A stretch of DNA of 64,000 nt. Origin: an uncultured delta proteobacterium (GTDB taxonomy: Bacteria; Myxococcota_A; Polyangia; Polyangiales; Houyiibacteriaceae). The position numbers were made by a program, and so were the translations under genes. Of the stretch, positions 1-64,000 are shown in pieces; the first letter of the stretch is position 1, and the number at the start of each line of letters is the position of its first letter. The stretch spans positions 64,001-128,000 of the forward strand of contig CAVOVB010000007.1 of assembly GCA_963699755.1 (NCBI GenBank), given 5' to 3'. The notes below the pieces were generated by a model. That model ran no database searches. It was not told the DNA's origin and worked only from the letters and a program-made list of their open reading frames with translations.

Positions 1-1
1 C

Positions 2-466
2 CTGACGAGTCCCGTGCCCGAAGCCCTCGAGGGCGTGCCTGGTGGACCCGCGGTGGTGCGCTCGGAAAGCGCGAGCTACGTGCCTTTTGGCCACTCCGCC
101 CAGTTCGCGGGCTCCGCAACCTGCGTGGCGGACCCGGCCACTTGCTGCCCGGACGCGTCGGTGTGCCCCGCAGCGTACGCGTTCGAAGCCAACGTCGACG
201 TCCTGGCCCTCAACCGTGGCACACCCACGGTGTTCGGCGTTGAGACGTTTGAAGAGATCACGACCGACCCGCGCATCCTGACGATCACGTTCAATCCGAA
301 CGCCTGGTGGCAAACAGTCGACTTCGGGCGCCTCGCGGCGCTCGACGACGGCACCGGGAACGTGCTCGTGACGCAGGACGACCCCGACTACAGCGCGCTG
401 GTCATCGCGATGACCCTCAACGAGCTTCCCACCTTCACGTGGACCACCACGGAGGGGGCAGATTGA
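2..466 (+). CDS. Hypothetical exported-type protein, 5' end outside window
   Basis: Frame open from base 2 to TGA at 464-466; Cys cluster TCVADPATCCPDASVCP; 29 nt before the next lipoprotein gene. Confidence 0.6.
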   Translation: MTSPVPEALEGVPGGPAVVRSESASYVPFGHSAQFAGSATCVADPATCCPDASVCPAAYAFEANVDVLALNRGTPTVFGVETFEEITTDPRILTITFNPNAWWQTVDFGRLAALDDGTGNVLVTQDDPDYSALVIAMTLNELPTFTWTTTEGAD

Positions 467-495
467 CAAACCGATAAAGGCGAACGGAGAACAAG

Positions 496-1410
496 ATGAA
501 CACTGCACGAACGAAAATGATCCTCATCGCGATCGCCTCGGCTGCCCTCGCAGCGGGCTGTGGCGACGACGGCGGCGGCGGCAACGGAGGAGGCGGTGAC
601 GGCAACCTATCCGTCGTCTTGGGAGCAGAGGACACCATCCCGGAAGGGCTCGATGGCACTGACGCGTGCGAAGACGAGTGCATCGAAGATGGCTACAGCG
701 TGACGTTCGATCGCTACATCGTCGCCGTGGGCTTCGTCGACATGAATCAGGTTGGAGGCGCCAACCCGCAGAGCAGCCCCGACGTCGGCGTCGCGGACTT
801 CACGAGCCTGCCTTCCACACTACCCGAGCTGACCGCCTTCAACGGCATTCCGACTGGGCAGTACACGGAGTTTGGATTCGAAACGCCGGCCCCCGAAGCA
901 GGCGTGACCAACATCAACTCGGTGGCCCAGGACGACATCGATGCCATGGTGGAAAACGGCTGGAGCTATATCATCGACGGGACCCTCACCCGAGAGTCGG
1001 ACGGCGAGACGATCGACTTCTTGATCGAAGCCAACTCGCCGGCCGTCTACACCGACTGCGCGCTCGAAACCGAGCCGGAGCCCGGCGTCCCAGTCACGAC
1101 CAACTCGAGCGCCGAGGTCACCATCCACGGCGACCATGTCTTCTTCAACGGGTTCCCCGAAGACGAGACCCAGATTCAGCGGCTCGCCGGTTGGATGTGG
1201 ACGGTTGGTGAAGAACGGGACACGGACGGCGAGATCACTCGGGCGGACTTCGAGGCCGCAACGAACATCGCGAAGCTCTTTCCGGCCCCGACCTACGTGC
1301 TAGCCGGCAGCCCTCTAGAGATCAACAACGCGTGGGACTTCGTCCGCGCCCAGCTCGGCACCCAGGGTCACATCTTCGGTGAGGGCGAATGCGAATGGAG
1401 CCCACTTTAG
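496..1410 (+). CDS. Hypothetical acidic lipoprotein
   Basis: GGAGA RBS; signal with lipobox LAAG-C and Gly-rich linker; His motifs TIHGDH and QGH. Confidence 0.8.
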   Translation: MNTARTKMILIAIASAALAAGCGDDGGGGNGGGGDGNLSVVLGAEDTIPEGLDGTDACEDECIEDGYSVTFDRYIVAVGFVDMNQVGGANPQSSPDVGVADFTSLPSTLPELTAFNGIPTGQYTEFGFETPAPEAGVTNINSVAQDDIDAMVENGWSYIIDGTLTRESDGETIDFLIEANSPAVYTDCALETEPEPGVPVTTNSSAEVTIHGDHVFFNGFPEDETQIQRLAGWMWTVGEERDTDGEITRADFEAATNIAKLFPAPTYVLAGSPLEINNAWDFVRAQLGTQGHIFGEGECEWSPL

Positions 1411-1413
1411 CCC

Positions 1414-1725
1414 ATGAGCGTGCTTGCGTTGTCCCTGCTGCTCGCTGTCTGCGCCCTCGGCGCGGGCCTCGTGGGATGGCTGACCGGCATGGGTGGAGGG
1501 GTGATCATCGTGCCGCTCATCGTTCTGAGTCTTCACATGGACATTCGCTATGCGATCGGCGCCTCCCTCGTATCGGTGATCGGCACCTCGTCCGGTGCCG
1601 CCGCGACTTAGGTCAAGGAGGGATTCACCAATCTTCGCCTTGGAATGCTGCTCGAGGTGGCAACGACGCTTGGCGCCGTGGGTGGAGCGTTCGTCGCCGC
1701 TCGACTATCGGCCTCTGCCATTGGG
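1414..1725 (+). pseudogene. Sulfite exporter TauE/SafE (TSUP) family, nonsense codon and 3' truncation
   Basis: LTGMGGGVIIVP...AIGASLVSVIGTSSGAAAT, TAG at 1609-1611, then in-frame VKEGFTNLRLGMLLEVATTLGA; similarity fades near 1725 (end approximate). Confidence 0.8.
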
Positions 1726-1907
1726 AGCGTAAGAGCAAGGGCCCTCTCCGCGCGGTTCCCCACGCGACATAGCAAGCTAGTGCCCCGAAATTCGGCTCTC
1801 CACATGAGCCCGATGGGCTAGGAGGCCGGAAAACAAACGCGGTCTGGCTACCCCGCTCGGGTCCCGAACCGCGAGAAGACCCCGACGACAGCCGGAGCGA
1901 CGCGCCG

Positions 1908-2419
1908 GTGCAATCGCTCGACCTGCGAGGTCGAGCGCAGTCAACAAGCCCAGGCGTCGTCGAGCTCGGGGCGGCCCTGCTCGCGGCATTGCCCGACTAC
2001 ACGCGCGGTGCCGTGGAGCTGGGCGGCCGCGAGGCCCGATACGCCTACGGTCGCGTGGACCTCAACACTGACGGGACCGAAGAAGTGCTGGCGATCTTGA
2101 TGGGCTCGATCTTCTTCGGGACCGGAGGCTGCAACCTACTGCTGCTGAAGGAGGAGGGCGAGAGATACACCGTCATCAACACATTCCCATTCGCCGGCTC
2201 CCGATCATCGTCTCCAATCGGAAGACGGCGGGATGGAACGACCTCCTGAGGCCGGGATACGGCGGCGGGGTCGAGCGGTCCTAGGTCAAGCAGGTCTTCG
2301 ACAGGAGCCGGCAGGTGCGGGCGGAGCGCTGCCCCGGAGACGTCATCCCCGAGGATACCTGGCGCCTCGCCGGAGAGTACTCCTACGAGACCGGAATCCC
2401 CTTGAAGCCTGAACCCTGA
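1908..2419 (+). pseudogene. Decayed hypothetical protein (VDLNxDG...GTGGC type)
   Basis: YAYGRVDLNTDGTEEVLAILMGSIFFGTGGC; frame change near 2185-2190 into RLPIIVSNRKTAGWNDLLRP; TAG at 2282-2284; resumes VKQVFD to TGA 2417-2419; no convincing start. Confidence 0.6.
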
Positions 2420-2461
2420 TCTCGGCGAGGCGAGGTCGCGGACGACGCGACCGGGCGGGCT

Positions 2462-5163
<2,702 letters not shown>

Positions 5164-5191
5164 GATGAATTCTTACCTGCGATTGATTCTT

Positions 5192-5226
5192 AGATACGTA
5201 GCTATCTGCACTTAGTGAAATGTCAA
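5192..5226 (-). promoter_or_regulatory. Putative sigma70 promoter with overlapping inverted repeat (candidate Fur/PerR operator)
   Basis: TTGACA on minus strand at 5226-5221; AGATA-N6-TATCT at 5192-5207 over the expected -10 region; AT-rich. Confidence 0.5.
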
Positions 5227-5380
5227 CGGGCCGTGTGCTCCGGGATTGCTTTGGGTTCTCGTGGGCTGGCGGCCGCGGGCGATCTCGGGTCGACCGCAAC
5301 CCTGTTGTGTTGTCATTGGCAGCAATCCACAGAGAGAAGCGCTGCCCAATGCCGACACGCTTTTCGCTCCCGTCACGGGA

Positions 5381-5818
5381 ATGAATCGAGGACGCACCAT
5401 CGAGCCCGGCACGACCTGGGCGCTGTCGCGTCGCACCACCCGATGCTACTTCCTCCTCAGTCCCGACCAAGTGCGCGAGCTCGAGCAATGCTACTGATAT
5501 TGCCTCGCTCTGGCAGCACAGCGCTTCGGTGTCGTCGTGCACGCCGGTTGCCTGATGAGCCCCCACTCGCACCAGGTCGTCACCGATGTCCGCGGGGTGC
5601 TCCCCCGCCTCGTGCAGGAGCTCTATCGACTGCTCGCGCTCACCACCAGAGCGCTTTGCGGATGGACCGGTGAAGTATTCGACACGCGGAGCACCGCCCA
5701 GCACGCCCGAAGCCGCCCTCGATGCACCCGCCAACGTCGGCTAGATCTTCTTGGTCAAGACTTCATCTTTGAGCGATGGAAACGCTTTCGCGGAGTTAGA
5801 CGAGCTGATCGAACATGA
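5381..5818 (+). mobile_element. Degenerate RAYT / IS200-like HUH transposase remnant
   Basis: MNRGRTIEPGTTWALSRRTTRCYFLL...CY*YCLALAAQRFGVVVHAGCLMSPHSHQVVTD; TGA at 5495-5497; HxH motif; catalytic-Tyr half not recognisable. Confidence 0.65.
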
Positions 5819-7323
5819 GTCTCCGCACGCCAAAACGCCTTCTGGTCCTCTTTGGAAACCAGCTCTTTGCAAACGACTGCATTGCACAGACCGACCCTCA
5901 CGCGATCTTCATGGCGGAGTCCGGCCATATGTGTCGGCGCTACCCGGCGCACTCCCAGAAGCTCGTCCTCGTTCTGAGCGCCATGCGTTCGAAAGCTGAC
6001 CGGCTCTGCGAGGCGGGTCATCGCGTCTTCTACACAAAGCTCGAGGAGGCCGGCGACCGATCGTTCTCTGCCTTGCTTGCCGCGCATCTCTCCGAGCATC
6101 CCTACGACGAGCTAGTTCATTTCGAGACCGAGTCCCCGTCGATGGAGGCACGTCTCGAGTCGCTCTGCGCCGGGCGCGGCATCGTTCGGCGAGCATTCGA
6201 GAGCCCGATGTTCGTCACGAATCACGCGACCTTCGAAGAATATCGAAAGAGTCACAAGCGCCTGTTCATGGCCGACTTCTACCGCTGGCAGCGGAAGCGG
6301 ATGGGAATCCTGGTCGACTCCAAGGGCAACCCGCTGGGGGGCAAGTGGAGCTACGACGAGGAGAACCGTAAGAAGCTTCCGAAGGGCTTGGTGCCTCCGC
6401 CTCTTCCGAAGCCATCCTGGACCGGCCACACGCGTGATGTCGTCGAGCTGGTGAAGAAAACGTTCGCCGAGCACCCCGGGGACCCGAGCGAGTTTTGGCT
6501 TCCGACCACCGAGCAAGGGGCAGAGGCCGCGCTGCGGGCATTTCTCGACGAGCGCTTCGAGCTCTTCGGGGACTATGAAGACGCGCTCAGCAAAGAGCAT
6601 CCGTTCCTGTTTCATTCCGTGCTCAGCGCTCTTCTGAACCATGGATTGTTGACGCCACGGCGCGTGCTCGACCTTGTCCTTCAGAAGGCAGAGAGCGACG
6701 GGGTGCGAACCAATTCTCTCGAGGGCTTCGTCCGGCAAGTGATCGGTTGGCGCGAGTTCGTTCGCGGGGTTTGGCATACGCTGCCCCAGGGGCACTGGGA
6801 ACAGAACTTCTGGAACCATCACGCTCGGCTCACCAAGCACTGGTACGAGGGTACGACCGACATTCCGCCGCTCGATGATGCGATCCGCCGTGCACGAGCC
6901 CGCGGCTACAATCACCACATCGAACGGCTGATGGTGCTCGGGAACATGATGCTTCTGTGCAGGGTCGAGCCGAGCGAAGCCTACAGCTGGTTCATGGAGA
7001 TGTTCATCGACTCCGCGGACTGGGTGATGGCTCCCAACGTCTACGGGATGGCTCTCTTCAGCGAAGGTGGAGCGTTCACGACGAAACCGTATATTTGCGC
7101 CTCGAGCTACCTTCGCAAGATGGGCGACTACCCAAAGGGCGAATGGTGCGAAGTGGTCGACGGTCTGTACTGGTCGTTCGTACGCGACCACCGAGCGTTC
7201 TTCGAGAAGAACCCGCGCAGCAAGATGATGACCCGTACCCTCGATCGACTCGACGATGCTCGCAAGACGCGGATCTTCGAGCTCGCAGACGCATTCATCG
7301 GCCGGATTACGCGCTCACCCTGA
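5815..7323 (+). CDS. Cryptochrome/photolyase family, bacterial (6-4) photolyase (BCP, COG3046) type
   Basis: FGNQLF, HSQKLVLVLSAMR, MADFYRWQRK, GGKWSYDEENRK, EGFVRQVIGWREF, YNHHIERLM, WVMAPNVYGM, TKPYI. Confidence 0.93.
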   Translation: MSLRTPKRLLVLFGNQLFANDCIAQTDPHAIFMAESGHMCRRYPAHSQKLVLVLSAMRSKADRLCEAGHRVFYTKLEEAGDRSFSALLAAHLSEHPYDELVHFETESPSMEARLESLCAGRGIVRRAFESPMFVTNHATFEEYRKSHKRLFMADFYRWQRKRMGILVDSKGNPLGGKWSYDEENRKKLPKGLVPPPLPKPSWTGHTRDVVELVKKTFAEHPGDPSEFWLPTTEQGAEAALRAFLDERFELFGDYEDALSKEHPFLFHSVLSALLNHGLLTPRRVLDLVLQKAESDGVRTNSLEGFVRQVIGWREFVRGVWHTLPQGHWEQNFWNHHARLTKHWYEGTTDIPPLDDAIRRARARGYNHHIERLMVLGNMMLLCRVEPSEAYSWFMEMFIDSADWVMAPNVYGMALFSEGGAFTTKPYICASSYLRKMGDYPKGEWCEVVDGLYWSFVRDHRAFFEKNPRSKMMTRTLDRLDDARKTRIFELADAFIGRITRSP

Positions 7324-7437
7324 CCCGCTCGGCGCGCACCAACTCCTTGGCGAAGTTCAATGGATACCGAAGAATTCAGCTCGATGGTTGAGCGGTACGA
7401 CTGGGACGAATTTGGCAAACCGTTCGCCAGGCCCTAG

Positions 7438-8223
7438 ATGAACGCGATGGCGAAGGGCGTTCGTGACGTAATCCGGCGGGCCGCGAAGGGCAGCTCTTGG
7501 TCGCACTTCATGGACTACGCATCGCCGGCGCTGTTCGAAGTCATGCCGCTGCGGGCGCTCCTGGCGCAGGGCAAGGAGTTCGTCGCCAATGGCTCGGACG
7601 CGCGGCGCTACGAAAAAGTGCGCGAGTCTGTTGCGGCTTCACTGAATGCCCGCGGCCTCGAAGTCGAGCTCGGGCCGCAAGACGAGCATGCGGAGGGCCT
7701 CTCGCCCCGCAGCCTCTCCGAACCTTTGCGGCGTCGAACCGGCAATAGAATTCTCGAGATTTACTTCACGCAGATCTTCGCAGGCGGTGATGCGATTTTG
7801 GACCTGCGGTCAGATTCCTTCTCGGCGTCCGAAGGTTCGACCCTTCGTTGGCGGCCCAAGGCGTTCTACGTTCAATGGCAGGCCGACTTTCTGAATGGGC
7901 TTCGCAACCTCTATGCCGGCTTCTACCGAGATGACGAAGCACGTTTTGACATGGGCTTGCGTCGGTTGTGCCTGCAGGACTCCGGAGACGCCCTGCTGAG
8001 CCATCTTGGCAGCGGCGACCAGCGAAGCGTCCGGTTCGAGACGAGCGCGTTTCACACCAGCTTTCACGACACGTTCTTGGCCTGCCGCGATCGAGGCGTG
8101 GCGCTTCATCGGAATTTCCTCGCGCTCGGCATCTATCTGGTGAGTCTCTACGATGTGCTCGAATCACTTGGCCTCGAGTTTGATGTGCGCGGCGCGTTCG
8201 AGCGGAGCTACGTGCACAGCTAG
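7438..8223 (+). CDS. Hypothetical protein, possibly ABC1/UbiB C-lobe-like
   Basis: 261-aa ORF in a co-oriented run; weak resemblance by eye only. Confidence 0.7.
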   Translation: MNAMAKGVRDVIRRAAKGSSWSHFMDYASPALFEVMPLRALLAQGKEFVANGSDARRYEKVRESVAASLNARGLEVELGPQDEHAEGLSPRSLSEPLRRRTGNRILEIYFTQIFAGGDAILDLRSDSFSASEGSTLRWRPKAFYVQWQADFLNGLRNLYAGFYRDDEARFDMGLRRLCLQDSGDALLSHLGSGDQRSVRFETSAFHTSFHDTFLACRDRGVALHRNFLALGIYLVSLYDVLESLGLEFDVRGAFERSYVHS

Positions 8224-8229
8224 CAGCCG

Positions 8230-9195
8230 ATGATCCAGGACCACACCAAATCTCGAAGGCTACTGCTCACCGGTGCCACCGGTTTCGTGGGCCGACATCT
8301 CGACGCGGCGCTCGCAGATACCAGCTGGGACGTCGTTCGTGCGACCAGAAATCCGAAACAGGCATCTCAGCCAGGCTGGGTCTACCTCGATGTGGCTGAC
8401 CCGAGCTCGATCGACCCGGCCATCGCCGGCTGTGACTCCGCCGTATACCTCATCCACTCGATCGACGACTCGAAGGACTACCCGGCGCGCGAGGCACGCG
8501 GAGCAGAAGCGTTCCTCGCGGCCGCTGAGCGGGCCGGCGTCCGCCGGATCGTGTATTTGGGGGGCGTTGCACCCAAGGGGAAAGCCTCGCGACATCTCCT
8601 CAGCCGATTACGCACCGGCGAAATCTTGCGCTCAGGGACGGTCTCTACGATCGAGCTTCGTTGCGGGCTGATCATCGGCGCCGGCGGCAGCTCCTGGATG
8701 ATGGTTCGCGACCTGGCGGCGCGACTTCCCGCCATGCTGCTGCCGCGCTGGCTTCAGTTCTCGTCTTGGCCAGTGTGGATCGAAGACGTCGTCGTAGCGA
8801 TTGTGCGCGCTCTCGATTTGCCCGACGAAGGGAGCGCCTGGTTCGACGTGCCAGGAAAGGAACGCATGACCCATGCCAACTTCCTTTCGCGAATCGCCAA
8901 GAGCATGGGCAAGGATCCGAGGCTGATCGGCGTGCCCGTCATCACACCGAGGCTTTCGAGCTACTGGATTGCCCTGGTGACGCGGGCAAGCTTGGCGCTT
9001 GCCCAAGAGCTCGTTCAGGGCCTGCAGAGCGATCTCGATCCGAGCGGAGAGTCGATCTGGGATCGGCTCGGCGACGAACAACCTACCGAGTTCCAGACTT
9101 CGGTGTACCAGGCACTGGAGGATGAGACGGCCTCCATGACCCCAACACCGAAGCTCGTGGGCAGGATGCGGGCCCGCGTGAAGGGCAAAGGCTAG
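8230..9195 (+). CDS. NAD(P)-binding atypical SDR, YbjT-like
   Basis: LLTGATGFVG, VYLIHS, RIVYLGG, SRHLLSR, TPRLSSYW. Confidence 0.88.
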   Translation: MIQDHTKSRRLLLTGATGFVGRHLDAALADTSWDVVRATRNPKQASQPGWVYLDVADPSSIDPAIAGCDSAVYLIHSIDDSKDYPAREARGAEAFLAAAERAGVRRIVYLGGVAPKGKASRHLLSRLRTGEILRSGTVSTIELRCGLIIGAGGSSWMMVRDLAARLPAMLLPRWLQFSSWPVWIEDVVVAIVRALDLPDEGSAWFDVPGKERMTHANFLSRIAKSMGKDPRLIGVPVITPRLSSYWIALVTRASLALAQELVQGLQSDLDPSGESIWDRLGDEQPTEFQTSVYQALEDETASMTPTPKLVGRMRARVKGKG

Positions 9196-9834
9196 GTGGA
9201 GCGGGCTACGAGAGCGGAGGTCGTGGCGCTGACCGCTTGCGTGACCGCATTCTGCATCGCCATGGGCTTGCGCGAGATCCTGAACATCTGGATCGGAACC
9301 GGCGCTGCGGCGCTGGCCTCCGTGCTCGCACTCTGGCTCGGCGCGCGACCGTCGCTCCGATCCAATCTCCGGGCGCCGCTCCGGGCGCCGGCCGCGACGA
9401 GCCTGATCGTCGGCCTCGCAGCCGGGCTGCTCATGTCCTTGGCGACCTGGTGGCTCTATCCCATCAGCGTCTCGGTGTTCCCTCCGATTCAAACCGAGGT
9501 CGAGACCCTCTACGCGCTGCTTCGTCAAGCGCCTGGGCCCGTTCGCGCGTTCCCCTTGCTCTTGTTGGTCGTCGCGGCGGAGGAATTGGTTTGGCGCGGT
9601 GTCGCGATCGATCTCTTCTCGAGATCGCTCGGGCCATGGCATGCGATGCTCCTCGCTGCGCTCCTCTATGTCCTTCCGCAGATCGCGCTTCGTTCGCCCC
9701 TCCTCATCATCGTGGCCCTCTGCTGTGGCCTGCTCTGGGGAGCTTTGCGGGTGCGCACCAAGAGCCTGACCGCACCCTTTGTCGCGCATCTCGTCTGGGA
9801 CGTCCTGGTGTTCGTGTGGCATCCGGTGGCTTGA
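9196..9834 (+). CDS. CPBP (Abi/CAAX) intramembrane metalloprotease
   Basis: Multi-TM; AEELVWRG and AHLVWD motifs. Confidence 0.88.
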   Translation: MERATRAEVVALTACVTAFCIAMGLREILNIWIGTGAAALASVLALWLGARPSLRSNLRAPLRAPAATSLIVGLAAGLLMSLATWWLYPISVSVFPPIQTEVETLYALLRQAPGPVRAFPLLLLVVAAEELVWRGVAIDLFSRSLGPWHAMLLAALLYVLPQIALRSPLLIIVALCCGLLWGALRVRTKSLTAPFVAHLVWDVLVFVWHPVA

Positions 9835-9944
9835 GCCGCGCGACGAGAGCCTGCTGCGAACCAGGCCAGCGGCCGCGGGACCGAGGCTCGCGCGCGCTAG
9901 GCCAAAGGTCAGAGTTGTGATACCGGTTGCAGGAGCCGGTGCCG

Positions 9945-11489
9945 ATGAAGGTGAGCGCAATATCGATCGGGCTCATGGCCTTCACTTTCGGTGTGGCCGC
10001 TCCAGTCTGCGCGCAGCAGGCTGGGGTCGACGAGCGGCAAAAGGAGGCAGACGCAAAGCCTGAGACCCCTGCGCCGGGCGCATTCCCAGTGGAAGATCCC
10101 ACCATCCAGCTAGAGCGCGAGCCGGACCTCACCGTGCGCGAGGGAGACCCGGGAGCCGAGACCCCAGAGGTAACGCCAGCGGCGCCCTTGGCCCAGGCAG
10201 ACGAGGACGCGGCCGAGGAACCCACAGCCGGCGAGTTGCCAGTGGAGGACCCTACGATCGACCAACGGGCGGAAATCGCGGAGGAGCCGACAGAGGGCGA
10301 GCGAGCGCCGAAAAAGCCCCAAGGCCCAGAAGAAGACCAAGGCGCGAAGGTCAAGGTGTTTTATGAGCAGGGGTTTCTCGTTGCGGTCGACGACTGGTTC
10401 TACCTCGCCCTCGCAGGCCTAGTGCAGGCCCGATACACGGTGGACTATCGCACGCGGCCGCCAACGGATTCAGAGACCGGAATTCGCGAGAAGCAGGTGA
10501 CGGAAGGATTCGACGTCGCCCGCGCCCGCTTTCAGCTCGGAATCGGTCTGACTCAGTTCGTCGCCTTGTACATGCGTATCGGTGTCGTGGCGGGCGGCAA
10601 CTTCGGTTTTCAGCGCGCGTTCATTGACCTGAAGTGGAAGTTCTTTCGTGTCCGAGCGGGTTTGTTCATGAACGAGACGGACGCCGAATCGCTCGTCAAC
10701 CCCGAAGATCTCTACATGGTGGACTATTCGATCGCCCAAAACGTATACGACCCCGGTAGCTCGAAAGGCGTGATGTTCACGTATCTTCGGCGCCGATTCT
10801 CGATCAACCTGGGTTACTCCGATGGGCTTCGAACCGGATTCGCTGCCTTTCGCGCCCCTGTGAGAGCAGATTTCGCGGTCTCGCTGCGTGCGCAATATGC
10901 GTGGGGCAAAGCAGGGCTCTCGGGGTTCAACCGTCTCACGTCCCGGCGCGGAACCCCGTTTGGCGTCCGGCTCGGCGCTGCGCTGCACTATCAGGATGGC
11001 GGACGGAGTCAGGGAACCCTTCCGGTGAAGATTGCGCTTGGTACCATCGATCTCTCGCTGCGCGGAGGCGGCTGGAGCCTCCTGCTCACGGTCACGGCCG
11101 GTCAAGACGCCACGAATGCGAACGCAATGAACGAAGCTGGCGAGCTCGTCTCGAGTGCTGTTGCGCTGACGGGCGGTTACTTCGTCTTGGAGAACCTCCA
11201 GGTCTTCGGCCGCTACAGCATCGTGACGAAGCCCACCATCCAAGGGGTTCTTCCTGCGAACCTCCCGAACGACTTCAGCCTAGCGACCAGCAACTTCCAA
11301 GCATTCGGGGTGGGTCTGTCCTATTTCGTCGTTCCAGGCCGCAACAACATCAAGCTCACGAGCGACTTCCAATACTTCTTGGGCTACCAGCAGCGAAGCA
11401 TCGTTCCCTCCTCGCCCCTGAACTCGATTCAGCCGAACGACGCGGGAAGCCAACTCGCCTGGCGCATTCAGCTGACCGCTGCCTTTTAG
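9945..11489 (+). CDS. Outer-membrane porin-like protein with acidic N-terminal region
   Basis: AGGAG RBS, signal peptide ending VCA-Q, Glu/Pro-rich stretch, GFDVARAR strand, terminal WRIQLTAAF. Confidence 0.7.
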   Translation: MKVSAISIGLMAFTFGVAAPVCAQQAGVDERQKEADAKPETPAPGAFPVEDPTIQLEREPDLTVREGDPGAETPEVTPAAPLAQADEDAAEEPTAGELPVEDPTIDQRAEIAEEPTEGERAPKKPQGPEEDQGAKVKVFYEQGFLVAVDDWFYLALAGLVQARYTVDYRTRPPTDSETGIREKQVTEGFDVARARFQLGIGLTQFVALYMRIGVVAGGNFGFQRAFIDLKWKFFRVRAGLFMNETDAESLVNPEDLYMVDYSIAQNVYDPGSSKGVMFTYLRRRFSINLGYSDGLRTGFAAFRAPVRADFAVSLRAQYAWGKAGLSGFNRLTSRRGTPFGVRLGAALHYQDGGRSQGTLPVKIALGTIDLSLRGGGWSLLLTVTAGQDATNANAMNEAGELVSSAVALTGGYFVLENLQVFGRYSIVTKPTIQGVLPANLPNDFSLATSNFQAFGVGLSYFVVPGRNNIKLTSDFQYFLGYQQRSIVPSSPLNSIQPNDAGSQLAWRIQLTAAF

Positions 11490-11517
11490 CCGCCACCACG
11501 AGGCTCCACTCCCTTTC

Positions 11518-12531
11518 TCAGGGTGTCTTCTCGAGCTCCCCCTCGTGGAGCACGGGGCTCGTATGGATGACGACGCCGACCGCGAGGACCCAGCTGTCGG
11601 CGACCGGTACCACATCGATGCCGGTAGGCGCATTCAAGTAGACGAACGGATTCCAGCCGACTTGCGCAAACACATCCAGCATGACGATGTTCTTGAGCAC
11701 GTGGGAGTAGCCACCGCCGATGATGAGCGGGACGAGAACCTGGTTGCGGGCCACTGGAAACGCGAGGCTCCCGTCATCGAAGCTTCCCCCGGTCACGTTG
11801 CGTGCGAGGTTCTGAAACGAAAATCCGCTCTCGCCGAAGAGGAAGCCCGAAGGGGTGACGCTATAGGTGGCTTTGACCGGGAGGTCGACGTTGAGGCCCG
11901 CGCCATTGGAGAGCACGACGACCTGTGCGCCGGTGTCGACGGTGACGGGCGCGCGAGCGCGAATGCGCATCGGTAGACCGAGTGTGAGGGCGAGATTGGT
12001 TCCCGTTGGCAAGAGCAAGACCAGGTCGCCTGCCATCTCGAGGTAGTCCCTTTGAAGGAAGCTGTAGCGGACGTAGAGCGGCATGTCGCCAAAGCCTCCC
12101 TCTGGGGAGACGACGATGGGAAACAACGCTTGGCCCGCGTTCGCGGATGGCGAGCCGATCCGGTGGCCGCTGACTCCGACTTCTAGATTCTCGCGGACGC
12201 CGAACGCCCATCCGAGGTCGATGGCGACCAAGGGCTTGCTGGCCAGCATGCCGGTCTCTCGGTCGTAGGCCGCACGCTTGACGTGGACGATGAAGGACCC
12301 GCGAATCATGAACGGCTCCATGGTCAGCGGGCGTGATGCGATGGCTTTGGGATAGCGCCAGCCCGGGGCCGCAGTCACCGTGACCGCCTCACCGACGCTG
12401 GTTTGCTCGACGATCGTCTCGGTTTCTGGTTTCACCGGCTGGGCTTCCTCGGCGGCATCCTCGTCGGCGGCTGCGACGGCTGTGACGAGCCCCAGGCCGA
12501 GGGCGAAAGTAAGCGGTCCGCGACGACGCAT
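11518..12531 (-). CDS. Hypothetical exported, probable beta-barrel protein
   Basis: Signal peptide MRRRGPLTFALGLGLVTAVAAA; alternating hydrophobic strands; alternative start 12549. Confidence 0.65.
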   Translation of the reverse strand: MRRRGPLTFALGLGLVTAVAAADEDAAEEAQPVKPETETIVEQTSVGEAVTVTAAPGWRYPKAIASRPLTMEPFMIRGSFIVHVKRAAYDRETGMLASKPLVAIDLGWAFGVRENLEVGVSGHRIGSPSANAGQALFPIVVSPEGGFGDMPLYVRYSFLQRDYLEMAGDLVLLLPTGTNLALTLGLPMRIRARAPVTVDTGAQVVVLSNGAGLNVDLPVKATYSVTPSGFLFGESGFSFQNLARNVTGGSFDDGSLAFPVARNQVLVPLIIGGGYSHVLKNIVMLDVFAQVGWNPFVYLNAPTGIDVVPVADSWVLAVGVVIHTSPVLHEGELEKTP

Positions 12532-12674
12532 CGGAGGCGAGGCTAGCACCGTTCTCTCATAGGGCGCATCGGTCTATCGACAGGCACTCCCGCCGACCTT
12601 CACTGGGCCCGATTCGATGCTCGGCGCGATGGCGTAGAGGAGACCGACGCCCGCCGATGAGCTAGGAAGAGCGC

Positions 12675-14036
12675 ATGGATACGAGCAAGCCACGAGTCGT
12701 GATCGTTGGGGGCGGGTTCGCTGGGGTTGCCGCCGCGAGAGCGCTACGGCTCGCGGAGGCCAACGTCGTCGTGATCGATAAACACAACCACCACTTGTTT
12801 CAGCCCCTCCTCTATCAGGTGGCGACGGCCGCGTTGCACCCCGGGGCGATCGCTTCACCGATTCGAAACGTCCTGAGCAAACAGGCAAATTGCCGAGTGC
12901 TGATGAAGGAAGTCGACGGGGTCGATGTATCTGCCCAGACGATCATGCTCGGCGGCGAACCCTACACCTACGACTATCTGGTGCTCGCGACCGGCCTCGA
13001 GACCAACTACTTCGGCAATGACCAGTGGAAGAAGTACGCACCTGGGCTCAAGACCATCGACGAAGCGATCGACGTGCGAGCGCGTTTCCTGCTCGCATTC
13101 GAGCAGGCGGAGTTCGAACAAGACCAAGCCGCCAAGCGGGCCGCTCTGACGTTCGCGATCGTCGGGGCGGGCCCCACGGGCGTCGAGATGGCGGGATCGC
13201 TCGCCGAAATCGCCGAAACGGTCAGAAAGGACTTTCGCTCCATCGACACGAGGACGGCTCGAATCATCGTGCTGGACTTCGCCGACCGCGTCCTGACTCC
13301 GTATCATCCCGACTTGTCTGCGCGCGCGATGCGGGACCTCGAAAGTCTTGGGGTGGAGGTCTTGCTCCGGACACGGGTCACCGACGTCGATGACAAAGGG
13401 CTCACCGCGCAGACGCCGGACGGGGAAATTCGGATCGACGCAAACAACGTGATCTGGGCGGCTGGCGTGAAAGGGGGCCCGCTCGGCGAGGCACTGGGCG
13501 CTGCACTCGACCGTTCCGGCCGCGTGATCGTAGGCGAGGATCTCACCATCCCCGGCCATCCCAACGTCTTCGTCACCGGCGATCTCGCACTTCGAGTCGA
13601 TCCGGTCACCGGCCAGTCCGTGCCCGCGGTTGCACAGGGCGCGATTCAAGGTGGCAAGTACGCGGGCCAACTAATCGCCGCCGAGATCAAGGCTCTCGCT
13701 AGAGGCGAGCCGGCTCCGGAACGCAAGGCGTTTCACTACCAAGATCGAGGCTCGATGGCGATCATCGGACGCAACCGCGCGATCGTGGAGACGGGCAAGC
13801 TGCGCTTCGGTGGATACCTTGCGTTCTTGATGTGGGCGCTGATCCACATCCTGTTCCTGATCGATTTCCGCACGAAGCTGGTCGTCTTCGTCGAGTGGGT
13901 CTGGCTCTACTTCACCGGAGGCCGCGGCGCGCGTCTGATCACGGGTGACGACCGGATGCCCAAGATCATCAAGCCCCCACCGGACTTTCGTATCGCGGCC
14001 CGCGAATCAAATCCGCACGCCGACATCGCCGACTAG
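12675..14036 (+). CDS. ndh: Type II NADH dehydrogenase
   Basis: VIVGGGFAG, HLFQPLLYQVAT, VGAGPTGVEMAG, WAAGV, YQDRGSMAIIGR, C-terminal membrane helix. Confidence 0.92.
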   Translation: MDTSKPRVVIVGGGFAGVAAARALRLAEANVVVIDKHNHHLFQPLLYQVATAALHPGAIASPIRNVLSKQANCRVLMKEVDGVDVSAQTIMLGGEPYTYDYLVLATGLETNYFGNDQWKKYAPGLKTIDEAIDVRARFLLAFEQAEFEQDQAAKRAALTFAIVGAGPTGVEMAGSLAEIAETVRKDFRSIDTRTARIIVLDFADRVLTPYHPDLSARAMRDLESLGVEVLLRTRVTDVDDKGLTAQTPDGEIRIDANNVIWAAGVKGGPLGEALGAALDRSGRVIVGEDLTIPGHPNVFVTGDLALRVDPVTGQSVPAVAQGAIQGGKYAGQLIAAEIKALARGEPAPERKAFHYQDRGSMAIIGRNRAIVETGKLRFGGYLAFLMWALIHILFLIDFRTKLVVFVEWVWLYFTGGRGARLITGDDRMPKIIKPPPDFRIAARESNPHADIAD

Positions 14037-14042
14037 GGGACG

Positions 14043-14070
14043 CGCGATACGGGCGACTCGGTGTATCGCG
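14043..14070. terminator. Hairpin between convergent ndh and crtB
   Basis: CGCGATAC-N12-GTATCGCG; no U-tract. Confidence 0.3.
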
Positions 14071-14091
14071 GTCATCCATCGTCCGTGGGCG

Positions 14092-15036
14092 TTAGCTGCC
14101 CGCGTAAGGCAGACCGTCTAGGTACTCTCGAAGTTGTTTTCGATGGGACGCTCTCGGTGGCCGGATCGCCAACCTGAGCCACATCCCGGTCGCACCGACA
14201 ACGAGGGCTAGCTTCTTGGACCATGGAACCACGACTCGGCCAAGGAGCGGGTTGCTCTGGAAACGGCGCCGAAGCCGCCGACCAATGCCTTCATACAAGC
14301 GGCTTGCGACGAGGATCGCCCACCGGGCCCGTGCCGGCAAAAAGAGCATCCCCTCGTCCGCACTCCGATAGTAGCCGTCCGCCATGGCGAGCACTTCGTC
14401 GACGACCAAGCTCACGGCCTGCGGGTCCGCTTCGCCTCGGATGAGATCATCAGCGTCCACACCGTAGGCATCGAGCCGCGTGGCCGGCAGGTACACCCTC
14501 GACGCCTGCGCATCCTCGAGCACGTCCCGGGCGATGTTGGTCAGTTGCATCGCAATACCGAGGTCAATCGCGTAACGCCATGCACGCGGATCGCGAACGC
14601 CCAGCACCGAGCACATCATCAAGCCCACGGTGCCGGCAACGCGGTAGCAGTACCGCATTAGCTCCCGGTCGGACTGAAGTCGCACAACGCCGAGATCCGA
14701 CGTCATCCCGTTGAGTAGCTCGCCTACGACGCGAAAATCGATGCCGCACTCGATACAGAGGCTCCGAAACCAACGGTAGCTCTCAGGCCAGAGGGACTCC
14801 CCGTCCGGCTCCGCTGCGAGCGCCGCCCGCATCCGGTCGAGGTCTTGCCGCGCCTCAGGCGTCACGAACTCGGCATCCGCGAGATCATCGACTGCTCGGC
14901 AAAATGCGTAAAGGGCCACCACCCTTTGGCGCTGCGCCCGACTCAGCAGTGCCGCTGCCCAACGGAAGGAACGCGCACGGAATGCCAAAATCTGCCACTG
15001 TGCGATCGCACGGGTCTGCTCGTCGTCTGTGCTCAT
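14092..15036 (-). CDS. crtB: Phytoene synthase
   Basis: RSF, LYAFCRAVDDLAD, YCYRVAGTVG, LGIAMQLTNIARDVLED, RVYLP. Confidence 0.96.
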   Translation of the reverse strand: MSTDDEQTRAIAQWQILAFRARSFRWAAALLSRAQRQRVVALYAFCRAVDDLADAEFVTPEARQDLDRMRAALAAEPDGESLWPESYRWFRSLCIECGIDFRVVGELLNGMTSDLGVVRLQSDRELMRYCYRVAGTVGLMMCSVLGVRDPRAWRYAIDLGIAMQLTNIARDVLEDAQASRVYLPATRLDAYGVDADDLIRGEADPQAVSLVVDEVLAMADGYYRSADEGMLFLPARARWAILVASRLYEGIGRRLRRRFQSNPLLGRVVVPWSKKLALVVGATGMWLRLAIRPPRASHRKQLREYLDGLPYAGS

Positions 15037-16550
15037 GCCGTCGCCGCTTCTGGTACCGATACCGACTGGCTCTGGCTCTCGAGCCGGGGCACGACCTTTT
15101 CCAGCACCTTGGCCGAGGACAAAACGCCTGGAAGACCAGCCCCTGGGTGGACCCCTGCACCGACGAAGTAGAGGCCTGCGACGTCTTCCGATGCATTGTG
15201 GAAACGGAAGTAGGCCGATTGACGCAAGGTGGGTTCGAGACCGAACGCCGCACCCTGGTACGAACGGAGCTCGTGCTCGAAGTAGTTCGGATCGACGTGG
15301 AACTGCGTGACCAGATTGTCACGAAGCCCGGGGAGGTGATGCGCATCGAGTGCGTCGAGGATCCGGTCCATGTAGCGAGGGCCCTCAGTTGACCAGTCGA
15401 GACCGCTCTGCTGGTTGGGAACGGGAGATAGGACATAGAAGCTCTCTCCGCCAAGAGGCGCCAAGCTCGCATCGGTGCGCGTGGGAGCGTGAAGATAGAG
15501 AGAGAAGTCGTCGGCAAGCTTTTTGCGGTCGAAGACGTCGGTCAAGAGCTCGCGGTACCGCGGGCCAAGGAGGATCGAGTGGTGCGCGAGGTCTGGGAAC
15601 GTCTTTTTCGTCCCGAAATAACCCACGAAGAGGCTCATCGAATAGCGCCTTCGTGCAACCGAAGCGTCGGAGTGCTTTCGTCGCGCCGAGGCGTCGATCA
15701 GATTCGTGTAGACCATGGCCGGATCTGCATTCGAAACGACGAGAGCAGACTCGAGAAAGGTTCCGTCTTCGAGAAGCACCCCCTTCGCGCGACCATTCAC
15801 GACCTCGATGCGCTCTACGGGTGCGTCGAGTCGAACATCGACGCCAACTTCGCCGAGGAGGCGGGTCAGCCCGCGGACGATGGCCGTGGTCCCTCCCATC
15901 GCGAAGTGGATCCCCCACTTCCGTTCGAGCCAGTGGATCAGCAGGTAGATCGCCGGCGCTCGGAAGGGGTTTCCGCCGATCAGCAATGGCTGGAACGTGA
16001 ACACCTGCCGTAGAGCGTCGTCTTTGATGTAATGCGACACCAGGCCGTAGAGGCTCTTATAGGCGCGCAAGCGTACGAGATCTGGGACGATTCGCATCAT
16101 GTCCCCGAAGCGCGAGAAGTCTGCGTCGACGAGCTGGGTGTATCCGACGTCGAAGATGCGCCTCGAGTGCTCGACGAGCTGCTTGTAGCCTTCGACGTCG
16201 CTCGGGTTGAACTCGGCGATCTGCGCGAAGAGGCGCTCGTCGTCACCCACGTAGTCAAAGGCCCGACCGTCGGGAAACACGACACGATAGAAGGGGTCGA
16301 CAGGGACCAGGTCGAAGTAGTCTCGTCGGTCTTTGCCGAAAAGCTCGAACAGCTCGTCGAAGAGATGGGGGGCCGTGATGACCGTGGGGCCAGCATCGAA
16401 GTGAAAGCCCTCGCGTTCAAACGCACGTGCCCGGCCACCAGGCTGATCGCCCGCTTCAACGACCGTGACGCTATGGCCCATGGCGCGGAGACGGACTGCG
16501 GCAGCGAGTCCTCCGAAGCCCGCGCCAATCACGATGGCTTGCTTAGTCAT
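15033..16550 (-). CDS. crtI: Phytoene desaturase
   Basis: IGAGFGGLA, FDAGPTVIT, SMSLFV, DFSLYLHAP, GAGVHPGAGLPGV. Confidence 0.96.
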   Translation of the reverse strand: MTKQAIVIGAGFGGLAAAVRLRAMGHSVTVVEAGDQPGGRARAFEREGFHFDAGPTVITAPHLFDELFELFGKDRRDYFDLVPVDPFYRVVFPDGRAFDYVGDDERLFAQIAEFNPSDVEGYKQLVEHSRRIFDVGYTQLVDADFSRFGDMMRIVPDLVRLRAYKSLYGLVSHYIKDDALRQVFTFQPLLIGGNPFRAPAIYLLIHWLERKWGIHFAMGGTTAIVRGLTRLLGEVGVDVRLDAPVERIEVVNGRAKGVLLEDGTFLESALVVSNADPAMVYTNLIDASARRKHSDASVARRRYSMSLFVGYFGTKKTFPDLAHHSILLGPRYRELLTDVFDRKKLADDFSLYLHAPTRTDASLAPLGGESFYVLSPVPNQQSGLDWSTEGPRYMDRILDALDAHHLPGLRDNLVTQFHVDPNYFEHELRSYQGAAFGLEPTLRQSAYFRFHNASEDVAGLYFVGAGVHPGAGLPGVLSSAKVLEKVVPRLESQSQSVSVPEAATA

Positions 16551-17937
16551 GATCTGCGCCTTTCGCTGCGTCCAAGGGGGCAAGCATGCGGTGGACCGGC
16601 TGGCGAATCCGGCCGCGTGCCGCGCTCTCCCCCGACTCTGCCGCGACCTGCACCAAGGACGCGTTGGAGCGTTTGCCGCTGGCGTCTAGGTGCTCGTGAA
16701 CGATCCGTGCCCCGGGGCGTTGAAGGACGGATCTCAGGAGGGGAGCTGCGCCGGCCGACAGGCCCGTTCGAAGAAGGTGCCACTTGACGGACGCGGGGAG
16801 GCTACCAAACAGCTGCGTCATCACCACGGCGAGCCTAGACGGAGACAAGGTGCCCGACAAGAAGCCCGACCAGGCGTGCGTTGGGAGCTGGAAAAACGTA
16901 TCGAAGAATCGCGCGATCTCCGTCGCACTCATGCTGACGAGCGTTTCTAGGCCAAAGCCATAGATCTCCCAGACGCTTCGCTGTGGGCGCGGCCAGAGCG
17001 TTGCGTTCCCGGAGGCAATTGCAAGGGCGGGATCGTCTAATGCGAGTCCAGCGAGAATCGACTCGGCGACAGGATCTGCGTGCCGCAGAACGCGCGAAAT
17101 CAAGTAGCCTGACGCGGGATGCACCATGGCCCCGGCCGCACCAAAGGGGACCAAAGCCTGTCGAGGCGCCGGAAGGCCGAGGCCCATCGGGATGGAACAG
17201 TGCTCTTCGCTTAGGCGCTCGCACTCCCCTAAGCCGAGCCCTGCCAGGCGCGACTCCAGGCGCGCACGGAGCAGATCGAGACGCATGGCGGGGCGCCGCG
17301 CGAGCGAGGTCTCCTCGACGAAAAGACGATCTTCTCCAAGCGGAAGCACGTAAAGAAAGGACGGAGGATCGGACGCGGAGCTCGACGGTTCGCCGAAATC
17401 CATCAAGACCATTCGGCTCGGATCGAACCGGTGATCAGGCGCGCGGAGCATCAGGCCGAACGCGGTTTGAAACGCAGGGGCTCGCTGATGCACGCGTTTG
17501 ATGAATCGGCTGCCAGCACCGGACGCGTCGATGACGACTCGGACACGGCTGATCGAGCCATCTTCCCCATGCACCCGAGTCTCCCCCTCACGGTGATCCA
17601 AGCCAGTCGCCCGATCTGAGGTGACGCAAAGGGAACCGGTGCGCAGCGTGTCCCATAGGAAGCCCTGAAGCCCGCGGGTGTCGAGCTTGACGTAGGGCCG
17701 CTCGAGAACCCGGTTCCCCCATGGCGTCGCCACGCAGACCTCAGGCCAGAGCTGCTCGACCAGGTCCTCCATCGCACGGGGTAGCTCATCCGCCCACAGG
17801 CAGTAGTTCGGCTTCCATGGTGATTCAGGCGCAGGGGAGATCAGAGCGACCGACGCGCCGCGTCGGGCACAGGCCGCGGCGATGGCCAGGGCAGCGGGAC
17901 CGCTTCCGAGAATTCCTATGTCGTGGAGGTCGTCCAT
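16543..17937 (-). CDS. Lycopene cyclase, CrtL/CrtY flavoprotein family
   Basis: GSGPAALA, PNYCLWADE, FQTAFG, MVLMDF, SFLYVLP, FVEETSL, AGAMVHPASGY. Confidence 0.92.
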   Translation of the reverse strand: MDDLHDIGILGSGPAALAIAAACARRGASVALISPAPESPWKPNYCLWADELPRAMEDLVEQLWPEVCVATPWGNRVLERPYVKLDTRGLQGFLWDTLRTGSLCVTSDRATGLDHREGETRVHGEDGSISRVRVVIDASGAGSRFIKRVHQRAPAFQTAFGLMLRAPDHRFDPSRMVLMDFGEPSSSASDPPSFLYVLPLGEDRLFVEETSLARRPAMRLDLLRARLESRLAGLGLGECERLSEEHCSIPMGLGLPAPRQALVPFGAAGAMVHPASGYLISRVLRHADPVAESILAGLALDDPALAIASGNATLWPRPQRSVWEIYGFGLETLVSMSATEIARFFDTFFQLPTHAWSGFLSGTLSPSRLAVVMTQLFGSLPASVKWHLLRTGLSAGAAPLLRSVLQRPGARIVHEHLDASGKRSNASLVQVAAESGESAARGRIRQPVHRMLAPLDAAKGADHD

Positions 17938-17979
17938 GGAGAAGTTGACGAATCAAGCGTATGCGACCAAAAGGTCACG

Positions 17980-18018
17980 TTGACAAGATCTGGACAACAT
18001 ATCGACCGATAGTGGACG
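17980..18018. promoter_or_regulatory. Four 11-bp-phased TnGAC direct repeats, candidate CarH/CarA-type operator
   Basis: TTGACA 17980, TGGACA 17991, TCGACC 18002, TGGACG 18013, between the divergent crt genes. Confidence 0.7.
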
Positions 18019-18069
18019 CATGGGATTAAGGATTCTGCTTACGTCGAACATCGGCGGGAGCCTCCGCAC

Positions 18070-19680
18070 GTGATTGGCTGGTGGTTGATCGTCTCTGCCA
18101 TCTTGCTCGCGGCATGGCTAGTCGTGCGGCGCGGCAAGCTGACCCTGGCCCTCGCGGCTCTGGTCGAGCGAAAGCTTGGAGGCTACCGGCACCAGGCGAA
18201 CGAGATCGATCGCAGCCTGCCACGAATGCAGACCGCGGAGGCCCCTCGCGTGGCTGTGCTCGGCGGCGGCTTGGCCGGAATCGGCGCGGCGGCGGCGCTA
18301 GGCGAACGAGGAGTCGCCGTCACGCTATTCGAACGGAACGAGTACCTCGGGGGGAAGATCGGCGCGTGGAAAGTCGCTGTGGGCGAGGGGGAGCAGACCA
18401 TCGAGCACGGATTTCATGCCTTCTTTCGGCAGTACTACAACCTCAACCGGTTTCTCGACCGTCTGGGCGTTCGCGATGGCTTCCGCGAGATCGAAGACTA
18501 CTTGATTCTCGATAGCGAGCGGCGACCGCTGAGCTTCAGAGATGTCGAAACGGTCCCTGCGCTCAACATCGTGGACCTTGGGCGGCGCGGATTTTTCCGA
18601 TGGCGCGATGTCATCGCGAAGCGAACCCGAGACCAGCTCGATGCGTTCATTCGCTTCGACATAGAGCATGCCTACGAGGCATTCGACGAGATGTCGTTTG
18701 AACGCTTCTGCGATGAAGCTGTGCTGCCGACTGAGCTCGGCGTGACGTTTCGAACCTTCGCCCGCGCATTTTTCTCGCACGAGGCGGATCTCTCTACGGC
18801 TGACGTGCTCCGCGCTTTTCACTTCTACTATCTCAGCCACGACCATGGCTTGATGTACGACTATCCGCTTGGGGACTACGAGACGACGCTCCTAGTGCCG
18901 ATCCGGACGGACTTGGAGGCGCACGACGTCGAGCTGCGCCTGGGCACGCCGGTTGACGGCATCGAGCGCGGTGACCGCAGGCGCTTCCGGATCGGAGGCG
19001 AGGAGTACGACTGGGTGGTGATCGCGGCGGACATCCCAGGGATGAAACAGATCGTCGACGGCTCGGATTGGCTCAAAAAAGCGCACCCTGATTTCGTGGC
19101 GAACATGCAGGCGCTGCGCACCTCACATGGATATGCGGTGTGGCGCATTTGGGTGGAGCGGGACGTCCGGCCAGGCTTGCCTACCTTCATCAACGTCGAG
19201 CGCAAACGCGTGCTCGACTCAGTCACTCTCTATCACCGCATCACCGACGAGGCCTGCGCCTGGGCAAAGGCTCATGGTGGCGGCGCGGTCCTCGAGCTCC
19301 ACAGCTACGCCTTGCCAGCAGGCATCGAGGACGAGGGGGAGTTGCGACGCGTCTTTCTCGAAGAGCTCGAGTATTACTTCCCCGAGCTCGCGGGGCTCTC
19401 GATCACGGAGGAGGTCTTGCAGGTCCGTCATGACTTCCCAGCGTTTGCCCCCGGGCAGCGTGCCTACCGACCCGAGCCGAGCCTGCCCATCGAGGGATTG
19501 CTCATCGCAGGCGATTGGGTCCGCCTGCCCTACCCCATGACACACATGGAGGCCGCGTTTACCTCGGGTCTGCTCTGCGCCAACGCGATCTTCGACTCTC
19601 TGGGCCTTCAGCAAGAGCCGATTTACACGGTAGCGCCCAAAGGACTGCTCCAGCCCAAAACGGTCCGCGAACGCGATTGA
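18070..19680 (+). CDS. crtU: CrtU-like carotenoid aromatase (isorenieratene synthase family), FAD-dependent
   Basis: VLGGGLAG, GFHAFFRQYYNL, FHFYYL, GGAVLELHSYA, AGDWVRLP...MEAAFTSGLLCAN; divergent from the crt genes. Confidence 0.75.
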   Translation: MIGWWLIVSAILLAAWLVVRRGKLTLALAALVERKLGGYRHQANEIDRSLPRMQTAEAPRVAVLGGGLAGIGAAAALGERGVAVTLFERNEYLGGKIGAWKVAVGEGEQTIEHGFHAFFRQYYNLNRFLDRLGVRDGFREIEDYLILDSERRPLSFRDVETVPALNIVDLGRRGFFRWRDVIAKRTRDQLDAFIRFDIEHAYEAFDEMSFERFCDEAVLPTELGVTFRTFARAFFSHEADLSTADVLRAFHFYYLSHDHGLMYDYPLGDYETTLLVPIRTDLEAHDVELRLGTPVDGIERGDRRRFRIGGEEYDWVVIAADIPGMKQIVDGSDWLKKAHPDFVANMQALRTSHGYAVWRIWVERDVRPGLPTFINVERKRVLDSVTLYHRITDEACAWAKAHGGGAVLELHSYALPAGIEDEGELRRVFLEELEYYFPELAGLSITEEVLQVRHDFPAFAPGQRAYRPEPSLPIEGLLIAGDWVRLPYPMTHMEAAFTSGLLCANAIFDSLGLQQEPIYTVAPKGLLQPKTVRERD

Positions 19681-19759
19681 CTGCGGTTTCGAATCAGAGG
19701 TGGCGCAGCGCCAGGCCCCCGGCGCGACGAGGGTGTTCTACGGGGTCCGCGTCAAGAAA

Positions 19760-20707
19760 CTAGTACTGCAGCCCGAGCGCGTCTCTGTAGTCCCCGTCCT
19801 CGACCGAGTTGTGGTGCCAATAGTCGTCGACGACCGCGTGGGTTCTCACTGCGGTGGTTCGGAATGGGCCCTCGGTTTCTTCCCACGCTTGGATGACGTG
19901 GGGGAACTCGGGCTCGTAGTAGATCACGAGCTTGCGACCGAGCGGCGGATAGTCAATCTCGAGCGCGGTAACGGGTTGCTCGACCAGATCGGTCTCTGCG
20001 TCAGGTCTGCGGCTGACGACAGCCGGATAGGCTCGCAGGGCCTTGTGGCGTAATCGGATGTAGTCGAGCGCAGGGACCAGCTCCTGTGGCCCTACCGCTA
20101 TGCGTCCGGGCGCGATTCGAATCTGGGCCCAGAGTCCGTCCTCGAGGGCCGCATCGGGGAGGATGACTTCTTGGTCCGCGTCATCCTGAAAGTAGGAATG
20201 CAGCAGAGTGTGGAGGCCGTCGCGGCGGCGATTGATCTGGCTATAGACCTGGCCGCACCATTCACCAATCGTGCTGCTGAGCTTCAGCGTCGGGTCACCT
20301 CGGGCCGGCGTGAAGGACGACGTCATGATCGTGTACGGATAGATTCCGGTGTAGAACCGCCGGTGCCCGTTGAGCTTGAGGACCGAGAGAGCGTCCGCTG
20401 CATCGCCATGCTCCTGTTTGACCTGCAGCTTGGGAAGAAAATCCTCCGTGACGAAGATCAGGACCGCCTCGCCGTCATGTACCTCACCGTAGCGGGCCTG
20501 GCGGAGGGAATAGCGAGTTAGCTCGGCTTTGCCTTGGTACCAGTAGGATTCGAAGGAGCCGTGTTCCCGAGCAAAGCTCTCGGGCGAAGGCAGGGAGATG
20601 CCGCTCGAGGATCGAGGCAAAGCCGCGCCATGTTGAGCGCGCTCGGACTTCCCCTCGCACCCGAAGACGATGGGCACGAGCAACAGATAGCTGAGATAGC
20701 GAAGCAT
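19760..20707 (-). CDS. Hypothetical lipoprotein
   Basis: Lipobox VFG-C; conserved-looking YWYQGKAELTRYSLRQARYGE, IFVTEDF, EWCGQ. Confidence 0.8.
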   Translation of the reverse strand: MLRYLSYLLLVPIVFGCEGKSERAQHGAALPRSSSGISLPSPESFAREHGSFESYWYQGKAELTRYSLRQARYGEVHDGEAVLIFVTEDFLPKLQVKQEHGDAADALSVLKLNGHRRFYTGIYPYTIMTSSFTPARGDPTLKLSSTIGEWCGQVYSQINRRRDGLHTLLHSYFQDDADQEVILPDAALEDGLWAQIRIAPGRIAVGPQELVPALDYIRLRHKALRAYPAVVSRRPDAETDLVEQPVTALEIDYPPLGRKLVIYYEPEFPHVIQAWEETEGPFRTTAVRTHAVVDDYWHHNSVEDGDYRDALGLQY

Positions 20708-20877
20708 GGGAAAGGCATAGGGACCGGCGAGAGCTCTGCAAGGCGCCTGCCCCGCACGAACATCACCGTCCCTACCCCATGCGCGGCGAAATGCTCCGAA
20801 AAACGATAGCTAGCGAGCCGACCTCAACGCAGGCTTGATGAGAACCGAGTGTTGAATGACGCCACGGCTCGGTCCTC

Positions 20878-21228
20878 GTGGCGCTCGACATGCTGGGTCT
20901 TGGCTTCAGCGACGAGCCGGACCCGCACGCATGGAGCACCATGGAGCAGGCAGACCTCTGGGAAGCCCTCGCTATCGAACGCCGGCTCGCGAAGTTCCAC
21001 GTTCTCGCGCATGACTACGGCGACACGGTCGCGCAAGAGCTGCCAGCCAGGCGAAACGAAGGGAGCGGCGTGGGCACCTGGCTCTGCGTCTGCTTTCTCG
21101 ACGGAGGCCTCTTTCCGGAGACACACCGGGCACGTTTGCTCCAGAAGCTTCTTCTGGAGCCCCCTAGGACCAATGGTCAACCGACTCGCCACGAAGCGCA
21201 GGTTCGATTAGTCCATCGGCCCGGCTGA
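20878..21228 (+). pseudogene. Alpha/beta hydrolase (Mest-like) internal fragment
   Basis: ALDMLGLGFSDEP...EQAD...HVLAHDYGDTVAQEL...GGLFPETHR; N-terminal HG motif and C-terminal His region missing. Confidence 0.75.
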
Positions 21229-21294
21229 AGCATCTGACTCGATCGTGTTGCGCGCCGCCCGGCTTGGCCGTGGCGCGCTGGGCGAGCTCTGCGC

Positions 21295-23394
21295 TCATTC
21301 GTGAGGACGGGCGGTTCCCACGAGCTCGTCGTCTAGGCGCAGGACGTCCGCCTTGGCTTTTGCTATTGCGATGAAGCCGGAGAGCTCACTGGAGACGGCG
21401 CGCTGACGTTCGAGCGACGCAAGCTCGATGGGGGCGTCGCTCTCGTACGCGCGGAGGGCATCGAGGACTGCGATGGCATCGGCAGGCAGCTTGTCCAAAT
21501 CGGCTGGCGGCGGGCCGAATCCCAGAGCGTATCGGGCGAGCGAGGCTTGGGCCTCAGGTGTCAGATCCGTCTGCGACAGCGTTTCGCGAAGCGTCGTCAG
21601 CACCGCGCCAAGACTGGCCTTGTCCGGAAACCCCGATTCTTGGGCCAGCTCGATCAGCGCTTGTTCAATTTGTCCTTGAGCCGCTATCAATCGAAGCCGG
21701 AGGCTCTTCGACAGCGGGTGCAGCGAATCGGAAGGCCCTGCTTGGTCCCAGAGGATCTGCATCGCAGTGTCGATGTGGCCGAGCCTAGCTTCGACGGTTG
21801 CACGCGGGAAGGCATACTGAAGGTCTTCAGACACGAAGTCTCTGGATTCTTCGGGCGTCATCTCGATCGACCAGCCGGGAGCTCCGCTGAGCTCGAACAA
21901 ATAGTCGCGCGAGACCTGACTGTACGTCTTCTGCAACGCGAGCAAGACGTCCCGCTCCTCCGCGCCGGTCCGAAGGGCAAGCGCCCAAGCGAGATCTTTG
22001 GCCGCTCGGAGCTGGTCGTCATGCACACAAGTACGCGCCGCCAGCACCTGCGCGTGCTCGAGGTATGCGAGCCCGCTTCTTCGAAGCCCCGCCCGCGTCC
22101 GAGCTGTGCCGACCGCGTGCAGCGCGAAGGGATTGTCCGGGTTCCGCGTGACTTCGTACTCCCAGAGAGACGAAGACGACGCGAAGACTTTCGTGTGCAA
22201 CGAGGCGACGACCGCGAAACCGAGCACGACGACTGAGACGACGATCGCGATCGTCTTCGCGAGGAACGCGCTCTTCTCGAAGCAGACGAGTAGCCCGCGC
22301 GCGAGAAGGGACGCCGCCCCGAGCATCGGAAGATAGAGAAAGCGGTCCGCCGTCAGGTTGCGGCTTCCCAGGTCGATCAAATTCACCACGGGCAACATGG
22401 GGGCGACGAGCCAGAACGCGTCAGCCAGCGCCGGACGCCACGCACGACGGCGCGACGCTGCGACGGCCACCATCAGGAAGGCTCCGAGGAGCAGGGTTCC
22501 CCGAAACCACCAGGATGCATTCGACGACTCTCCGCCCTCGCAGCTGTAAACCCGCATCCCTGGAAACGCGGTCGGATTCCAAGGCGCGAGGATCTGTTCT
22601 GCGTACAAACCAAACGAAGAGAGCACCCTCCAGAAGGCTCCGCGAACCTCGCCGGCGGGAAGCTCGACGTCGACGAGCCAGATCCTGGCAAGGAGCGCAA
22701 GAATGACTGGTAGGGTCAGTGCGATCGACGACGATCGGTCGCGACGTCCCTGTAGCAAGAATTGATCGGCCAAGAGCAGTGGCGCGCCGACGATGGCGGT
22801 TTCCTTTGCGAAGAGGGCCGCTGCGAGCAGGAGGCCAGCAGGCCAATTGCGATTCGACTCGAATGCGAGAGCGGCCATGAGCACGAGCGCGGTCATCCAG
22901 AGCTCGGTGCTTCCCGAGATCCACGAAACCGCCTCCACTCGGCTTGGATGAAACGCGAAGATCGCAGCGCCGAGGCAGACCGCGATCAGCCGATGTCTGT
23001 CGTCGCCGGGCGGCATTCGTCGTCGCATCCAAAAGAACGCTAGGAGGCAGCAGAGCAGGTGCAGCGCGAGGCTGACGGCGCGGTACCCCGAGGCGTGCAA
23101 ACCGAAAAGACGGTACTGGACGATATACGCGAGCGTGACGATTGGCCTGTAGAGGTGGTTGTAGGTATCGTTGGCCTGCGCAGCGCCCCCCGAGACGTTC
23201 CAGAAGTGGCTCGTCAGCGCCTCGGCATAGCGCTCTGGGATCTGAATATTCTCATTCGTGCGAATGAGGCCGTTGTCATCCCAAGTGAACTCATCGCTGA
23301 GCCCAGGGAAGAAAACCAAGACCGTGAGAAAGCCAAGGAGGATCGACGCGGCGACCCACCAACGTTCCAAAGCCACCAGGGCATGGTATCTCAT
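21295..23394 (-). CDS. TMTC-like GT-C membrane glycosyltransferase with helical/TPR-like tail
   Basis: FTWDD after TM1, LYRP, FHPSRVEAVSWISG, KETAI, ADRFLYLP. Confidence 0.75.
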   Translation of the reverse strand: MRYHALVALERWWVAASILLGFLTVLVFFPGLSDEFTWDDNGLIRTNENIQIPERYAEALTSHFWNVSGGAAQANDTYNHLYRPIVTLAYIVQYRLFGLHASGYRAVSLALHLLCCLLAFFWMRRRMPPGDDRHRLIAVCLGAAIFAFHPSRVEAVSWISGSTELWMTALVLMAALAFESNRNWPAGLLLAAALFAKETAIVGAPLLLADQFLLQGRRDRSSSIALTLPVILALLARIWLVDVELPAGEVRGAFWRVLSSFGLYAEQILAPWNPTAFPGMRVYSCEGGESSNASWWFRGTLLLGAFLMVAVAASRRRAWRPALADAFWLVAPMLPVVNLIDLGSRNLTADRFLYLPMLGAASLLARGLLVCFEKSAFLAKTIAIVVSVVVLGFAVVASLHTKVFASSSSLWEYEVTRNPDNPFALHAVGTARTRAGLRRSGLAYLEHAQVLAARTCVHDDQLRAAKDLAWALALRTGAEERDVLLALQKTYSQVSRDYLFELSGAPGWSIEMTPEESRDFVSEDLQYAFPRATVEARLGHIDTAMQILWDQAGPSDSLHPLSKSLRLRLIAAQGQIEQALIELAQESGFPDKASLGAVLTTLRETLSQTDLTPEAQASLARYALGFGPPPADLDKLPADAIAVLDALRAYESDAPIELASLERQRAVSSELSGFIAIAKAKADVLRLDDELVGTARPHE

Positions 23395-23509
23395 CGAAGG
23401 GATTCACGGTGTTTTTGACTGAAGGTCCGCAGCCGCCTCGGGATGGATGGGTCCGGGCATCCTCGCCCCGCCGTGTGAATTCGCTAGTTCGTGCTAGGAA
23501 CCCCCCTTC

Positions 23510-25246
23510 ATGTCTGAGTTACTTTGCCTAGAGCAGGCCCCCGCGGGCCTCGGCGCTGCCTTGCACAATGCCGGTTTCGAGAGCTTCACCGCCATCCAGC
23601 AGGCTGTCTTGCAACCGGAGCTCGAGGGTCGCGACATGCGAATCTCGTCGCAGACCGGCTCCGGAAAGACCGTCGCCCTCGGTCTTCTTCTCGCACCAAG
23701 TGTAGCGGTCGCCGCCGCCACTTCGCGGCGGCGGAGCTCGCGCAACTCCCAATCCGCCGCACCAGTGGCGCTACTGATCGCGCCAACCCGCGAGCTTGCC
23801 GGACAGCTCGGCCGCGAGCTTCGCTGGCTCTATGCGCCGCTGCGCGCTCGCGTCCTCGTCGTCACCGGTGGGACGAGCGTCATGCAAGAGCGCTCTCAGC
23901 TGTCTGGCCTTCCGCATGTCGTGATCGGCACACCCGGCCGTCTTCTCGATCATCTGAGAGCCAGCGCCATGACGCTCGATCATCTCGAGACGGTCGCACT
24001 GGACGAAGCGGACGAGTTGCTCGACATGAACTTCGAGGAAGAGCTAGATGGTATCCTCGGGTTCGCGCCCAAGGCGCGTCGCACGCATCTGATCTCCGCG
24101 ACCTTTCCACGCGCAGTCGTCGGACTGGCCGACCGGTTTCAACAGGACCCCGTCTCAGTGCAGGGGACGGTTCTAGGCAAGGCAAACGCAGACATCGAGC
24201 ATCTCGTGATGCAGGTCCGTCCAGCCGACCGATTCAACGCCGCGATCAACGTGCTTCTTCGCTACCCCGAGGACAAGACCCTGCTCTTCGTGCGGACCAG
24301 AACCGAAACTGTTCGTCTTGCCGACGAGCTCTGTGCGGCCGGGCTCGCGGCTCGCGCCCTCAACGGCGAGATGACGCAGCGGGAGCGGACCGCTACGTTC
24401 GCGCAATTCCGAAACGGCACGATTCGATACCTGGTCGCCACCGACGTGGCGGCGCGCGGCCTCGATGTGCAAGACATCGCCCGGGTCATTCAGGTCGACC
24501 TCCCGGACAATGCTGATGTGTTTACGCACCGGAGCGGACGAACTGGGCGAGCCGGACGCCGAGGCACGAATGTGCTTTTCGCGGCGGCCCGCGCGGAGTT
24601 TCGAGTCAAGAGCATGCTGCGGTCGGCTGGTGTCGATGCGCGCTTGGTTTCTATTCCGACGCCCGAAGAGATTTTCGCCGCCGCAGACGAACGAACCGGC
24701 GAAAGCTTTCTGCGCGACCTCGCGAACCAAGCCGATGAGCCGGACAGCCGGGCGAAGGATCTGGCCGAGCGCCTACTCGCCGAACATTCGCCCGCCGAGC
24801 TCGTGGCCTGTCTGCTGAAACGAGAAGCCGAACGAAGCCAGGGCAGCCCAAAGCGTGTCCAAGATGACGCGAAGCCCGCTCGCCGCGAGCGCAAGCAGCA
24901 GATGGCGGGCGCCAGGTCCGAATCGGGAAAGCGCCCACGGGCCAAGCGCCCACAAGGCGACTTCATCACCTTTCAAGTCAGTTGGGGCGGCGAGGCTGGC
25001 GCCGACACGCGGAAGATTTTGGCGATGGTCTGCCGGCGAGGCGACGTGTCGAGCGAAGTGGTTGGAGCGATTCGGGTCTCCCCGAAGAGCTCGACCGTGG
25101 ACGTTTTAGCCAGCGAAGCACCGCGCTTCGAACGAGCCGTCGCCCGACCGGACAAGCGAAACCCGCGCGCGCAGTTCCGACGCTGGGACGTCGACGCCAG
25201 GGGCAAGGGATCCAAGCGGCGTCCCACGAAGGCCCGCTGCGCCTGA
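23510..25246 (+). CDS. DEAD-box RNA helicase with DbpA-type C-terminal domain
   Basis: TAIQ, QTGSGKT, PTRELA, TPGR, DEAD, SAT, TDVAARGLD, HRSGRTGRAG. Confidence 0.95.
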   Translation: MSELLCLEQAPAGLGAALHNAGFESFTAIQQAVLQPELEGRDMRISSQTGSGKTVALGLLLAPSVAVAAATSRRRSSRNSQSAAPVALLIAPTRELAGQLGRELRWLYAPLRARVLVVTGGTSVMQERSQLSGLPHVVIGTPGRLLDHLRASAMTLDHLETVALDEADELLDMNFEEELDGILGFAPKARRTHLISATFPRAVVGLADRFQQDPVSVQGTVLGKANADIEHLVMQVRPADRFNAAINVLLRYPEDKTLLFVRTRTETVRLADELCAAGLAARALNGEMTQRERTATFAQFRNGTIRYLVATDVAARGLDVQDIARVIQVDLPDNADVFTHRSGRTGRAGRRGTNVLFAAARAEFRVKSMLRSAGVDARLVSIPTPEEIFAAADERTGESFLRDLANQADEPDSRAKDLAERLLAEHSPAELVACLLKREAERSQGSPKRVQDDAKPARRERKQQMAGARSESGKRPRAKRPQGDFITFQVSWGGEAGADTRKILAMVCRRGDVSSEVVGAIRVSPKSSTVDVLASEAPRFERAVARPDKRNPRAQFRRWDVDARGKGSKRRPTKARCA

Positions 25247-25270
25247 CGGTCCACGTCACGCGGGAGATCT

Positions 25271-25765
25271 TCAGGCAGATGCTGCGCCGAAGGGATCCGG
25301 CTTCCACATGCGGACGCCCAGCAGGAACGGGACGACCCAGTAGGGGCCGTTGAATGCCCAGAAAACGACTGGGTTACCGGGCGGTGGCCCAATCCAATAC
25401 TCGTAGACCAGAAACTCGGTGCAGCCGTGCAGCATCGCGCCCACGTAGACGAGCGCCATCGGGCGGATCCAGTTCTTTCCCTTGATGAAGGCGTAGACGA
25501 GCAGGAGATAGAAAGGGCCGTAGATCATCCCCGAGATTCCGGTGTTGACCCGGACATATTGATGATCGGCGAGGAAGAAATAGTCTTGCGCGAATTCACC
25601 GTACCAGCGATTCGCGCGCGACCAGAACGCGTCTCCCTCGAGGAGGCCAAGCGCGTGCCAGGAATCGGAGAAGAATGATGAGAACGCAAAGAAAGAAAAA
25701 CATGCCACGAAGAAGATGTCTTTCTTCCTGCGGCTCAATGGGAGGCCAGTACCTGAATCGGTCAT
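25271..25765 (-). CDS. EXPERA (EBP/TM6SF) domain membrane protein
   Basis: Four TM segments; WYGEFAQDYFF, YGPFY, NGPYWVVP. Confidence 0.65.
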   Translation of the reverse strand: MTDSGTGLPLSRRKKDIFFVACFSFFAFSSFFSDSWHALGLLEGDAFWSRANRWYGEFAQDYFFLADHQYVRVNTGISGMIYGPFYLLLVYAFIKGKNWIRPMALVYVGAMLHGCTEFLVYEYWIGPPPGNPVVFWAFNGPYWVVPFLLGVRMWKPDPFGAASA

Positions 25766-27210
25766 CTCAACTCCGGGTGGGGATGTGGTGCAGAAATCTC
25801 GCCGCTAGTTGTGTGTGCGCGCGCAGCTCCGTGAAGCTCGTCGAACTGCTCGCCGATGCCCTCGACGACGTTGTGCACGTCGGGGAGCGCATCCCAGTCG
25901 GAGTTGAAGCCCCAGAACACCTTGCCGTTGTAGCTGAGCACGGCGAGTGCGAGGGCTTGATTCGGAAAGAGCGGCATCATCGGATAGATGGCGCGCATCT
26001 CCGAGCACAGGAAATAGAGAGGCATCCGTGGACCCGGGACGTTGGTGATGACCACGTTGAACGGGCGGTTTCGAGTAGCCGAGCGACTAAGCCGGGCAAA
26101 GAAGCGCCCACCGATCCGATCGGCGAGGCCCTCGAGCCAGGACACGCCGAGCGCTTGCTTACTGTACTTGAGCTCCTGAGTCGTTTCCATCACGCGCTTG
26201 AGGCGCGCAACCGGTTCACGTTCACCGACCGGCAGCTGGGCCATGACCATCGCAACGCGATTTCCTAGATCCTTCTGCGTGTCGCTACGTATGCTCACGG
26301 GAATCAGGGTGCGGAAGTCGATGTCGTCGGTGGCGATCCGGTGATCGCGGAGATACTGGCCGAGCGAACCGGCGGCTGTGGTCAGCACGACGTCATTGAT
26401 CGTCCCGCCGAGAGCAGACCTCACGTCTTTGATCTCGCTCATCGAGAGGTCGGTCCAATCGAAACGGCGATGCGGGCCCACGCTCTGGGGGTTGAAGGGC
26501 GTCTGGGAGGCGGCGCGCCAACCCAATTTCGACGCTTCCATCAGGCCTTGAATGACATCGCGAGCCTCCTGCAAGGCTTTGCTCGGACTTCGGAGCGGCG
26601 CGAGGAGCTCGAGCGGCGCTTGGATTCGACGAACCAGCTCGATGGCAACGAGCTCCGCGCGCCGAGGTGCCGACCGGGGCGTCCACGGCTTCGGAGAACC
26701 CTCGCGCTCGAACGGTTGCCGGCCTAGAAGCGTTTGAATGATGCGCAGGCCAGAAATGCCGTCGGCCATGCAGTGATGGATCTTGGTGACCAGCGCGAAC
26801 TGGTCGTTCTCGAGTCCGTCGAGGACCCAGACTTCCCAGGGCGGCTTGTCGATGTCGAGTGGTAGCTCCAGGAGGTAGCCGCAGACTCGTTTGAGTACGC
26901 GTTCATCTGCGGGTTGCGGCAAGGCGATTTGCCGGACGTGATACCGCACGTTGAAGTTTTCGTCGTCTACCCAAATCGGATGCTCGAAAAGCGGAATTTT
27001 GACGAGACGTTGGCGGTATCGGGCAACGCTATCGAAAGACCATTCGTAGTTATTGACTATCCTCTCGAAATCGAGCCCGCCGTCTGGGGTCCGCAACGGC
27101 CCGGCGTCGAAGACCATCACCGCTGCTTCATGCCAGTGGGTATTCTGCTCCTCGAAACCGAGGAACGAGGCATCAAGAGCGGACAGGCGATCGTAATAGG
27201 TGTGCGTCAT
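25762..27210 (-). CDS. Wax ester synthase / diacylglycerol acyltransferase
   Basis: RLSALDASFL, PPWE, KIHHCMADG, GTINDVVL, NVVITNVPGP. Confidence 0.95.
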   Translation of the reverse strand: MTHTYYDRLSALDASFLGFEEQNTHWHEAAVMVFDAGPLRTPDGGLDFERIVNNYEWSFDSVARYRQRLVKIPLFEHPIWVDDENFNVRYHVRQIALPQPADERVLKRVCGYLLELPLDIDKPPWEVWVLDGLENDQFALVTKIHHCMADGISGLRIIQTLLGRQPFEREGSPKPWTPRSAPRRAELVAIELVRRIQAPLELLAPLRSPSKALQEARDVIQGLMEASKLGWRAASQTPFNPQSVGPHRRFDWTDLSMSEIKDVRSALGGTINDVVLTTAAGSLGQYLRDHRIATDDIDFRTLIPVSIRSDTQKDLGNRVAMVMAQLPVGEREPVARLKRVMETTQELKYSKQALGVSWLEGLADRIGGRFFARLSRSATRNRPFNVVITNVPGPRMPLYFLCSEMRAIYPMMPLFPNQALALAVLSYNGKVFWGFNSDWDALPDVHNVVEGIGEQFDELHGAARAHTTSGEISAPHPHPELR

Positions 27211-27257
27211 CGGCGGGGCGCGGCTCTGCCGCTGTTCTACCCTTGGACGGGTTCCGC

Positions 27258-28382
27258 CTACAACCCCCTTTTGCGTCTCGAGCCCAGCACTTTCTGCCGA
27301 AACTCCCGAATCACGGGGATCGGTTCGAGCCAGGCGGACGCGTCCGCGCGGTCGTTGTCGTGCTCACATAATTCCCCGGCAAAGCCTTCCGGGATTTGAC
27401 TGAAGTGCTCGGACTCATCGGCGTTTTCGTCGAAGTAGTGATACTCGAACCCGGGGACGAAGAGGTCTTCGTCCGCAACGACGTCGACGGTGCGAACCCC
27501 GAACGACGAGAGCTCGATCGTGGTGGCTTGCGGCGGAATGATCCAAACGTGCTTGGGGCCTGACATGAACAGGTACTGCACCTTTCGATTGCGAGAGAGG
27601 ATCCGAAACCTCTGGAGCTCCCCGCCGTACATCGCGCTTCTGAGCCCGGCTACCTCGATGATCCCCTTGGCAAAATCCGGCTCGAAGCCAGCCACGATCT
27701 TCAGCGACGTCGGATCGTTCTTGCGTGTGAAACGAGCGATGCTGCGACCGCCATTGATCAGGTTCCGTCGATTGGCCGCTGCTCTTTTTCGCGGCTCAGC
27801 GAAGTCGCGATACGGGGCCGTGCGTGAGCTCGGCGCGCTCCGTAGAAGAAGATACAGCGCTTCCTCGTCGTGAACCGCCTTCCGCGTGATCCGATTGAGT
27901 GTCTCGAGCGCGGTTTGCATTTCGAACGGCAGATCCGTGGTCGACTCTACGCACTCGGTGATCTCGTAGCCGCCGCGCGCCAGGGTCTTGACGTCCCCCT
28001 TGCCAATCCAGAAGTCGCCATCGGTGGCAATCATGTGCGATGCCGCACGCCAGACCAGGGACAAGTCCTTGTAGAAGATGCGCCCAAAGGTCTCCGTTCG
28101 CCCCGTCCGCGCGTGTCGCTGCACCACGTAGGCGACGAAAAACCGCAAGGCGGGGTTCTGTCGAACGTTCGTCAGGAAGAACCGCGTATCGAAAAGCGAG
28201 ATCTCATACCTCGGCATGTATCCAGAGGACAGCAAGCTGAGTGGGTCGTCTTTGGCTTCGCCGGCAGCGCGCAACTGGGCTCCGGCCTCGAGAAGGCTGC
28301 GAAACTCTCGTGCCACTTGTCGAGGTGTCAGCTCGGTCGGTGCGACGCTCGGTACGATGCGAGTTGGAATGGCTGCAGTCAT
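27258..28382 (-). CDS. Hypothetical soluble protein
   Basis: 374-aa ORF with normal composition; no recognised motif. Confidence 0.75.
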   Translation of the reverse strand: MTAAIPTRIVPSVAPTELTPRQVAREFRSLLEAGAQLRAAGEAKDDPLSLLSSGYMPRYEISLFDTRFFLTNVRQNPALRFFVAYVVQRHARTGRTETFGRIFYKDLSLVWRAASHMIATDGDFWIGKGDVKTLARGGYEITECVESTTDLPFEMQTALETLNRITRKAVHDEEALYLLLRSAPSSRTAPYRDFAEPRKRAAANRRNLINGGRSIARFTRKNDPTSLKIVAGFEPDFAKGIIEVAGLRSAMYGGELQRFRILSRNRKVQYLFMSGPKHVWIIPPQATTIELSSFGVRTVDVVADEDLFVPGFEYHYFDENADESEHFSQIPEGFAGELCEHDNDRADASAWLEPIPVIREFRQKVLGSRRKRGL

Positions 28383-28650
28383 GACTGGTAGCGAGGTAGC
28401 GTACTCGGGGGGTTTAGACCAGGCATGCGGGCCCTCACGATCGACGCCAGCCTCTCATTCTCCGCCTTCATGCAGCTCAGCGGACGACTCGGCTGGAGCG
28501 AAAGCCTTTGCAGACCTACACCACGGCGACGTCTCGTCCAAGGCAGCTCGGCCGCGCTTGCTCCGACGAATTTGTTGCGCGCGGGATGCATCGAGGCGCA
28601 GCAAATGCAGACCTGCCCCGACACCTCTCGAGAAACTGGGGGTTTTCTGA

Positions 28651-28665
28651 TGGCACACGAATTGC
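28651..28665 (+). promoter_or_regulatory. Sigma-54 (-24/-12) promoter
   Basis: TGGCAC-ACGAA-TTGC with GG-N10-GC spacing, followed by GGAGG (28680-28684) and ATG 28689. Confidence 0.7.
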
Positions 28666-28688
28666 GTTGCCTTGCGAACGGAGGATCG

Positions 28689-29750
28689 ATGCGCGCTCTA
28701 CTGAAGGTCTCGATGCTGGTAGCCCTCGGCTTTGTCTTGTCCATCGGCTGTGGGGGAGGCTCGTCCGATCAAGGTTCGGGTGGTGGAGGAGGCACGGGGG
28801 GCGGCGCAGGCGCAGGTGGTTCTGGCGGCGACGGCGGCTCGGGCGGCGATATCGGCGCTCGATTTTCACAGCTGAGCGCCGCGCACGACCACACCTGCGG
28901 TTTGTTTCGAGACGGATCGGTCGATTGCTGGGGGATCGACCTGCATGCAGCCGATGCGACTCCCATCGGATTTACCTTCGAGGCCATACAAACGACCACG
29001 AGCTACACCTGCGCGCTCGAAATTGAACACACGCTCGAGTGCTGGGGAGAAGGAGATGGAGTCGCACCGCCCGATGGCGAACTCTTCGAAGCCATCGCGC
29101 TCGGCTTCAATCACGGGTGCGGCCTGCGTGCCGACGGAACGGTCCGATGCTGGGGCGGCGCGACGAGCGACGATCAATGCGGGAACAACGAATACAATTG
29201 CGGCCATGGGATCTCCCCCGCTGGCGCGTTCAGCCAAATCGCCGCCGGGCACTACAGCAACTGCGGCCTGACGACCGATGGCGCTATCGATTGCTGGGGC
29301 GCCGGCCAGACCGATGACTCGATCGCTCCGAATTGGGGCCAGGGCATCGCACCGGCGGGCACCTTCGTGAGCATCTTCGCCGGAGTCTGGCACTACTGCG
29401 CCTTAGACGCGTCCGGAGCGGCGACCTGCTGGGGCGCAGGGACCTCCAATGATTCGTGTGGCGGAGCGAACCTTCATTGCGGCCAAGCGATCCCACCCGA
29501 CCAGACGGGCTTCAAAACGCTAGGACTGGGCTGGTTGCACAGCTGCGGCGTGCGAACCGACAACAGCACGATCTGCTGGGGAACCGATCGACTCGGCTCC
29601 GGCGATCTCGAACCGCCGGCGGGCGCGGTGTTCGAGCAACTCACAGCGGGCAAGAACCACAGCTGCGGGGTCCGGGCAGATGGAACCGCCGTCTGTTGGG
29701 GCTATGTTCCCTGCGGAGGCGCCGGACAAGACCCGTGCGGCACCCCGTAA
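28689..29750 (+). CDS. RCC1-like repeat lipoprotein
   Basis: Lipobox SIG-C, Gly linker, about seven repeats of H(T/S)CGxxxDGxxxCWG. Confidence 0.88.
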   Translation: MRALLKVSMLVALGFVLSIGCGGGSSDQGSGGGGGTGGGAGAGGSGGDGGSGGDIGARFSQLSAAHDHTCGLFRDGSVDCWGIDLHAADATPIGFTFEAIQTTTSYTCALEIEHTLECWGEGDGVAPPDGELFEAIALGFNHGCGLRADGTVRCWGGATSDDQCGNNEYNCGHGISPAGAFSQIAAGHYSNCGLTTDGAIDCWGAGQTDDSIAPNWGQGIAPAGTFVSIFAGVWHYCALDASGAATCWGAGTSNDSCGGANLHCGQAIPPDQTGFKTLGLGWLHSCGVRTDNSTICWGTDRLGSGDLEPPAGAVFEQLTAGKNHSCGVRADGTAVCWGYVPCGGAGQDPCGTP

Positions 29751-29991
29751 CCGTTTCGCTAGGAGTCAGCGTCGAGGATCGGAGCGTCGCCCACAATGCG
29801 CCCGGCACAGTCGTCGTGTAGGTCAGCCGAGTAAGCCAAGCTGTCAGTCATGTCGCATGTCTCGCCGAACTGGCTGGCTGTAGCGGACGTCGCAATTTTG
29901 GGTTACCAGCATATACAGAGATGCTCAGCACCAAGTCGCCCGTCAGTCTCAGATTCGTCCCGGAAAACCCAACATTCGAGGTGACCGCCCC

Positions 29992-31131
29992 ATGAGGCCC
30001 GTCTCAACCCTGCTGCTCTCGCTATGTCTGCTGAGCGCAAGCTGCAATGATGAGGGTTGCGGCGCCGGCGGCTGCAGCAGTACGGCAGCACCGGCCGATA
30101 TCCGTCTCCAAGTCGATGACTTCATTTCCGGCCTCGAAAAGCCATGGGACATCGCCTGGCTGCCAAACGGGACGGTTCTGGTGACGGAGCGTCCCGGCCG
30201 TCTCAACCTGTACGTGGACGGCATCGACGCGGCGCCCTTCGTCATTGCACCAAAGGACGTGGTTCCCCGCGGCGAGGGCGGCATGATGGGCCTCGAAGTC
30301 GACCCGAGCTTCGACGACAACGGCTACGTATACGTCTGCGCCACATCGGACGCTGGCGGCAGCAACGACGTTCGACTGATCCGATTCACCTTGCGCACGC
30401 CAGACGGCCGCGCGGTGCTCGCGCGCGAGGATATCGTGGTCGGTATGCCGTACAGCACGGGCCGACACAGCGGTTGCCGGCCGCGCTTTGGGCCGAACGG
30501 TTTCTTGTGGGTCGGTACAGGTGACGCGGCGGTCGGTACCAGCCCGCAAGACGAGAGCTCTCTCGGCGGTAAGGTGCTGCGAATCGATCGCAACGGCATG
30601 GCGGCTACGGAAAACGCGAACGGATCTCTGTGGTACTCCAAAGGACATCGCAACGTTCAGGGCCTCGCATTCCGCTCCGACGGCGTCGGCATCTCCACCG
30701 AGCACGGTCCTAGTGTCGATGATGAGCTCAATTCACTCGTAGCGGGCAACTTCGGCTGGGACCCGGTCCCCGGCTACAACGAATCGGTTCCGATGACCGA
30801 CCTCGGGAAGTTCCCTGACGCGGTGCCGGCTGTCTGGTCGAGCGGCTCGCCCACGCTCGCGCTTGCGGGCGCGACCTTCCTCGAGGGAAGCGCATGGGGC
30901 GAATGGGATGGGGTGCTCGCCGTGGCCACTTTGAAGGCCAGGCATCTGCACATCTACTTCGTCGACCCCAAAGGCCGAGTGACGGGCGAAGAGCGCACCA
31001 TCGGCGACCAGGGTCGGCTTCGCACACCCCGGCAAGGCCCCGATGGCCTTCTCTACATCACGAATGACGGCGAAAGCGGTCGCGGCAAAGTTCTGCGCGT
31101 CACCCCGATCCCCGTCTCGCCAGCGAGCTAG
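29992..31131 (+). CDS. PQQ-dependent glucose/sorbosone dehydrogenase family lipoprotein
   Basis: GLEKPWDIAW, VTERPGRL, GEGGMMGL, FGPNG, GHRNVQGL, EHGP, NFGW. Confidence 0.92.
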   Translation: MRPVSTLLLSLCLLSASCNDEGCGAGGCSSTAAPADIRLQVDDFISGLEKPWDIAWLPNGTVLVTERPGRLNLYVDGIDAAPFVIAPKDVVPRGEGGMMGLEVDPSFDDNGYVYVCATSDAGGSNDVRLIRFTLRTPDGRAVLAREDIVVGMPYSTGRHSGCRPRFGPNGFLWVGTGDAAVGTSPQDESSLGGKVLRIDRNGMAATENANGSLWYSKGHRNVQGLAFRSDGVGISTEHGPSVDDELNSLVAGNFGWDPVPGYNESVPMTDLGKFPDAVPAVWSSGSPTLALAGATFLEGSAWGEWDGVLAVATLKARHLHIYFVDPKGRVTGEERTIGDQGRLRTPRQGPDGLLYITNDGESGRGKVLRVTPIPVSPAS

Positions 31132-31142
31132 GCGCTCAGCCG

Positions 31143-32036
31143 ATGAGTGACCCGTATTACGCAATCGTCAACAGAGTCGCGGGTGGCGGACGATGCCGGA
31201 AAGCCTTCCCGGACTCGCTCGAGGCGTTGATGCGTCGCGGGCTGGAGCTGGACGTCGCGTTTACCGAAAGACCCATACACGCCACAGAGCTGGCGCGGCG
31301 CGCGGCGAACCATGGCCGCAGGCGGTTCCTATCGGTAGGGGGTGACGGGACCGCGGCCGAAATCGTCAACGGACTCATCGCAGCCGGCGCAGCGCACGAA
31401 TGCGAGCTTGCCATGCTTCCGCTCGGCACAGGAAACTCCTTCCTGCGCGATTTCGGAATCACGGACGCGAACCTGGCAGCCGAGGCCATCGCTAGAGGAG
31501 AGAGTCAGCCGCTGGACGTGCTCCGCCTGACCCACGAGGACGGCGTCATTCACTTCATCAACACGATGGGGACTGGCTTCGTCGCTCGTGCCGGAGAGCT
31601 CACCAACGCACGTTTCAAGTTCCTGGGCGCCGCTGGGTACATCGCTGCGGTTCTGGTTTGCGTCGTGCGGCTTGAGTACGAAGAGAACACGCTCCGCTAT
31701 GCGGGCACTACGGACGAGGCGCGCACGGTGTTGACCTCCTTCTCGAACAGCCAATACACCGGTGGTTCGATGCGCATGGCCCCCGATGCCCAGGTCGCCG
31801 ACGGCCTGCTCGACCTCGTCCGGGCGGGCCCGCTCCGAAGGGCTGCGTTGATCGCGGCGTTCGCCCGCATCTTTTCGGGCACGCACACCGATCTCGATGA
31901 GGTATGGACGCGGCAGGTCGATCGGGTCGAGTTCGTGAACCCGTCATTTCAAGCGGTTCTCATCGATGGAGATCTTCATCACCTCACACCACTTTCGATC
32001 GACGTGCTTCCTTCGGCGATCAGCCTCGTCGTATGA
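31143..32036 (+). CDS. Diacylglycerol-kinase-family lipid kinase
   Basis: IVNRVAGGG, GGDGT, LPLGTGNSF, YTGG, DGLLD, IDGD. Confidence 0.92.
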   Translation: MSDPYYAIVNRVAGGGRCRKAFPDSLEALMRRGLELDVAFTERPIHATELARRAANHGRRRFLSVGGDGTAAEIVNGLIAAGAAHECELAMLPLGTGNSFLRDFGITDANLAAEAIARGESQPLDVLRLTHEDGVIHFINTMGTGFVARAGELTNARFKFLGAAGYIAAVLVCVVRLEYEENTLRYAGTTDEARTVLTSFSNSQYTGGSMRMAPDAQVADGLLDLVRAGPLRRAALIAAFARIFSGTHTDLDEVWTRQVDRVEFVNPSFQAVLIDGDLHHLTPLSIDVLPSAISLVV

Positions 32037-32779
32037 CCGAGACCACGACAATCTGGGATCGGATCGTGAGCCTCGTCATCTGGATCATCGCCGGAGGCTT
32101 CCTAGTCGTCGCCCTCTCGTTCTTGACGATCCTCTACCAGTTCGTCCGGCCTGATCGCGTTCAGTTCCTGGAACGTTTGTACTGCAGGGTCCAACTCGCG
32201 CTGACTTTCAACCGGCAGCGACACCAGGTACACCCCGACGTCGACCCCGGCACTCAGTACATCTTCATTCAGAACCACAGCAGTCATCTCGATCATGTCG
32301 CCATGTACAACGCGACGCCACACTTCAAGCAGGGCATCGAGCTCGAAAGCCATTTCGACTATCCTTTCTACGGCTGGTTCATGAAGGCCCGAGGCACCAT
32401 TGCCGTGCCAAAAGACCGCGCTGGCGCACTCGACGCGCTCGGCAAGGCCGTTCGTGCCGAAGTCGATGTCGGACACTCGATCCTCGGCTTTCCCGAGGGC
32501 CACCGAACCAGGACCGGTCACGTGGGCCCCTTCTACGACGGCTTGTTTCGCATCGCGATCGAGCTCGGCATTCCCATCGTTCCAGTTGCGGTGACCGGGC
32601 TTTTCGAGGTGCTCCACAAGGGCTCACTCGTCATCCGTCCTGGAAACGAGATCTCGGTGTACGTCGAAGAACCGATTGCCACCGAAGCACTCACCGAAGT
32701 CGACATCGCAAGCCTGCGCGACCGCGCGCGGAGCGCGATCGCGACTCGTGTGGACGCGCATTTGGCGGCCAGAAGCTAG
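32033..32779 (+). CDS. Lysophospholipid acyltransferase (PlsC family)
   Basis: NHSSHLD, FPEGHR, PIVPV; ATGA overlap with the kinase. Confidence 0.92.
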   Translation: MTETTTIWDRIVSLVIWIIAGGFLVVALSFLTILYQFVRPDRVQFLERLYCRVQLALTFNRQRHQVHPDVDPGTQYIFIQNHSSHLDHVAMYNATPHFKQGIELESHFDYPFYGWFMKARGTIAVPKDRAGALDALGKAVRAEVDVGHSILGFPEGHRTRTGHVGPFYDGLFRIAIELGIPIVPVAVTGLFEVLHKGSLVIRPGNEISVYVEEPIATEALTEVDIASLRDRARSAIATRVDAHLAARS

Positions 32780-32789
32780 GCCAGCCGCG

Positions 32790-33791
32790 TTATTCTGCGG
32801 CCGCCGCTTCGACGGCCTGAAGCAGGCTCTTCGGAAAAACGCGACCCGTCATGCGATCTCGTACCTTCTTGGCAGCGGCATCCCACTCCGCCTTGTACTT
32901 GCTCGTATCGGTTGCCACGATCCCCTTCTTGAGGACGACGTCATAGGCCTTCTGGTCATCGCGGCGAATCGTCTTGTTGAGCAGCACTTCGACGCGCTCG
33001 GAAGAACGTAGGAGCGTTTCCTTGAGATCGGCCGGAAGCGCATCGACCTTGTCCTTGCGCATCACCATGCCGCCGGCGATGATCGCGGAGTTGTGCGCGG
33101 TCATATAATTCACTCGAGTATACCATTGAAGGGCAACTGCCGTGAGCGCCGAAGAGGTGACGACGTCCACCATCTTGGTTTGAAGCCCTGGGTACACTTC
33201 ATTGACGCCGAGCCGAACCCCATTGGCTCCTATCACGTCGTAGAACTCGATGAAGACCAAGTCGTCTTTCCACATCCAAGGTCGCATCGACTTGATATCG
33301 GAGGGCTTCTCGATCGCCTTCTGCGAAAAGAGCCGGGTCTTGCCCGCATCTCCCCAGGCCAGCATCGTGAAGCCTTCATCCTCGAACAGCTTTTCGAATT
33401 CGCCGGCCATTTTTAGCCGAACACGATCGAGCTTTTCGTACGTGTCGAGAAAGTTGGGCAAGACCAATATCACCATCGGCCGGACCAGCATGCTCATGCC
33501 GGTCATCGTAACGACGCCTCCATCGAGCTGACCCACGCGCATCTTTCGAACGAAGTCGCGCTCGTCGCCTTGAGCGCCGCCGGGGTAGAACCGCAGCTTC
33601 AGGCGGCCCTCGGTCTCGCTTTCCAGCGTCTTTTTCCAGGCGTTGAGGACCTTCATCCAGGACGAGCCTGCCGGCGCAAGAGAGGCGATTCGGAACGTGA
33701 CGGCCTCCTCGGCTCGGCTGCTCGGAACGGTGCCAGGGAGCCCCAAGACAACGATGACCAAGAGCAATACAAATGGGAAATATCGATTCAC
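32790..33791 (-). CDS. TRAP transporter substrate-binding protein (DctP/TatP-like)
   Basis: GTG start, signal peptide ending SRA-E, IASLAPAGSSW, GDERDFVRKMRVGQLDG. Confidence 0.9.
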   Translation of the reverse strand: MNRYFPFVLLLVIVVLGLPGTVPSSRAEEAVTFRIASLAPAGSSWMKVLNAWKKTLESETEGRLKLRFYPGGAQGDERDFVRKMRVGQLDGGVVTMTGMSMLVRPMVILVLPNFLDTYEKLDRVRLKMAGEFEKLFEDEGFTMLAWGDAGKTRLFSQKAIEKPSDIKSMRPWMWKDDLVFIEFYDVIGANGVRLGVNEVYPGLQTKMVDVVTSSALTAVALQWYTRVNYMTAHNSAIIAGGMVMRKDKVDALPADLKETLLRSSERVEVLLNKTIRRDDQKAYDVVLKKGIVATDTSKYKAEWDAAAKKVRDRMTGRVFPKSLLQAVEAAAAE

Positions 33792-33882
33792 GAAACGGTC
33801 TCTTACCGGAGCGGGCCCCCCTCGTCCAGCCCCGCGGAACCCGACCCTGCCGACCCCACCCGTGTTGCGCGGCCCAAACTTT

Positions 33883-33899
33883 AGCGGAATACTTCCGCT
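33883..33899. promoter_or_regulatory. Inverted repeat, candidate operator
   Basis: AGCGGAA-TAC-TTCCGCT in the divergent gap between the DctP gene and the leader ORF. Confidence 0.4.
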
Positions 33900-33921
33900 T
33901 CTAAGGGGTTGGGTAGCGGCG

Positions 33922-34302
33922 ATGGATGCCGAGTCACCATGGGGATGGAGCGTTGCGAGGTATCGGCCGGGCCGGTGCACCGCGCAGTTGGCGCTATTCC
34001 TGATCGCCATATCGGGGTTTTTTCCGCGAGTCGAGGCTGATTCGTCCGGGGAGAGGAGCAGCGCCGAAAGGGCCTCGGCCAATCCCCTTCAGGCTCTTGG
34101 CGGGCCCGCCGCGGAGCGCCCTACCGTGTTCGCCGACGAGCTCATCGATCCGCTCGAGGACGATCACCGTGGGGCGGCGTGCCCCTCTGCGCCATCTTTC
34201 CAGAGCTCGGAATCCTCAACGGCTTTCGACTCTAGTGCGGCCTCTCGCGACGGCCGACCAGTAGCGTCCGCGAATCCGGCTCGCGGTCCCCCTTCCGCCT
34301 GA
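33922..34302 (+). CDS. Putative leader (ribosome-arrest) peptide: signal-like N-terminus and C-terminal RGPP
   Basis: 126 aa; RYRPGR then QLALFLIAISGFF then VEA; low-complexity linker; ends PARGPPSA-stop; 89 nt before SulP. Start codon uncertain. Confidence 0.6.
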   Translation: MDAESPWGWSVARYRPGRCTAQLALFLIAISGFFPRVEADSSGERSSAERASANPLQALGGPAAERPTVFADELIDPLEDDHRGAACPSAPSFQSSESSTAFDSSAASRDGRPVASANPARGPPSA

Positions 34303-34391
34303 CGAAGCCCTCGTGGGCTTCGTCTCCGGCGTGTGCGATTGCCCCCGATCTTCGGGGCAATCTTGTGCTCTCAAGGCGAAGGCGGATTGTC
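34291..34391 (+). promoter_or_regulatory. Putative RBS-sequestering mRNA structure
   Basis: TCCGCCT (34294-34300) pairs with AGGCGGA (34380-34386); hairpins GACGAAGCCC/GGGCTTCGTC (34301-34324) and GATTGCCCC/GGGGCAATC (34337-34362) lie between. Confidence 0.6.
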
Positions 34392-35993
34392 ATGTCGAAT
34401 GTAGTGTCAAAGGACGGGCGACGAAGCTCGTTCCCAGTTGCCGATCTCAAGGCAGGGTTCTTGGTTTTCCTCATCGCCCTTCCCCTCTGCCTGGGGATCG
34501 CGATGGCCAGTGGTTTCCCTCCCATATCAGGCGTTCTGACCGCGATCATCGGCGGGGTGGTCGTTACGTTCCTGGGTAGCGCACGACTGACCATCAAGGG
34601 TCCGGCGGCCGGGCTCATCGTGATCGCGCTAGGCGCCGTGCAGGAGCTCGGCGGGGGAGATCCCATGCTCGGCTACCGTCGAGCCCTGGCGGTGGGGACT
34701 GTCGCGGCCGCGGTGCAGATCGCGCTTGCCGTCTTTGGAGCCGCCTCGATCGGAGTAGCGATGTCGCCTTCGGTCGTCCACGGGATGCTTGCAGCCATCG
34801 GCGTGATCATCATCTCGAAGCAAGCGCACACTTTGATGGGCGTGGCACCCGAGGCGAAGGAGCCGCTGGAGTTGCTCGCCGAAATCCCGCGCAGCATCGC
34901 GCATGCCAACCCGGAGATATTGATGCTTGGCGGCCTCTCCCTCCTCATACTCTTTGGCTGGCCGCTGATTCGGGCACGATGGGCAAAGGTCATACCCGCT
35001 CCGGTGGTCGTGCTCGCAATGGCGGTGCCACTGAGCCTGTGGCTTGGCCTAGACCACTCCCACGCATATCGATTCCTGTCGCACCAATTCGACGTTGGAC
35101 CCGAATTCCTCGTGCAGCTACCAGGCTCACTCCTCGATGCGATGGTCTTCCCCGATTTCTCGATGGTGTTCACTGCGGCGTCCCTGAAGTACGTAGTGAT
35201 GTTTGCCCTAGTCGGGACGATCGAATCGACCTTGAGCGTTCTCGCGGTTGACTCGATGGATCCCGAGAAGCGCCCGTCGAATCTCAATCGCGATCTACTG
35301 GCGCTTTCTCTCGGTAATCTCGGTTCGTCCCTGCTCGGCGGCCTTCCGATGATCTCCGAGATCGTGCGAAGCAAAGCGAACATCGACGCTGGTGCGAAGT
35401 CGCATTGGGCGAATTTCTTTCACGGTGCCTTCCTCTTGGTCTTCGTCAGCCTCGCTCCAGGCCTGCTGCATGAAATCCCGCTCGCCGCGCTTGCTGCAAT
35501 GCTCGTCTACACGGGTGCGAGACTCGCATCACCTCGGGAGCTCTGGCACGTCAGGCAAATCGGTCTAGATCAGCTCGCGCTCTTCGTCACGACGCTCCTC
35601 GTCACACTCGCTACCGACCTCCTGGTTGGCGTCGCTGCCGGACTAGTTCTGAAGGTCGTCTTGCATCGTGTTCGCGGGGCGACGTTCGCACAAATCTTTC
35701 GTGCCAGGGTCGAGAAGAGGCAGGAAGGGTCCGAGCTACACCTGACCTTGCGTGGTGCTGCCGCGTTCACGAGCCTCATTTCGGTCCGAAGGGCTCTCGC
35801 CGATCTCGATCCTGCGTGTAACAAGGTCGTGATCGACGTGAGCGACGCCGTGATCGTGGATCATACGTTCTTGAGTCGCCTCGACGGTCTGGCGAATGAG
35901 TGGCCCAACGTCGAGCTCGAGGTGATCGGCATCGAGGAGCTCACGCCCCATTCGCCCCATCCCCATGCAACGCGTCGAAGGACCGAAGCATGA
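34392..35993 (+). CDS. SulP/SLC26 anion transporter, probably bicarbonate
   Basis: DLKAGFLVFLIALPLCLGIAMASG, IKGPAAGL, GGLPMISEIVRS, STAS-like tail with VDHT. Confidence 0.92.
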   Translation: MSNVVSKDGRRSSFPVADLKAGFLVFLIALPLCLGIAMASGFPPISGVLTAIIGGVVVTFLGSARLTIKGPAAGLIVIALGAVQELGGGDPMLGYRRALAVGTVAAAVQIALAVFGAASIGVAMSPSVVHGMLAAIGVIIISKQAHTLMGVAPEAKEPLELLAEIPRSIAHANPEILMLGGLSLLILFGWPLIRARWAKVIPAPVVVLAMAVPLSLWLGLDHSHAYRFLSHQFDVGPEFLVQLPGSLLDAMVFPDFSMVFTAASLKYVVMFALVGTIESTLSVLAVDSMDPEKRPSNLNRDLLALSLGNLGSSLLGGLPMISEIVRSKANIDAGAKSHWANFFHGAFLLVFVSLAPGLLHEIPLAALAAMLVYTGARLASPRELWHVRQIGLDQLALFVTTLLVTLATDLLVGVAAGLVLKVVLHRVRGATFAQIFRARVEKRQEGSELHLTLRGAAAFTSLISVRRALADLDPACNKVVIDVSDAVIVDHTFLSRLDGLANEWPNVELEVIGIEELTPHSPHPHATRRRTEA

Positions 35994-38980
35994 CGTCCGT
36001 CGGCGCCCAGATTCCCAGAATTGCGGGATCATCGAGCTCGGAATCCGATGCGGACGGGACGATTGACGAGATCCTCGAGCATGCGGCGGAGCTGCTTCCT
36101 CAGCAATCCCCACTGCACATGTTCGTTCACCACAACACCTTGCACGCCTTCGAGCACCTGCCCTTCGAGCAAGCCGTCCTCGCAGCCGCCGCGCGCTTTG
36201 GCACCGAGCCCTACCAGTCCGAGCAGGCGTTCGCCCAGTCTCTGAAGTCCGCGAGAATCCGTCCGTCGGACATCGCTGCGGTGATTCCCGAATCGGCCGA
36301 AGACGAGGGCGTGCCTGTGTTCGCCGGGGGTCCGACGCGACACGAGCTGCAGGCTCTTCGTCTACGCAACCTTTTCGAGATCCCGAAGGGCCCTGCGCTC
36401 CATTGGATGCTCGAGGAGACAGGGACGTTATTTCGCTTTCATCCTCGAGTTTCGGAAGCGGCGCGGGCCGCGATCCTTCAATCTGCTGAGCGACTCTCGG
36501 CGGACCGGAGCCCACTCACGCCAGAGGCGCGTGAGGAGCAGGCGCTCGAGCTGCTCTGGAGCGAGCTATTGGCGGTCGCGCCATCGTGCCCACGCACGCG
36601 TATCGGCATGAGGCGCCGCGACCAGATCCTCGATGCTTGCGGTGCCGACACGGATCACCTGGTGCATCCGCTTCTGATTCGTGTCTGCGCAGCGTTCGTC
36701 GATCAGGGGATCGCATACTGGGAGATGCCGGGGCGGGACAAGGGCTTGCTCGAAGTCTTTCGAACCCTGTATGGAATCGGCTCCGGACCTTCCGATCGCT
36801 GGCTGAAAGGGCTGTCCAAGGAGCTGCGACGCCAACACAACGATGGATGGAACGCGGAACGCACGGTGCGCTGGGCGTTGGAGGAGCTGGATGTTCCGCG
36901 CGATCGATGGGCTAGCTACATCGAGGAGACGCTTCTATCGCTTCCAGGTTGGGCGGGCATGATTCGGCAGCTGGAAGTCCGTCCGGACACGGCGCCGGTC
37001 AACCCTCCGCGCGCCCGACTGATCGACTACCTTGCCCTGCAGCTCACTCTCGATGCGCAGGCCGCGCGCTTCGTCGTTCGGACGCAGGCTGGCGGTCCAG
37101 ACGCATTCGCGGAGATGATGTCGCGCCACAGTGACGCCGACCAATCGAGAATGCTGGATCTCGAGCTCGTCTATGAGGCTTTCATCACGGCACAACTGGG
37201 AGGACTCGGGCCAGCGGAGATTACGGGGCCAGGACCAGCGAGGCGCTGGCTGGAAGAGATCCGTTCCTTCGACGCGAACGAACGGCGCAGACTCTTGCAT
37301 CTGGCTTACGAAAGGAGACATCGCATCGGCGTGCTCGACGGGATCGTGGGTCACTGCCAGTTTGAACGAGCGCAAGCAGACGAACCGAGTTTTCAGGCGG
37401 TATTCTGCATCGATGACCGCGAAGAGTCGCTTCGCAGGCACCTCGAAGAGATTCGACCAGACGTGGAGACTTTCGGATACGCAGGCTTCTTTGGCATTGC
37501 GATGGCATATCAGGGGATCGAGGACATTCGGCCGAGGCCGCTATGCCCGGTCGCCGTTCGACCGAGCCACTATGTCACCGAACGCGCCCTCGATGAGGAC
37601 GAAGCCGCCGTGTTCGCTGAGAAGCGCCGCAGACGAGGACAGCTAACCCACTCGATCGGCCTTGGAAGCAAGATGCTGACCCGCGGCGGGATCCTGTCTG
37701 CCTTGTTCGGCTTCCTGGCGGTCATCCCGCTGCTCGGAAGAAGCTTGTTTCCCCGCGCTACGGAGCGTCTCGCGCATTGGTTCTTGCACCGGACGGCGCC
37801 GACTCCTCCGACCCGCCTGTGTCTGGAACGCTCTGCGGCTGAGCGACGGGACGGACTAGAGCCGGGCTACACGCTAGACGAGATGGCCGGCATCGTGTCC
37901 GGCGCGCTGACAACGATGGGGATGGCTGGGAACTTGTCGTCGCTGGTGCTCATCGTCGGGCACGGGTCTTCGAGCCTCAACAACCCGCACGAGGCGGCTC
38001 ACGATTGCGGTGCGACCGGTGGGGGGCGCGGGGGACCCAACGCGCGCGCCTTTTCTCAGATGGCCAATGACCCGCGGGTTCGAGAGAGGCTTCGGACCCT
38101 CGGCTTGATCATCCCCGAGTCGAGCTGGTTCGTAGGCGCGTACCACAACACCTGCGACGACTCGATGACCTATTACGACGAGGACCTGTTGCCGGCGGAG
38201 TCTCTCGAGGCGCTCGAAGACGCAAAGCAAGCCTTTGCAGAGGCCTGCCTCCTGGACGCGCAGGAACGGTGCCGCCGCTTCGAGTCAGCGCCGTTGACTC
38301 TCGATCCCAAGGCAGCCCTCGCACACGCGGAGGCACATGCTTACGATCTGGCGCAGCCTAGGCCCGAGTACGGTCACGCAACGAACGCGGTTTGCATCGT
38401 TGGCCGCAGAAAACGCACACGCGGCCTGTTCTTGGACCGGCGCGCTTTTCTCGTGTCGTACGATCCGGAGAGCGATCCTACAGGAACGGTTCTGGCCCAG
38501 CTTCTTCGATCGGTCGGCCCGGTCGGCGCTGGAATCAACCTGGAATACTATTTCAGCTTCGTCGATCCCACGGGCTACGGCTGCGGTACCAAGCTCCCTC
38601 ACAACATCGTCGGGCTCATCGGGGTGATGGACGGGCACGCATCGGACTTGAGGACCGGCCTGCCCTGGCAGATGGTGGAGATTCACGAGCCCGTTCGCCT
38701 CTTGACCATCGTCGAGGCAGAAACCGCGACTTTGGCGCGCATCTTGGAGCAAGAACCGGCGCTTGCGAGCTTGGTGAACAATGAGTGGATCCAGTTGGTG
38801 GCCTGGGATCCCTCCGGTCATGCGTTCGCCGTCTATCAGAACGGACGATTTCAACCGTACATCCCAGAAAACCCGGCCATCGCCGTGGTCGACCGCTCGC
38901 TCGACTACTACTTCGGCAGACGGGGGCATCTTAGCCCTGCGCACATCAGGGCCGGATTGCCCGGATTCGGTGGAGCGTGA
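35990..38980 (+). CDS. dabA: DUF2309 inorganic carbon transporter catalytic subunit
   Basis: FVHHNTLHAF, LPGWAG, FCIDDREES, GHGS..NNP..DCGA, QPRPEYGH, FLDRRAFLVSYD, INLEYYFS, TKLPHN, HEPVRL. Confidence 0.93.
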   Translation: MTSVGAQIPRIAGSSSSESDADGTIDEILEHAAELLPQQSPLHMFVHHNTLHAFEHLPFEQAVLAAAARFGTEPYQSEQAFAQSLKSARIRPSDIAAVIPESAEDEGVPVFAGGPTRHELQALRLRNLFEIPKGPALHWMLEETGTLFRFHPRVSEAARAAILQSAERLSADRSPLTPEAREEQALELLWSELLAVAPSCPRTRIGMRRRDQILDACGADTDHLVHPLLIRVCAAFVDQGIAYWEMPGRDKGLLEVFRTLYGIGSGPSDRWLKGLSKELRRQHNDGWNAERTVRWALEELDVPRDRWASYIEETLLSLPGWAGMIRQLEVRPDTAPVNPPRARLIDYLALQLTLDAQAARFVVRTQAGGPDAFAEMMSRHSDADQSRMLDLELVYEAFITAQLGGLGPAEITGPGPARRWLEEIRSFDANERRRLLHLAYERRHRIGVLDGIVGHCQFERAQADEPSFQAVFCIDDREESLRRHLEEIRPDVETFGYAGFFGIAMAYQGIEDIRPRPLCPVAVRPSHYVTERALDEDEAAVFAEKRRRRGQLTHSIGLGSKMLTRGGILSALFGFLAVIPLLGRSLFPRATERLAHWFLHRTAPTPPTRLCLERSAAERRDGLEPGYTLDEMAGIVSGALTTMGMAGNLSSLVLIVGHGSSSLNNPHEAAHDCGATGGGRGGPNARAFSQMANDPRVRERLRTLGLIIPESSWFVGAYHNTCDDSMTYYDEDLLPAESLEALEDAKQAFAEACLLDAQERCRRFESAPLTLDPKAALAHAEAHAYDLAQPRPEYGHATNAVCIVGRRKRTRGLFLDRRAFLVSYDPESDPTGTVLAQLLRSVGPVGAGINLEYYFSFVDPTGYGCGTKLPHNIVGLIGVMDGHASDLRTGLPWQMVEIHEPVRLLTIVEAETATLARILEQEPALASLVNNEWIQLVAWDPSGHAFAVYQNGRFQPYIPENPAIAVVDRSLDYYFGRRGHLSPAHIRAGLPGFGGA

Positions 38981-40344
38981 TGGAAACCATCATCCATGGC
39001 TTGGTGATCGGCATCGTGGGATTCCCCGTGCTGGCCGTGTTCGTCCTCGGTCTGCGTGCCTGGCTCTATCGACCCTGGAGCGAGCGCGCGACCGTCGCGA
39101 TCGTAAGCTCGGCGTTCAGCGCTTCACTGACGGCATCCGCGATCACCACCGGCTGGCTTCTCGTGCGAGACGTCTCCGAAGCCCGCGTTCCCTTGGGCAG
39201 CTGGTTCTCCGCCGAGCACTATTCGTTCGATTGGTACCTCATAGCGGATCATCTGTCGATTCCCTTTGCGATGTTCTCGGCCGCGCTACTAGGTCTTGTC
39301 GCCGCGTTCTCGAGAAGGTACTTGCACCGCGAGCCGGGCTTCTCACGATTCTACCTCCTACTGACCATCTTCGGTGCCGCAGTAGCGTTCGTCGTGCTGG
39401 CAGGAAGCCTGGATTTGGCCTTCATCGGATGGGAGCTAGTTGGGCTGACGTCCGCTCTGCTGATCGCGTTCTTTCACGAGAGGCGAGCGCCAGTAGAGCA
39501 TGGCCTCCGTGCCTTCGTGACCTATCGACTCTGTGACGTCGGTTTGCTCGCCGCCGGGGTCGCACTTCACTTCATGGTCGGCACGTCGGATGTCGTGCCT
39601 TCCTCGACCGGTCCTTGGGCGGGCTTCGTCGTTCCGAACACCGTGCTCGAGGCGACCGTCGTCGGCTTGCTCCTTCTCTGGGCATCCATGGGCAAAGCGG
39701 CCCAAGCGCCGCTGTCCGGATGGCTGCCGCGCGCGATGGAAGGTCCCACCCCTTCGAGCGCCGTGTTCTACGGGGCGCTTTCCATCCATCTAGGACCCTA
39801 CCTTCTGCTTCGTGCCGCGTCGATCCTCGAGTTCTCGGGAATCGCAGCCGGTGCGGTGATCGCGGTGGGAGGGTCTACCGCCCTGCACGCGACTTTCGTA
39901 GGCCGTACGCAAACCGACATCAAGAGCGCCCTCGCGTACGCCTCGATGACCCAAGTGGGGCTGATCTATGTCGAGATCGGGCTCGGTTTCTACCACCTTG
40001 CGGTCGCCCACATCGTCGGACACGCCGCCATTCGAACGCTTCAAATCCTGAGGTCCCCAAGCTTGCTCCACGACTACCATCATCTCGAGCAAGCGATGGG
40101 AACGCAGCTTCCGCGAACCGGCGGACATCTCGAACGCCTCGTGCCTGGCGCTCTTCAGCCCTGGCTCTATCGCGTCGCCCTCGAGCGCGGTGGCTTCGAC
40201 GCCTTCCTCAGGGACCAGGTCGTTGCGCGGGCGCTGGGCGCCGTCTCGTGGTTGGACCGGGTGGACCGGGCCTGGGTAGACTATCTGACGAAACCAACGC
40301 GACCGAAGGAGCCGCGCCAGCAGCCGGACGAGGTCCGACCATGA
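38980..40344 (+). CDS. dabB: NuoL/MrpA-like proton-conducting subunit (DabB)
   Basis: RYLHREPG, GWELVG, GKAAQAPLSGWLPRAMEGPTPSSA, TDIKSALAYAS, HIVGHA. Confidence 0.9.
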   Translation: METIIHGLVIGIVGFPVLAVFVLGLRAWLYRPWSERATVAIVSSAFSASLTASAITTGWLLVRDVSEARVPLGSWFSAEHYSFDWYLIADHLSIPFAMFSAALLGLVAAFSRRYLHREPGFSRFYLLLTIFGAAVAFVVLAGSLDLAFIGWELVGLTSALLIAFFHERRAPVEHGLRAFVTYRLCDVGLLAAGVALHFMVGTSDVVPSSTGPWAGFVVPNTVLEATVVGLLLLWASMGKAAQAPLSGWLPRAMEGPTPSSAVFYGALSIHLGPYLLLRAASILEFSGIAAGAVIAVGGSTALHATFVGRTQTDIKSALAYASMTQVGLIYVEIGLGFYHLAVAHIVGHAAIRTLQILRSPSLLHDYHHLEQAMGTQLPRTGGHLERLVPGALQPWLYRVALERGGFDAFLRDQVVARALGAVSWLDRVDRAWVDYLTKPTRPKEPRQQPDEVRP

Positions 40345-41726
40345 CGATCGTGTTTACGGCTCTGCAGGTTCTCCTACTGGTTCCGATGGCCTGGTTCGTC
40401 GCGCGTTCGAGCACGCCGCGGACGGCTCGCCACCGAGCCAGCTACGCCATGGGTCTGGCGGGCATTCTTGCGCTGACCCAAATTGGATGGCGCGCTCTGG
40501 GCATCTCGATGCCAGCGCCGAACGCAGACTGGATTTCCATGGAAGACCCGCATTCCTGGGCTCCCGCGTTCTCTCTGATCACCTGCCTGATCGGTTACAC
40601 CGCGGTCGCCCTCAGCCCGATCAGCGGAACGCGTCCCAAGACGTTTGCGAGGATCTTGCTTCTCATTGCGGTCGCGTTGGTCTTCTTGGTGATTCGAAAC
40701 CCGATCGGGCTTGCCATCCTCTGGGGCGCTTCGGCGCTGCTCGTATGGCTCGAGCTGCGAGAGATGCGTGCGACTCAGACGACCGCAAGGCTCTTCGCCA
40801 TCTACCACATCCCGAGCGTGGTGGCGCTGGGCATTGGCGCCGTACTTCTCAGTCGAGGCCAGTCCGCTGTGGGGCTGGTGTTCCTGCTCATAGGCATCGG
40901 AATCCGCGAAGCGGTGATCCCGCTCCAGAGCTGGTTCCCGCCCTTCGTGCAATACGCACCCATGGGCCTGGTGGTTGCGTTCTTTGCTCCCCAGCTCGGT
41001 GTCTATGCGCACCTGGAGTTGCTCAAAGGCGAGCTCCCGCAGCAGCTAGCTCATGGTGTGGCAGCTCTTGGCGCGGTCACCGCAGTAGTCGCCGCGGGGC
41101 TGGGCATTGCGCAAACGGACGCGAGGCGTGCCCTCGGATTCCTGATCATCAGCCAGACGGGCCTCGTGGCCTTCGGCCTCGATGCGAGGTCTCCAGTTGC
41201 CCAGATCGGTGCATTGCTGACCTGGCAAGTGATCGGCCTGGCGACCGCTGGGTTCGCCATGACCCTGGCGTCACTCGAAGCCCGGCGGGGGAGCCTTTCG
41301 ATGCGGGTGCCAGCGGGCAGCTTCACCCGGACACCTCGCATGGCTGTTTCTTTTCTCTTCATGGGTTTCGCGAGCGTCGGTCTCCCGCTCACGCTCGGGT
41401 TCGTAGCCGAAGATCTGCTGGTACAGGGATCGGTCGACGAGTTCCCCTTGCTTGCCTTCGCGTTGATCGTGGCCACTGCGCTCAACGGCGTTTCGGTCAT
41501 GCGGGCCTTCTTCACGCTGTTCAGCGGTTCCGCGAAGCACATCGGAGAGCGCGATCTGACCAGGCGAGAAGCAGCGGTACTGACGGTATTGATGGCCACG
41601 CTGCTGATCACGGGGCTCTTTCCCGGTGGGACCGTACGCCGCCTCGAGGGAATCACCGAACCCCGACAAGCGCCCGCTACCCTCGTGGAGACTTCCGGCG
41701 TCTTGCGCGCCTTGCAACGGCCTTGA
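40341..41726 (+). CDS. Second Mrp/NuoM-like proton-conducting membrane subunit
   Basis: Many TM helices; IREAVIPLQSW, DARRALG, ASVGLPLTLGFVAEDLL; ATGA overlap with dabB. Confidence 0.85.
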   Translation: MTIVFTALQVLLLVPMAWFVARSSTPRTARHRASYAMGLAGILALTQIGWRALGISMPAPNADWISMEDPHSWAPAFSLITCLIGYTAVALSPISGTRPKTFARILLLIAVALVFLVIRNPIGLAILWGASALLVWLELREMRATQTTARLFAIYHIPSVVALGIGAVLLSRGQSAVGLVFLLIGIGIREAVIPLQSWFPPFVQYAPMGLVVAFFAPQLGVYAHLELLKGELPQQLAHGVAALGAVTAVVAAGLGIAQTDARRALGFLIISQTGLVAFGLDARSPVAQIGALLTWQVIGLATAGFAMTLASLEARRGSLSMRVPAGSFTRTPRMAVSFLFMGFASVGLPLTLGFVAEDLLVQGSVDEFPLLAFALIVATALNGVSVMRAFFTLFSGSAKHIGERDLTRREAAVLTVLMATLLITGLFPGGTVRRLEGITEPRQAPATLVETSGVLRALQRP

Positions 41727-42594
41727 ACACGCGCTGAAACATGGCGGCGTCTGCCGTCACGGGCTCGCGCTGGTCGTTCTTGTCACCCGACTCTGGATAC
41801 AGTCGGTAGGCGGCCTGGAGGATGCGATCGACGGCGTTCGGCGCAAGACCGTAGGCGAATTCGAAGAGGTTTCCGACCGGAGTGGCTACCCGCTTCGGCT
41901 GGTGAATGATGCCGTGCACCACGAGGTCGGCCGCCTCTTCGGCACTCCTCATGGGGAACGAGTCATAGATGGTCGTCGATTCCATCATTGGCGTCTTGAC
42001 GAGAGGCATGTAGATCGTCGTCACCTTGACCCCATCCTGCAGCGCTTCCACGGCCAGCACCCGGCTGAAGGCGTCGAGCGCGGCCTTGCTGGCGATGTAG
42101 GCCCCGTAACGCGGAACGTTCACTTGAACACCGATGGTCGACACGTTGAGGATCTGCCCGTTTCGCTGCGCGCGCATACCCGGAACGAAACCCATGATCA
42201 GGCGTACCGCGCCAAGGAAATTGAGCGCGAGCGTCCGCTCGAAGTCGTGCACGCGCTCGTACGACTTCTCTACACTTCGGCGAATCGAAATGCCTGCGTT
42301 GTTGACCAAAATGTCGATCTGCCCGTGCTCTGCGAGGATCGTGCCGATGAGGCGCTCGGTATCTTCAGCATTCGAAAGGTCGGCCGGATAGACGAATGCC
42401 GAGCCTCCTCGAGCCTCGATGCTCTGCTTGATCTCAGCAAGCTTGTCGGCGGAGCGGGCAATCAGCAGGACCTTGGCACCTGCCTCTCCCAATCGCATGG
42501 CGAGCGCTTCCCCAATCCCGCTCGAAGCCCCAGTGATGACCACAGAGCGCCCGGATACCCGTTCGCGCAACGCCTTCTCGTCGGTGTCAGTCAC
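41677..42594 (-). CDS. SDR, fatty acyl-CoA reductase (Acr1-like)
   Basis: ITGASSGIG, LVNNAGISIRR, HDFERT, YIASK, YMPLVKTPM. Confidence 0.85.
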   Translation of the reverse strand: MTDTDEKALRERVSGRSVVITGASSGIGEALAMRLGEAGAKVLLIARSADKLAEIKQSIEARGGSAFVYPADLSNAEDTERLIGTILAEHGQIDILVNNAGISIRRSVEKSYERVHDFERTLALNFLGAVRLIMGFVPGMRAQRNGQILNVSTIGVQVNVPRYGAYIASKAALDAFSRVLAVEALQDGVKVTTIYMPLVKTPMMESTTIYDSFPMRSAEEAADLVVHGIIHQPKRVATPVGNLFEFAYGLAPNAVDRILQAAYRLYPESGDKNDQREPVTADAAMFQRVFKAVARRARRRKSPRG

Positions 42595-42667
42595 CGCCTA
42601 ATGGTAGCCGAACCGACCCGACCCACGACGGAAAACATCGGCAAATCGTCGAGCTCGCGCTCGGCTC

Positions 42668-44383
42668 TCAGGGCAAGCGTCGCTGCTCGTCGGGGAGGTC
42701 GAGCGCAAGGGTGCCACCTGGGTTTAGCACGTTCCGCGGATCGAAGTGCCGCTTGAGGGCGCGGAAGACCTCGAGCTCATTGGTTCCGATCTGGCCCTCG
42801 AGCCAGGGAGCGGTCATCTTCCCGATACCGTGGTGGTGGCTCATTGTCGCGCCGGACGCCTGGACGGCGTCGAGGATGCCGCGGTGGAACTCCAGAAACT
42901 CCTGATGCCCCATCTTCGCGATGAAGATGAAATACAAATTCGCACCCTGCGGGTAGCAGTGAGACATGTGCGTCATGCAGACGGTCTGCGGGCGGCTCTT
43001 CACATAGGCGCGCACCTGCTCATGCACTTTCGGAAGCTCTTCCCAGTTGGTCGCGCACTCGAGCGTATCGATCAGAATGCCATAGTCCTGCAAGTCCTCC
43101 CGCATGTAAGGATCGGCAAATCGTCCGTGCTCCCACTTCTTGGTGATGAAGCCGGTCGTGTACATCCCGCCTTGCGCTTTGCAAACCTGGCGGAGGCGGC
43201 GCTTGACCATCGCCGTGTAGGCACGATCGCCGTCGACGGTGCCTAGCATCAGGCATCGCTCTCCCTTCTTGAAGCCTCGTAGGCTCACGATGGTGTCGAT
43301 GGGCGTGCCTTCCACACCGTACAGCTTGAACGCAACGTCGGTCTCCTCTGGATCAGACAAGCGAAAAACCGAAGGAAAGCCGAACTCGCCCTGCATGATC
43401 TCGCGCACGGCCGTCGTCCCACTGTTCCAGTTCGGAAATATGAAGCTGAATCGCCGCGTATTCTCCGGCTGATAGCGAAAGATCTTCAAGGTCACCGAGA
43501 CCAGGATTCCGTAGGCGCCTTCACTGCCGATCATGATTTGGTCGAGGTTCGGTCCGGTGGCGTAGGCAGGGACATCGACGGTTTTGATCGTGCCTGCCGG
43601 CGTGATGTACTCCTGGCTGAGAACCAGGTCCTCAGCCTTGCCGTAGTAAGTCGAATTCTGCCCCGCTCCACGCGTGACCACCCAGCCGCCGGCCGACGAA
43701 AACTCGAACGACTGCGGAAAATGACCGCAGGTGTACGCGTGTGGCGCGTCGAATCGCTCGCGCGCACAGTTGAGCGCCGCTTCGAGCTCCGGCCCGAGGA
43801 TGCCGGGCTCCACCGTGACCGTTTGGTTGACCGCGTTGAGCGAGAGCACGCGCTTCATGTGAATGCCGAGGTGAATCGAAACTCCACCTTTGACGCACTC
43901 GGTGCCGCGGGTCACGCTCGAGCCCGCGCCGTAGGTGTACAGGGGAATCTCCTGCTCGTGACAGCAGCGAACGATCTTCTCGACGTCGTCGCGGTCGCGA
44001 GGATGGAGGACCAGGTCCGGAAGGTTCTCCACCTTGTGCTCACGAAGGCGGAGCGCGTCGATCATCGTCTTCCCGTAAGATGCGCGGAGCCTCGCATAGA
44101 CATCGTCAGTCACGTTCTCATCGCCAAGCAACTCGCGGAACAAGCTCACCTGCTCGGAGCTGAGCGCAATCGAAGCGTCTGCCGTGACCTCTTCGAGGCC
44201 GAGGTTCTGCGGCTTCTCGAAGTGATCGTCGCCGAGGTCAAACGTCTCCTTCATCAAGGCGTAGAGGCGCTGATTCGGGTGCTTGTAAGCCTCGGGGGCT
44301 CCCCACTTGAACGCCGAACGATAGGAACGCTTCGGGAGGGCTCCCTCGAACCACTGCGGAGTGAAGGACTCTCTATCCGTCAT
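42668..44383 (-). CDS. FAD-linked alkylglycerone-phosphate synthase (AGPS)-like protein
   Basis: GAGSSVT, GHFPQSFEFSSAGGWVVTRGAGQ, GSEG, RLSDPEET, DTLE, SHCY, SHHHGIGK, LNPG. Confidence 0.85.
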   Translation of the reverse strand: MTDRESFTPQWFEGALPKRSYRSAFKWGAPEAYKHPNQRLYALMKETFDLGDDHFEKPQNLGLEEVTADASIALSSEQVSLFRELLGDENVTDDVYARLRASYGKTMIDALRLREHKVENLPDLVLHPRDRDDVEKIVRCCHEQEIPLYTYGAGSSVTRGTECVKGGVSIHLGIHMKRVLSLNAVNQTVTVEPGILGPELEAALNCARERFDAPHAYTCGHFPQSFEFSSAGGWVVTRGAGQNSTYYGKAEDLVLSQEYITPAGTIKTVDVPAYATGPNLDQIMIGSEGAYGILVSVTLKIFRYQPENTRRFSFIFPNWNSGTTAVREIMQGEFGFPSVFRLSDPEETDVAFKLYGVEGTPIDTIVSLRGFKKGERCLMLGTVDGDRAYTAMVKRRLRQVCKAQGGMYTTGFITKKWEHGRFADPYMREDLQDYGILIDTLECATNWEELPKVHEQVRAYVKSRPQTVCMTHMSHCYPQGANLYFIFIAKMGHQEFLEFHRGILDAVQASGATMSHHHGIGKMTAPWLEGQIGTNELEVFRALKRHFDPRNVLNPGGTLALDLPDEQRRLP

Positions 44384-45561
44384 GTCTTCTGCCTTTCCGT
44401 CGTTTGGACCGGCATGTCCCACGGAGTGCCCATCAGCGCCAGCTTCATCCTCTGCAGCTTCGAGAGCTGGATACGATGGGGTCGAAGGGGAAGCTCGTGC
44501 TCCTCCATGAGCCCCGAGTCGAGCCCTTCGATGAGCTCGAGCGAACCGTAGGGACGGAGCAAGTCGTCGACGGCTTGCCGATCGGGCTTGCTGAGGCTCC
44601 GATACTCCTTCTGCAGAACTTCGAGGCAATAGACGCGGTAACGCACCACCTTGAGATTGCGATAGGTGACGCCATGCGCCTCGTGGTCCACGCGCGACTT
44701 CCCAGCCATCCATGCGCGCGCGGATCGGAGCAGGAACGGCCAGTAGCTCTGCGCGATGTCACGAAGGAAGTAGTTCCAACCCGGTTGCGAGAAATCGCTC
44801 ACAATGGGCTCCCGCCCAAGGCGATGCGCCCGCGCGTTCCAGACCCGTCCGACCCATGCGTAGACGGCCGGTGCTCGCTCCTCCATCACACGACTCGGTG
44901 TCGGATCCTGGGCATAGTGACGGAACATCGGCCCGAACAATCCGATGTCGACCAGGGTCGGATGGCTGCCGAGCAGATACGGTTGCTCTTCGAGAAGCTC
45001 GCTCATCGCATCCAGAAGATCCAGGTATTGCTGCTTCACCTGCGGCTCGGTTTCCGGGCTGACGCCATCGCCGCGCAGGTAGGTCGCCATTTGCCGGCGC
45101 CCGAAGTACCAGCCCGCAAGCCATTTGGGCGCGGGGAAATCGCCTAGCACCTCGTGACCGATCCGCCTCATCAGCAGCTTACGGGATTCGATCGGCTGCC
45201 AGCGCCAATAGAGCGCCGCCCGCCAACACCATTCGTCGGCATAGTCCTCGATCAGCTTCGACATGAAACGAAGGACCGGGTCGCGAGGGATCACCGGGAA
45301 CTCGGGATACGCCGACTCGAGCCAGTCGATCATTGGCGTCGTGTCCTTGAGCCATTGCCCGTTGGCCAGACGCAGGACTGGCACCTTCATCAGCCCGGTG
45401 GCGGGGAGGATTTCGTCTCGCAGGATCTTCACATCGACGACCCGGCGGTCGTATGGGATCTCCTTGTAGCGCAGGTAAGCCTCCATCTTGCCGCTGAAGT
45501 ACGACATGTCAGCGACGTAGGCGGTGATCGGCTCCCAATCGGGATGTCGTGACTCGGACAC
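44380..45561 (-). CDS. Glutathione S-transferase family protein
   Basis: SYFSGKMEAYLRYK, KVPV, DTTPMI, EDYADEW, YLLGSHPTLVD; GTG start after GAGGA. Confidence 0.88.
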   Translation of the reverse strand: MSESRHPDWEPITAYVADMSYFSGKMEAYLRYKEIPYDRRVVDVKILRDEILPATGLMKVPVLRLANGQWLKDTTPMIDWLESAYPEFPVIPRDPVLRFMSKLIEDYADEWCWRAALYWRWQPIESRKLLMRRIGHEVLGDFPAPKWLAGWYFGRRQMATYLRGDGVSPETEPQVKQQYLDLLDAMSELLEEQPYLLGSHPTLVDIGLFGPMFRHYAQDPTPSRVMEERAPAVYAWVGRVWNARAHRLGREPIVSDFSQPGWNYFLRDIAQSYWPFLLRSARAWMAGKSRVDHEAHGVTYRNLKVVRYRVYCLEVLQKEYRSLSKPDRQAVDDLLRPYGSLELIEGLDSGLMEEHELPLRPHRIQLSKLQRMKLALMGTPWDMPVQTTERQKT

Positions 45562-45666
45562 AATGGGTTCCTCAGGATTCTCCGGATCAAATCTTTGGCG
45601 GCACAAGTACCATGTCACAGGACCGGCCGACGCTCACGTTGGGGCGCCAACTTGAAGGAGAGCCAA

Positions 45667-46115
45667 ATGAACGGCAGAGAAATCGCCTCGATCAGCGGTG
45701 CCTCGATGGGCATCGGGAAAGAGCTCGCGAAGATCTCCGCGGCGGACGGTCGCGACTACTCGGTCAACAACGCTGGCTTCGGAGCGAACGGCGCCTGCGC
45801 AGAGCTTTCGCTTCGGTCGTAGATGGATCCGAGGGGATCGCTGAAGAGGTCAAGGGCGCAGGCGTCACCGTGACGGCCCATTGCCCTGGTGCGGCGGCCA
45901 CGAACTTCGCTGGCACGGCGGGCAACGACATGAGCATCCTTTTCAAGCTCGGGGCCGCGCCGGCGGACAAGGTCGCCCGACATGCCTACCGTTCCATGAT
46001 GAAGGGAAAAGCCGTCGGCATCGAAGGCTTGATGAACTGGCTCGCGGCCTTCAGCATCCGATTCAGCCCCCAAGCCCTAGTTCGAAAGATGACTCGCTGG
46101 ATGAATCAGACATGA
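45667..46115 (+). pseudogene. SDR oxidoreductase with internal deletions
   Basis: GAAGGAG RBS; ISGASMGIG joined almost directly to VNNAGFG; stop at 45820-45822; other frame resumes EGIAEEVKGAGVTVTAHCPG; YxxxK absent. Confidence 0.8.
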
Positions 46116-46819
46116 TGAGAACCGGAGTTCTGACCGTAGCTGGGACGCTGTCCCTTTTCCTCGTCACCTCGTTTGCGTCAGCGCAGGGAGCCTGGTCGTA
46201 CGAACCGACTCCAAGCTCGCCCTACACGAGCAGCCCGATCGAACAGTACCGGCCGCCGTCATCGGCTAGGCAGCAAGCCATGCACCGGGGCTACCTGGGC
46301 TCCTTCAGTCTGGGCGTCCCGGTTTGGTTGAGGGGCGACGGAGACGTGGTGCGGCCAGGCGCGGACCTGGATTTCTTTGGTGGCTTCGACATGGGCTACG
46401 TGGCTTTCGGCCTCGGGCTTGGGGCGATGTGGACACCGATCAACTTCTACAACATCCCCGGGATCGGGGCGGGCTACGACCGTCGGCCGATGACCCGGCT
46501 CTATCTCGCGCCGGAGTTTCGGGTTCAGGCGCCCAACAAGAGCTCGCTCCTGCCGTACGTCGGCATCACCTTCGATTCGAACTGGTGGCGCCTGAGGGAA
46601 ACCGACATCGTCTGTGGAAGCGCGTATTACTACTACTGCGCGCGGACCTCGGTCTTCCGCTTCACCCCTGGAATGACCGCGAAGCTCGGCTTGGCCATCC
46701 GCGTCGCGACCGGAAGCCACATCGACATTGGTGTGAAGTACTCGCTGACCGGCCCCGGGAGTTTCTTCTTCCGACGTGAGCAGTGGATCACCCCATACAT
46801 TGGCATGCTCTTTCGCTGA
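46112..46819 (+). CDS. Small outer-membrane beta-barrel-like protein
   Basis: Signal peptide ending ASA-Q; LPYVG strand; aromatic-rich terminal strand. Confidence 0.7.
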   Translation: MMRTGVLTVAGTLSLFLVTSFASAQGAWSYEPTPSSPYTSSPIEQYRPPSSARQQAMHRGYLGSFSLGVPVWLRGDGDVVRPGADLDFFGGFDMGYVAFGLGLGAMWTPINFYNIPGIGAGYDRRPMTRLYLAPEFRVQAPNKSSLLPYVGITFDSNWWRLRETDIVCGSAYYYYCARTSVFRFTPGMTAKLGLAIRVATGSHIDIGVKYSLTGPGSFFFRREQWITPYIGMLFR

Positions 46820-46830
46820 GGCCAATCGCA

Positions 46831-48039
46831 CTAGACGTACTTCTTGAGCTCTAGCCGCGCGACCATGCCGCGGTGCACTTCGTCTGGCCCATCTGCGATG
46901 CGAAGGGCGCGCGCCATGGCCAGTAGCCGGGTGAGCTCGAGATCGGACATACCCTCACCACCGTGGATCTGAATCGCCGCATCGACCACCGATTGCAGAA
47001 CATTTGGGGCGATGACCTTGATCGCGGAAATGTCGACCAGCGCGCCGAAGGTGCCCATCGTGTCGAGCGCCCAGGCGGCTTTCATGGTCAAGAGACGTGC
47101 CTGATCGATCGCCATGCGCGAGTTCGCAATGATATCGCGGTTGCCGCCCAGGTTCGAGAGCGGCTTGCCGAAAGCGACCCGAAGCACGGCCCGCTGACAA
47201 AGACGCTCGAGCGCCCGCTCCGCTGCACCGATCGCGCGCATGCAGTGATGGATTCGCCCTGGACCCAAGCGGCCCTGGGCGATCTCGAAACCTCGCCCGG
47301 GGCCGGCAATGATGGCGCTCGCCGGGAGTCGCACGTCCTCGAAGAGGACCTCTGCGTGACCATGCGGCTCGTCGGGATGGCCAAAGACGGGCAACATGCG
47401 CAAGACCTTCACGCCGGGGGCGTCGACCGGCACCAGAACCATGGAATGACGTTCGTGCCGACCGGCGTTCGGATCGGTGACGCCCATGAAGATGTAAAAT
47501 CCGCAGCGCGGGTCACCCGCACCGCTGGTCCACCACTTCTGACCGTTGAGCACGACCTCGTCGCCGACGACCTCGCAAGTCGCCTGCATGTTCGTCGCGT
47601 CGCTCGACGCGACGGCGGGCTCGGTCATCGCAAACGCGGAGCGGATTTCGCCAGCGAGCAGCGGCTCGAGCCACTGCTTCTTCTGCCCTTCGGAACCGTA
47701 CTTGACCAGGACCTCGGCGTTGCCGGTGTCGGGCGCGCTGCAGTTGAAGACCTCCGGCGCCAGAAAGCTTCGCCCCGTGATCTCGGCCACCGGAGCGTAG
47801 TCACGGTTGTCGAGACCGGCGCCGTACTTCTGGTCCGGCAGGAAGAGGTTCCAGAGCCCCAGCTCCTTCGCCTCCGCCTTCAACTCCTCGACGATCGCGG
47901 GAATCTTCCACTCTCTCCAGTCGTCGGTGCCCACCAGCTGGTCGAGATAGGTCTGCTCGTTGGGCACGATGCGCTCGCGGACGAAGCGCTCCGCCTGCGC
48001 CATCACGTTCCGAGCCCGCTCTGAATGCGTGAAATCCAT
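46831..48039 (-). CDS. Acyl-CoA dehydrogenase (ACAD10/11-like)
   Basis: [52 protein letters not shown]. Confidence 0.95.
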
Positions 48040-48132
48040 ATTTCGTCTTGATACCGCATGCAAAGGAACAATTCACGCGGGAACTGCCCAGTTGCGGTGC
48101 TAGGTTTCTCCGGACCGAAGCAGGCGAAGAGC

Positions 48133-49917
48133 ATGGCAGCACAAGGCAACCCTCTGATCGACGACGGCCTCGTCGATTTCATCCTCTACTCGGTTCTCGA
48201 TGCCGAGTCCCTTTGCGAGCTCGAGGTCTATCGGCAGCACTCCAAGGAGACCTTCGACCTCTACATCGACAGCGTGCGCCGATTCTCCAGACGGGATCTA
48301 CTTCCCACATACAAGCCGATGGACGAAGAGCCTCCGGTCTTTCGCGACGGGCGCATCCATACCCATCCTGCACTTCCAGGGCTCTATGAGCAGATGATCG
48401 ATCTGGGCGTGCTCACCGCTACGCGCCCCGAATCGGTCGGCGGCCAGCAGATGCCGATGCTCATCCATACGATGGCAAGCGCCTACCTGATGGCCGCCAA
48501 CCTCAGCGCATATGGCTACATCGGCCTCACGCTGGGTGCGGGACACCTGATTGAAGCCTTTGGCAGCGACGAGCTCAAAGAGCGCTTCATGACCAAGATG
48601 TACGCCGGCGACTGGACGGGCACGATGGCGCTGACCGAGCCGCAGGCGGGAAGCAGCTTGGCCGACATCAGCACCACGGCAAAGCCCACGGACGATGGTC
48701 ACTACCTCATCAAGGGCAGCAAGATCTTCATTTCGGGCGCGGACCACCAAATCGGGGAAAACGTCGTCAATCTCGCCCTCGCTCGAATCGAGGGCGCACC
48801 TGAAGGTACGAAGGGCATCTCGCTCTTCGCAATCCCGAGGCTTCGCCAGGAGGGAGGCGAGCTCGTATCAAACGATGTGACGATCGCGGGAATGATCCAC
48901 AAGATCGGCTGGAGGGGACTGCCGAGCCTGGCTCTGGAGTTTGGCGACGAGGGTGACTGTCACGGCTGGCTCGTCGGAGAGCCCAATCGAGGCCTGCGCT
49001 GCATGTTTCAGATGATGAACGAGGCCCGGATCATGGTCGGCGTCAACGGATTCGCCACGGCTTCGGTCGCCTATCACGAGTCGCGGCTTTACGCGCTGGA
49101 CCGGAAGCAGGGGCGGGCCTTCGGCCAACGTGGCGGCGAGCAGGCTTGCATCATCGAGCACGCAGACGTTCGGCGCATGCTCCTGCGCCAAAAGGCCATC
49201 GTCGAGGGGAGCTTGGCCTTGCTTGGCGCCGTCTCTCTCTACGCGGACCTCGCTGCACATGGAGCTTCGGAAGAGGAACGGGACCGCGCGGACCTGCTGC
49301 TCAATTTGCTCACGCCGGTCGCCAAGACCTTTCCGGCCGAGCGCGGCTTCGAGGCCAACGTGCTCGCCATTCAAATTCACGGCGGCTACGGTTACACGAG
49401 CGAGTACCTACCCGAAGCATACATGCGCGATCAGAAGCTCAACACACTCCATGAAGGGACCAACGGGATCCAGAGCATGGACCTGCTCGGCCGCAAGGTG
49501 ATGACCAAAGGCGGAGCCCCGCTCCGGGCCCTAGCCGAAGAGATCGGCCGTAGCATCGCTCGCGCGCGAGAGGCCCAGTGCGATTCGGAGCTTTGCGTGG
49601 CGCTCGAAGAAGCGGTCGCAACGGTCGGGGCAGTCACCATCGAGCTTGCCCAGCGCGGCATGGCAGGCGACGCCGATGGGATGCTCGGCCATAGCTGGGA
49701 CTATCTCGACATGTTCGCCACGCTGGTCATCGGCTGGCAGTGGCTCAACATGGCCGCGGCAGCAAAGACAGCGTCGATTTCGGAGGCGCGCAGGCGAGCG
49801 ACGGATGCGGCAACGCAGTACTGGATTCGCACCGAAATCCCGCGCATTGCGCTGCTCGCAAACCTGTGTCGCACGAACGAGGATTCGTACATCAGAGCGG
49901 AAGCCGATTGGTTCTGA
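48133..49917 (+). CDS. Acyl-CoA dehydrogenase (long type)
   Basis: GTMALTEPQAGSSL, KIFISG, MFQMMNEAR, QIHGGYGY, HEGTNGIQ. Confidence 0.95.
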   Translation: MAAQGNPLIDDGLVDFILYSVLDAESLCELEVYRQHSKETFDLYIDSVRRFSRRDLLPTYKPMDEEPPVFRDGRIHTHPALPGLYEQMIDLGVLTATRPESVGGQQMPMLIHTMASAYLMAANLSAYGYIGLTLGAGHLIEAFGSDELKERFMTKMYAGDWTGTMALTEPQAGSSLADISTTAKPTDDGHYLIKGSKIFISGADHQIGENVVNLALARIEGAPEGTKGISLFAIPRLRQEGGELVSNDVTIAGMIHKIGWRGLPSLALEFGDEGDCHGWLVGEPNRGLRCMFQMMNEARIMVGVNGFATASVAYHESRLYALDRKQGRAFGQRGGEQACIIEHADVRRMLLRQKAIVEGSLALLGAVSLYADLAAHGASEEERDRADLLLNLLTPVAKTFPAERGFEANVLAIQIHGGYGYTSEYLPEAYMRDQKLNTLHEGTNGIQSMDLLGRKVMTKGGAPLRALAEEIGRSIARAREAQCDSELCVALEEAVATVGAVTIELAQRGMAGDADGMLGHSWDYLDMFATLVIGWQWLNMAAAAKTASISEARRRATDAATQYWIRTEIPRIALLANLCRTNEDSYIRAEADWF

Positions 49918-49920
49918 CTC

Positions 49921-50382
49921 TCAGCGTGACTTCTTCTCCGTAATCTTGCGGCGACAGACCTTGTTGATGAGTCGGAGCTCTTCGATCTTCTCTTCGATTT
50001 GCCGCTTCTTGGTTTCGAGCTCGGCGATCATCTCCGCACTTCGCGCCGCCGAAATCTCGAGTTGCTTCAGGCGTCCCTCACCCTGGTTGCCGTAGAGGTC
50101 CAAGTAGTCCTTGGTTTCCCCGAGGCTGTAGCCGAGAGACTTGGCGCGAACGATGATGTGAAGGCGTGCCCGATCGCGGCGCGAGTAGATTCGAGCTCCG
50201 CTCAGTCTCTTCGGTGACAGAAGCCCCTTGGACTCGTAGAAGCGGATCGCCCGGTGGGTAATGCCGAACTCATCGGCAAGCTCGGATATCGAGAAGAAAT
50301 CGGGCGCTTCGCCCTCACCGTGTGCCTGGACGAATGCCTTTGCCCCGTCGTCCCGGGCAGTGGTCTTCGATGGCGCGGTCAT
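49921..50382 (-). CDS. liuR: MerR-family regulator, LiuR-like
   Basis: FSISELADEFGITHRAIRFYESKGLLSP, RIYSRRDRARL, LDLY; adjacent LiuR-type box; start uncertain. Confidence 0.8.
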   Translation of the reverse strand: MTAPSKTTARDDGAKAFVQAHGEGEAPDFFSISELADEFGITHRAIRFYESKGLLSPKRLSGARIYSRRDRARLHIIVRAKSLGYSLGETKDYLDLYGNQGEGRLKQLEISAARSAEMIAELETKKRQIEEKIEELRLINKVCRRKITEKKSR

Positions 50383-50445
50383 CCAGGCGGACAATAGCGC
50401 TATGCGCTTTCCACATCAAGAGTTGAGTTACGTCTATCGTCATTA

Positions 50446-50463
50446 CTTGACGTTAACGTAAAG
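50446..50463. promoter_or_regulatory. LiuR-type palindromic operator
   Basis: CTTGACGTTAACGTAAAG, close to the LiuR consensus sTTTACGTwwACGTAAAs. Confidence 0.8.
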
Positions 50464-50507
50464 ATAGCTTAGGAGTGCAGCGTAGCTCTGGAAGCTGGAG
50501 GAAGCAG

Positions 50508-51365
50508 ATGGACAAGGCGATCATCACCTGCGCGCTCAATGGCGTGCTCACCAATCCGAAGCAGCATCCCGTTCCGGTTACGCCCGAAGAAATGGCGGCT
50601 TCGGCACGCGACGCCTACGACGCGGGCGCCGCGATTGTGCACATCCATTTCCGCCGACAGGAGCCTGGGATGGGTCACTTCCCCTCTTGGGACCCCGAGG
50701 TGGCAGCGGCCGCCAGTGATGCGATCCGCGCGGCCTGCCCCGGCATCATCATCAATCAGACGACGGGTGTGATCGACGAGGACGTTTCGGGACCGATCGC
50801 CTGCCTTCAGCGGATCAAGCCTGAGATCGCCGCCTGCAACGCTGGCAGCCTCAACTACCTCAAGCTCAAAAAGGACAACACCTGGGCCTGGCCGCCGATG
50901 GTCTTCATCAACGGTGTCGACAAGGTTCAGAAGATGCTCGATGCGATGGCAAAGACCAAGACCACCCCGGAGATGGAGTGCTTCGACGTAGGCATCGTGC
51001 GCTCGGTCGGCCTCTACCTCCGAGCGGGAATGGCGAAGGAGATGCACTACAACTTCGTCATGGGCGTTGCCTCGGGCATGCCTTGCGACGCCGAGCTTCT
51101 CGAGCTTCTCATGAAGTACAAGAGTGAGGATGCGCACTGGCAGGCGACACTGATCGGCCGCGAAGAAATTTGGGAAACCCACCAGCGCGCGGCAGACCTC
51201 GGCGGGATGCTTCGCACCGGCGTCGAGGACACCTTCTACCTCCCGAACGGCCGCAAGACGACCGGCAACGGACCGCTGATCGAAGCTCTCGCTCAGTGCG
51301 CGCGCAACGCAGGCCGCGAGGTGGCTTCGCCTGCCGAAGCAAGAGCGATGCTGGGCTTTCACTAG
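50508..51365 (+). CDS. Beta-keto acid cleavage enzyme (BKACE, DUF849)
   Basis: IITCALNG, PVTPEEMA, AGAAIVHIHFR, GSLN, ECFD, RTGVED. Confidence 0.93.
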   Translation: MDKAIITCALNGVLTNPKQHPVPVTPEEMAASARDAYDAGAAIVHIHFRRQEPGMGHFPSWDPEVAAAASDAIRAACPGIIINQTTGVIDEDVSGPIACLQRIKPEIAACNAGSLNYLKLKKDNTWAWPPMVFINGVDKVQKMLDAMAKTKTTPEMECFDVGIVRSVGLYLRAGMAKEMHYNFVMGVASGMPCDAELLELLMKYKSEDAHWQATLIGREEIWETHQRAADLGGMLRTGVEDTFYLPNGRKTTGNGPLIEALAQCARNAGREVASPAEARAMLGFH

Positions 51366-51409
51366 TGTCCGGTATTGTCACCGGACTGAGCCGGAGGTAA
51401 AGACGAGCC

Positions 51410-52114
51410 ATGGCCAATAAGGTGTATCCCGATGCGACCGCGGCCCTTGACGGGTTACTGAGCGACAACATGAGCTTGATGTCTGGCGGTTTTGGCCTCT
51501 GCGGCATCCCCGAATCGCTTATCGAAGCCGTGGCGAAGTCCGGCGTCAAAGGCCTGACGGTGATCTCGAACAATGCTGGCGTCGATGGCATCGGCCTCGG
51601 AGTGATGCTGGAGACCCGCCAGATCTCGAAGATGGTCTCGTCCTACGTTGGAGAGAACAAGCTCTTCGCCAAGCAGTTTCTCGACGGTGACCTGACCGTC
51701 GAGTTCAACCCGCAGGGCACCTTGGCCGAACGCATTCGCGCAGGTGGCGCTGGAATTCCTGCGTTTTACACGAAGACCGGTGTGGGAACCTTGGTCGCCG
51801 AGGGCAAAGAGGTCCGCGAGTTCGACGGCGAGCAATATGTGATGGAACGGGGCCTGGTCGCCGACGTGGCGATCGTGCATGCCTGGAAGGGCGATACCGA
51901 GGGCAATCTGATCTATCGGAAGACCGCGCGGAACTTCAATCCAATGATGGCGACCGCCGGCAGAATCACGGTCGCCGAGGTGGAGCATCTGCTCGAGCCC
52001 GGCGAGTTGGCGCCGGATCAGATCATGACTCCTGGCATCTATGTCGATCGCATCATTCACTACAGAACTCCCTCGAAGCACATCGAGCAACGGACCACGC
52101 GCCCCCGCGCCTGA
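51410..52114 (+). CDS. scoA: 3-oxoacid CoA-transferase subunit A
   Basis: [45 protein letters not shown]. Confidence 0.93.
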
Positions 52115-52124
52115 GGAGAGAACG

Positions 52125-52772
52125 ATGGCCTGGACCCGCGAACAAATGGCTGCACGCGCCGCGCAGGAGCTTCGAGATGGCTTCTACGTGAACCTCGGGA
52201 TCGGCATTCCGACCTTGGTTTCGAATCACATCCCAGCGGGAATGACCGTCCAGCTGCAGAGTGAGAACGGAATGCTCGGCATGGGCCCCTTCCCTTATGA
52301 GGGCGACGAAGACGCGGACCTGATCAACGCTGGCAAGCAGACGGTGACCGAGCTACCGACGACGAGCTTCTTCTCCAGCGCCGAGTCCTTCGCGATGATT
52401 CGCGGCGGGCACATCAATCTCTCGATTCTCGGGGCAATGCAAGTCGCCGAAAACGGCGATCTGGCGAACTGGATGATTCCCGGCAAGATGGTCAAGGGAA
52501 TGGGTGGCGCGATGGACTTGGTCGCAGGCGTTCCGAGGGTCGTCGTGGTCATGGAGCACACGGCAAAAGGCAAGCCCAAGCTCCTGAAGCGTTGCACCCT
52601 ACCCCTGACCGGCACACGCGTTGTCGACCTGGTCATCACCGATCTCGGTGTCTTCGAAATCGACAAGAAGGGGACCGGCGGAATGAAGCTCGTCGAGCTC
52701 GCCGAGGGTGCGACACGCGAGCAAATCGCCGAGCGGACCGAAGCGACCTACTGCGTCGCGCCGGGGGTCTAG
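52125..52772 (+). CDS. scoB: 3-oxoacid CoA-transferase subunit B
   Basis: [14 protein letters not shown] (catalytic Glu), [17 protein letters not shown]. Confidence 0.93.
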
Positions 52773-54064
52773 CTGAGAATCAACAAGACGAGCCCGACGT
52801 AGAGCCCCATGCCGATCGCAAGAATCGCAGTGTAGCCGGCGATCTGACGCGCCTTGAGGCCGGTAATCGCAAGGAGCGGAAGCGCCCAGAATGGCTGCAG
52901 GAGATTGGTCCATTCGTCGCCGTAGGCAAAGGCCATGACCGTGCGCGCAGGGTCGAGTCCGAGCGTCGAAGCCGTCGTCAGGAGCACGTCACTTTGAAGT
53001 GCCCACTGCCCGCCTCCTGAGGGCACGAAGAAGTTCACGAGGCCCGAGCTGAGGAACGTCAGCAAGGGGAACGTCTTAGCCGATGCGATGGAAGCCATCG
53101 CCGACGAGAGCCTCCCAGTCATCCCGCTCGCCTGCATCACGCCGAGAATCCCGAAGTAGAGGGGAAACTGAACGATGATCGCCCCAGCGCCACGAGCGCC
53201 TTCGGCTATCGAAGCGAGAAAGCTGCGAATGGATCCGTGGGTCGCAAGCGCCAGCGCAAAAAAGAAGAGATTCACCGAGTTGAGATCGAATGAGACTTCG
53301 CCGCGAAACCAGCCGTACACGACCAGAAGCACCGCCAAGAGACCGACCAGGAGAGCGAGGAGAGACCGCCTCGCTTGCTGAGAGCCCGTAATAAGCGCCG
53401 TAGGCGGTTCCGGAACCGATGCGGCCTTGGGCGCCAGCGCGACACAGATCAGCGGCAAGAGGATCAGCAAGCCGCCACTGACCACGAAGTTCAAAGAGGA
53501 GAAGAGCGTATCGCTGACGGGGATGGCTTGCGTCAGGCCCTGGGTGAACTGCGCCGATTCCGCCGCCTTCAGGGGAGCCGAGCCGCTGAGCCCACCGTGC
53601 CAGACCGCGAGCCCGGCGTATGCGGCGGCGCCAAGCACCGGGATGTCCATCGGTCGCTGCTCCTCCGCGGCGCCCTGGGCGATTTCGCGAACGACGAAGG
53701 CCGCAACCACAGCGCCGAGCCCCCACTGAATCAGGCCGGTCAAGCAAGCGATCACCGCGACCAAGCCGGCGGCCGCAGGAGTTCGCTTGGGCAAGCGGGC
53801 GACTGCGCGGACGACTCGCTGAACGGGAGGGCTCGACGCCAAGGCCTGCCCGGTCACCAAGATCAGGCACATCTGTAGGGCGAAGGCGAGAAGCGGCGTG
53901 CTCGAAAAGCCGCTGTACCAGCCTCGGAGCACCATACTCACGGAGCCCGAGAGCACGAAGCCTCCAACCAGCGTCGTCAAGGTCAATACCAGCGCGAGGA
54001 CGAACGGATCGGGAACCCATCGTTCCGCCCAGCGGCTGAAAACCTCACCAAGCCTAGCCAGCAT
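52769..54064 (-). CDS. atoE: Short-chain fatty acid transporter
   Basis: [47 protein letters not shown]. Confidence 0.9.
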
Positions 54065-54150
54065 GCCGCGGACCATACCATCAAGTGCCAGAGCCCGGCC
54101 CATGCTTAGAGGCCGCCTCTGGCGGCTGCTCGCCCCGACTGGCAGTGCGC

Positions 54151-54957
54151 TCAGCGAAGACGCCTGATCGCGATGAAGGTGAGGTCGTCCGGCTTCGAGG
54201 GAGCGCCTTCCTCCGGTGCCTCCATGCGTTGACGGGCGAGAGCGGCTAGGCCGTCGACAGACCGTGGCAACGGCCCTTTTCGCAGCTGCTCGACGATTTC
54301 GGGCAGGTGAAGGTTGTCGCTGAGCCCATCACTGGCCAAGACCGCGGTATCGCGCCGTGCCAAGCTCAAAGTGGCACTGAGCTCGATTCGCGTGTCCTTG
54401 GTGCCCAGAAGATTGGAGACGATGTGCAGATCCTCGTGGTGCAGCGCCTCTCCAGCATCCAGTAAGCCGGCTTCGACCGCATAGCCGACGGGGGAGTGTG
54501 GGATGGTTTGCCATTTGATGCGCCCACGCTGCCCGGTGACGAGCACCATCGAATCGCCCGCATGATAGGAACGCATCTTGGTGCCCTGAACCTCGATAGC
54601 CGCTAGAGTGGCGGCGGCGCCCGTCCCAAGCGCCGCGATCGCGTGGTCGGCCGACTCGAAGCCATTGATGATCGCGCCTCGCAAGTTCTCGACGTCCGTT
54701 CCCAGCTCTTCAACGGCGTCACAGACCGATCGCACTGCAAGCTGCGCCGCCTCTGCTCCACCTGGATGGCCGCCAGCACCGTCGGACACCACGGCTACCC
54801 CAGCCTCATCACCAATCGCGATCAACGCGGCCGCGTCCTCGTTGGGCCCGTCTCGGCCTGGTTTCCGGATGCTGAGCACCACCGCCTCGCAGGCGCCAAG
54901 CCGGAAGCGCTCACCCCGCGCCATGTCCACATCCTCGAAGACGTGGACTTCGTTCAC
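54151..54957 (-). CDS. PP2C-family Ser/Thr phosphatase
   Basis: NEDA, VSDGAGG, AGDS, ASDGL, DDLT; GTGA overlap with the kinase. Confidence 0.9.
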   Translation of the reverse strand: MNEVHVFEDVDMARGERFRLGACEAVVLSIRKPGRDGPNEDAAALIAIGDEAGVAVVSDGAGGHPGGAEAAQLAVRSVCDAVEELGTDVENLRGAIINGFESADHAIAALGTGAAATLAAIEVQGTKMRSYHAGDSMVLVTGQRGRIKWQTIPHSPVGYAVEAGLLDAGEALHHEDLHIVSNLLGTKDTRIELSATLSLARRDTAVLASDGLSDNLHLPEIVEQLRKGPLPRSVDGLAALARQRMEAPEEGAPSKPDDLTFIAIRRLR

Positions 54958-55814
54958 GGCACCGCTCTCCGTCTCCGGGCCACGCTTCGAAGCGCGTTCG
55001 GCGCAACTGCTTGAAACGCCCTTTGCATCTGCACGCCGTCGCGAAATCGCTTGCGCTCTCGCACCTCGATCGAGCGGCGAAGGAATGCAATGAAATCGCG
55101 ACTGACGGTGCGGCGAAGCCTTTCGGCCCCAGGGAGGGGCCAATCGAAAGGCCAAGCGGGAAGCTCCCCGGAAAACATGCGATAAATCAGCAAGCCCATC
55201 GAAAACACGTCAGAGCGAAACGAGGGTTTCCCCATTGCCTGCTCCGGCGCGATGTAACCAACCGTTCCTTGCCCCGACCCCATGATCGTCCGGGTTCTGA
55301 GCGCAACTTTCGCGATGCCAAAATCGGCCAGGCGAGCTTGCCCGTCAGGAAAGAGAATCACGTTGTCCGGCTTGATGTCACAATGAATGATTCGCACCTC
55401 ATGCGCGTACGCTAGCGCATCGATCAGCTGCTCGGCGTAGGAGAGCGCGGTCTTCGGGCCGAGGCGGTAGTGCAAGCGGTCGGTTAAGGTCTGGGCCCCG
55501 AGCGGCGTCGCGATCACGAAGTGGCCATCGATCATCATGGCGTTGCGAAGCGGTAAGATGTTGTGGTGCTCCAGGCGGGCGGTGAGCCGGACCTCGCGGT
55601 GGATGTCACTCAGAGCCTCCTTGTCGAGTTGATCGAGATTCGGGACTTTGAGCGCAATCGGGATGCCCTCGATCGTATCGTACGCCTCGTACACGGTCGC
55701 AAACGCACCGGCCCCGATTCGGCGGCGAATTCGATACTTGCCGACCATCTGCCGAGCCTTGAGAGGCTGACTTGATGCGGCGAGGTCCTTGCCGTTGAGA
55801 AGGTTGGGTTTCAT
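54954..55814 (-). CDS. Hanks-type Ser/Thr protein kinase, catalytic domain only
   Basis: IGAGAFATVY, ALK, HCDIKPDN, DFG, GTVGYIAPE, DVFS. Confidence 0.93.
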   Translation of the reverse strand: MKPNLLNGKDLAASSQPLKARQMVGKYRIRRRIGAGAFATVYEAYDTIEGIPIALKVPNLDQLDKEALSDIHREVRLTARLEHHNILPLRNAMMIDGHFVIATPLGAQTLTDRLHYRLGPKTALSYAEQLIDALAYAHEVRIIHCDIKPDNVILFPDGQARLADFGIAKVALRTRTIMGSGQGTVGYIAPEQAMGKPSFRSDVFSMGLLIYRMFSGELPAWPFDWPLPGAERLRRTVSRDFIAFLRRSIEVRERKRFRDGVQMQRAFQAVAPNALRSVARRRRAVP

Positions 55815-55824
55815 CAGCGAGCGC

Positions 55825-56832
55825 TCAGAACGTCTTACGGATCGCCTTCAGAAGTGCAACCCCCTCAGGCCCCATTTCCTTCGCCACGCGGTCGGGAACG
55901 CCCTTCTGCTTCGCCTGGAACGCGGCAAGCTCCTCGGCGGACGGCTCGTAGATGTCATAGCCATAGCGTTGCAGGTTCTTGAGCAGCACAGGCTCGACCT
56001 TTCGAACCTGCTGGCGACCCCAGACGGTCATGTCGTGGGAAACCGTCGTGATGACCTCTTGAATGTCCTTTGGAAGCGTATCAAACCACTTCTTGGAGTA
56101 GACCAGGAGCGCAGGCTGGTAGCAGTGACGGCTGAGGAATAGGTTGCGCTCCCCCTCTTTGAGCCCTTGATACCAGCTCCCAGCCATCGCAAAGAGCGGT
56201 GTGTTGTCGAAGCCGTCGACGACTCCGGTCTGCACGCTCATGAGCGTGTTGCCGTTGTCGATGGGGACTGGAGTTGCGCCGAAGGCCTCATAGGTCTCGA
56301 CATGCACCATCGATTCCTGGGAACGGAAGCGAATGCCGCTCATGTCGCTCGGCTTTCGGATCTTCTGCCTGCTGAAATAGGAGCGAAAGCCGTTCTCGGA
56401 CCAGATCCCGAACACCAAGCCGCGCCGCAGTAGCGCCTTCTTGACCAAGTCGGTCACCGCCGGCGTATCGAGTGCCTTGTCCGCCGCCTCGAAGCTGGTG
56501 AAGACGTACGGCGCTTCTATGACGTTGACCTCGCGAACGATGGAGCTCATCCCGCCGACGGAGCCGGCGAACGCCTGCATGCTGCCCATTTGAACGCGGC
56601 GTGCCAACGAACGCTCATTCCCCCGTCCGAGCCGAAGCTTCACCTTCAAACGGCCGTTCGTCCTTTCCTGAACTTCCGATTTGTAGCGCTGAAGCTGGTC
56701 AGCCCAGGGGCTCCCCTTGGGAGCGACCGTTCCAACCTCCATGATGAACTCGGGCTCTTCCGCGACGGCGGGACCGACGAGGGACGAGGATAGAACGAGC
56801 AGAGCTCCGACGAAGAAGAACGAATTGCGCAT
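55825..56832 (-). CDS. TRAP transporter substrate-binding protein DctP
   Basis: Signal peptide ending AVA-E, TVAPKGSPW, ENGFR, FRSQES, VVDGFDN. Confidence 0.9.
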   Translation of the reverse strand: MRNSFFFVGALLVLSSSLVGPAVAEEPEFIMEVGTVAPKGSPWADQLQRYKSEVQERTNGRLKVKLRLGRGNERSLARRVQMGSMQAFAGSVGGMSSIVREVNVIEAPYVFTSFEAADKALDTPAVTDLVKKALLRRGLVFGIWSENGFRSYFSRQKIRKPSDMSGIRFRSQESMVHVETYEAFGATPVPIDNGNTLMSVQTGVVDGFDNTPLFAMAGSWYQGLKEGERNLFLSRHCYQPALLVYSKKWFDTLPKDIQEVITTVSHDMTVWGRQQVRKVEPVLLKNLQRYGYDIYEPSAEELAAFQAKQKGVPDRVAKEMGPEGVALLKAIRKTF

Positions 56833-56890
56833 TGAGGGTCTTTCTAGTCACTCGGGCAGAGAAAATAAAGCGTCAAAGTACTTGCGCGGC

Positions 56891-58729
56891 TCACAAGAAT
56901 TGCCCGACGTCGGACGAACGACTCGTTTCGGACGCATACATGCCGTCGATGATCGCCTTGTACTTGTGATTGATGACGTTGCGCTTGACCTTCATGGTCG
57001 GGGTGAGCTCTCCGCCGTCGACGCTGAGCATCTGAGCTAGTACGTCGAATTTCTTGATGCTTTGGTAGCGCGCCACCTTGCTGTTGCAATCGGACTCGAT
57101 TCGACCCGCCAAAAACGCGCGGACCTTCTCGTCCTTGGCCACCTCGGCCAAAGGCGCGACAGGCACCCCGGCCTCCCTGCACAACTCGGGAACTGCCTCT
57201 TCTTCGAGGGCCAAAATTGCGCAAAGATAGGGCTGACGATCGCCGACGACGACGGCCTGACCAACACCGGGAATCCCTTGGAGGTGATTTTCCATCTCAG
57301 CGGGTGCGACGTTCTTGCCCCCGGCGGTAATCAATAGGTCCTTCTTTCGCCCGGTAACCGTGAGGAATCCGTCGCTATCGAGCGCCCCGAGGTCCCCGGT
57401 ACGCATCCAGCCATCGTCGGTATAGAGCGAGGCGGTTTCGCCGGACATGTAGAGGTATCCGGGGACCATGTTGGCGCCCCGGAGAAGGATCTCGCCATCC
57501 TCGGCGATTCGAATCTCGACGCCCGGAAGCGCCCGACCGACAGTTCCAAAACGCGGTCGGTGCAAGGGCTGCGCCGTCGCCATGCCGGTGGTTTCGGTCA
57601 TTCCAAAACCCTCGTGAATGATGAGACCGATCGAGGCGAAGAACTCGAGCGTCGAGCGGGCCGCCGGCGCCGCACCCGAACCGGCGCCGAAAAGCTCATC
57701 GAGGCCGATGGCGCTCTTGATCTTGGAGATGACCAACTTGTTCGCGAGGCGGCGTTGGAATGTGTCGACATCTCGTCCGGTCTCTATCGAACGCATGACG
57801 GCTTCAAATTCGACGCGCCGCGCCCAGGCCGTCAGCCTAGCCTTGAGCCCGGTGGCCGATGACAGGTTCGCGGTTAGAGCAGCCTCGAACTTCTCCCAAA
57901 CGCGCGGCACAGCGAAGAAGAAATGCGGGCGTGCCGCCACCAAGTGGTCTCTGATCTTGGAGAGGTCCGCACAGAAGTAGGTTTCGCTGCCGGTACGCAA
58001 CCCGATGAAGTTGGTGAAGATCTGCTCGGCGACGTGGCAGAGCGGAAGGTAGCTCACGTAACGAAAGTGATCGAAGCCCAGAAGCTCGGGATAGGTTTCG
58101 ATGAAGGATGTCGCCATCGCGTTGATCCCGCGATGTGTACACATGGCGCCCTTGGGAACACCCGTCGTGCCCGAGGTGTAGATGAGCAGTGCGAGGTCGT
58201 CGGGTTTGGCTTCGCCGATGCGTCGCTCGACCTCATCGTTTGATTGCGAAGCGCCCTTGGCGATTACCTGAGCCAGCGAGATCACCATCTCTTGGTCGCT
58301 CTCGATCGGATCCATCGTGATGATGTGCTCGAGATGGATCAAGCCACGGTCGAATGCTTCCAGGTATCTGTCGAGTTGAGTCTGGCTGTCACAGATCGCG
58401 ATCTTGGCACGGCAGTGATTCACGATGTAGGCGACCTGATCGATCGTGTTGGTGACGTAGATCGGAGCGGGAACCGCGGCCGCGGCACTGATCCCCATCT
58501 GGGAGATGACCCAGTCACGCCGGTTGTTACCGATGAGCGCAACGCCATCGCCCGGCTGGACGCCAAGCTCGATGAGCCCCCTCGCTAGGTCGCGTACCGT
58601 AAGCCAGTATTCGCCCCAAGTCGTCGATACCCAGCCCCCGCTCGAAGCCAGCTCTACGAGCGCCTTGCGGTCAGGTCGCTTCTGCGCCTGCAGCGCGATG
58701 AAGCCAGGCAGGGTGATCGGCTCGGACAC
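56891..58729 (-). CDS. Long-chain fatty acid-CoA ligase
   Basis: YTSGTTGVPKG, YLPLCH, VPRVWEK, GFGMTE, TGDLG, GRKKD, LTPTMKVKR. Confidence 0.95.
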   Translation of the reverse strand: MSEPITLPGFIALQAQKRPDRKALVELASSGGWVSTTWGEYWLTVRDLARGLIELGVQPGDGVALIGNNRRDWVISQMGISAAAAVPAPIYVTNTIDQVAYIVNHCRAKIAICDSQTQLDRYLEAFDRGLIHLEHIITMDPIESDQEMVISLAQVIAKGASQSNDEVERRIGEAKPDDLALLIYTSGTTGVPKGAMCTHRGINAMATSFIETYPELLGFDHFRYVSYLPLCHVAEQIFTNFIGLRTGSETYFCADLSKIRDHLVAARPHFFFAVPRVWEKFEAALTANLSSATGLKARLTAWARRVEFEAVMRSIETGRDVDTFQRRLANKLVISKIKSAIGLDELFGAGSGAAPAARSTLEFFASIGLIIHEGFGMTETTGMATAQPLHRPRFGTVGRALPGVEIRIAEDGEILLRGANMVPGYLYMSGETASLYTDDGWMRTGDLGALDSDGFLTVTGRKKDLLITAGGKNVAPAEMENHLQGIPGVGQAVVVGDRQPYLCAILALEEEAVPELCREAGVPVAPLAEVAKDEKVRAFLAGRIESDCNSKVARYQSIKKFDVLAQMLSVDGGELTPTMKVKRNVINHKYKAIIDGMYASETSRSSDVGQFL

Positions 58730-58844
58730 GGCTACCTCCGCAGACGAACCTCACCATACCCGAATTCGCGAAACCAGTCAGCAGTGAGTAGCCGGCGCCG
58801 AGCGCCCAATTTGACGCGCACGGGAGACGCCTCAAGATCCCGCC

Positions 58845-59396
58845 GTGCAGATCCCGCGACTCCTCATGCTAGGCCTTGGCCTAGTTGTACTCGCGAACGC
58901 CACCCCAGCCGCGGCGGACCAGGCGAGCGACGAGCAACTCGCGGCGGACGTCCGTGATGCGATGCAGCGCTTCGAGGAGAAGGATCGCAGCTTCAAGGCC
59001 ACGATCAAGGGGCTCGTCGGCTACGCCATCTTCCCTGAAGTCGCCAAGGGTGGCTTCATCGTCGGTGGCGCCGGCGGCCGGGGCGAAGTCTATGCGGGCG
59101 GGAACTTGATCGGGCACGTCAAGCTCTCGCAAGGAACCGTAGGTGCGCAGATCGGCGGGCAGAAGTTCGCCGAGATCGTCTTGTTCAAGACCAAGTCAGC
59201 GCTCAACCGCTTCAAGAAGAACAGGCTGGAGCTGAGCGCGCAGGCGACCGCCATCGTAGCCGACCAAGGCGCTGCTGCCACGGCCAAGTACGCCGACGGA
59301 GTGGCGATCATAGTCCTTCCGACGTCCGGCCTGATGGCGGAGGCCAGCGTTGGAGGCCAAAAGCTCAAGTTCTCGCCGCTCGGGGAGTCACGATGA
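58845..59396 (+). CDS. SYLF/Ysc84 lipid-binding domain exported protein
   Basis: Signal peptide; IFPEVAKGGFIVGGAGGRG, GAQIGGQ, GLMAEASVGGQK. Confidence 0.85.
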   Translation: MQIPRLLMLGLGLVVLANATPAAADQASDEQLAADVRDAMQRFEEKDRSFKATIKGLVGYAIFPEVAKGGFIVGGAGGRGEVYAGGNLIGHVKLSQGTVGAQIGGQKFAEIVLFKTKSALNRFKKNRLELSAQATAIVADQGAAATAKYADGVAIIVLPTSGLMAEASVGGQKLKFSPLGESR

Positions 59397-59809
59397 TGGA
59401 TGAAGCGATTGGAGGCTCCTGTGTGTGCGGCGCGGTAGCGTTCCGTATCGAAGGCCCGTTCCGCGGGTTTCAGTACTGCCATTGCAGCCGGTGTCGGAAG
59501 AAGACCGGCTCCTCGCACGTCGCCAATATTTTCGTCCCGGTCGGCCAGTTCAGCTGGGAGCGGGGGGAAGAGAAGGTTCGGCGATTCGAGCTGCCGACGG
59601 CGAAGTACTGGGCCACCGCATTTTGCAGCGATTGCGGCTCGGCGATGCCCTGGCTGACGAGGAATGGCAAAGTGATGGTCGTGGGCGCTGGCACACTCGA
59701 TGGCGATCCGGGGGTCAAGCCCCAGTTCAGCGTCTACTTCGACTCCCGGGCCCCCTGGTACGTCCACGTCTCCGATCTCGAAATGCACGGGACGATTCCC
59801 AAGTCCTAG
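59393..59809 (+). CDS. GFA (CENP-V) family Zn protein
   Basis: GSCVCGAV, CHCSRCRK, FCSDCGS. Confidence 0.92.
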   Translation: MMDEAIGGSCVCGAVAFRIEGPFRGFQYCHCSRCRKKTGSSHVANIFVPVGQFSWERGEEKVRRFELPTAKYWATAFCSDCGSAMPWLTRNGKVMVVGAGTLDGDPGVKPQFSVYFDSRAPWYVHVSDLEMHGTIPKS

Positions 59810-59847
59810 GTTACCCTCACGACCTAGTGGAGAATGAACCTGTGCGG

Positions 59848-60911
59848 ATGACGCGCCTGCGTGCGAGATGGATCGGGTTGCTGCTTCTTGTGTTTGGCTG
59901 CGGCTCTTCGTCCGGTCCTGCGCCCATCGACCCTGTGGCAACCGCATACTGCGCGGCGTGCTCCGAATTCCTAAGCTGCGAGCGCTTGATCACCGAGACA
60001 ATCAGCGCCCAATGCACCGACGAAACCCGAGCCTGGTACTCGTGCATGGCCGAAGCCGCGAATGCCTGCGATAGCACGGCGTGCGACGCGGAGTGGAACC
60101 AACGTGAGATTTGCATGGGGAGCGCGCCCGCCGACTAGGCGCACGATCGCATTCGGCTCCTCGCGCCTTCCGCCAACCTCGGCCATCGTGGGACCGGGCC
60201 GACGAGGCCGGGACATTCCTTCCTGGAATACTCGATTTCTTCCTTCCGTGCCGCCATGGAAGAAGGCGCCGATGGGATCTCGCTCGACGTCGAGATCACC
60301 GAGGACGGTCAGCTGATCATCATGCGCGACGATAGAGTCGATCGAACCATAAACTGCACCGGCTGCGTCAGCGAGATGACCTTCGCCGAGGTTCGTGCGT
60401 GTCGTTTGCTCGACGGCGAGGGGGCAGTGACGGAGGAAGCGCCACCGACCTTAGAAGAGGCCTACGAGGCGGTCGGGGCAAGCGCGCTCATGGACGTCGA
60501 GCTGAAGGTGTTCGGAGAAAGCTGTCTCACCGACACCACAGGGCCCGAGCAGCTTACTTTGGCGGTGCTCGCCGAAGTCACTCGAATCCGAGGAGAAAAC
60601 CAAACCATCTTCTCGTCGTTCCAACCAACCGTGGTCGAGCGCGTCAAGACTGAACGCTCCGGACATTACTCCGCCCTTCTATCGGTGGTCGCCATGCCGG
60701 CGCTGGTCGACCAGGCGGTTCTCCTCGGCCCAAACGCGATCCATCCGGTCTTCGCGGTCACTGCCGAGACAGTCGAAGCCGCGCTGGAGGCCTGCAGGTC
60801 AATGTATGGACGGTAAACACCGACGAGGAGATGCAGGACCAGCTCGCGAAGGGCGCCACCGCGATCATTACCGACAACCCGGCCGTCCCAGCGGAGCTAC
60901 TCGGGCGCTAA
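59848..60911 (+). pseudogene. Lipoprotein with Cys-rich domain fused to glycerophosphodiester phosphodiesterase, disrupted
   Basis: Lipobox VFG-C; TAG 60136-60138 in frame with LGHRG...GADGISLDV; frameshift near 60790 before QVNVWTVN...AIITD; TAA 60909-60911. Confidence 0.82.
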
Positions 60912-62332
60912 CCCGTCAAGGCAGGCCAGGGCGCGGCCGCTTCAATCTCGAGAGCAAGCTCGAGAAGCGTTCGTTCGTCGCCGAGCGGCGCAGCGAACTG
61001 AACCCCGAGGGGCAATCCGTCCCGGCTCCGCCCCAAGGGTAGCGAGATGGCAGGACCACCCGAAACGTTCTGGGTCGGCGTGAATGGGATGAACCACTTC
61101 AATCGCTCCAACGCGATCTCGAATGGAACCTCTGGTCCGATGTAGCCGTGCTCGGGCGTGGGCGCCGCTACGGTGGGATTCATCAGGATATCGTAGTCGT
61201 TGAAGCGGCGGGCGTATTGTCGTGCGAACTTCCTCAGCCGCCAAAGGGCGGCCGGGGCATTCTGGGCGTTTTCCTTGAAGTACCGTGCAAGGCCTTCGGT
61301 GAAGTCCTCGACTTTCGACCGGTCGAAATCAGGATGAACGAGCAGCTTGCCAAACCGAGTGACTGTGAAGCTGAGCATCGCCCAGAGCAAGAAGAAGTCC
61401 TCTAGAAATCCATCGTCAAACGGACGTGCGACCGGCTCGACCGAGTGTCCAAGGTTTTCGAGCAACTTCGCCGCGTTCGTCACGGCCTCGACGCAGTCCG
61501 GATGGGAAGGCGTTGCTTCATCGAGGTTCGCGAAAAAACCAACTCGCAGCCGCCGGCCCGGATGGGTCACCTCGCCGATCTCGGGCAGACTGGAATTCCG
61601 ATAATACTCCTCGGCGGACTGATAGAAGACCGCCGTGTCGCGAACCGAGCGACTAAGCATCCCCTGGTGGACGATCTTGACCGGAAAAAACGCCGCGCCT
61701 TCGATGTCTTTGAGTCGGCCGCGCGATGGCTTCAAGCCCACCAAGCCGCAACACGATGCAGGGATCCGCGTAGAGCCTCCCCCGTCATTCCCATGCGCGA
61801 TCGGGACGACTCCTGCTGCCACGAGCGCCGCAGAGCCGCCAGACGAGCCGCCAGGAGAGAAGCCCAGCTTCCAAGGGTTGTGCGTCCGCCCATAGACTAG
61901 CGCCTCGGTCGTCCCCGTGAGCCCGAACTCTGGCATGGTCGTCTTGCCTAGGTTGATCAGTCCGAGCGACAAGAACTGCTCGACGAATGGTGAGCTTCGT
62001 TCCGATGGCTGTTTCGGAAGCCCACGCGAGCCGTGCAAGACCGGAGAGCCTGCAACAGCTTCGTTGTCCTTGATGAACGAAGGCACACCGGCGAAGGCCC
62101 CGGACCCGGGCCGGCCTGCTTCCTCGAGCGCAGACTCAAAAAGCGGGGTGGCAATCGCATTGAGAGCAGGGTTCACTCGCTGCGCGCGCGCAATCGCGGC
62201 CTCGACGGCTTCGCGCGCCTGAATCTGCCCGCTCCGAATTCGCCGTGCGATTTCGACCGCATCCGCAGTACCGAGAACATCATCGGAGACCGCACTCACC
62301 GGCTTTCCTGTTGTCACTGCCTCAGCTCGCAC
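60908..62332 (-). CDS. Amidase signature family protein
   Basis: GVPSFIKD, GGSSGGS, NDGGGSTRIPA. Confidence 0.93.
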   Translation of the reverse strand: MRAEAVTTGKPVSAVSDDVLGTADAVEIARRIRSGQIQAREAVEAAIARAQRVNPALNAIATPLFESALEEAGRPGSGAFAGVPSFIKDNEAVAGSPVLHGSRGLPKQPSERSSPFVEQFLSLGLINLGKTTMPEFGLTGTTEALVYGRTHNPWKLGFSPGGSSGGSAALVAAGVVPIAHGNDGGGSTRIPASCCGLVGLKPSRGRLKDIEGAAFFPVKIVHQGMLSRSVRDTAVFYQSAEEYYRNSSLPEIGEVTHPGRRLRVGFFANLDEATPSHPDCVEAVTNAAKLLENLGHSVEPVARPFDDGFLEDFFLLWAMLSFTVTRFGKLLVHPDFDRSKVEDFTEGLARYFKENAQNAPAALWRLRKFARQYARRFNDYDILMNPTVAAPTPEHGYIGPEVPFEIALERLKWFIPFTPTQNVSGGPAISLPLGRSRDGLPLGVQFAAPLGDERTLLELALEIEAAAPWPALTG

Positions 62333-62361
62333 ATGGAGCCATTATCACATAGCCTCGCGCC

Positions 62362-63318
62362 ATGGCATCCGGTTCCACCAAAGCAATTTTGGCCGCCCTT
62401 TTCGCGAATTTCGGCATAGCAATCGCGAAGTTTGCTGGCTATCTGTTTACTTCGTCATCGTCGATGTTGGCCGAGGCCATTCACTCTCTCGCCGATACCT
62501 CCAACCAGGCGCTTCTCCTGCTCGGAAGCAAGCGCGCTTCCAGAGATGCGACGCCCGATCATCCATTTGGCTTTGGACGAGAACGTTACTTCTGGTCGTT
62601 CATCGTCGCGCTCGTGCTCTTCACGCTGGGCGGGCTTTTTGCGATCTATGAGGGCGTGCACAAGCTCCGTGAAGCAAGCCACGAGGTCTCCAATCTGCAA
62701 TGGGCGATCGGAATTCTCGTAATCGGGATCTTCTTGGAGGGCTACTCGTTCTTCATCGCCGCCAAGGAGTCGCTAACGCTGAAGGGTCGTGCCTCTTGGT
62801 GGGAGTTCATTCGTCACTCGCGTACGCCGGAGCTCCCTGTCGTGCTCCTCGAGGATTTCGGCGCGCTCATGGGATTGGCGATCGCGCTGCTCGGCGTGTC
62901 GATTGCAGCCATCACCGGTGATGTGCGCTGGGACGCGTACGGCACCATCGCGATCGGCGTGCTTCTCGTCGTGATCGCTGCCGTGCTCGTGTTCGAGATG
63001 AAGAGCCTGTTGATTGGTGAGTCGGCGCTCGCGCCCATGCGAATTGCGATAGCGCGGGCAATCGAAGAAACGCCGGATGTGAACCGAGTCCTCCACATGC
63101 GGACCCAACACATTGGCCCTGACGAGCTCCTGGTAGCCGCCAAAGTGCAGCTCAAGCAGGGCCTCGACACGGCCGGGGTTGCGGCCGCGGTCAACCGAGC
63201 CGAACGCCGCATCCGAGAATCTGTTCCGATCCACTGTATGATTTATCTCGAGCCGGACCTGTTCGATCCCAACCACCCTGACCTACTGAAGACTGAGCCC
63301 AAACCAAGCGAGAGCTGA
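62362..63318 (+). CDS. Cation diffusion facilitator family transporter
   Basis: EAIHSLAD, HPFGFGRERYFW, EDFGA, WDA, YLEPD. Confidence 0.93.
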   Translation: MASGSTKAILAALFANFGIAIAKFAGYLFTSSSSMLAEAIHSLADTSNQALLLLGSKRASRDATPDHPFGFGRERYFWSFIVALVLFTLGGLFAIYEGVHKLREASHEVSNLQWAIGILVIGIFLEGYSFFIAAKESLTLKGRASWWEFIRHSRTPELPVVLLEDFGALMGLAIALLGVSIAAITGDVRWDAYGTIAIGVLLVVIAAVLVFEMKSLLIGESALAPMRIAIARAIEETPDVNRVLHMRTQHIGPDELLVAAKVQLKQGLDTAGVAAAVNRAERRIRESVPIHCMIYLEPDLFDPNHPDLLKTEPKPSES

Positions 63319-63326
63319 GATCGGCG

Positions 63327-64000
63327 CTACCAGTCGATGATCGCAGCACCCCAGGTGAAGCCGGAACCAAATGCGACGGCTGCGATCTTCATTCCGCGCT
63401 CTAGCCGGCCCTGCCCCTGCGCCTCGGCGAGCATGATCGGGATGGTCGCGGCGGTCGTGTTGCCATAGCGCTCGATGTTGTGAACGAGCTTGTCGTCGGG
63501 GATGCCAAGTCGCGTAGCGACGTACTGATTAATCCTCAGGTTGGCCTGGTGAAAGAAAAACAGGTCGACGTCGTCGAGCGTCAGGCTCTGCTTCTGAAAC
63601 TCTTTCAGGAGCGCAGCGATCATTCGCTCGACGGCGTTTTTGAACACCAGGCGCCCGGCCATGCGCGCAAACATGTAGTCGGGCTCGACCTGCCCGACGC
63701 CTTCTTCGTTCTGCGGGATGAACGGACGCTTGCTGATGTCCCAAATCTTCTGGGAGAGCGCATCTGCGTGACGCCCATCGGCCCCGAGGTGCCAGCTGCG
63801 AATGCCGCGGTCCTCGTCCGTTGCGCTGACGACCACCGCGCCCGCGCCATCACCGAAGAGCGAAGCGACGTCGCGCCCAGCAGTTCTCAGATCGAGCGCG
63901 GCCGAATGGACCTCCGCTCCGACGAGGACGATGTTGTCCACCGAGCCTGTTTGCACCATTGATGAAGCGGTGGCGAGCCCATACAGAAACCCGGAGCATT
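63327..64000 (-). CDS. fabH: 3-oxoacyl-ACP synthase III family, 5' end outside window
   Basis: CSGFLYGL at the window edge, LFGDGAGA, HQANLRI, YGNT, AFGSGFTWG. Confidence 0.9.
   Translation of the reverse strand, partial: CSGFLYGLATASSMVQTGSVDNIVLVGAEVHSAALDLRTAGRDVASLFGDGAGAVVVSATDEDRGIRSWHLGADGRHADALSQKIWDISKRPFIPQNEEGVGQVEPDYMFARMAGRLVFKNAVERMIAALLKEFQKQSLTLDDVDLFFFHQANLRINQYVATRLGIPDDKLVHNIERYGNTTAATIPIMLAEAQGQGRLERGMKIAAVAFGSGFTWGAAIIDW

Follow-up and report, generated by a model that had tools for sequence, protein, structure and literature searches.

A candidate RGPP arrest leader with a putative acidic sensor slot precedes a sulP–dab inorganic-carbon operon

The sulP–dab operon carried by a 64,000-nucleotide stretch of DNA from an uncultured delta proteobacterium (the window, in what follows) is headed by a short ORF which, to judge from its sequence, is a real and conserved leader with the form of a member of the RAPP/RGPP class of ribosome-arrest leaders. 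It appears to bring two features that are new for that class, namely an inorganic-carbon target and an acidic sensor slot located at a distance from the arrest point that is known to be voltage-sensitive. That this ORF is a functional arrest leader controlling the operon is, in our opinion, very probable. The main reading proposed here, to which we give a probability of about 0.5, goes further: the RAPP/RGPP leader would control the translation of sulP and of the coupled dab genes, and the element that releases the stall would be an acidic patch that feels the membrane voltage. The elements involved are the following:

33865..33893, + strand: probable sigma70-type promoter (TTGCGC at 33865-33870, 17 nt, AATACT at 33888-33893)
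33905..33913, + strand: G-rich ribosome-binding site (RBS) of the leader; GGGGTT(G/A)(A/G)G stands ahead of the aligned ATG or GTG in most homologs
33922..34302, + strand: leader ORF of 126 aa, with its ATG at 33922 and an RGPPSA-stop end; frame kept in the genus
33958..34038, + strand: export signal-like segment, judged from sequence; basic n-region at residues 13-18, h-region at residues 23-34
34135..34164, + strand: acidic patch DELIDPLEDD, residues 72-81, which spans -52 to -43 counted from the A-site proline
34282-34293, + strand: putative RGPP arrest motif, residues 121-124; RAPP, RSPP or RPPP in homologs
34291..34300, + strand: putative anti-Shine-Dalgarno (anti-SD) in the last Pro-Ser-Ala-stop codons, pairing with the sulP SD
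34301-34324, + strand: hairpin 1, perfect, 10 bp; 100% of alignment cells paired
34337-34362, + strand: hairpin 2, perfect, 9 bp; 93% of alignment cells paired
34380-34386, + strand: sulP Shine-Dalgarno (SD) AGGCGGA, 5 nt before the ATG at 34392; AAGG(C/T)GG in most genus loci
34392..35993, + strand: sulP, SulP-family anion transporter (PF00916, E 3e-52)
35990..38980, + strand: dabA (DUF2309), beta-carbonic-anhydrase-like subunit (PF10070, E 3.4e-244), with an ATGA overlap with sulP
38977..40344, + strand: dabB-like gene, NuoL-type membrane subunit (PF00361 and PF00662)
40341..41726, + strand: NuoM-like membrane subunit (PF00361, E 1.2e-17), DabC-like by position

The leader has the layout of an exported peptide. 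RYRPGR (residues 13-18) is followed by the hydrophobic h-region, LALFLIAISGFF (residues 23-34; 11 residues, mean hydropathy 2.58), and by VEA (residues 37-39), after which cleavage would be possible. The signal peptide was assigned by charge and hydrophobicity alone; in the genus, the K/R fraction immediately ahead of the hydrophobic stretch is 0.36. At the opposite end RGPP is followed by Ser-Ala-TGA, with the stop codon at 34300-34302, 89 nt before the sulP start. The coordinates that the first-pass annotation had given for the leader, RGPP, anti-SD, hairpins and SD were every one exact when re-checked. It described the middle of the peptide as a disordered linker; the leader does look disordered, and this linker holds an acidic patch whose position is fixed. 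Profile searches of the leader in Pfam (E <= 0.1) and NCBIfam returned no family, while Rfam gave, for the leader region, three chance matches far under their gathering scores and no riboswitch. A terminator-like match inside the leader (33998-34017) is at chance level (one found, 0.7 expected). Upstream, a scan for consensus promoters found zero sites at threshold, and a TTGC-N17-AATACT promoter-like pair is aligned, by eye, in 14/15 loci of the genus group; a sigma70-type promoter 5' of the leader is probable. A DctP gene lies upstream of the leader on the opposite strand. The contigs of one metatranscriptome run (12% of words) covered mostly the sulP genes of relatives and almost nothing of the leader.

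The stop and start codons of the four downstream genes overlap, and the PF10070 gene adjoins a PF00361 gene. The SulP product scores under the cut-offs of the DauA, sulP and BicA models, and its substrate would be bicarbonate from the context; SulPs of the bicarbonate type are commoner at high pH (PMC10880623). The best NCBIfam matches are NuoL models for the dabB-like product and TIGR01972 for the NuoM-like one, in both cases under cut-off. DAB complexes have been described as vectorial carbonic anhydrases driven by proton motive force (PMF) (PMC13144422, PMC13684180), and DabA carries a Zn site (PMC13684180). The latter work also describes a bench assay of PMF-dependent CO2 hydration, in which CA-free E. 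coli is rescued.

Evidence that the leader is a conserved companion of this operon came from a survey of 129 distinct loci with SulP identity of at least 45% and at least 450 nt of upstream DNA. A leader was scored when R[AGSDP]PP lay within 14 codons of a stop and within 800 nt upstream of sulP, and an 11-residue stretch with a mean hydropathy of at least 2.0 was found at least 55 residues before the motif; three leaders with values of 1.85-1.91 were added by hand. The basic and hydrophobic segment seen in all leaders is part of this rule and hence not independent evidence. The leader is present in 16/16 loci of the same genus (the window and one probable contaminant copy included), with the frame, start and end of the ORF kept in all 16, and in 27 of 113 distinct non-genus loci of the same SulP group, counts that are descriptive because kin are not independent. 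A first search had already found an ORF ending in R[AG]PP-x-x-stop at 14/14 close same-genus sulP loci, with 96-111 nt from the R[AG]PP end to the sulP start. Outside the genus, the leader occurs in 22/67 loci with dabA next (45/67 are without it), in 5/40 without dabA next and in 0/6 where the next gene is unknown; a conserved leader with a signal-like start and R(A/G)PP ahead of sulP–dab operons, which the first-pass annotation had proposed to look for, is supported. On a SulP tree of 128 rows, the leader is carried by 34/36 members of a single clade (SH-aLRT 97) and by 8 rows outside it, which requires at least 10 gains or losses (quick search, midpoint root). Named neighbours of the SulP in this tree suggest Myxococcota as the phylum of the organism. 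Named records labelled Myxococcota, Planctomycetota and Acidobacteria are among the carriers, and some of the MAG labels look unreliable. RGPP, RAPP and RSPP interchange in homologs while the remaining peptide diverges past alignment. The leader evolves fast, with a pN/pS of 0.47-0.63 in 7/8 pairs and of 0.99 in one.

The distribution of the leader is also specific. Of the 80 dabA loci taken from the order, sulP lies immediately upstream in 20, and a leader is present at 11 of these. In contrast, no leader was found at dabA-first loci (0/30), dabB-first loci (0/30) or secD loci of the same phylum (0/30), and it therefore belongs to operons starting with this SulP subfamily, which mostly continue with dabA. 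The counts were likewise 0/12 for distant SulP loci (L019-L030) and 0/30 ahead of beta-carbonic anhydrase genes of the order, the sole hit in the latter set being a sulP leader downstream of a beta-carbonic anhydrase in one homolog. The early assumption that the leader is tied to DAB operons as such had to be abandoned, since it follows sulP as first gene. Two broader candidates were rejected on these figures: a general feature of DAB (by the dabA-first and dabB-first loci) and a general feature of SulP (by the distant SulP loci). The leaders also stand out from background. When both strands of 1.71 Mb of loci (L001-L249) were scanned for ORFs combining a hydrophobic stretch with a stop-proximal R[AGS]PP, only two appeared besides the SulP leaders: a junk ORF, and a His-rich leader ahead of a gene for a probable TonB-dependent receptor. 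A similar rule yields 5 hits in the organism's own 5.35-Mb genome, 3 of them credible (two sulP leaders and the His-rich one); R[AG]PP close to a stop is seen 392 times in its six frames.

The residues that precede the motif provide the second line of evidence. The genus alignment keeps few positions besides A-R-G/A-P-P, and these include Asp at -48 (15/15 aligned leaders) and Glu at -45 (13/15). In the 27 non-genus leaders, which are mostly unalignable, the D/E fraction is 0.07-0.14 over -5..-39, reaches 0.21 at -40..-44, 0.44 at -45..-49 and 0.36 at -50..-54, and then falls. In 19/28 leaders (these 27 plus that of the window) the most acidic 8-residue window has its start in the slot -40..-55, compared with 5.0 in shuffles (maximum 13; 2000 shuffles). 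As the slot had been picked after seeing the data, it was tested on new loci with the slot fixed beforehand. This hold-out comprised 101 loci, of which 15 had too little upstream DNA and 86 were scored (hydropathy >= 1.8); 15/86 had a leader, 13 of them new (3 genus-like). The D/E peak fell again at -45..-49 (0.42), and the most acidic window fell in the slot in 10/13 leaders versus 2.8 expected (maximum 7; 1000 shuffles, with the signal excluded from the shuffle). About a third of the leaders have no acidic patch in the slot (9/28, and 3/13 in the hold-out); exceptions include L125, L163, L150, L153 and L356, plus L190 (labelled Acidobacteria), L368 and L378, three related leaders that are Arg-rich in the slot. 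As a control, 10 His-type leaders from 30 probable TonB-dependent-receptor loci of the same phylum carry His in the slot, where D/E average 1.1 versus 5.1 in the sulP leaders, and have their acids further out, although this control is thin because it represents one protein family and 7/10 leaders come from this genus. His and Cys are scarce in the slot of the sulP leaders (mean 0.5), and a CxxC within 70 residues of the motif is found in 1/43 leaders, where it stands beside the motif, and not at all in the peptide of the window. In the source table of PMC12992588, inspected by eye, CxxC is present in 23/25 cydA rows and in most of 29 DUF1559 rows, while 28 secD and 29 antiporter rows are without a regular acidic run, with few exceptions. 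The first-pass annotation had left the input open; the patch favours membrane potential or pH over CO2 as input, and we put the odds that it is an electrical force element as even.

The way in which a stall might be transmitted to sulP is suggested by the RNA fold. TCCGCCT (34294-34300), the final T of which opens the stop codon, and AGGCGGA (34380-34386) are perfect reverse complements. Folding of the 141-nt region gives -65 kcal/mol (z = -4.38; 0/200 shuffles as good), and RNAalifold, applied to 15 genus sequences, recovered the three-way junction drawn in the first-pass annotation, with 96% of alignment cells paired against 93.5% in shuffles (1/500 as good) and 38-57% when slid. Seven of the 10 pairs of hairpin 1 are invariant and one shows double changes, and 4/6 consensus pairs of hairpin 2 have changes on both sides. 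The anti-SD helix, whose register shifts between the Pro-Pro-Ser and the Ser-Ala-stop codons, is paired in 92% of cells in the genus, with G-U changes only and no double-sided change. The anti-SD pairing proposed earlier is kept in the genus, but without a compensatory pair and without signal beyond it. The last Pro codon is CCT in 15/16 genus loci, whereas CCT usage genome-wide is 12%. The duplex between the ribosome footprint and the RBS is of -23.7 kcal/mol in the window, versus -17.4 for synonymous recodings (3% as good); at the 10% level, the pairing beats such recodings in 6/16 genus loci and in 2/27 others, and a universal anti-SD is ruled out beyond the genus by the latter figure.

When the footprint of a ribosome stalled at the motif was masked in the fold model, a step that lowers the opening cost partly by itself, opening the SD became cheaper in 14/16 loci (15 genus loci and L080) at three window lengths, and at the middle length the median drops from 6.7 to 3.5 kcal/mol, the value for the window from 9.2 to 4.1 kcal/mol. 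A wider, 18-nt opening window gave inconsistent results, with a small effect (10.3 to 9.5) for the window sequence. As the ribosome is slid along 15 genus loci, the SD opens most cheaply when the P site is -2..0 codons away from the stall proline (medians of 4.1-4.6, versus 5.9-7.6 elsewhere). The modelled ribosome favours the earlier proposal that a stall at RGPP would free the sulP SD. The 3' arm of hairpin 1, TTCGTCT (34319-34325), pairs in the model with the SD when the ribosome is on the stop, in 11/16, 11/16 and 5/16 loci depending on window length, so that this pairing is borne out by the shorter folding windows alone; it may be a second anti-SD, freed by a ribosome on the stop, and such pairing would explain the invariance of hairpin 1. 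The stop-to-start gaps are 87-102 nt in the genus, almost fully paired, and up to ~530 nt elsewhere; a scan found no intrinsic terminator in the gap between leader and sulP. On the basis of these models, an SD switch is plausible in this genus and is not general, and an anti-SD output in the genus is considered rather likely.

These elements could be integrated in the following scheme. The basic-then-hydrophobic N-terminus would bring the nascent chain into SecYEG, with the C-terminus outward, and the ribosome would stall with the RGPP prolines in its P and A sites, as known for the motif class. At this moment the Asp/Glu-rich residues at -43 to -52 would be in the translocon, a position that was computed and to which we ascribe a sensing role. 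Under normal potential, pull on these residues would free the stall, the ribosome would terminate, the anti-SD would pair, across the two hairpins, with the sulP SD and the operon would stay low. With a weaker pull (lower potential, acid-protonated carboxylates or slowed secretion), the ribosome would remain stalled and mask the anti-SD, and sulP–dab would be translated. The distance has an experimental precedent, since Asp5 placed ahead of the SecM arrest peptide produced a potential-dependent force peak at L+n ~50, contrary to Gln5 or Lys5 (10.1101/310698); at L+n = 50, Asp5 occupies about -46 to -50, coinciding with the natural D/E peak. Some release was also obtained with basic and neutral runs (PMC6028853), so potential is not the sole force. 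Two points speak against the scheme: switching on a PMF-consuming pump at low potential has no obvious logic, and SulPs of the bicarbonate type are, as said above, commoner at high pH. We propose tentatively, with somewhat less than even confidence, that these leaders are natural voltage gauges through which the synthesis of a bicarbonate transporter and of a CO2 pump driven by protons is coupled to membrane potential or to the external pH. The same reserve applies to the extension of the design to RGPP, RAPP, RSPP, RAGP and possibly unrelated C-termini, in Myxococcota as well as in records that bear Planctomycetota and other phylum labels, which we would call possible under the voltage-gauge reading.

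The acidic slot could also be read in chemical terms. The leader could sense a ligand in the manner of CruR/CutF: its carboxylates would bind a cation (Zn2+ for DabA, Ca2+, Mg2+ or Na+) or be titrated by periplasmic protons or by CO2/bicarbonate, binding or folding would alter the stall, and voltage would have no special role. The patch occupies the place of the CruR CxxC, 45 residues before RAPP, and of the His motif of the receptor leaders, which makes it a general sensor slot where a ligand could bind; besides, the Asp at -48 does not vary within the genus, DabA has its Zn site, and in one homolog the leader is directly preceded by a beta-carbonic anhydrase. Beyond the genus, however, what is shared is charge density and no motif (from three scattered acids to runs of at least 8), His and Cys are as scarce as described above, and no conserved Lys for carbamylation is seen in the genus alignment. 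This reading is judged unlikely. A generic secretion monitor, similar to SecM, ApdA or ApdP, would share the same plan of a signal and a C-terminal RAPP-like motif: SecA/SecDF pull would free the stall, the operon would answer translocon load or membrane stress, and the patch would be an incidental spacer excluded from the ribosome tunnel. The four downstream products are each membrane proteins or bound to the membrane, and ribosome electrostatics could yield acid-poor tunnel segments (repulsion is mentioned in 10.1101/310698). Still, there are no Sec/YidC parts among the downstream genes, the secD leader rows mentioned above show, by eye, no regular acidic run, and the D/E content peaks at -45..-49 and then drops (0.44, ~0.2, 0.1) rather than showing a step at the tunnel exit; we consider such a monitor, with its incidental patch, improbable.

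A further alternative concerns the output and is compatible with any input, namely that the stall acts on transcription instead of SD access, be it through a hairpin relay or through Rho-dependent termination. CruR works via Rho (PMC9426467), the sequence of hairpin 1 is more conserved than pairing alone requires, and the long gaps and lack of anti-SD excess outside the genus would agree with it. On the other side, the genus gap is short and almost fully paired, the free fold keeps the SD paired, and the gap has no intrinsic terminator. Transcriptional control is more likely to fit the long-gap loci than this window, and overall it was given a low probability. Finally, the ORF might be fortuitous, arising in GC-rich DNA, or encode an ordinary small exported protein without regulatory role. 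The lack of a family match, the weak purifying selection, the almost absent leader cover in one RNA run and the 392 R[AG]PP ends per genome would agree with this notion, yet requiring a hydrophobic N-terminus reduces the background to 5 hits in the genome and 2 in the 1.71 Mb of loci, and 43 + 13 distinct leaders with fixed internal spacing stand before this sulP. It was deemed very improbable. The main reading, in which the leader controls translation and the patch senses voltage, is the one retained here.

This leader can be placed among systems already described. RAPP and RGPP uORFs are found ahead of many gene classes, and motifs of this class arrest translation (PMC12992588, Fujiwara et al. 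2025). In the same work, no 4-mer is avoided more than RGPP in 10 bacterial groups; RGPP causes arrest in many contexts, although the motif alone is insufficient. By its sequence, our ORF shares with ApdA, ApdP and the Streptomyces lividans uORFs a length under 300 aa, a C-terminal RGPP/RAPP and a co-oriented next gene, and has a putative localisation signal where they have theirs. The RAPP source list of that report contains at least 15 rows in which the downstream gene is annotated as 'SulP family', 13 of them with the motif near the C-terminus, and the contig of its row 5004 is our locus L190, with sulP then dabA. SulP is outside the top 30 RAPP classes, and neither SulP nor carbon is mentioned in the main text; the inputs treated in its sections are Sec/YidC activity, metals and disulfides, without a DAB link or an acidic patch. 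Within the paper texts searched, the statement that no such leader had been described for DAB operons stands, but the source data of PMC12992588 do contain RAPP uORFs ahead of SulP genes. In the literature searched, with most subscription papers outside scope, no arrest leader for SulP or DAB, or sensing CO2 or PMF, was found.

CruR from Bordetella pertussis, a DUF2946 protein whose CxxC lies 45 residues before RAPP with conserved spacing (PMC9426467) and whose arrest was demonstrated in PMC12992588, resembles our leader, whose export and sensing site are putative, in being an exported uORF with RAPP and a sensing site ~45 residues upstream that heads an uptake operon. It differs in that the present leader has neither CxxC nor a DUF2946 match, the slot being filled by acids, and in that CruR acts via Rho with a signal peptide dispensable for release, whereas the fold in our genus points to SD occlusion. 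An Atlas comparison of the leader gave 0.96 for unnamed clusters and 0.91 for a DUF2946-named cluster (72/256 shared features); membership in DUF2946 was ruled out, as there is no Pfam match and no CxxC ~45 residues before the motif, and the downstream genes are not for copper or metal homeostasis. CutF from Rhodobacter capsulatus (10.1101/2025.02.05.636593) is, as our leader would be, co-translationally exported, and its C-terminal Pro-rich stall melts a stem shielding the next SD; however, its motif is PPP (EF-P sensitive), it has a Cys copper site and the ligand causes the stall, in contrast with the RGPP and acidic patch considered here. SecM, VemP and MifM (PMC10987492) couple, as proposed for our leader, a force-released arrest to SD exposure, but they control the translocation machinery that pulls them, while the target here is an inorganic-carbon module. 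One homolog of our leader (L339) ends in RAGP. A Sec/YidC monitor, as defined by its target, was rejected, the downstream gene not being secA, secDF or yidC. The acidic run of MifM is located at the stall site, not 45-50 residues away from it. This run is needed for stalling (PMC10987492). A related design is the engineered Asp5-SecM force sensor (Ismail et al. 2015, as described in 10.1101/310698 and PMC6028853), with acids ~46-50 residues from the arrest point and a stall released by potential, with the difference that it is a laboratory construct in E. coli LepB; no natural regulator built like it was found in the literature searched.

Where the force that pulls on non-Sec RAPP leaders comes from has been named as an open question (PMC12992588), and a charged element at the distance pulled by the potential, ahead of a PMF-driven carbon pump, makes this question testable. 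If the main reading is true, these bacteria would have a sensor of membrane potential or pH that works without a transcription factor, a regulatory mechanism would be available for heterotroph DAB/SulP operons, for which none was found in the literature searched, and, on the voltage-gauge reading, a device so far known from the laboratory, an Asp run with an arrest peptide, would also have evolved in bacteria. A rule is suggested in which residues 43-52 before RAPP reveal the input, with copper read through Cys, other metals through His, and voltage or protons through Asp/Glu. Should a weaker reading hold instead, inorganic-carbon uptake would still join the targets of arrest leaders.

The leader, sulP and the dab genes occur twice in the genome. 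The second copy (locus L219, G000:C1:1885000-1905000, on a contig of the same assembly) is about 80% identical to window positions 31000-44000 across 13 kb, flanking genes included, and in the SulP tree it is nearly identical to the copy of another genome. Given a genome contamination of 9%, L219 is probably a contig from a related species rather than a duplication. Further features of the window and the genome are:

32790-33791, minus strand: gene for a DctP-family solute-binding protein, divergent from the leader, its start about 130 nt from the leader ATG
40341-41726, plus strand: fourth operon gene, encoding a full-length NuoM-like protein
G000:C1:384756-387110: third dabA of the genome, of a shorter type

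The full-length NuoM-like protein differs from DabC of DAB1, described as half-size in PMC13684180. The shorter dabA type comes after dabB in relatives, without a leader; in the organism itself, the region upstream of this gene was covered by the genome-wide leader scan only.

Other arrangements of sulP and carbon-uptake genes were found among the fetched loci. At L014/L287 (G041:C27:131645-134443), a beta-carbonic anhydrase gene is closely followed by an RSPP leader and then by sulP-dabA. At L039, L047, L048, L064 and L068, the opposite strand carries a SulP gene of the same group just upstream of dabA, and no leader was detected at these opposite-strand genes by the rule used (R[AGSDP]PP near the stop plus an earlier hydrophobic stretch). 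In eight Bacteroidota records (L161, L166, L174, L178, L182, L184, L189 and L200), dabA-like and dabB-like genes precede the SulP of this group, and the fetched flank ends before where any leader would be.

Among the leaderless sulP-dabA operons are L015, L034, L046, L050, L126, L129, L155 and L165. Inspection by eye showed that the gene directly upstream of them encodes a single-pass protein whose outer domain is rich in His; an ECF-sigma-like gene accompanies it in those cases where one was seen. A sigma/anti-sigma pair could possibly stand in for the leader there.

Small ORFs with a signal and an acidic patch, but different C-termini (YVRHRALLR, NGxxAPL, RAGP, SPP, RPP), are also present upstream of sulP at L143, L199, L204, L339, L360 and L372; these ends are candidates for unrelated arrest motifs sharing one design.

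A His-rich RAPP/RGPP leader was identified at L218 (on the minus strand of G000:C1, its stop codon at 329032), with similar ones at L250-L256, L259, L263 and L276. These leaders carry an HGxGSxAH-like motif some 45-52 residues ahead of the stall site, and the gene downstream probably encodes a TonB-dependent receptor. The His-rich leader is likely to be a metal-sensing one.
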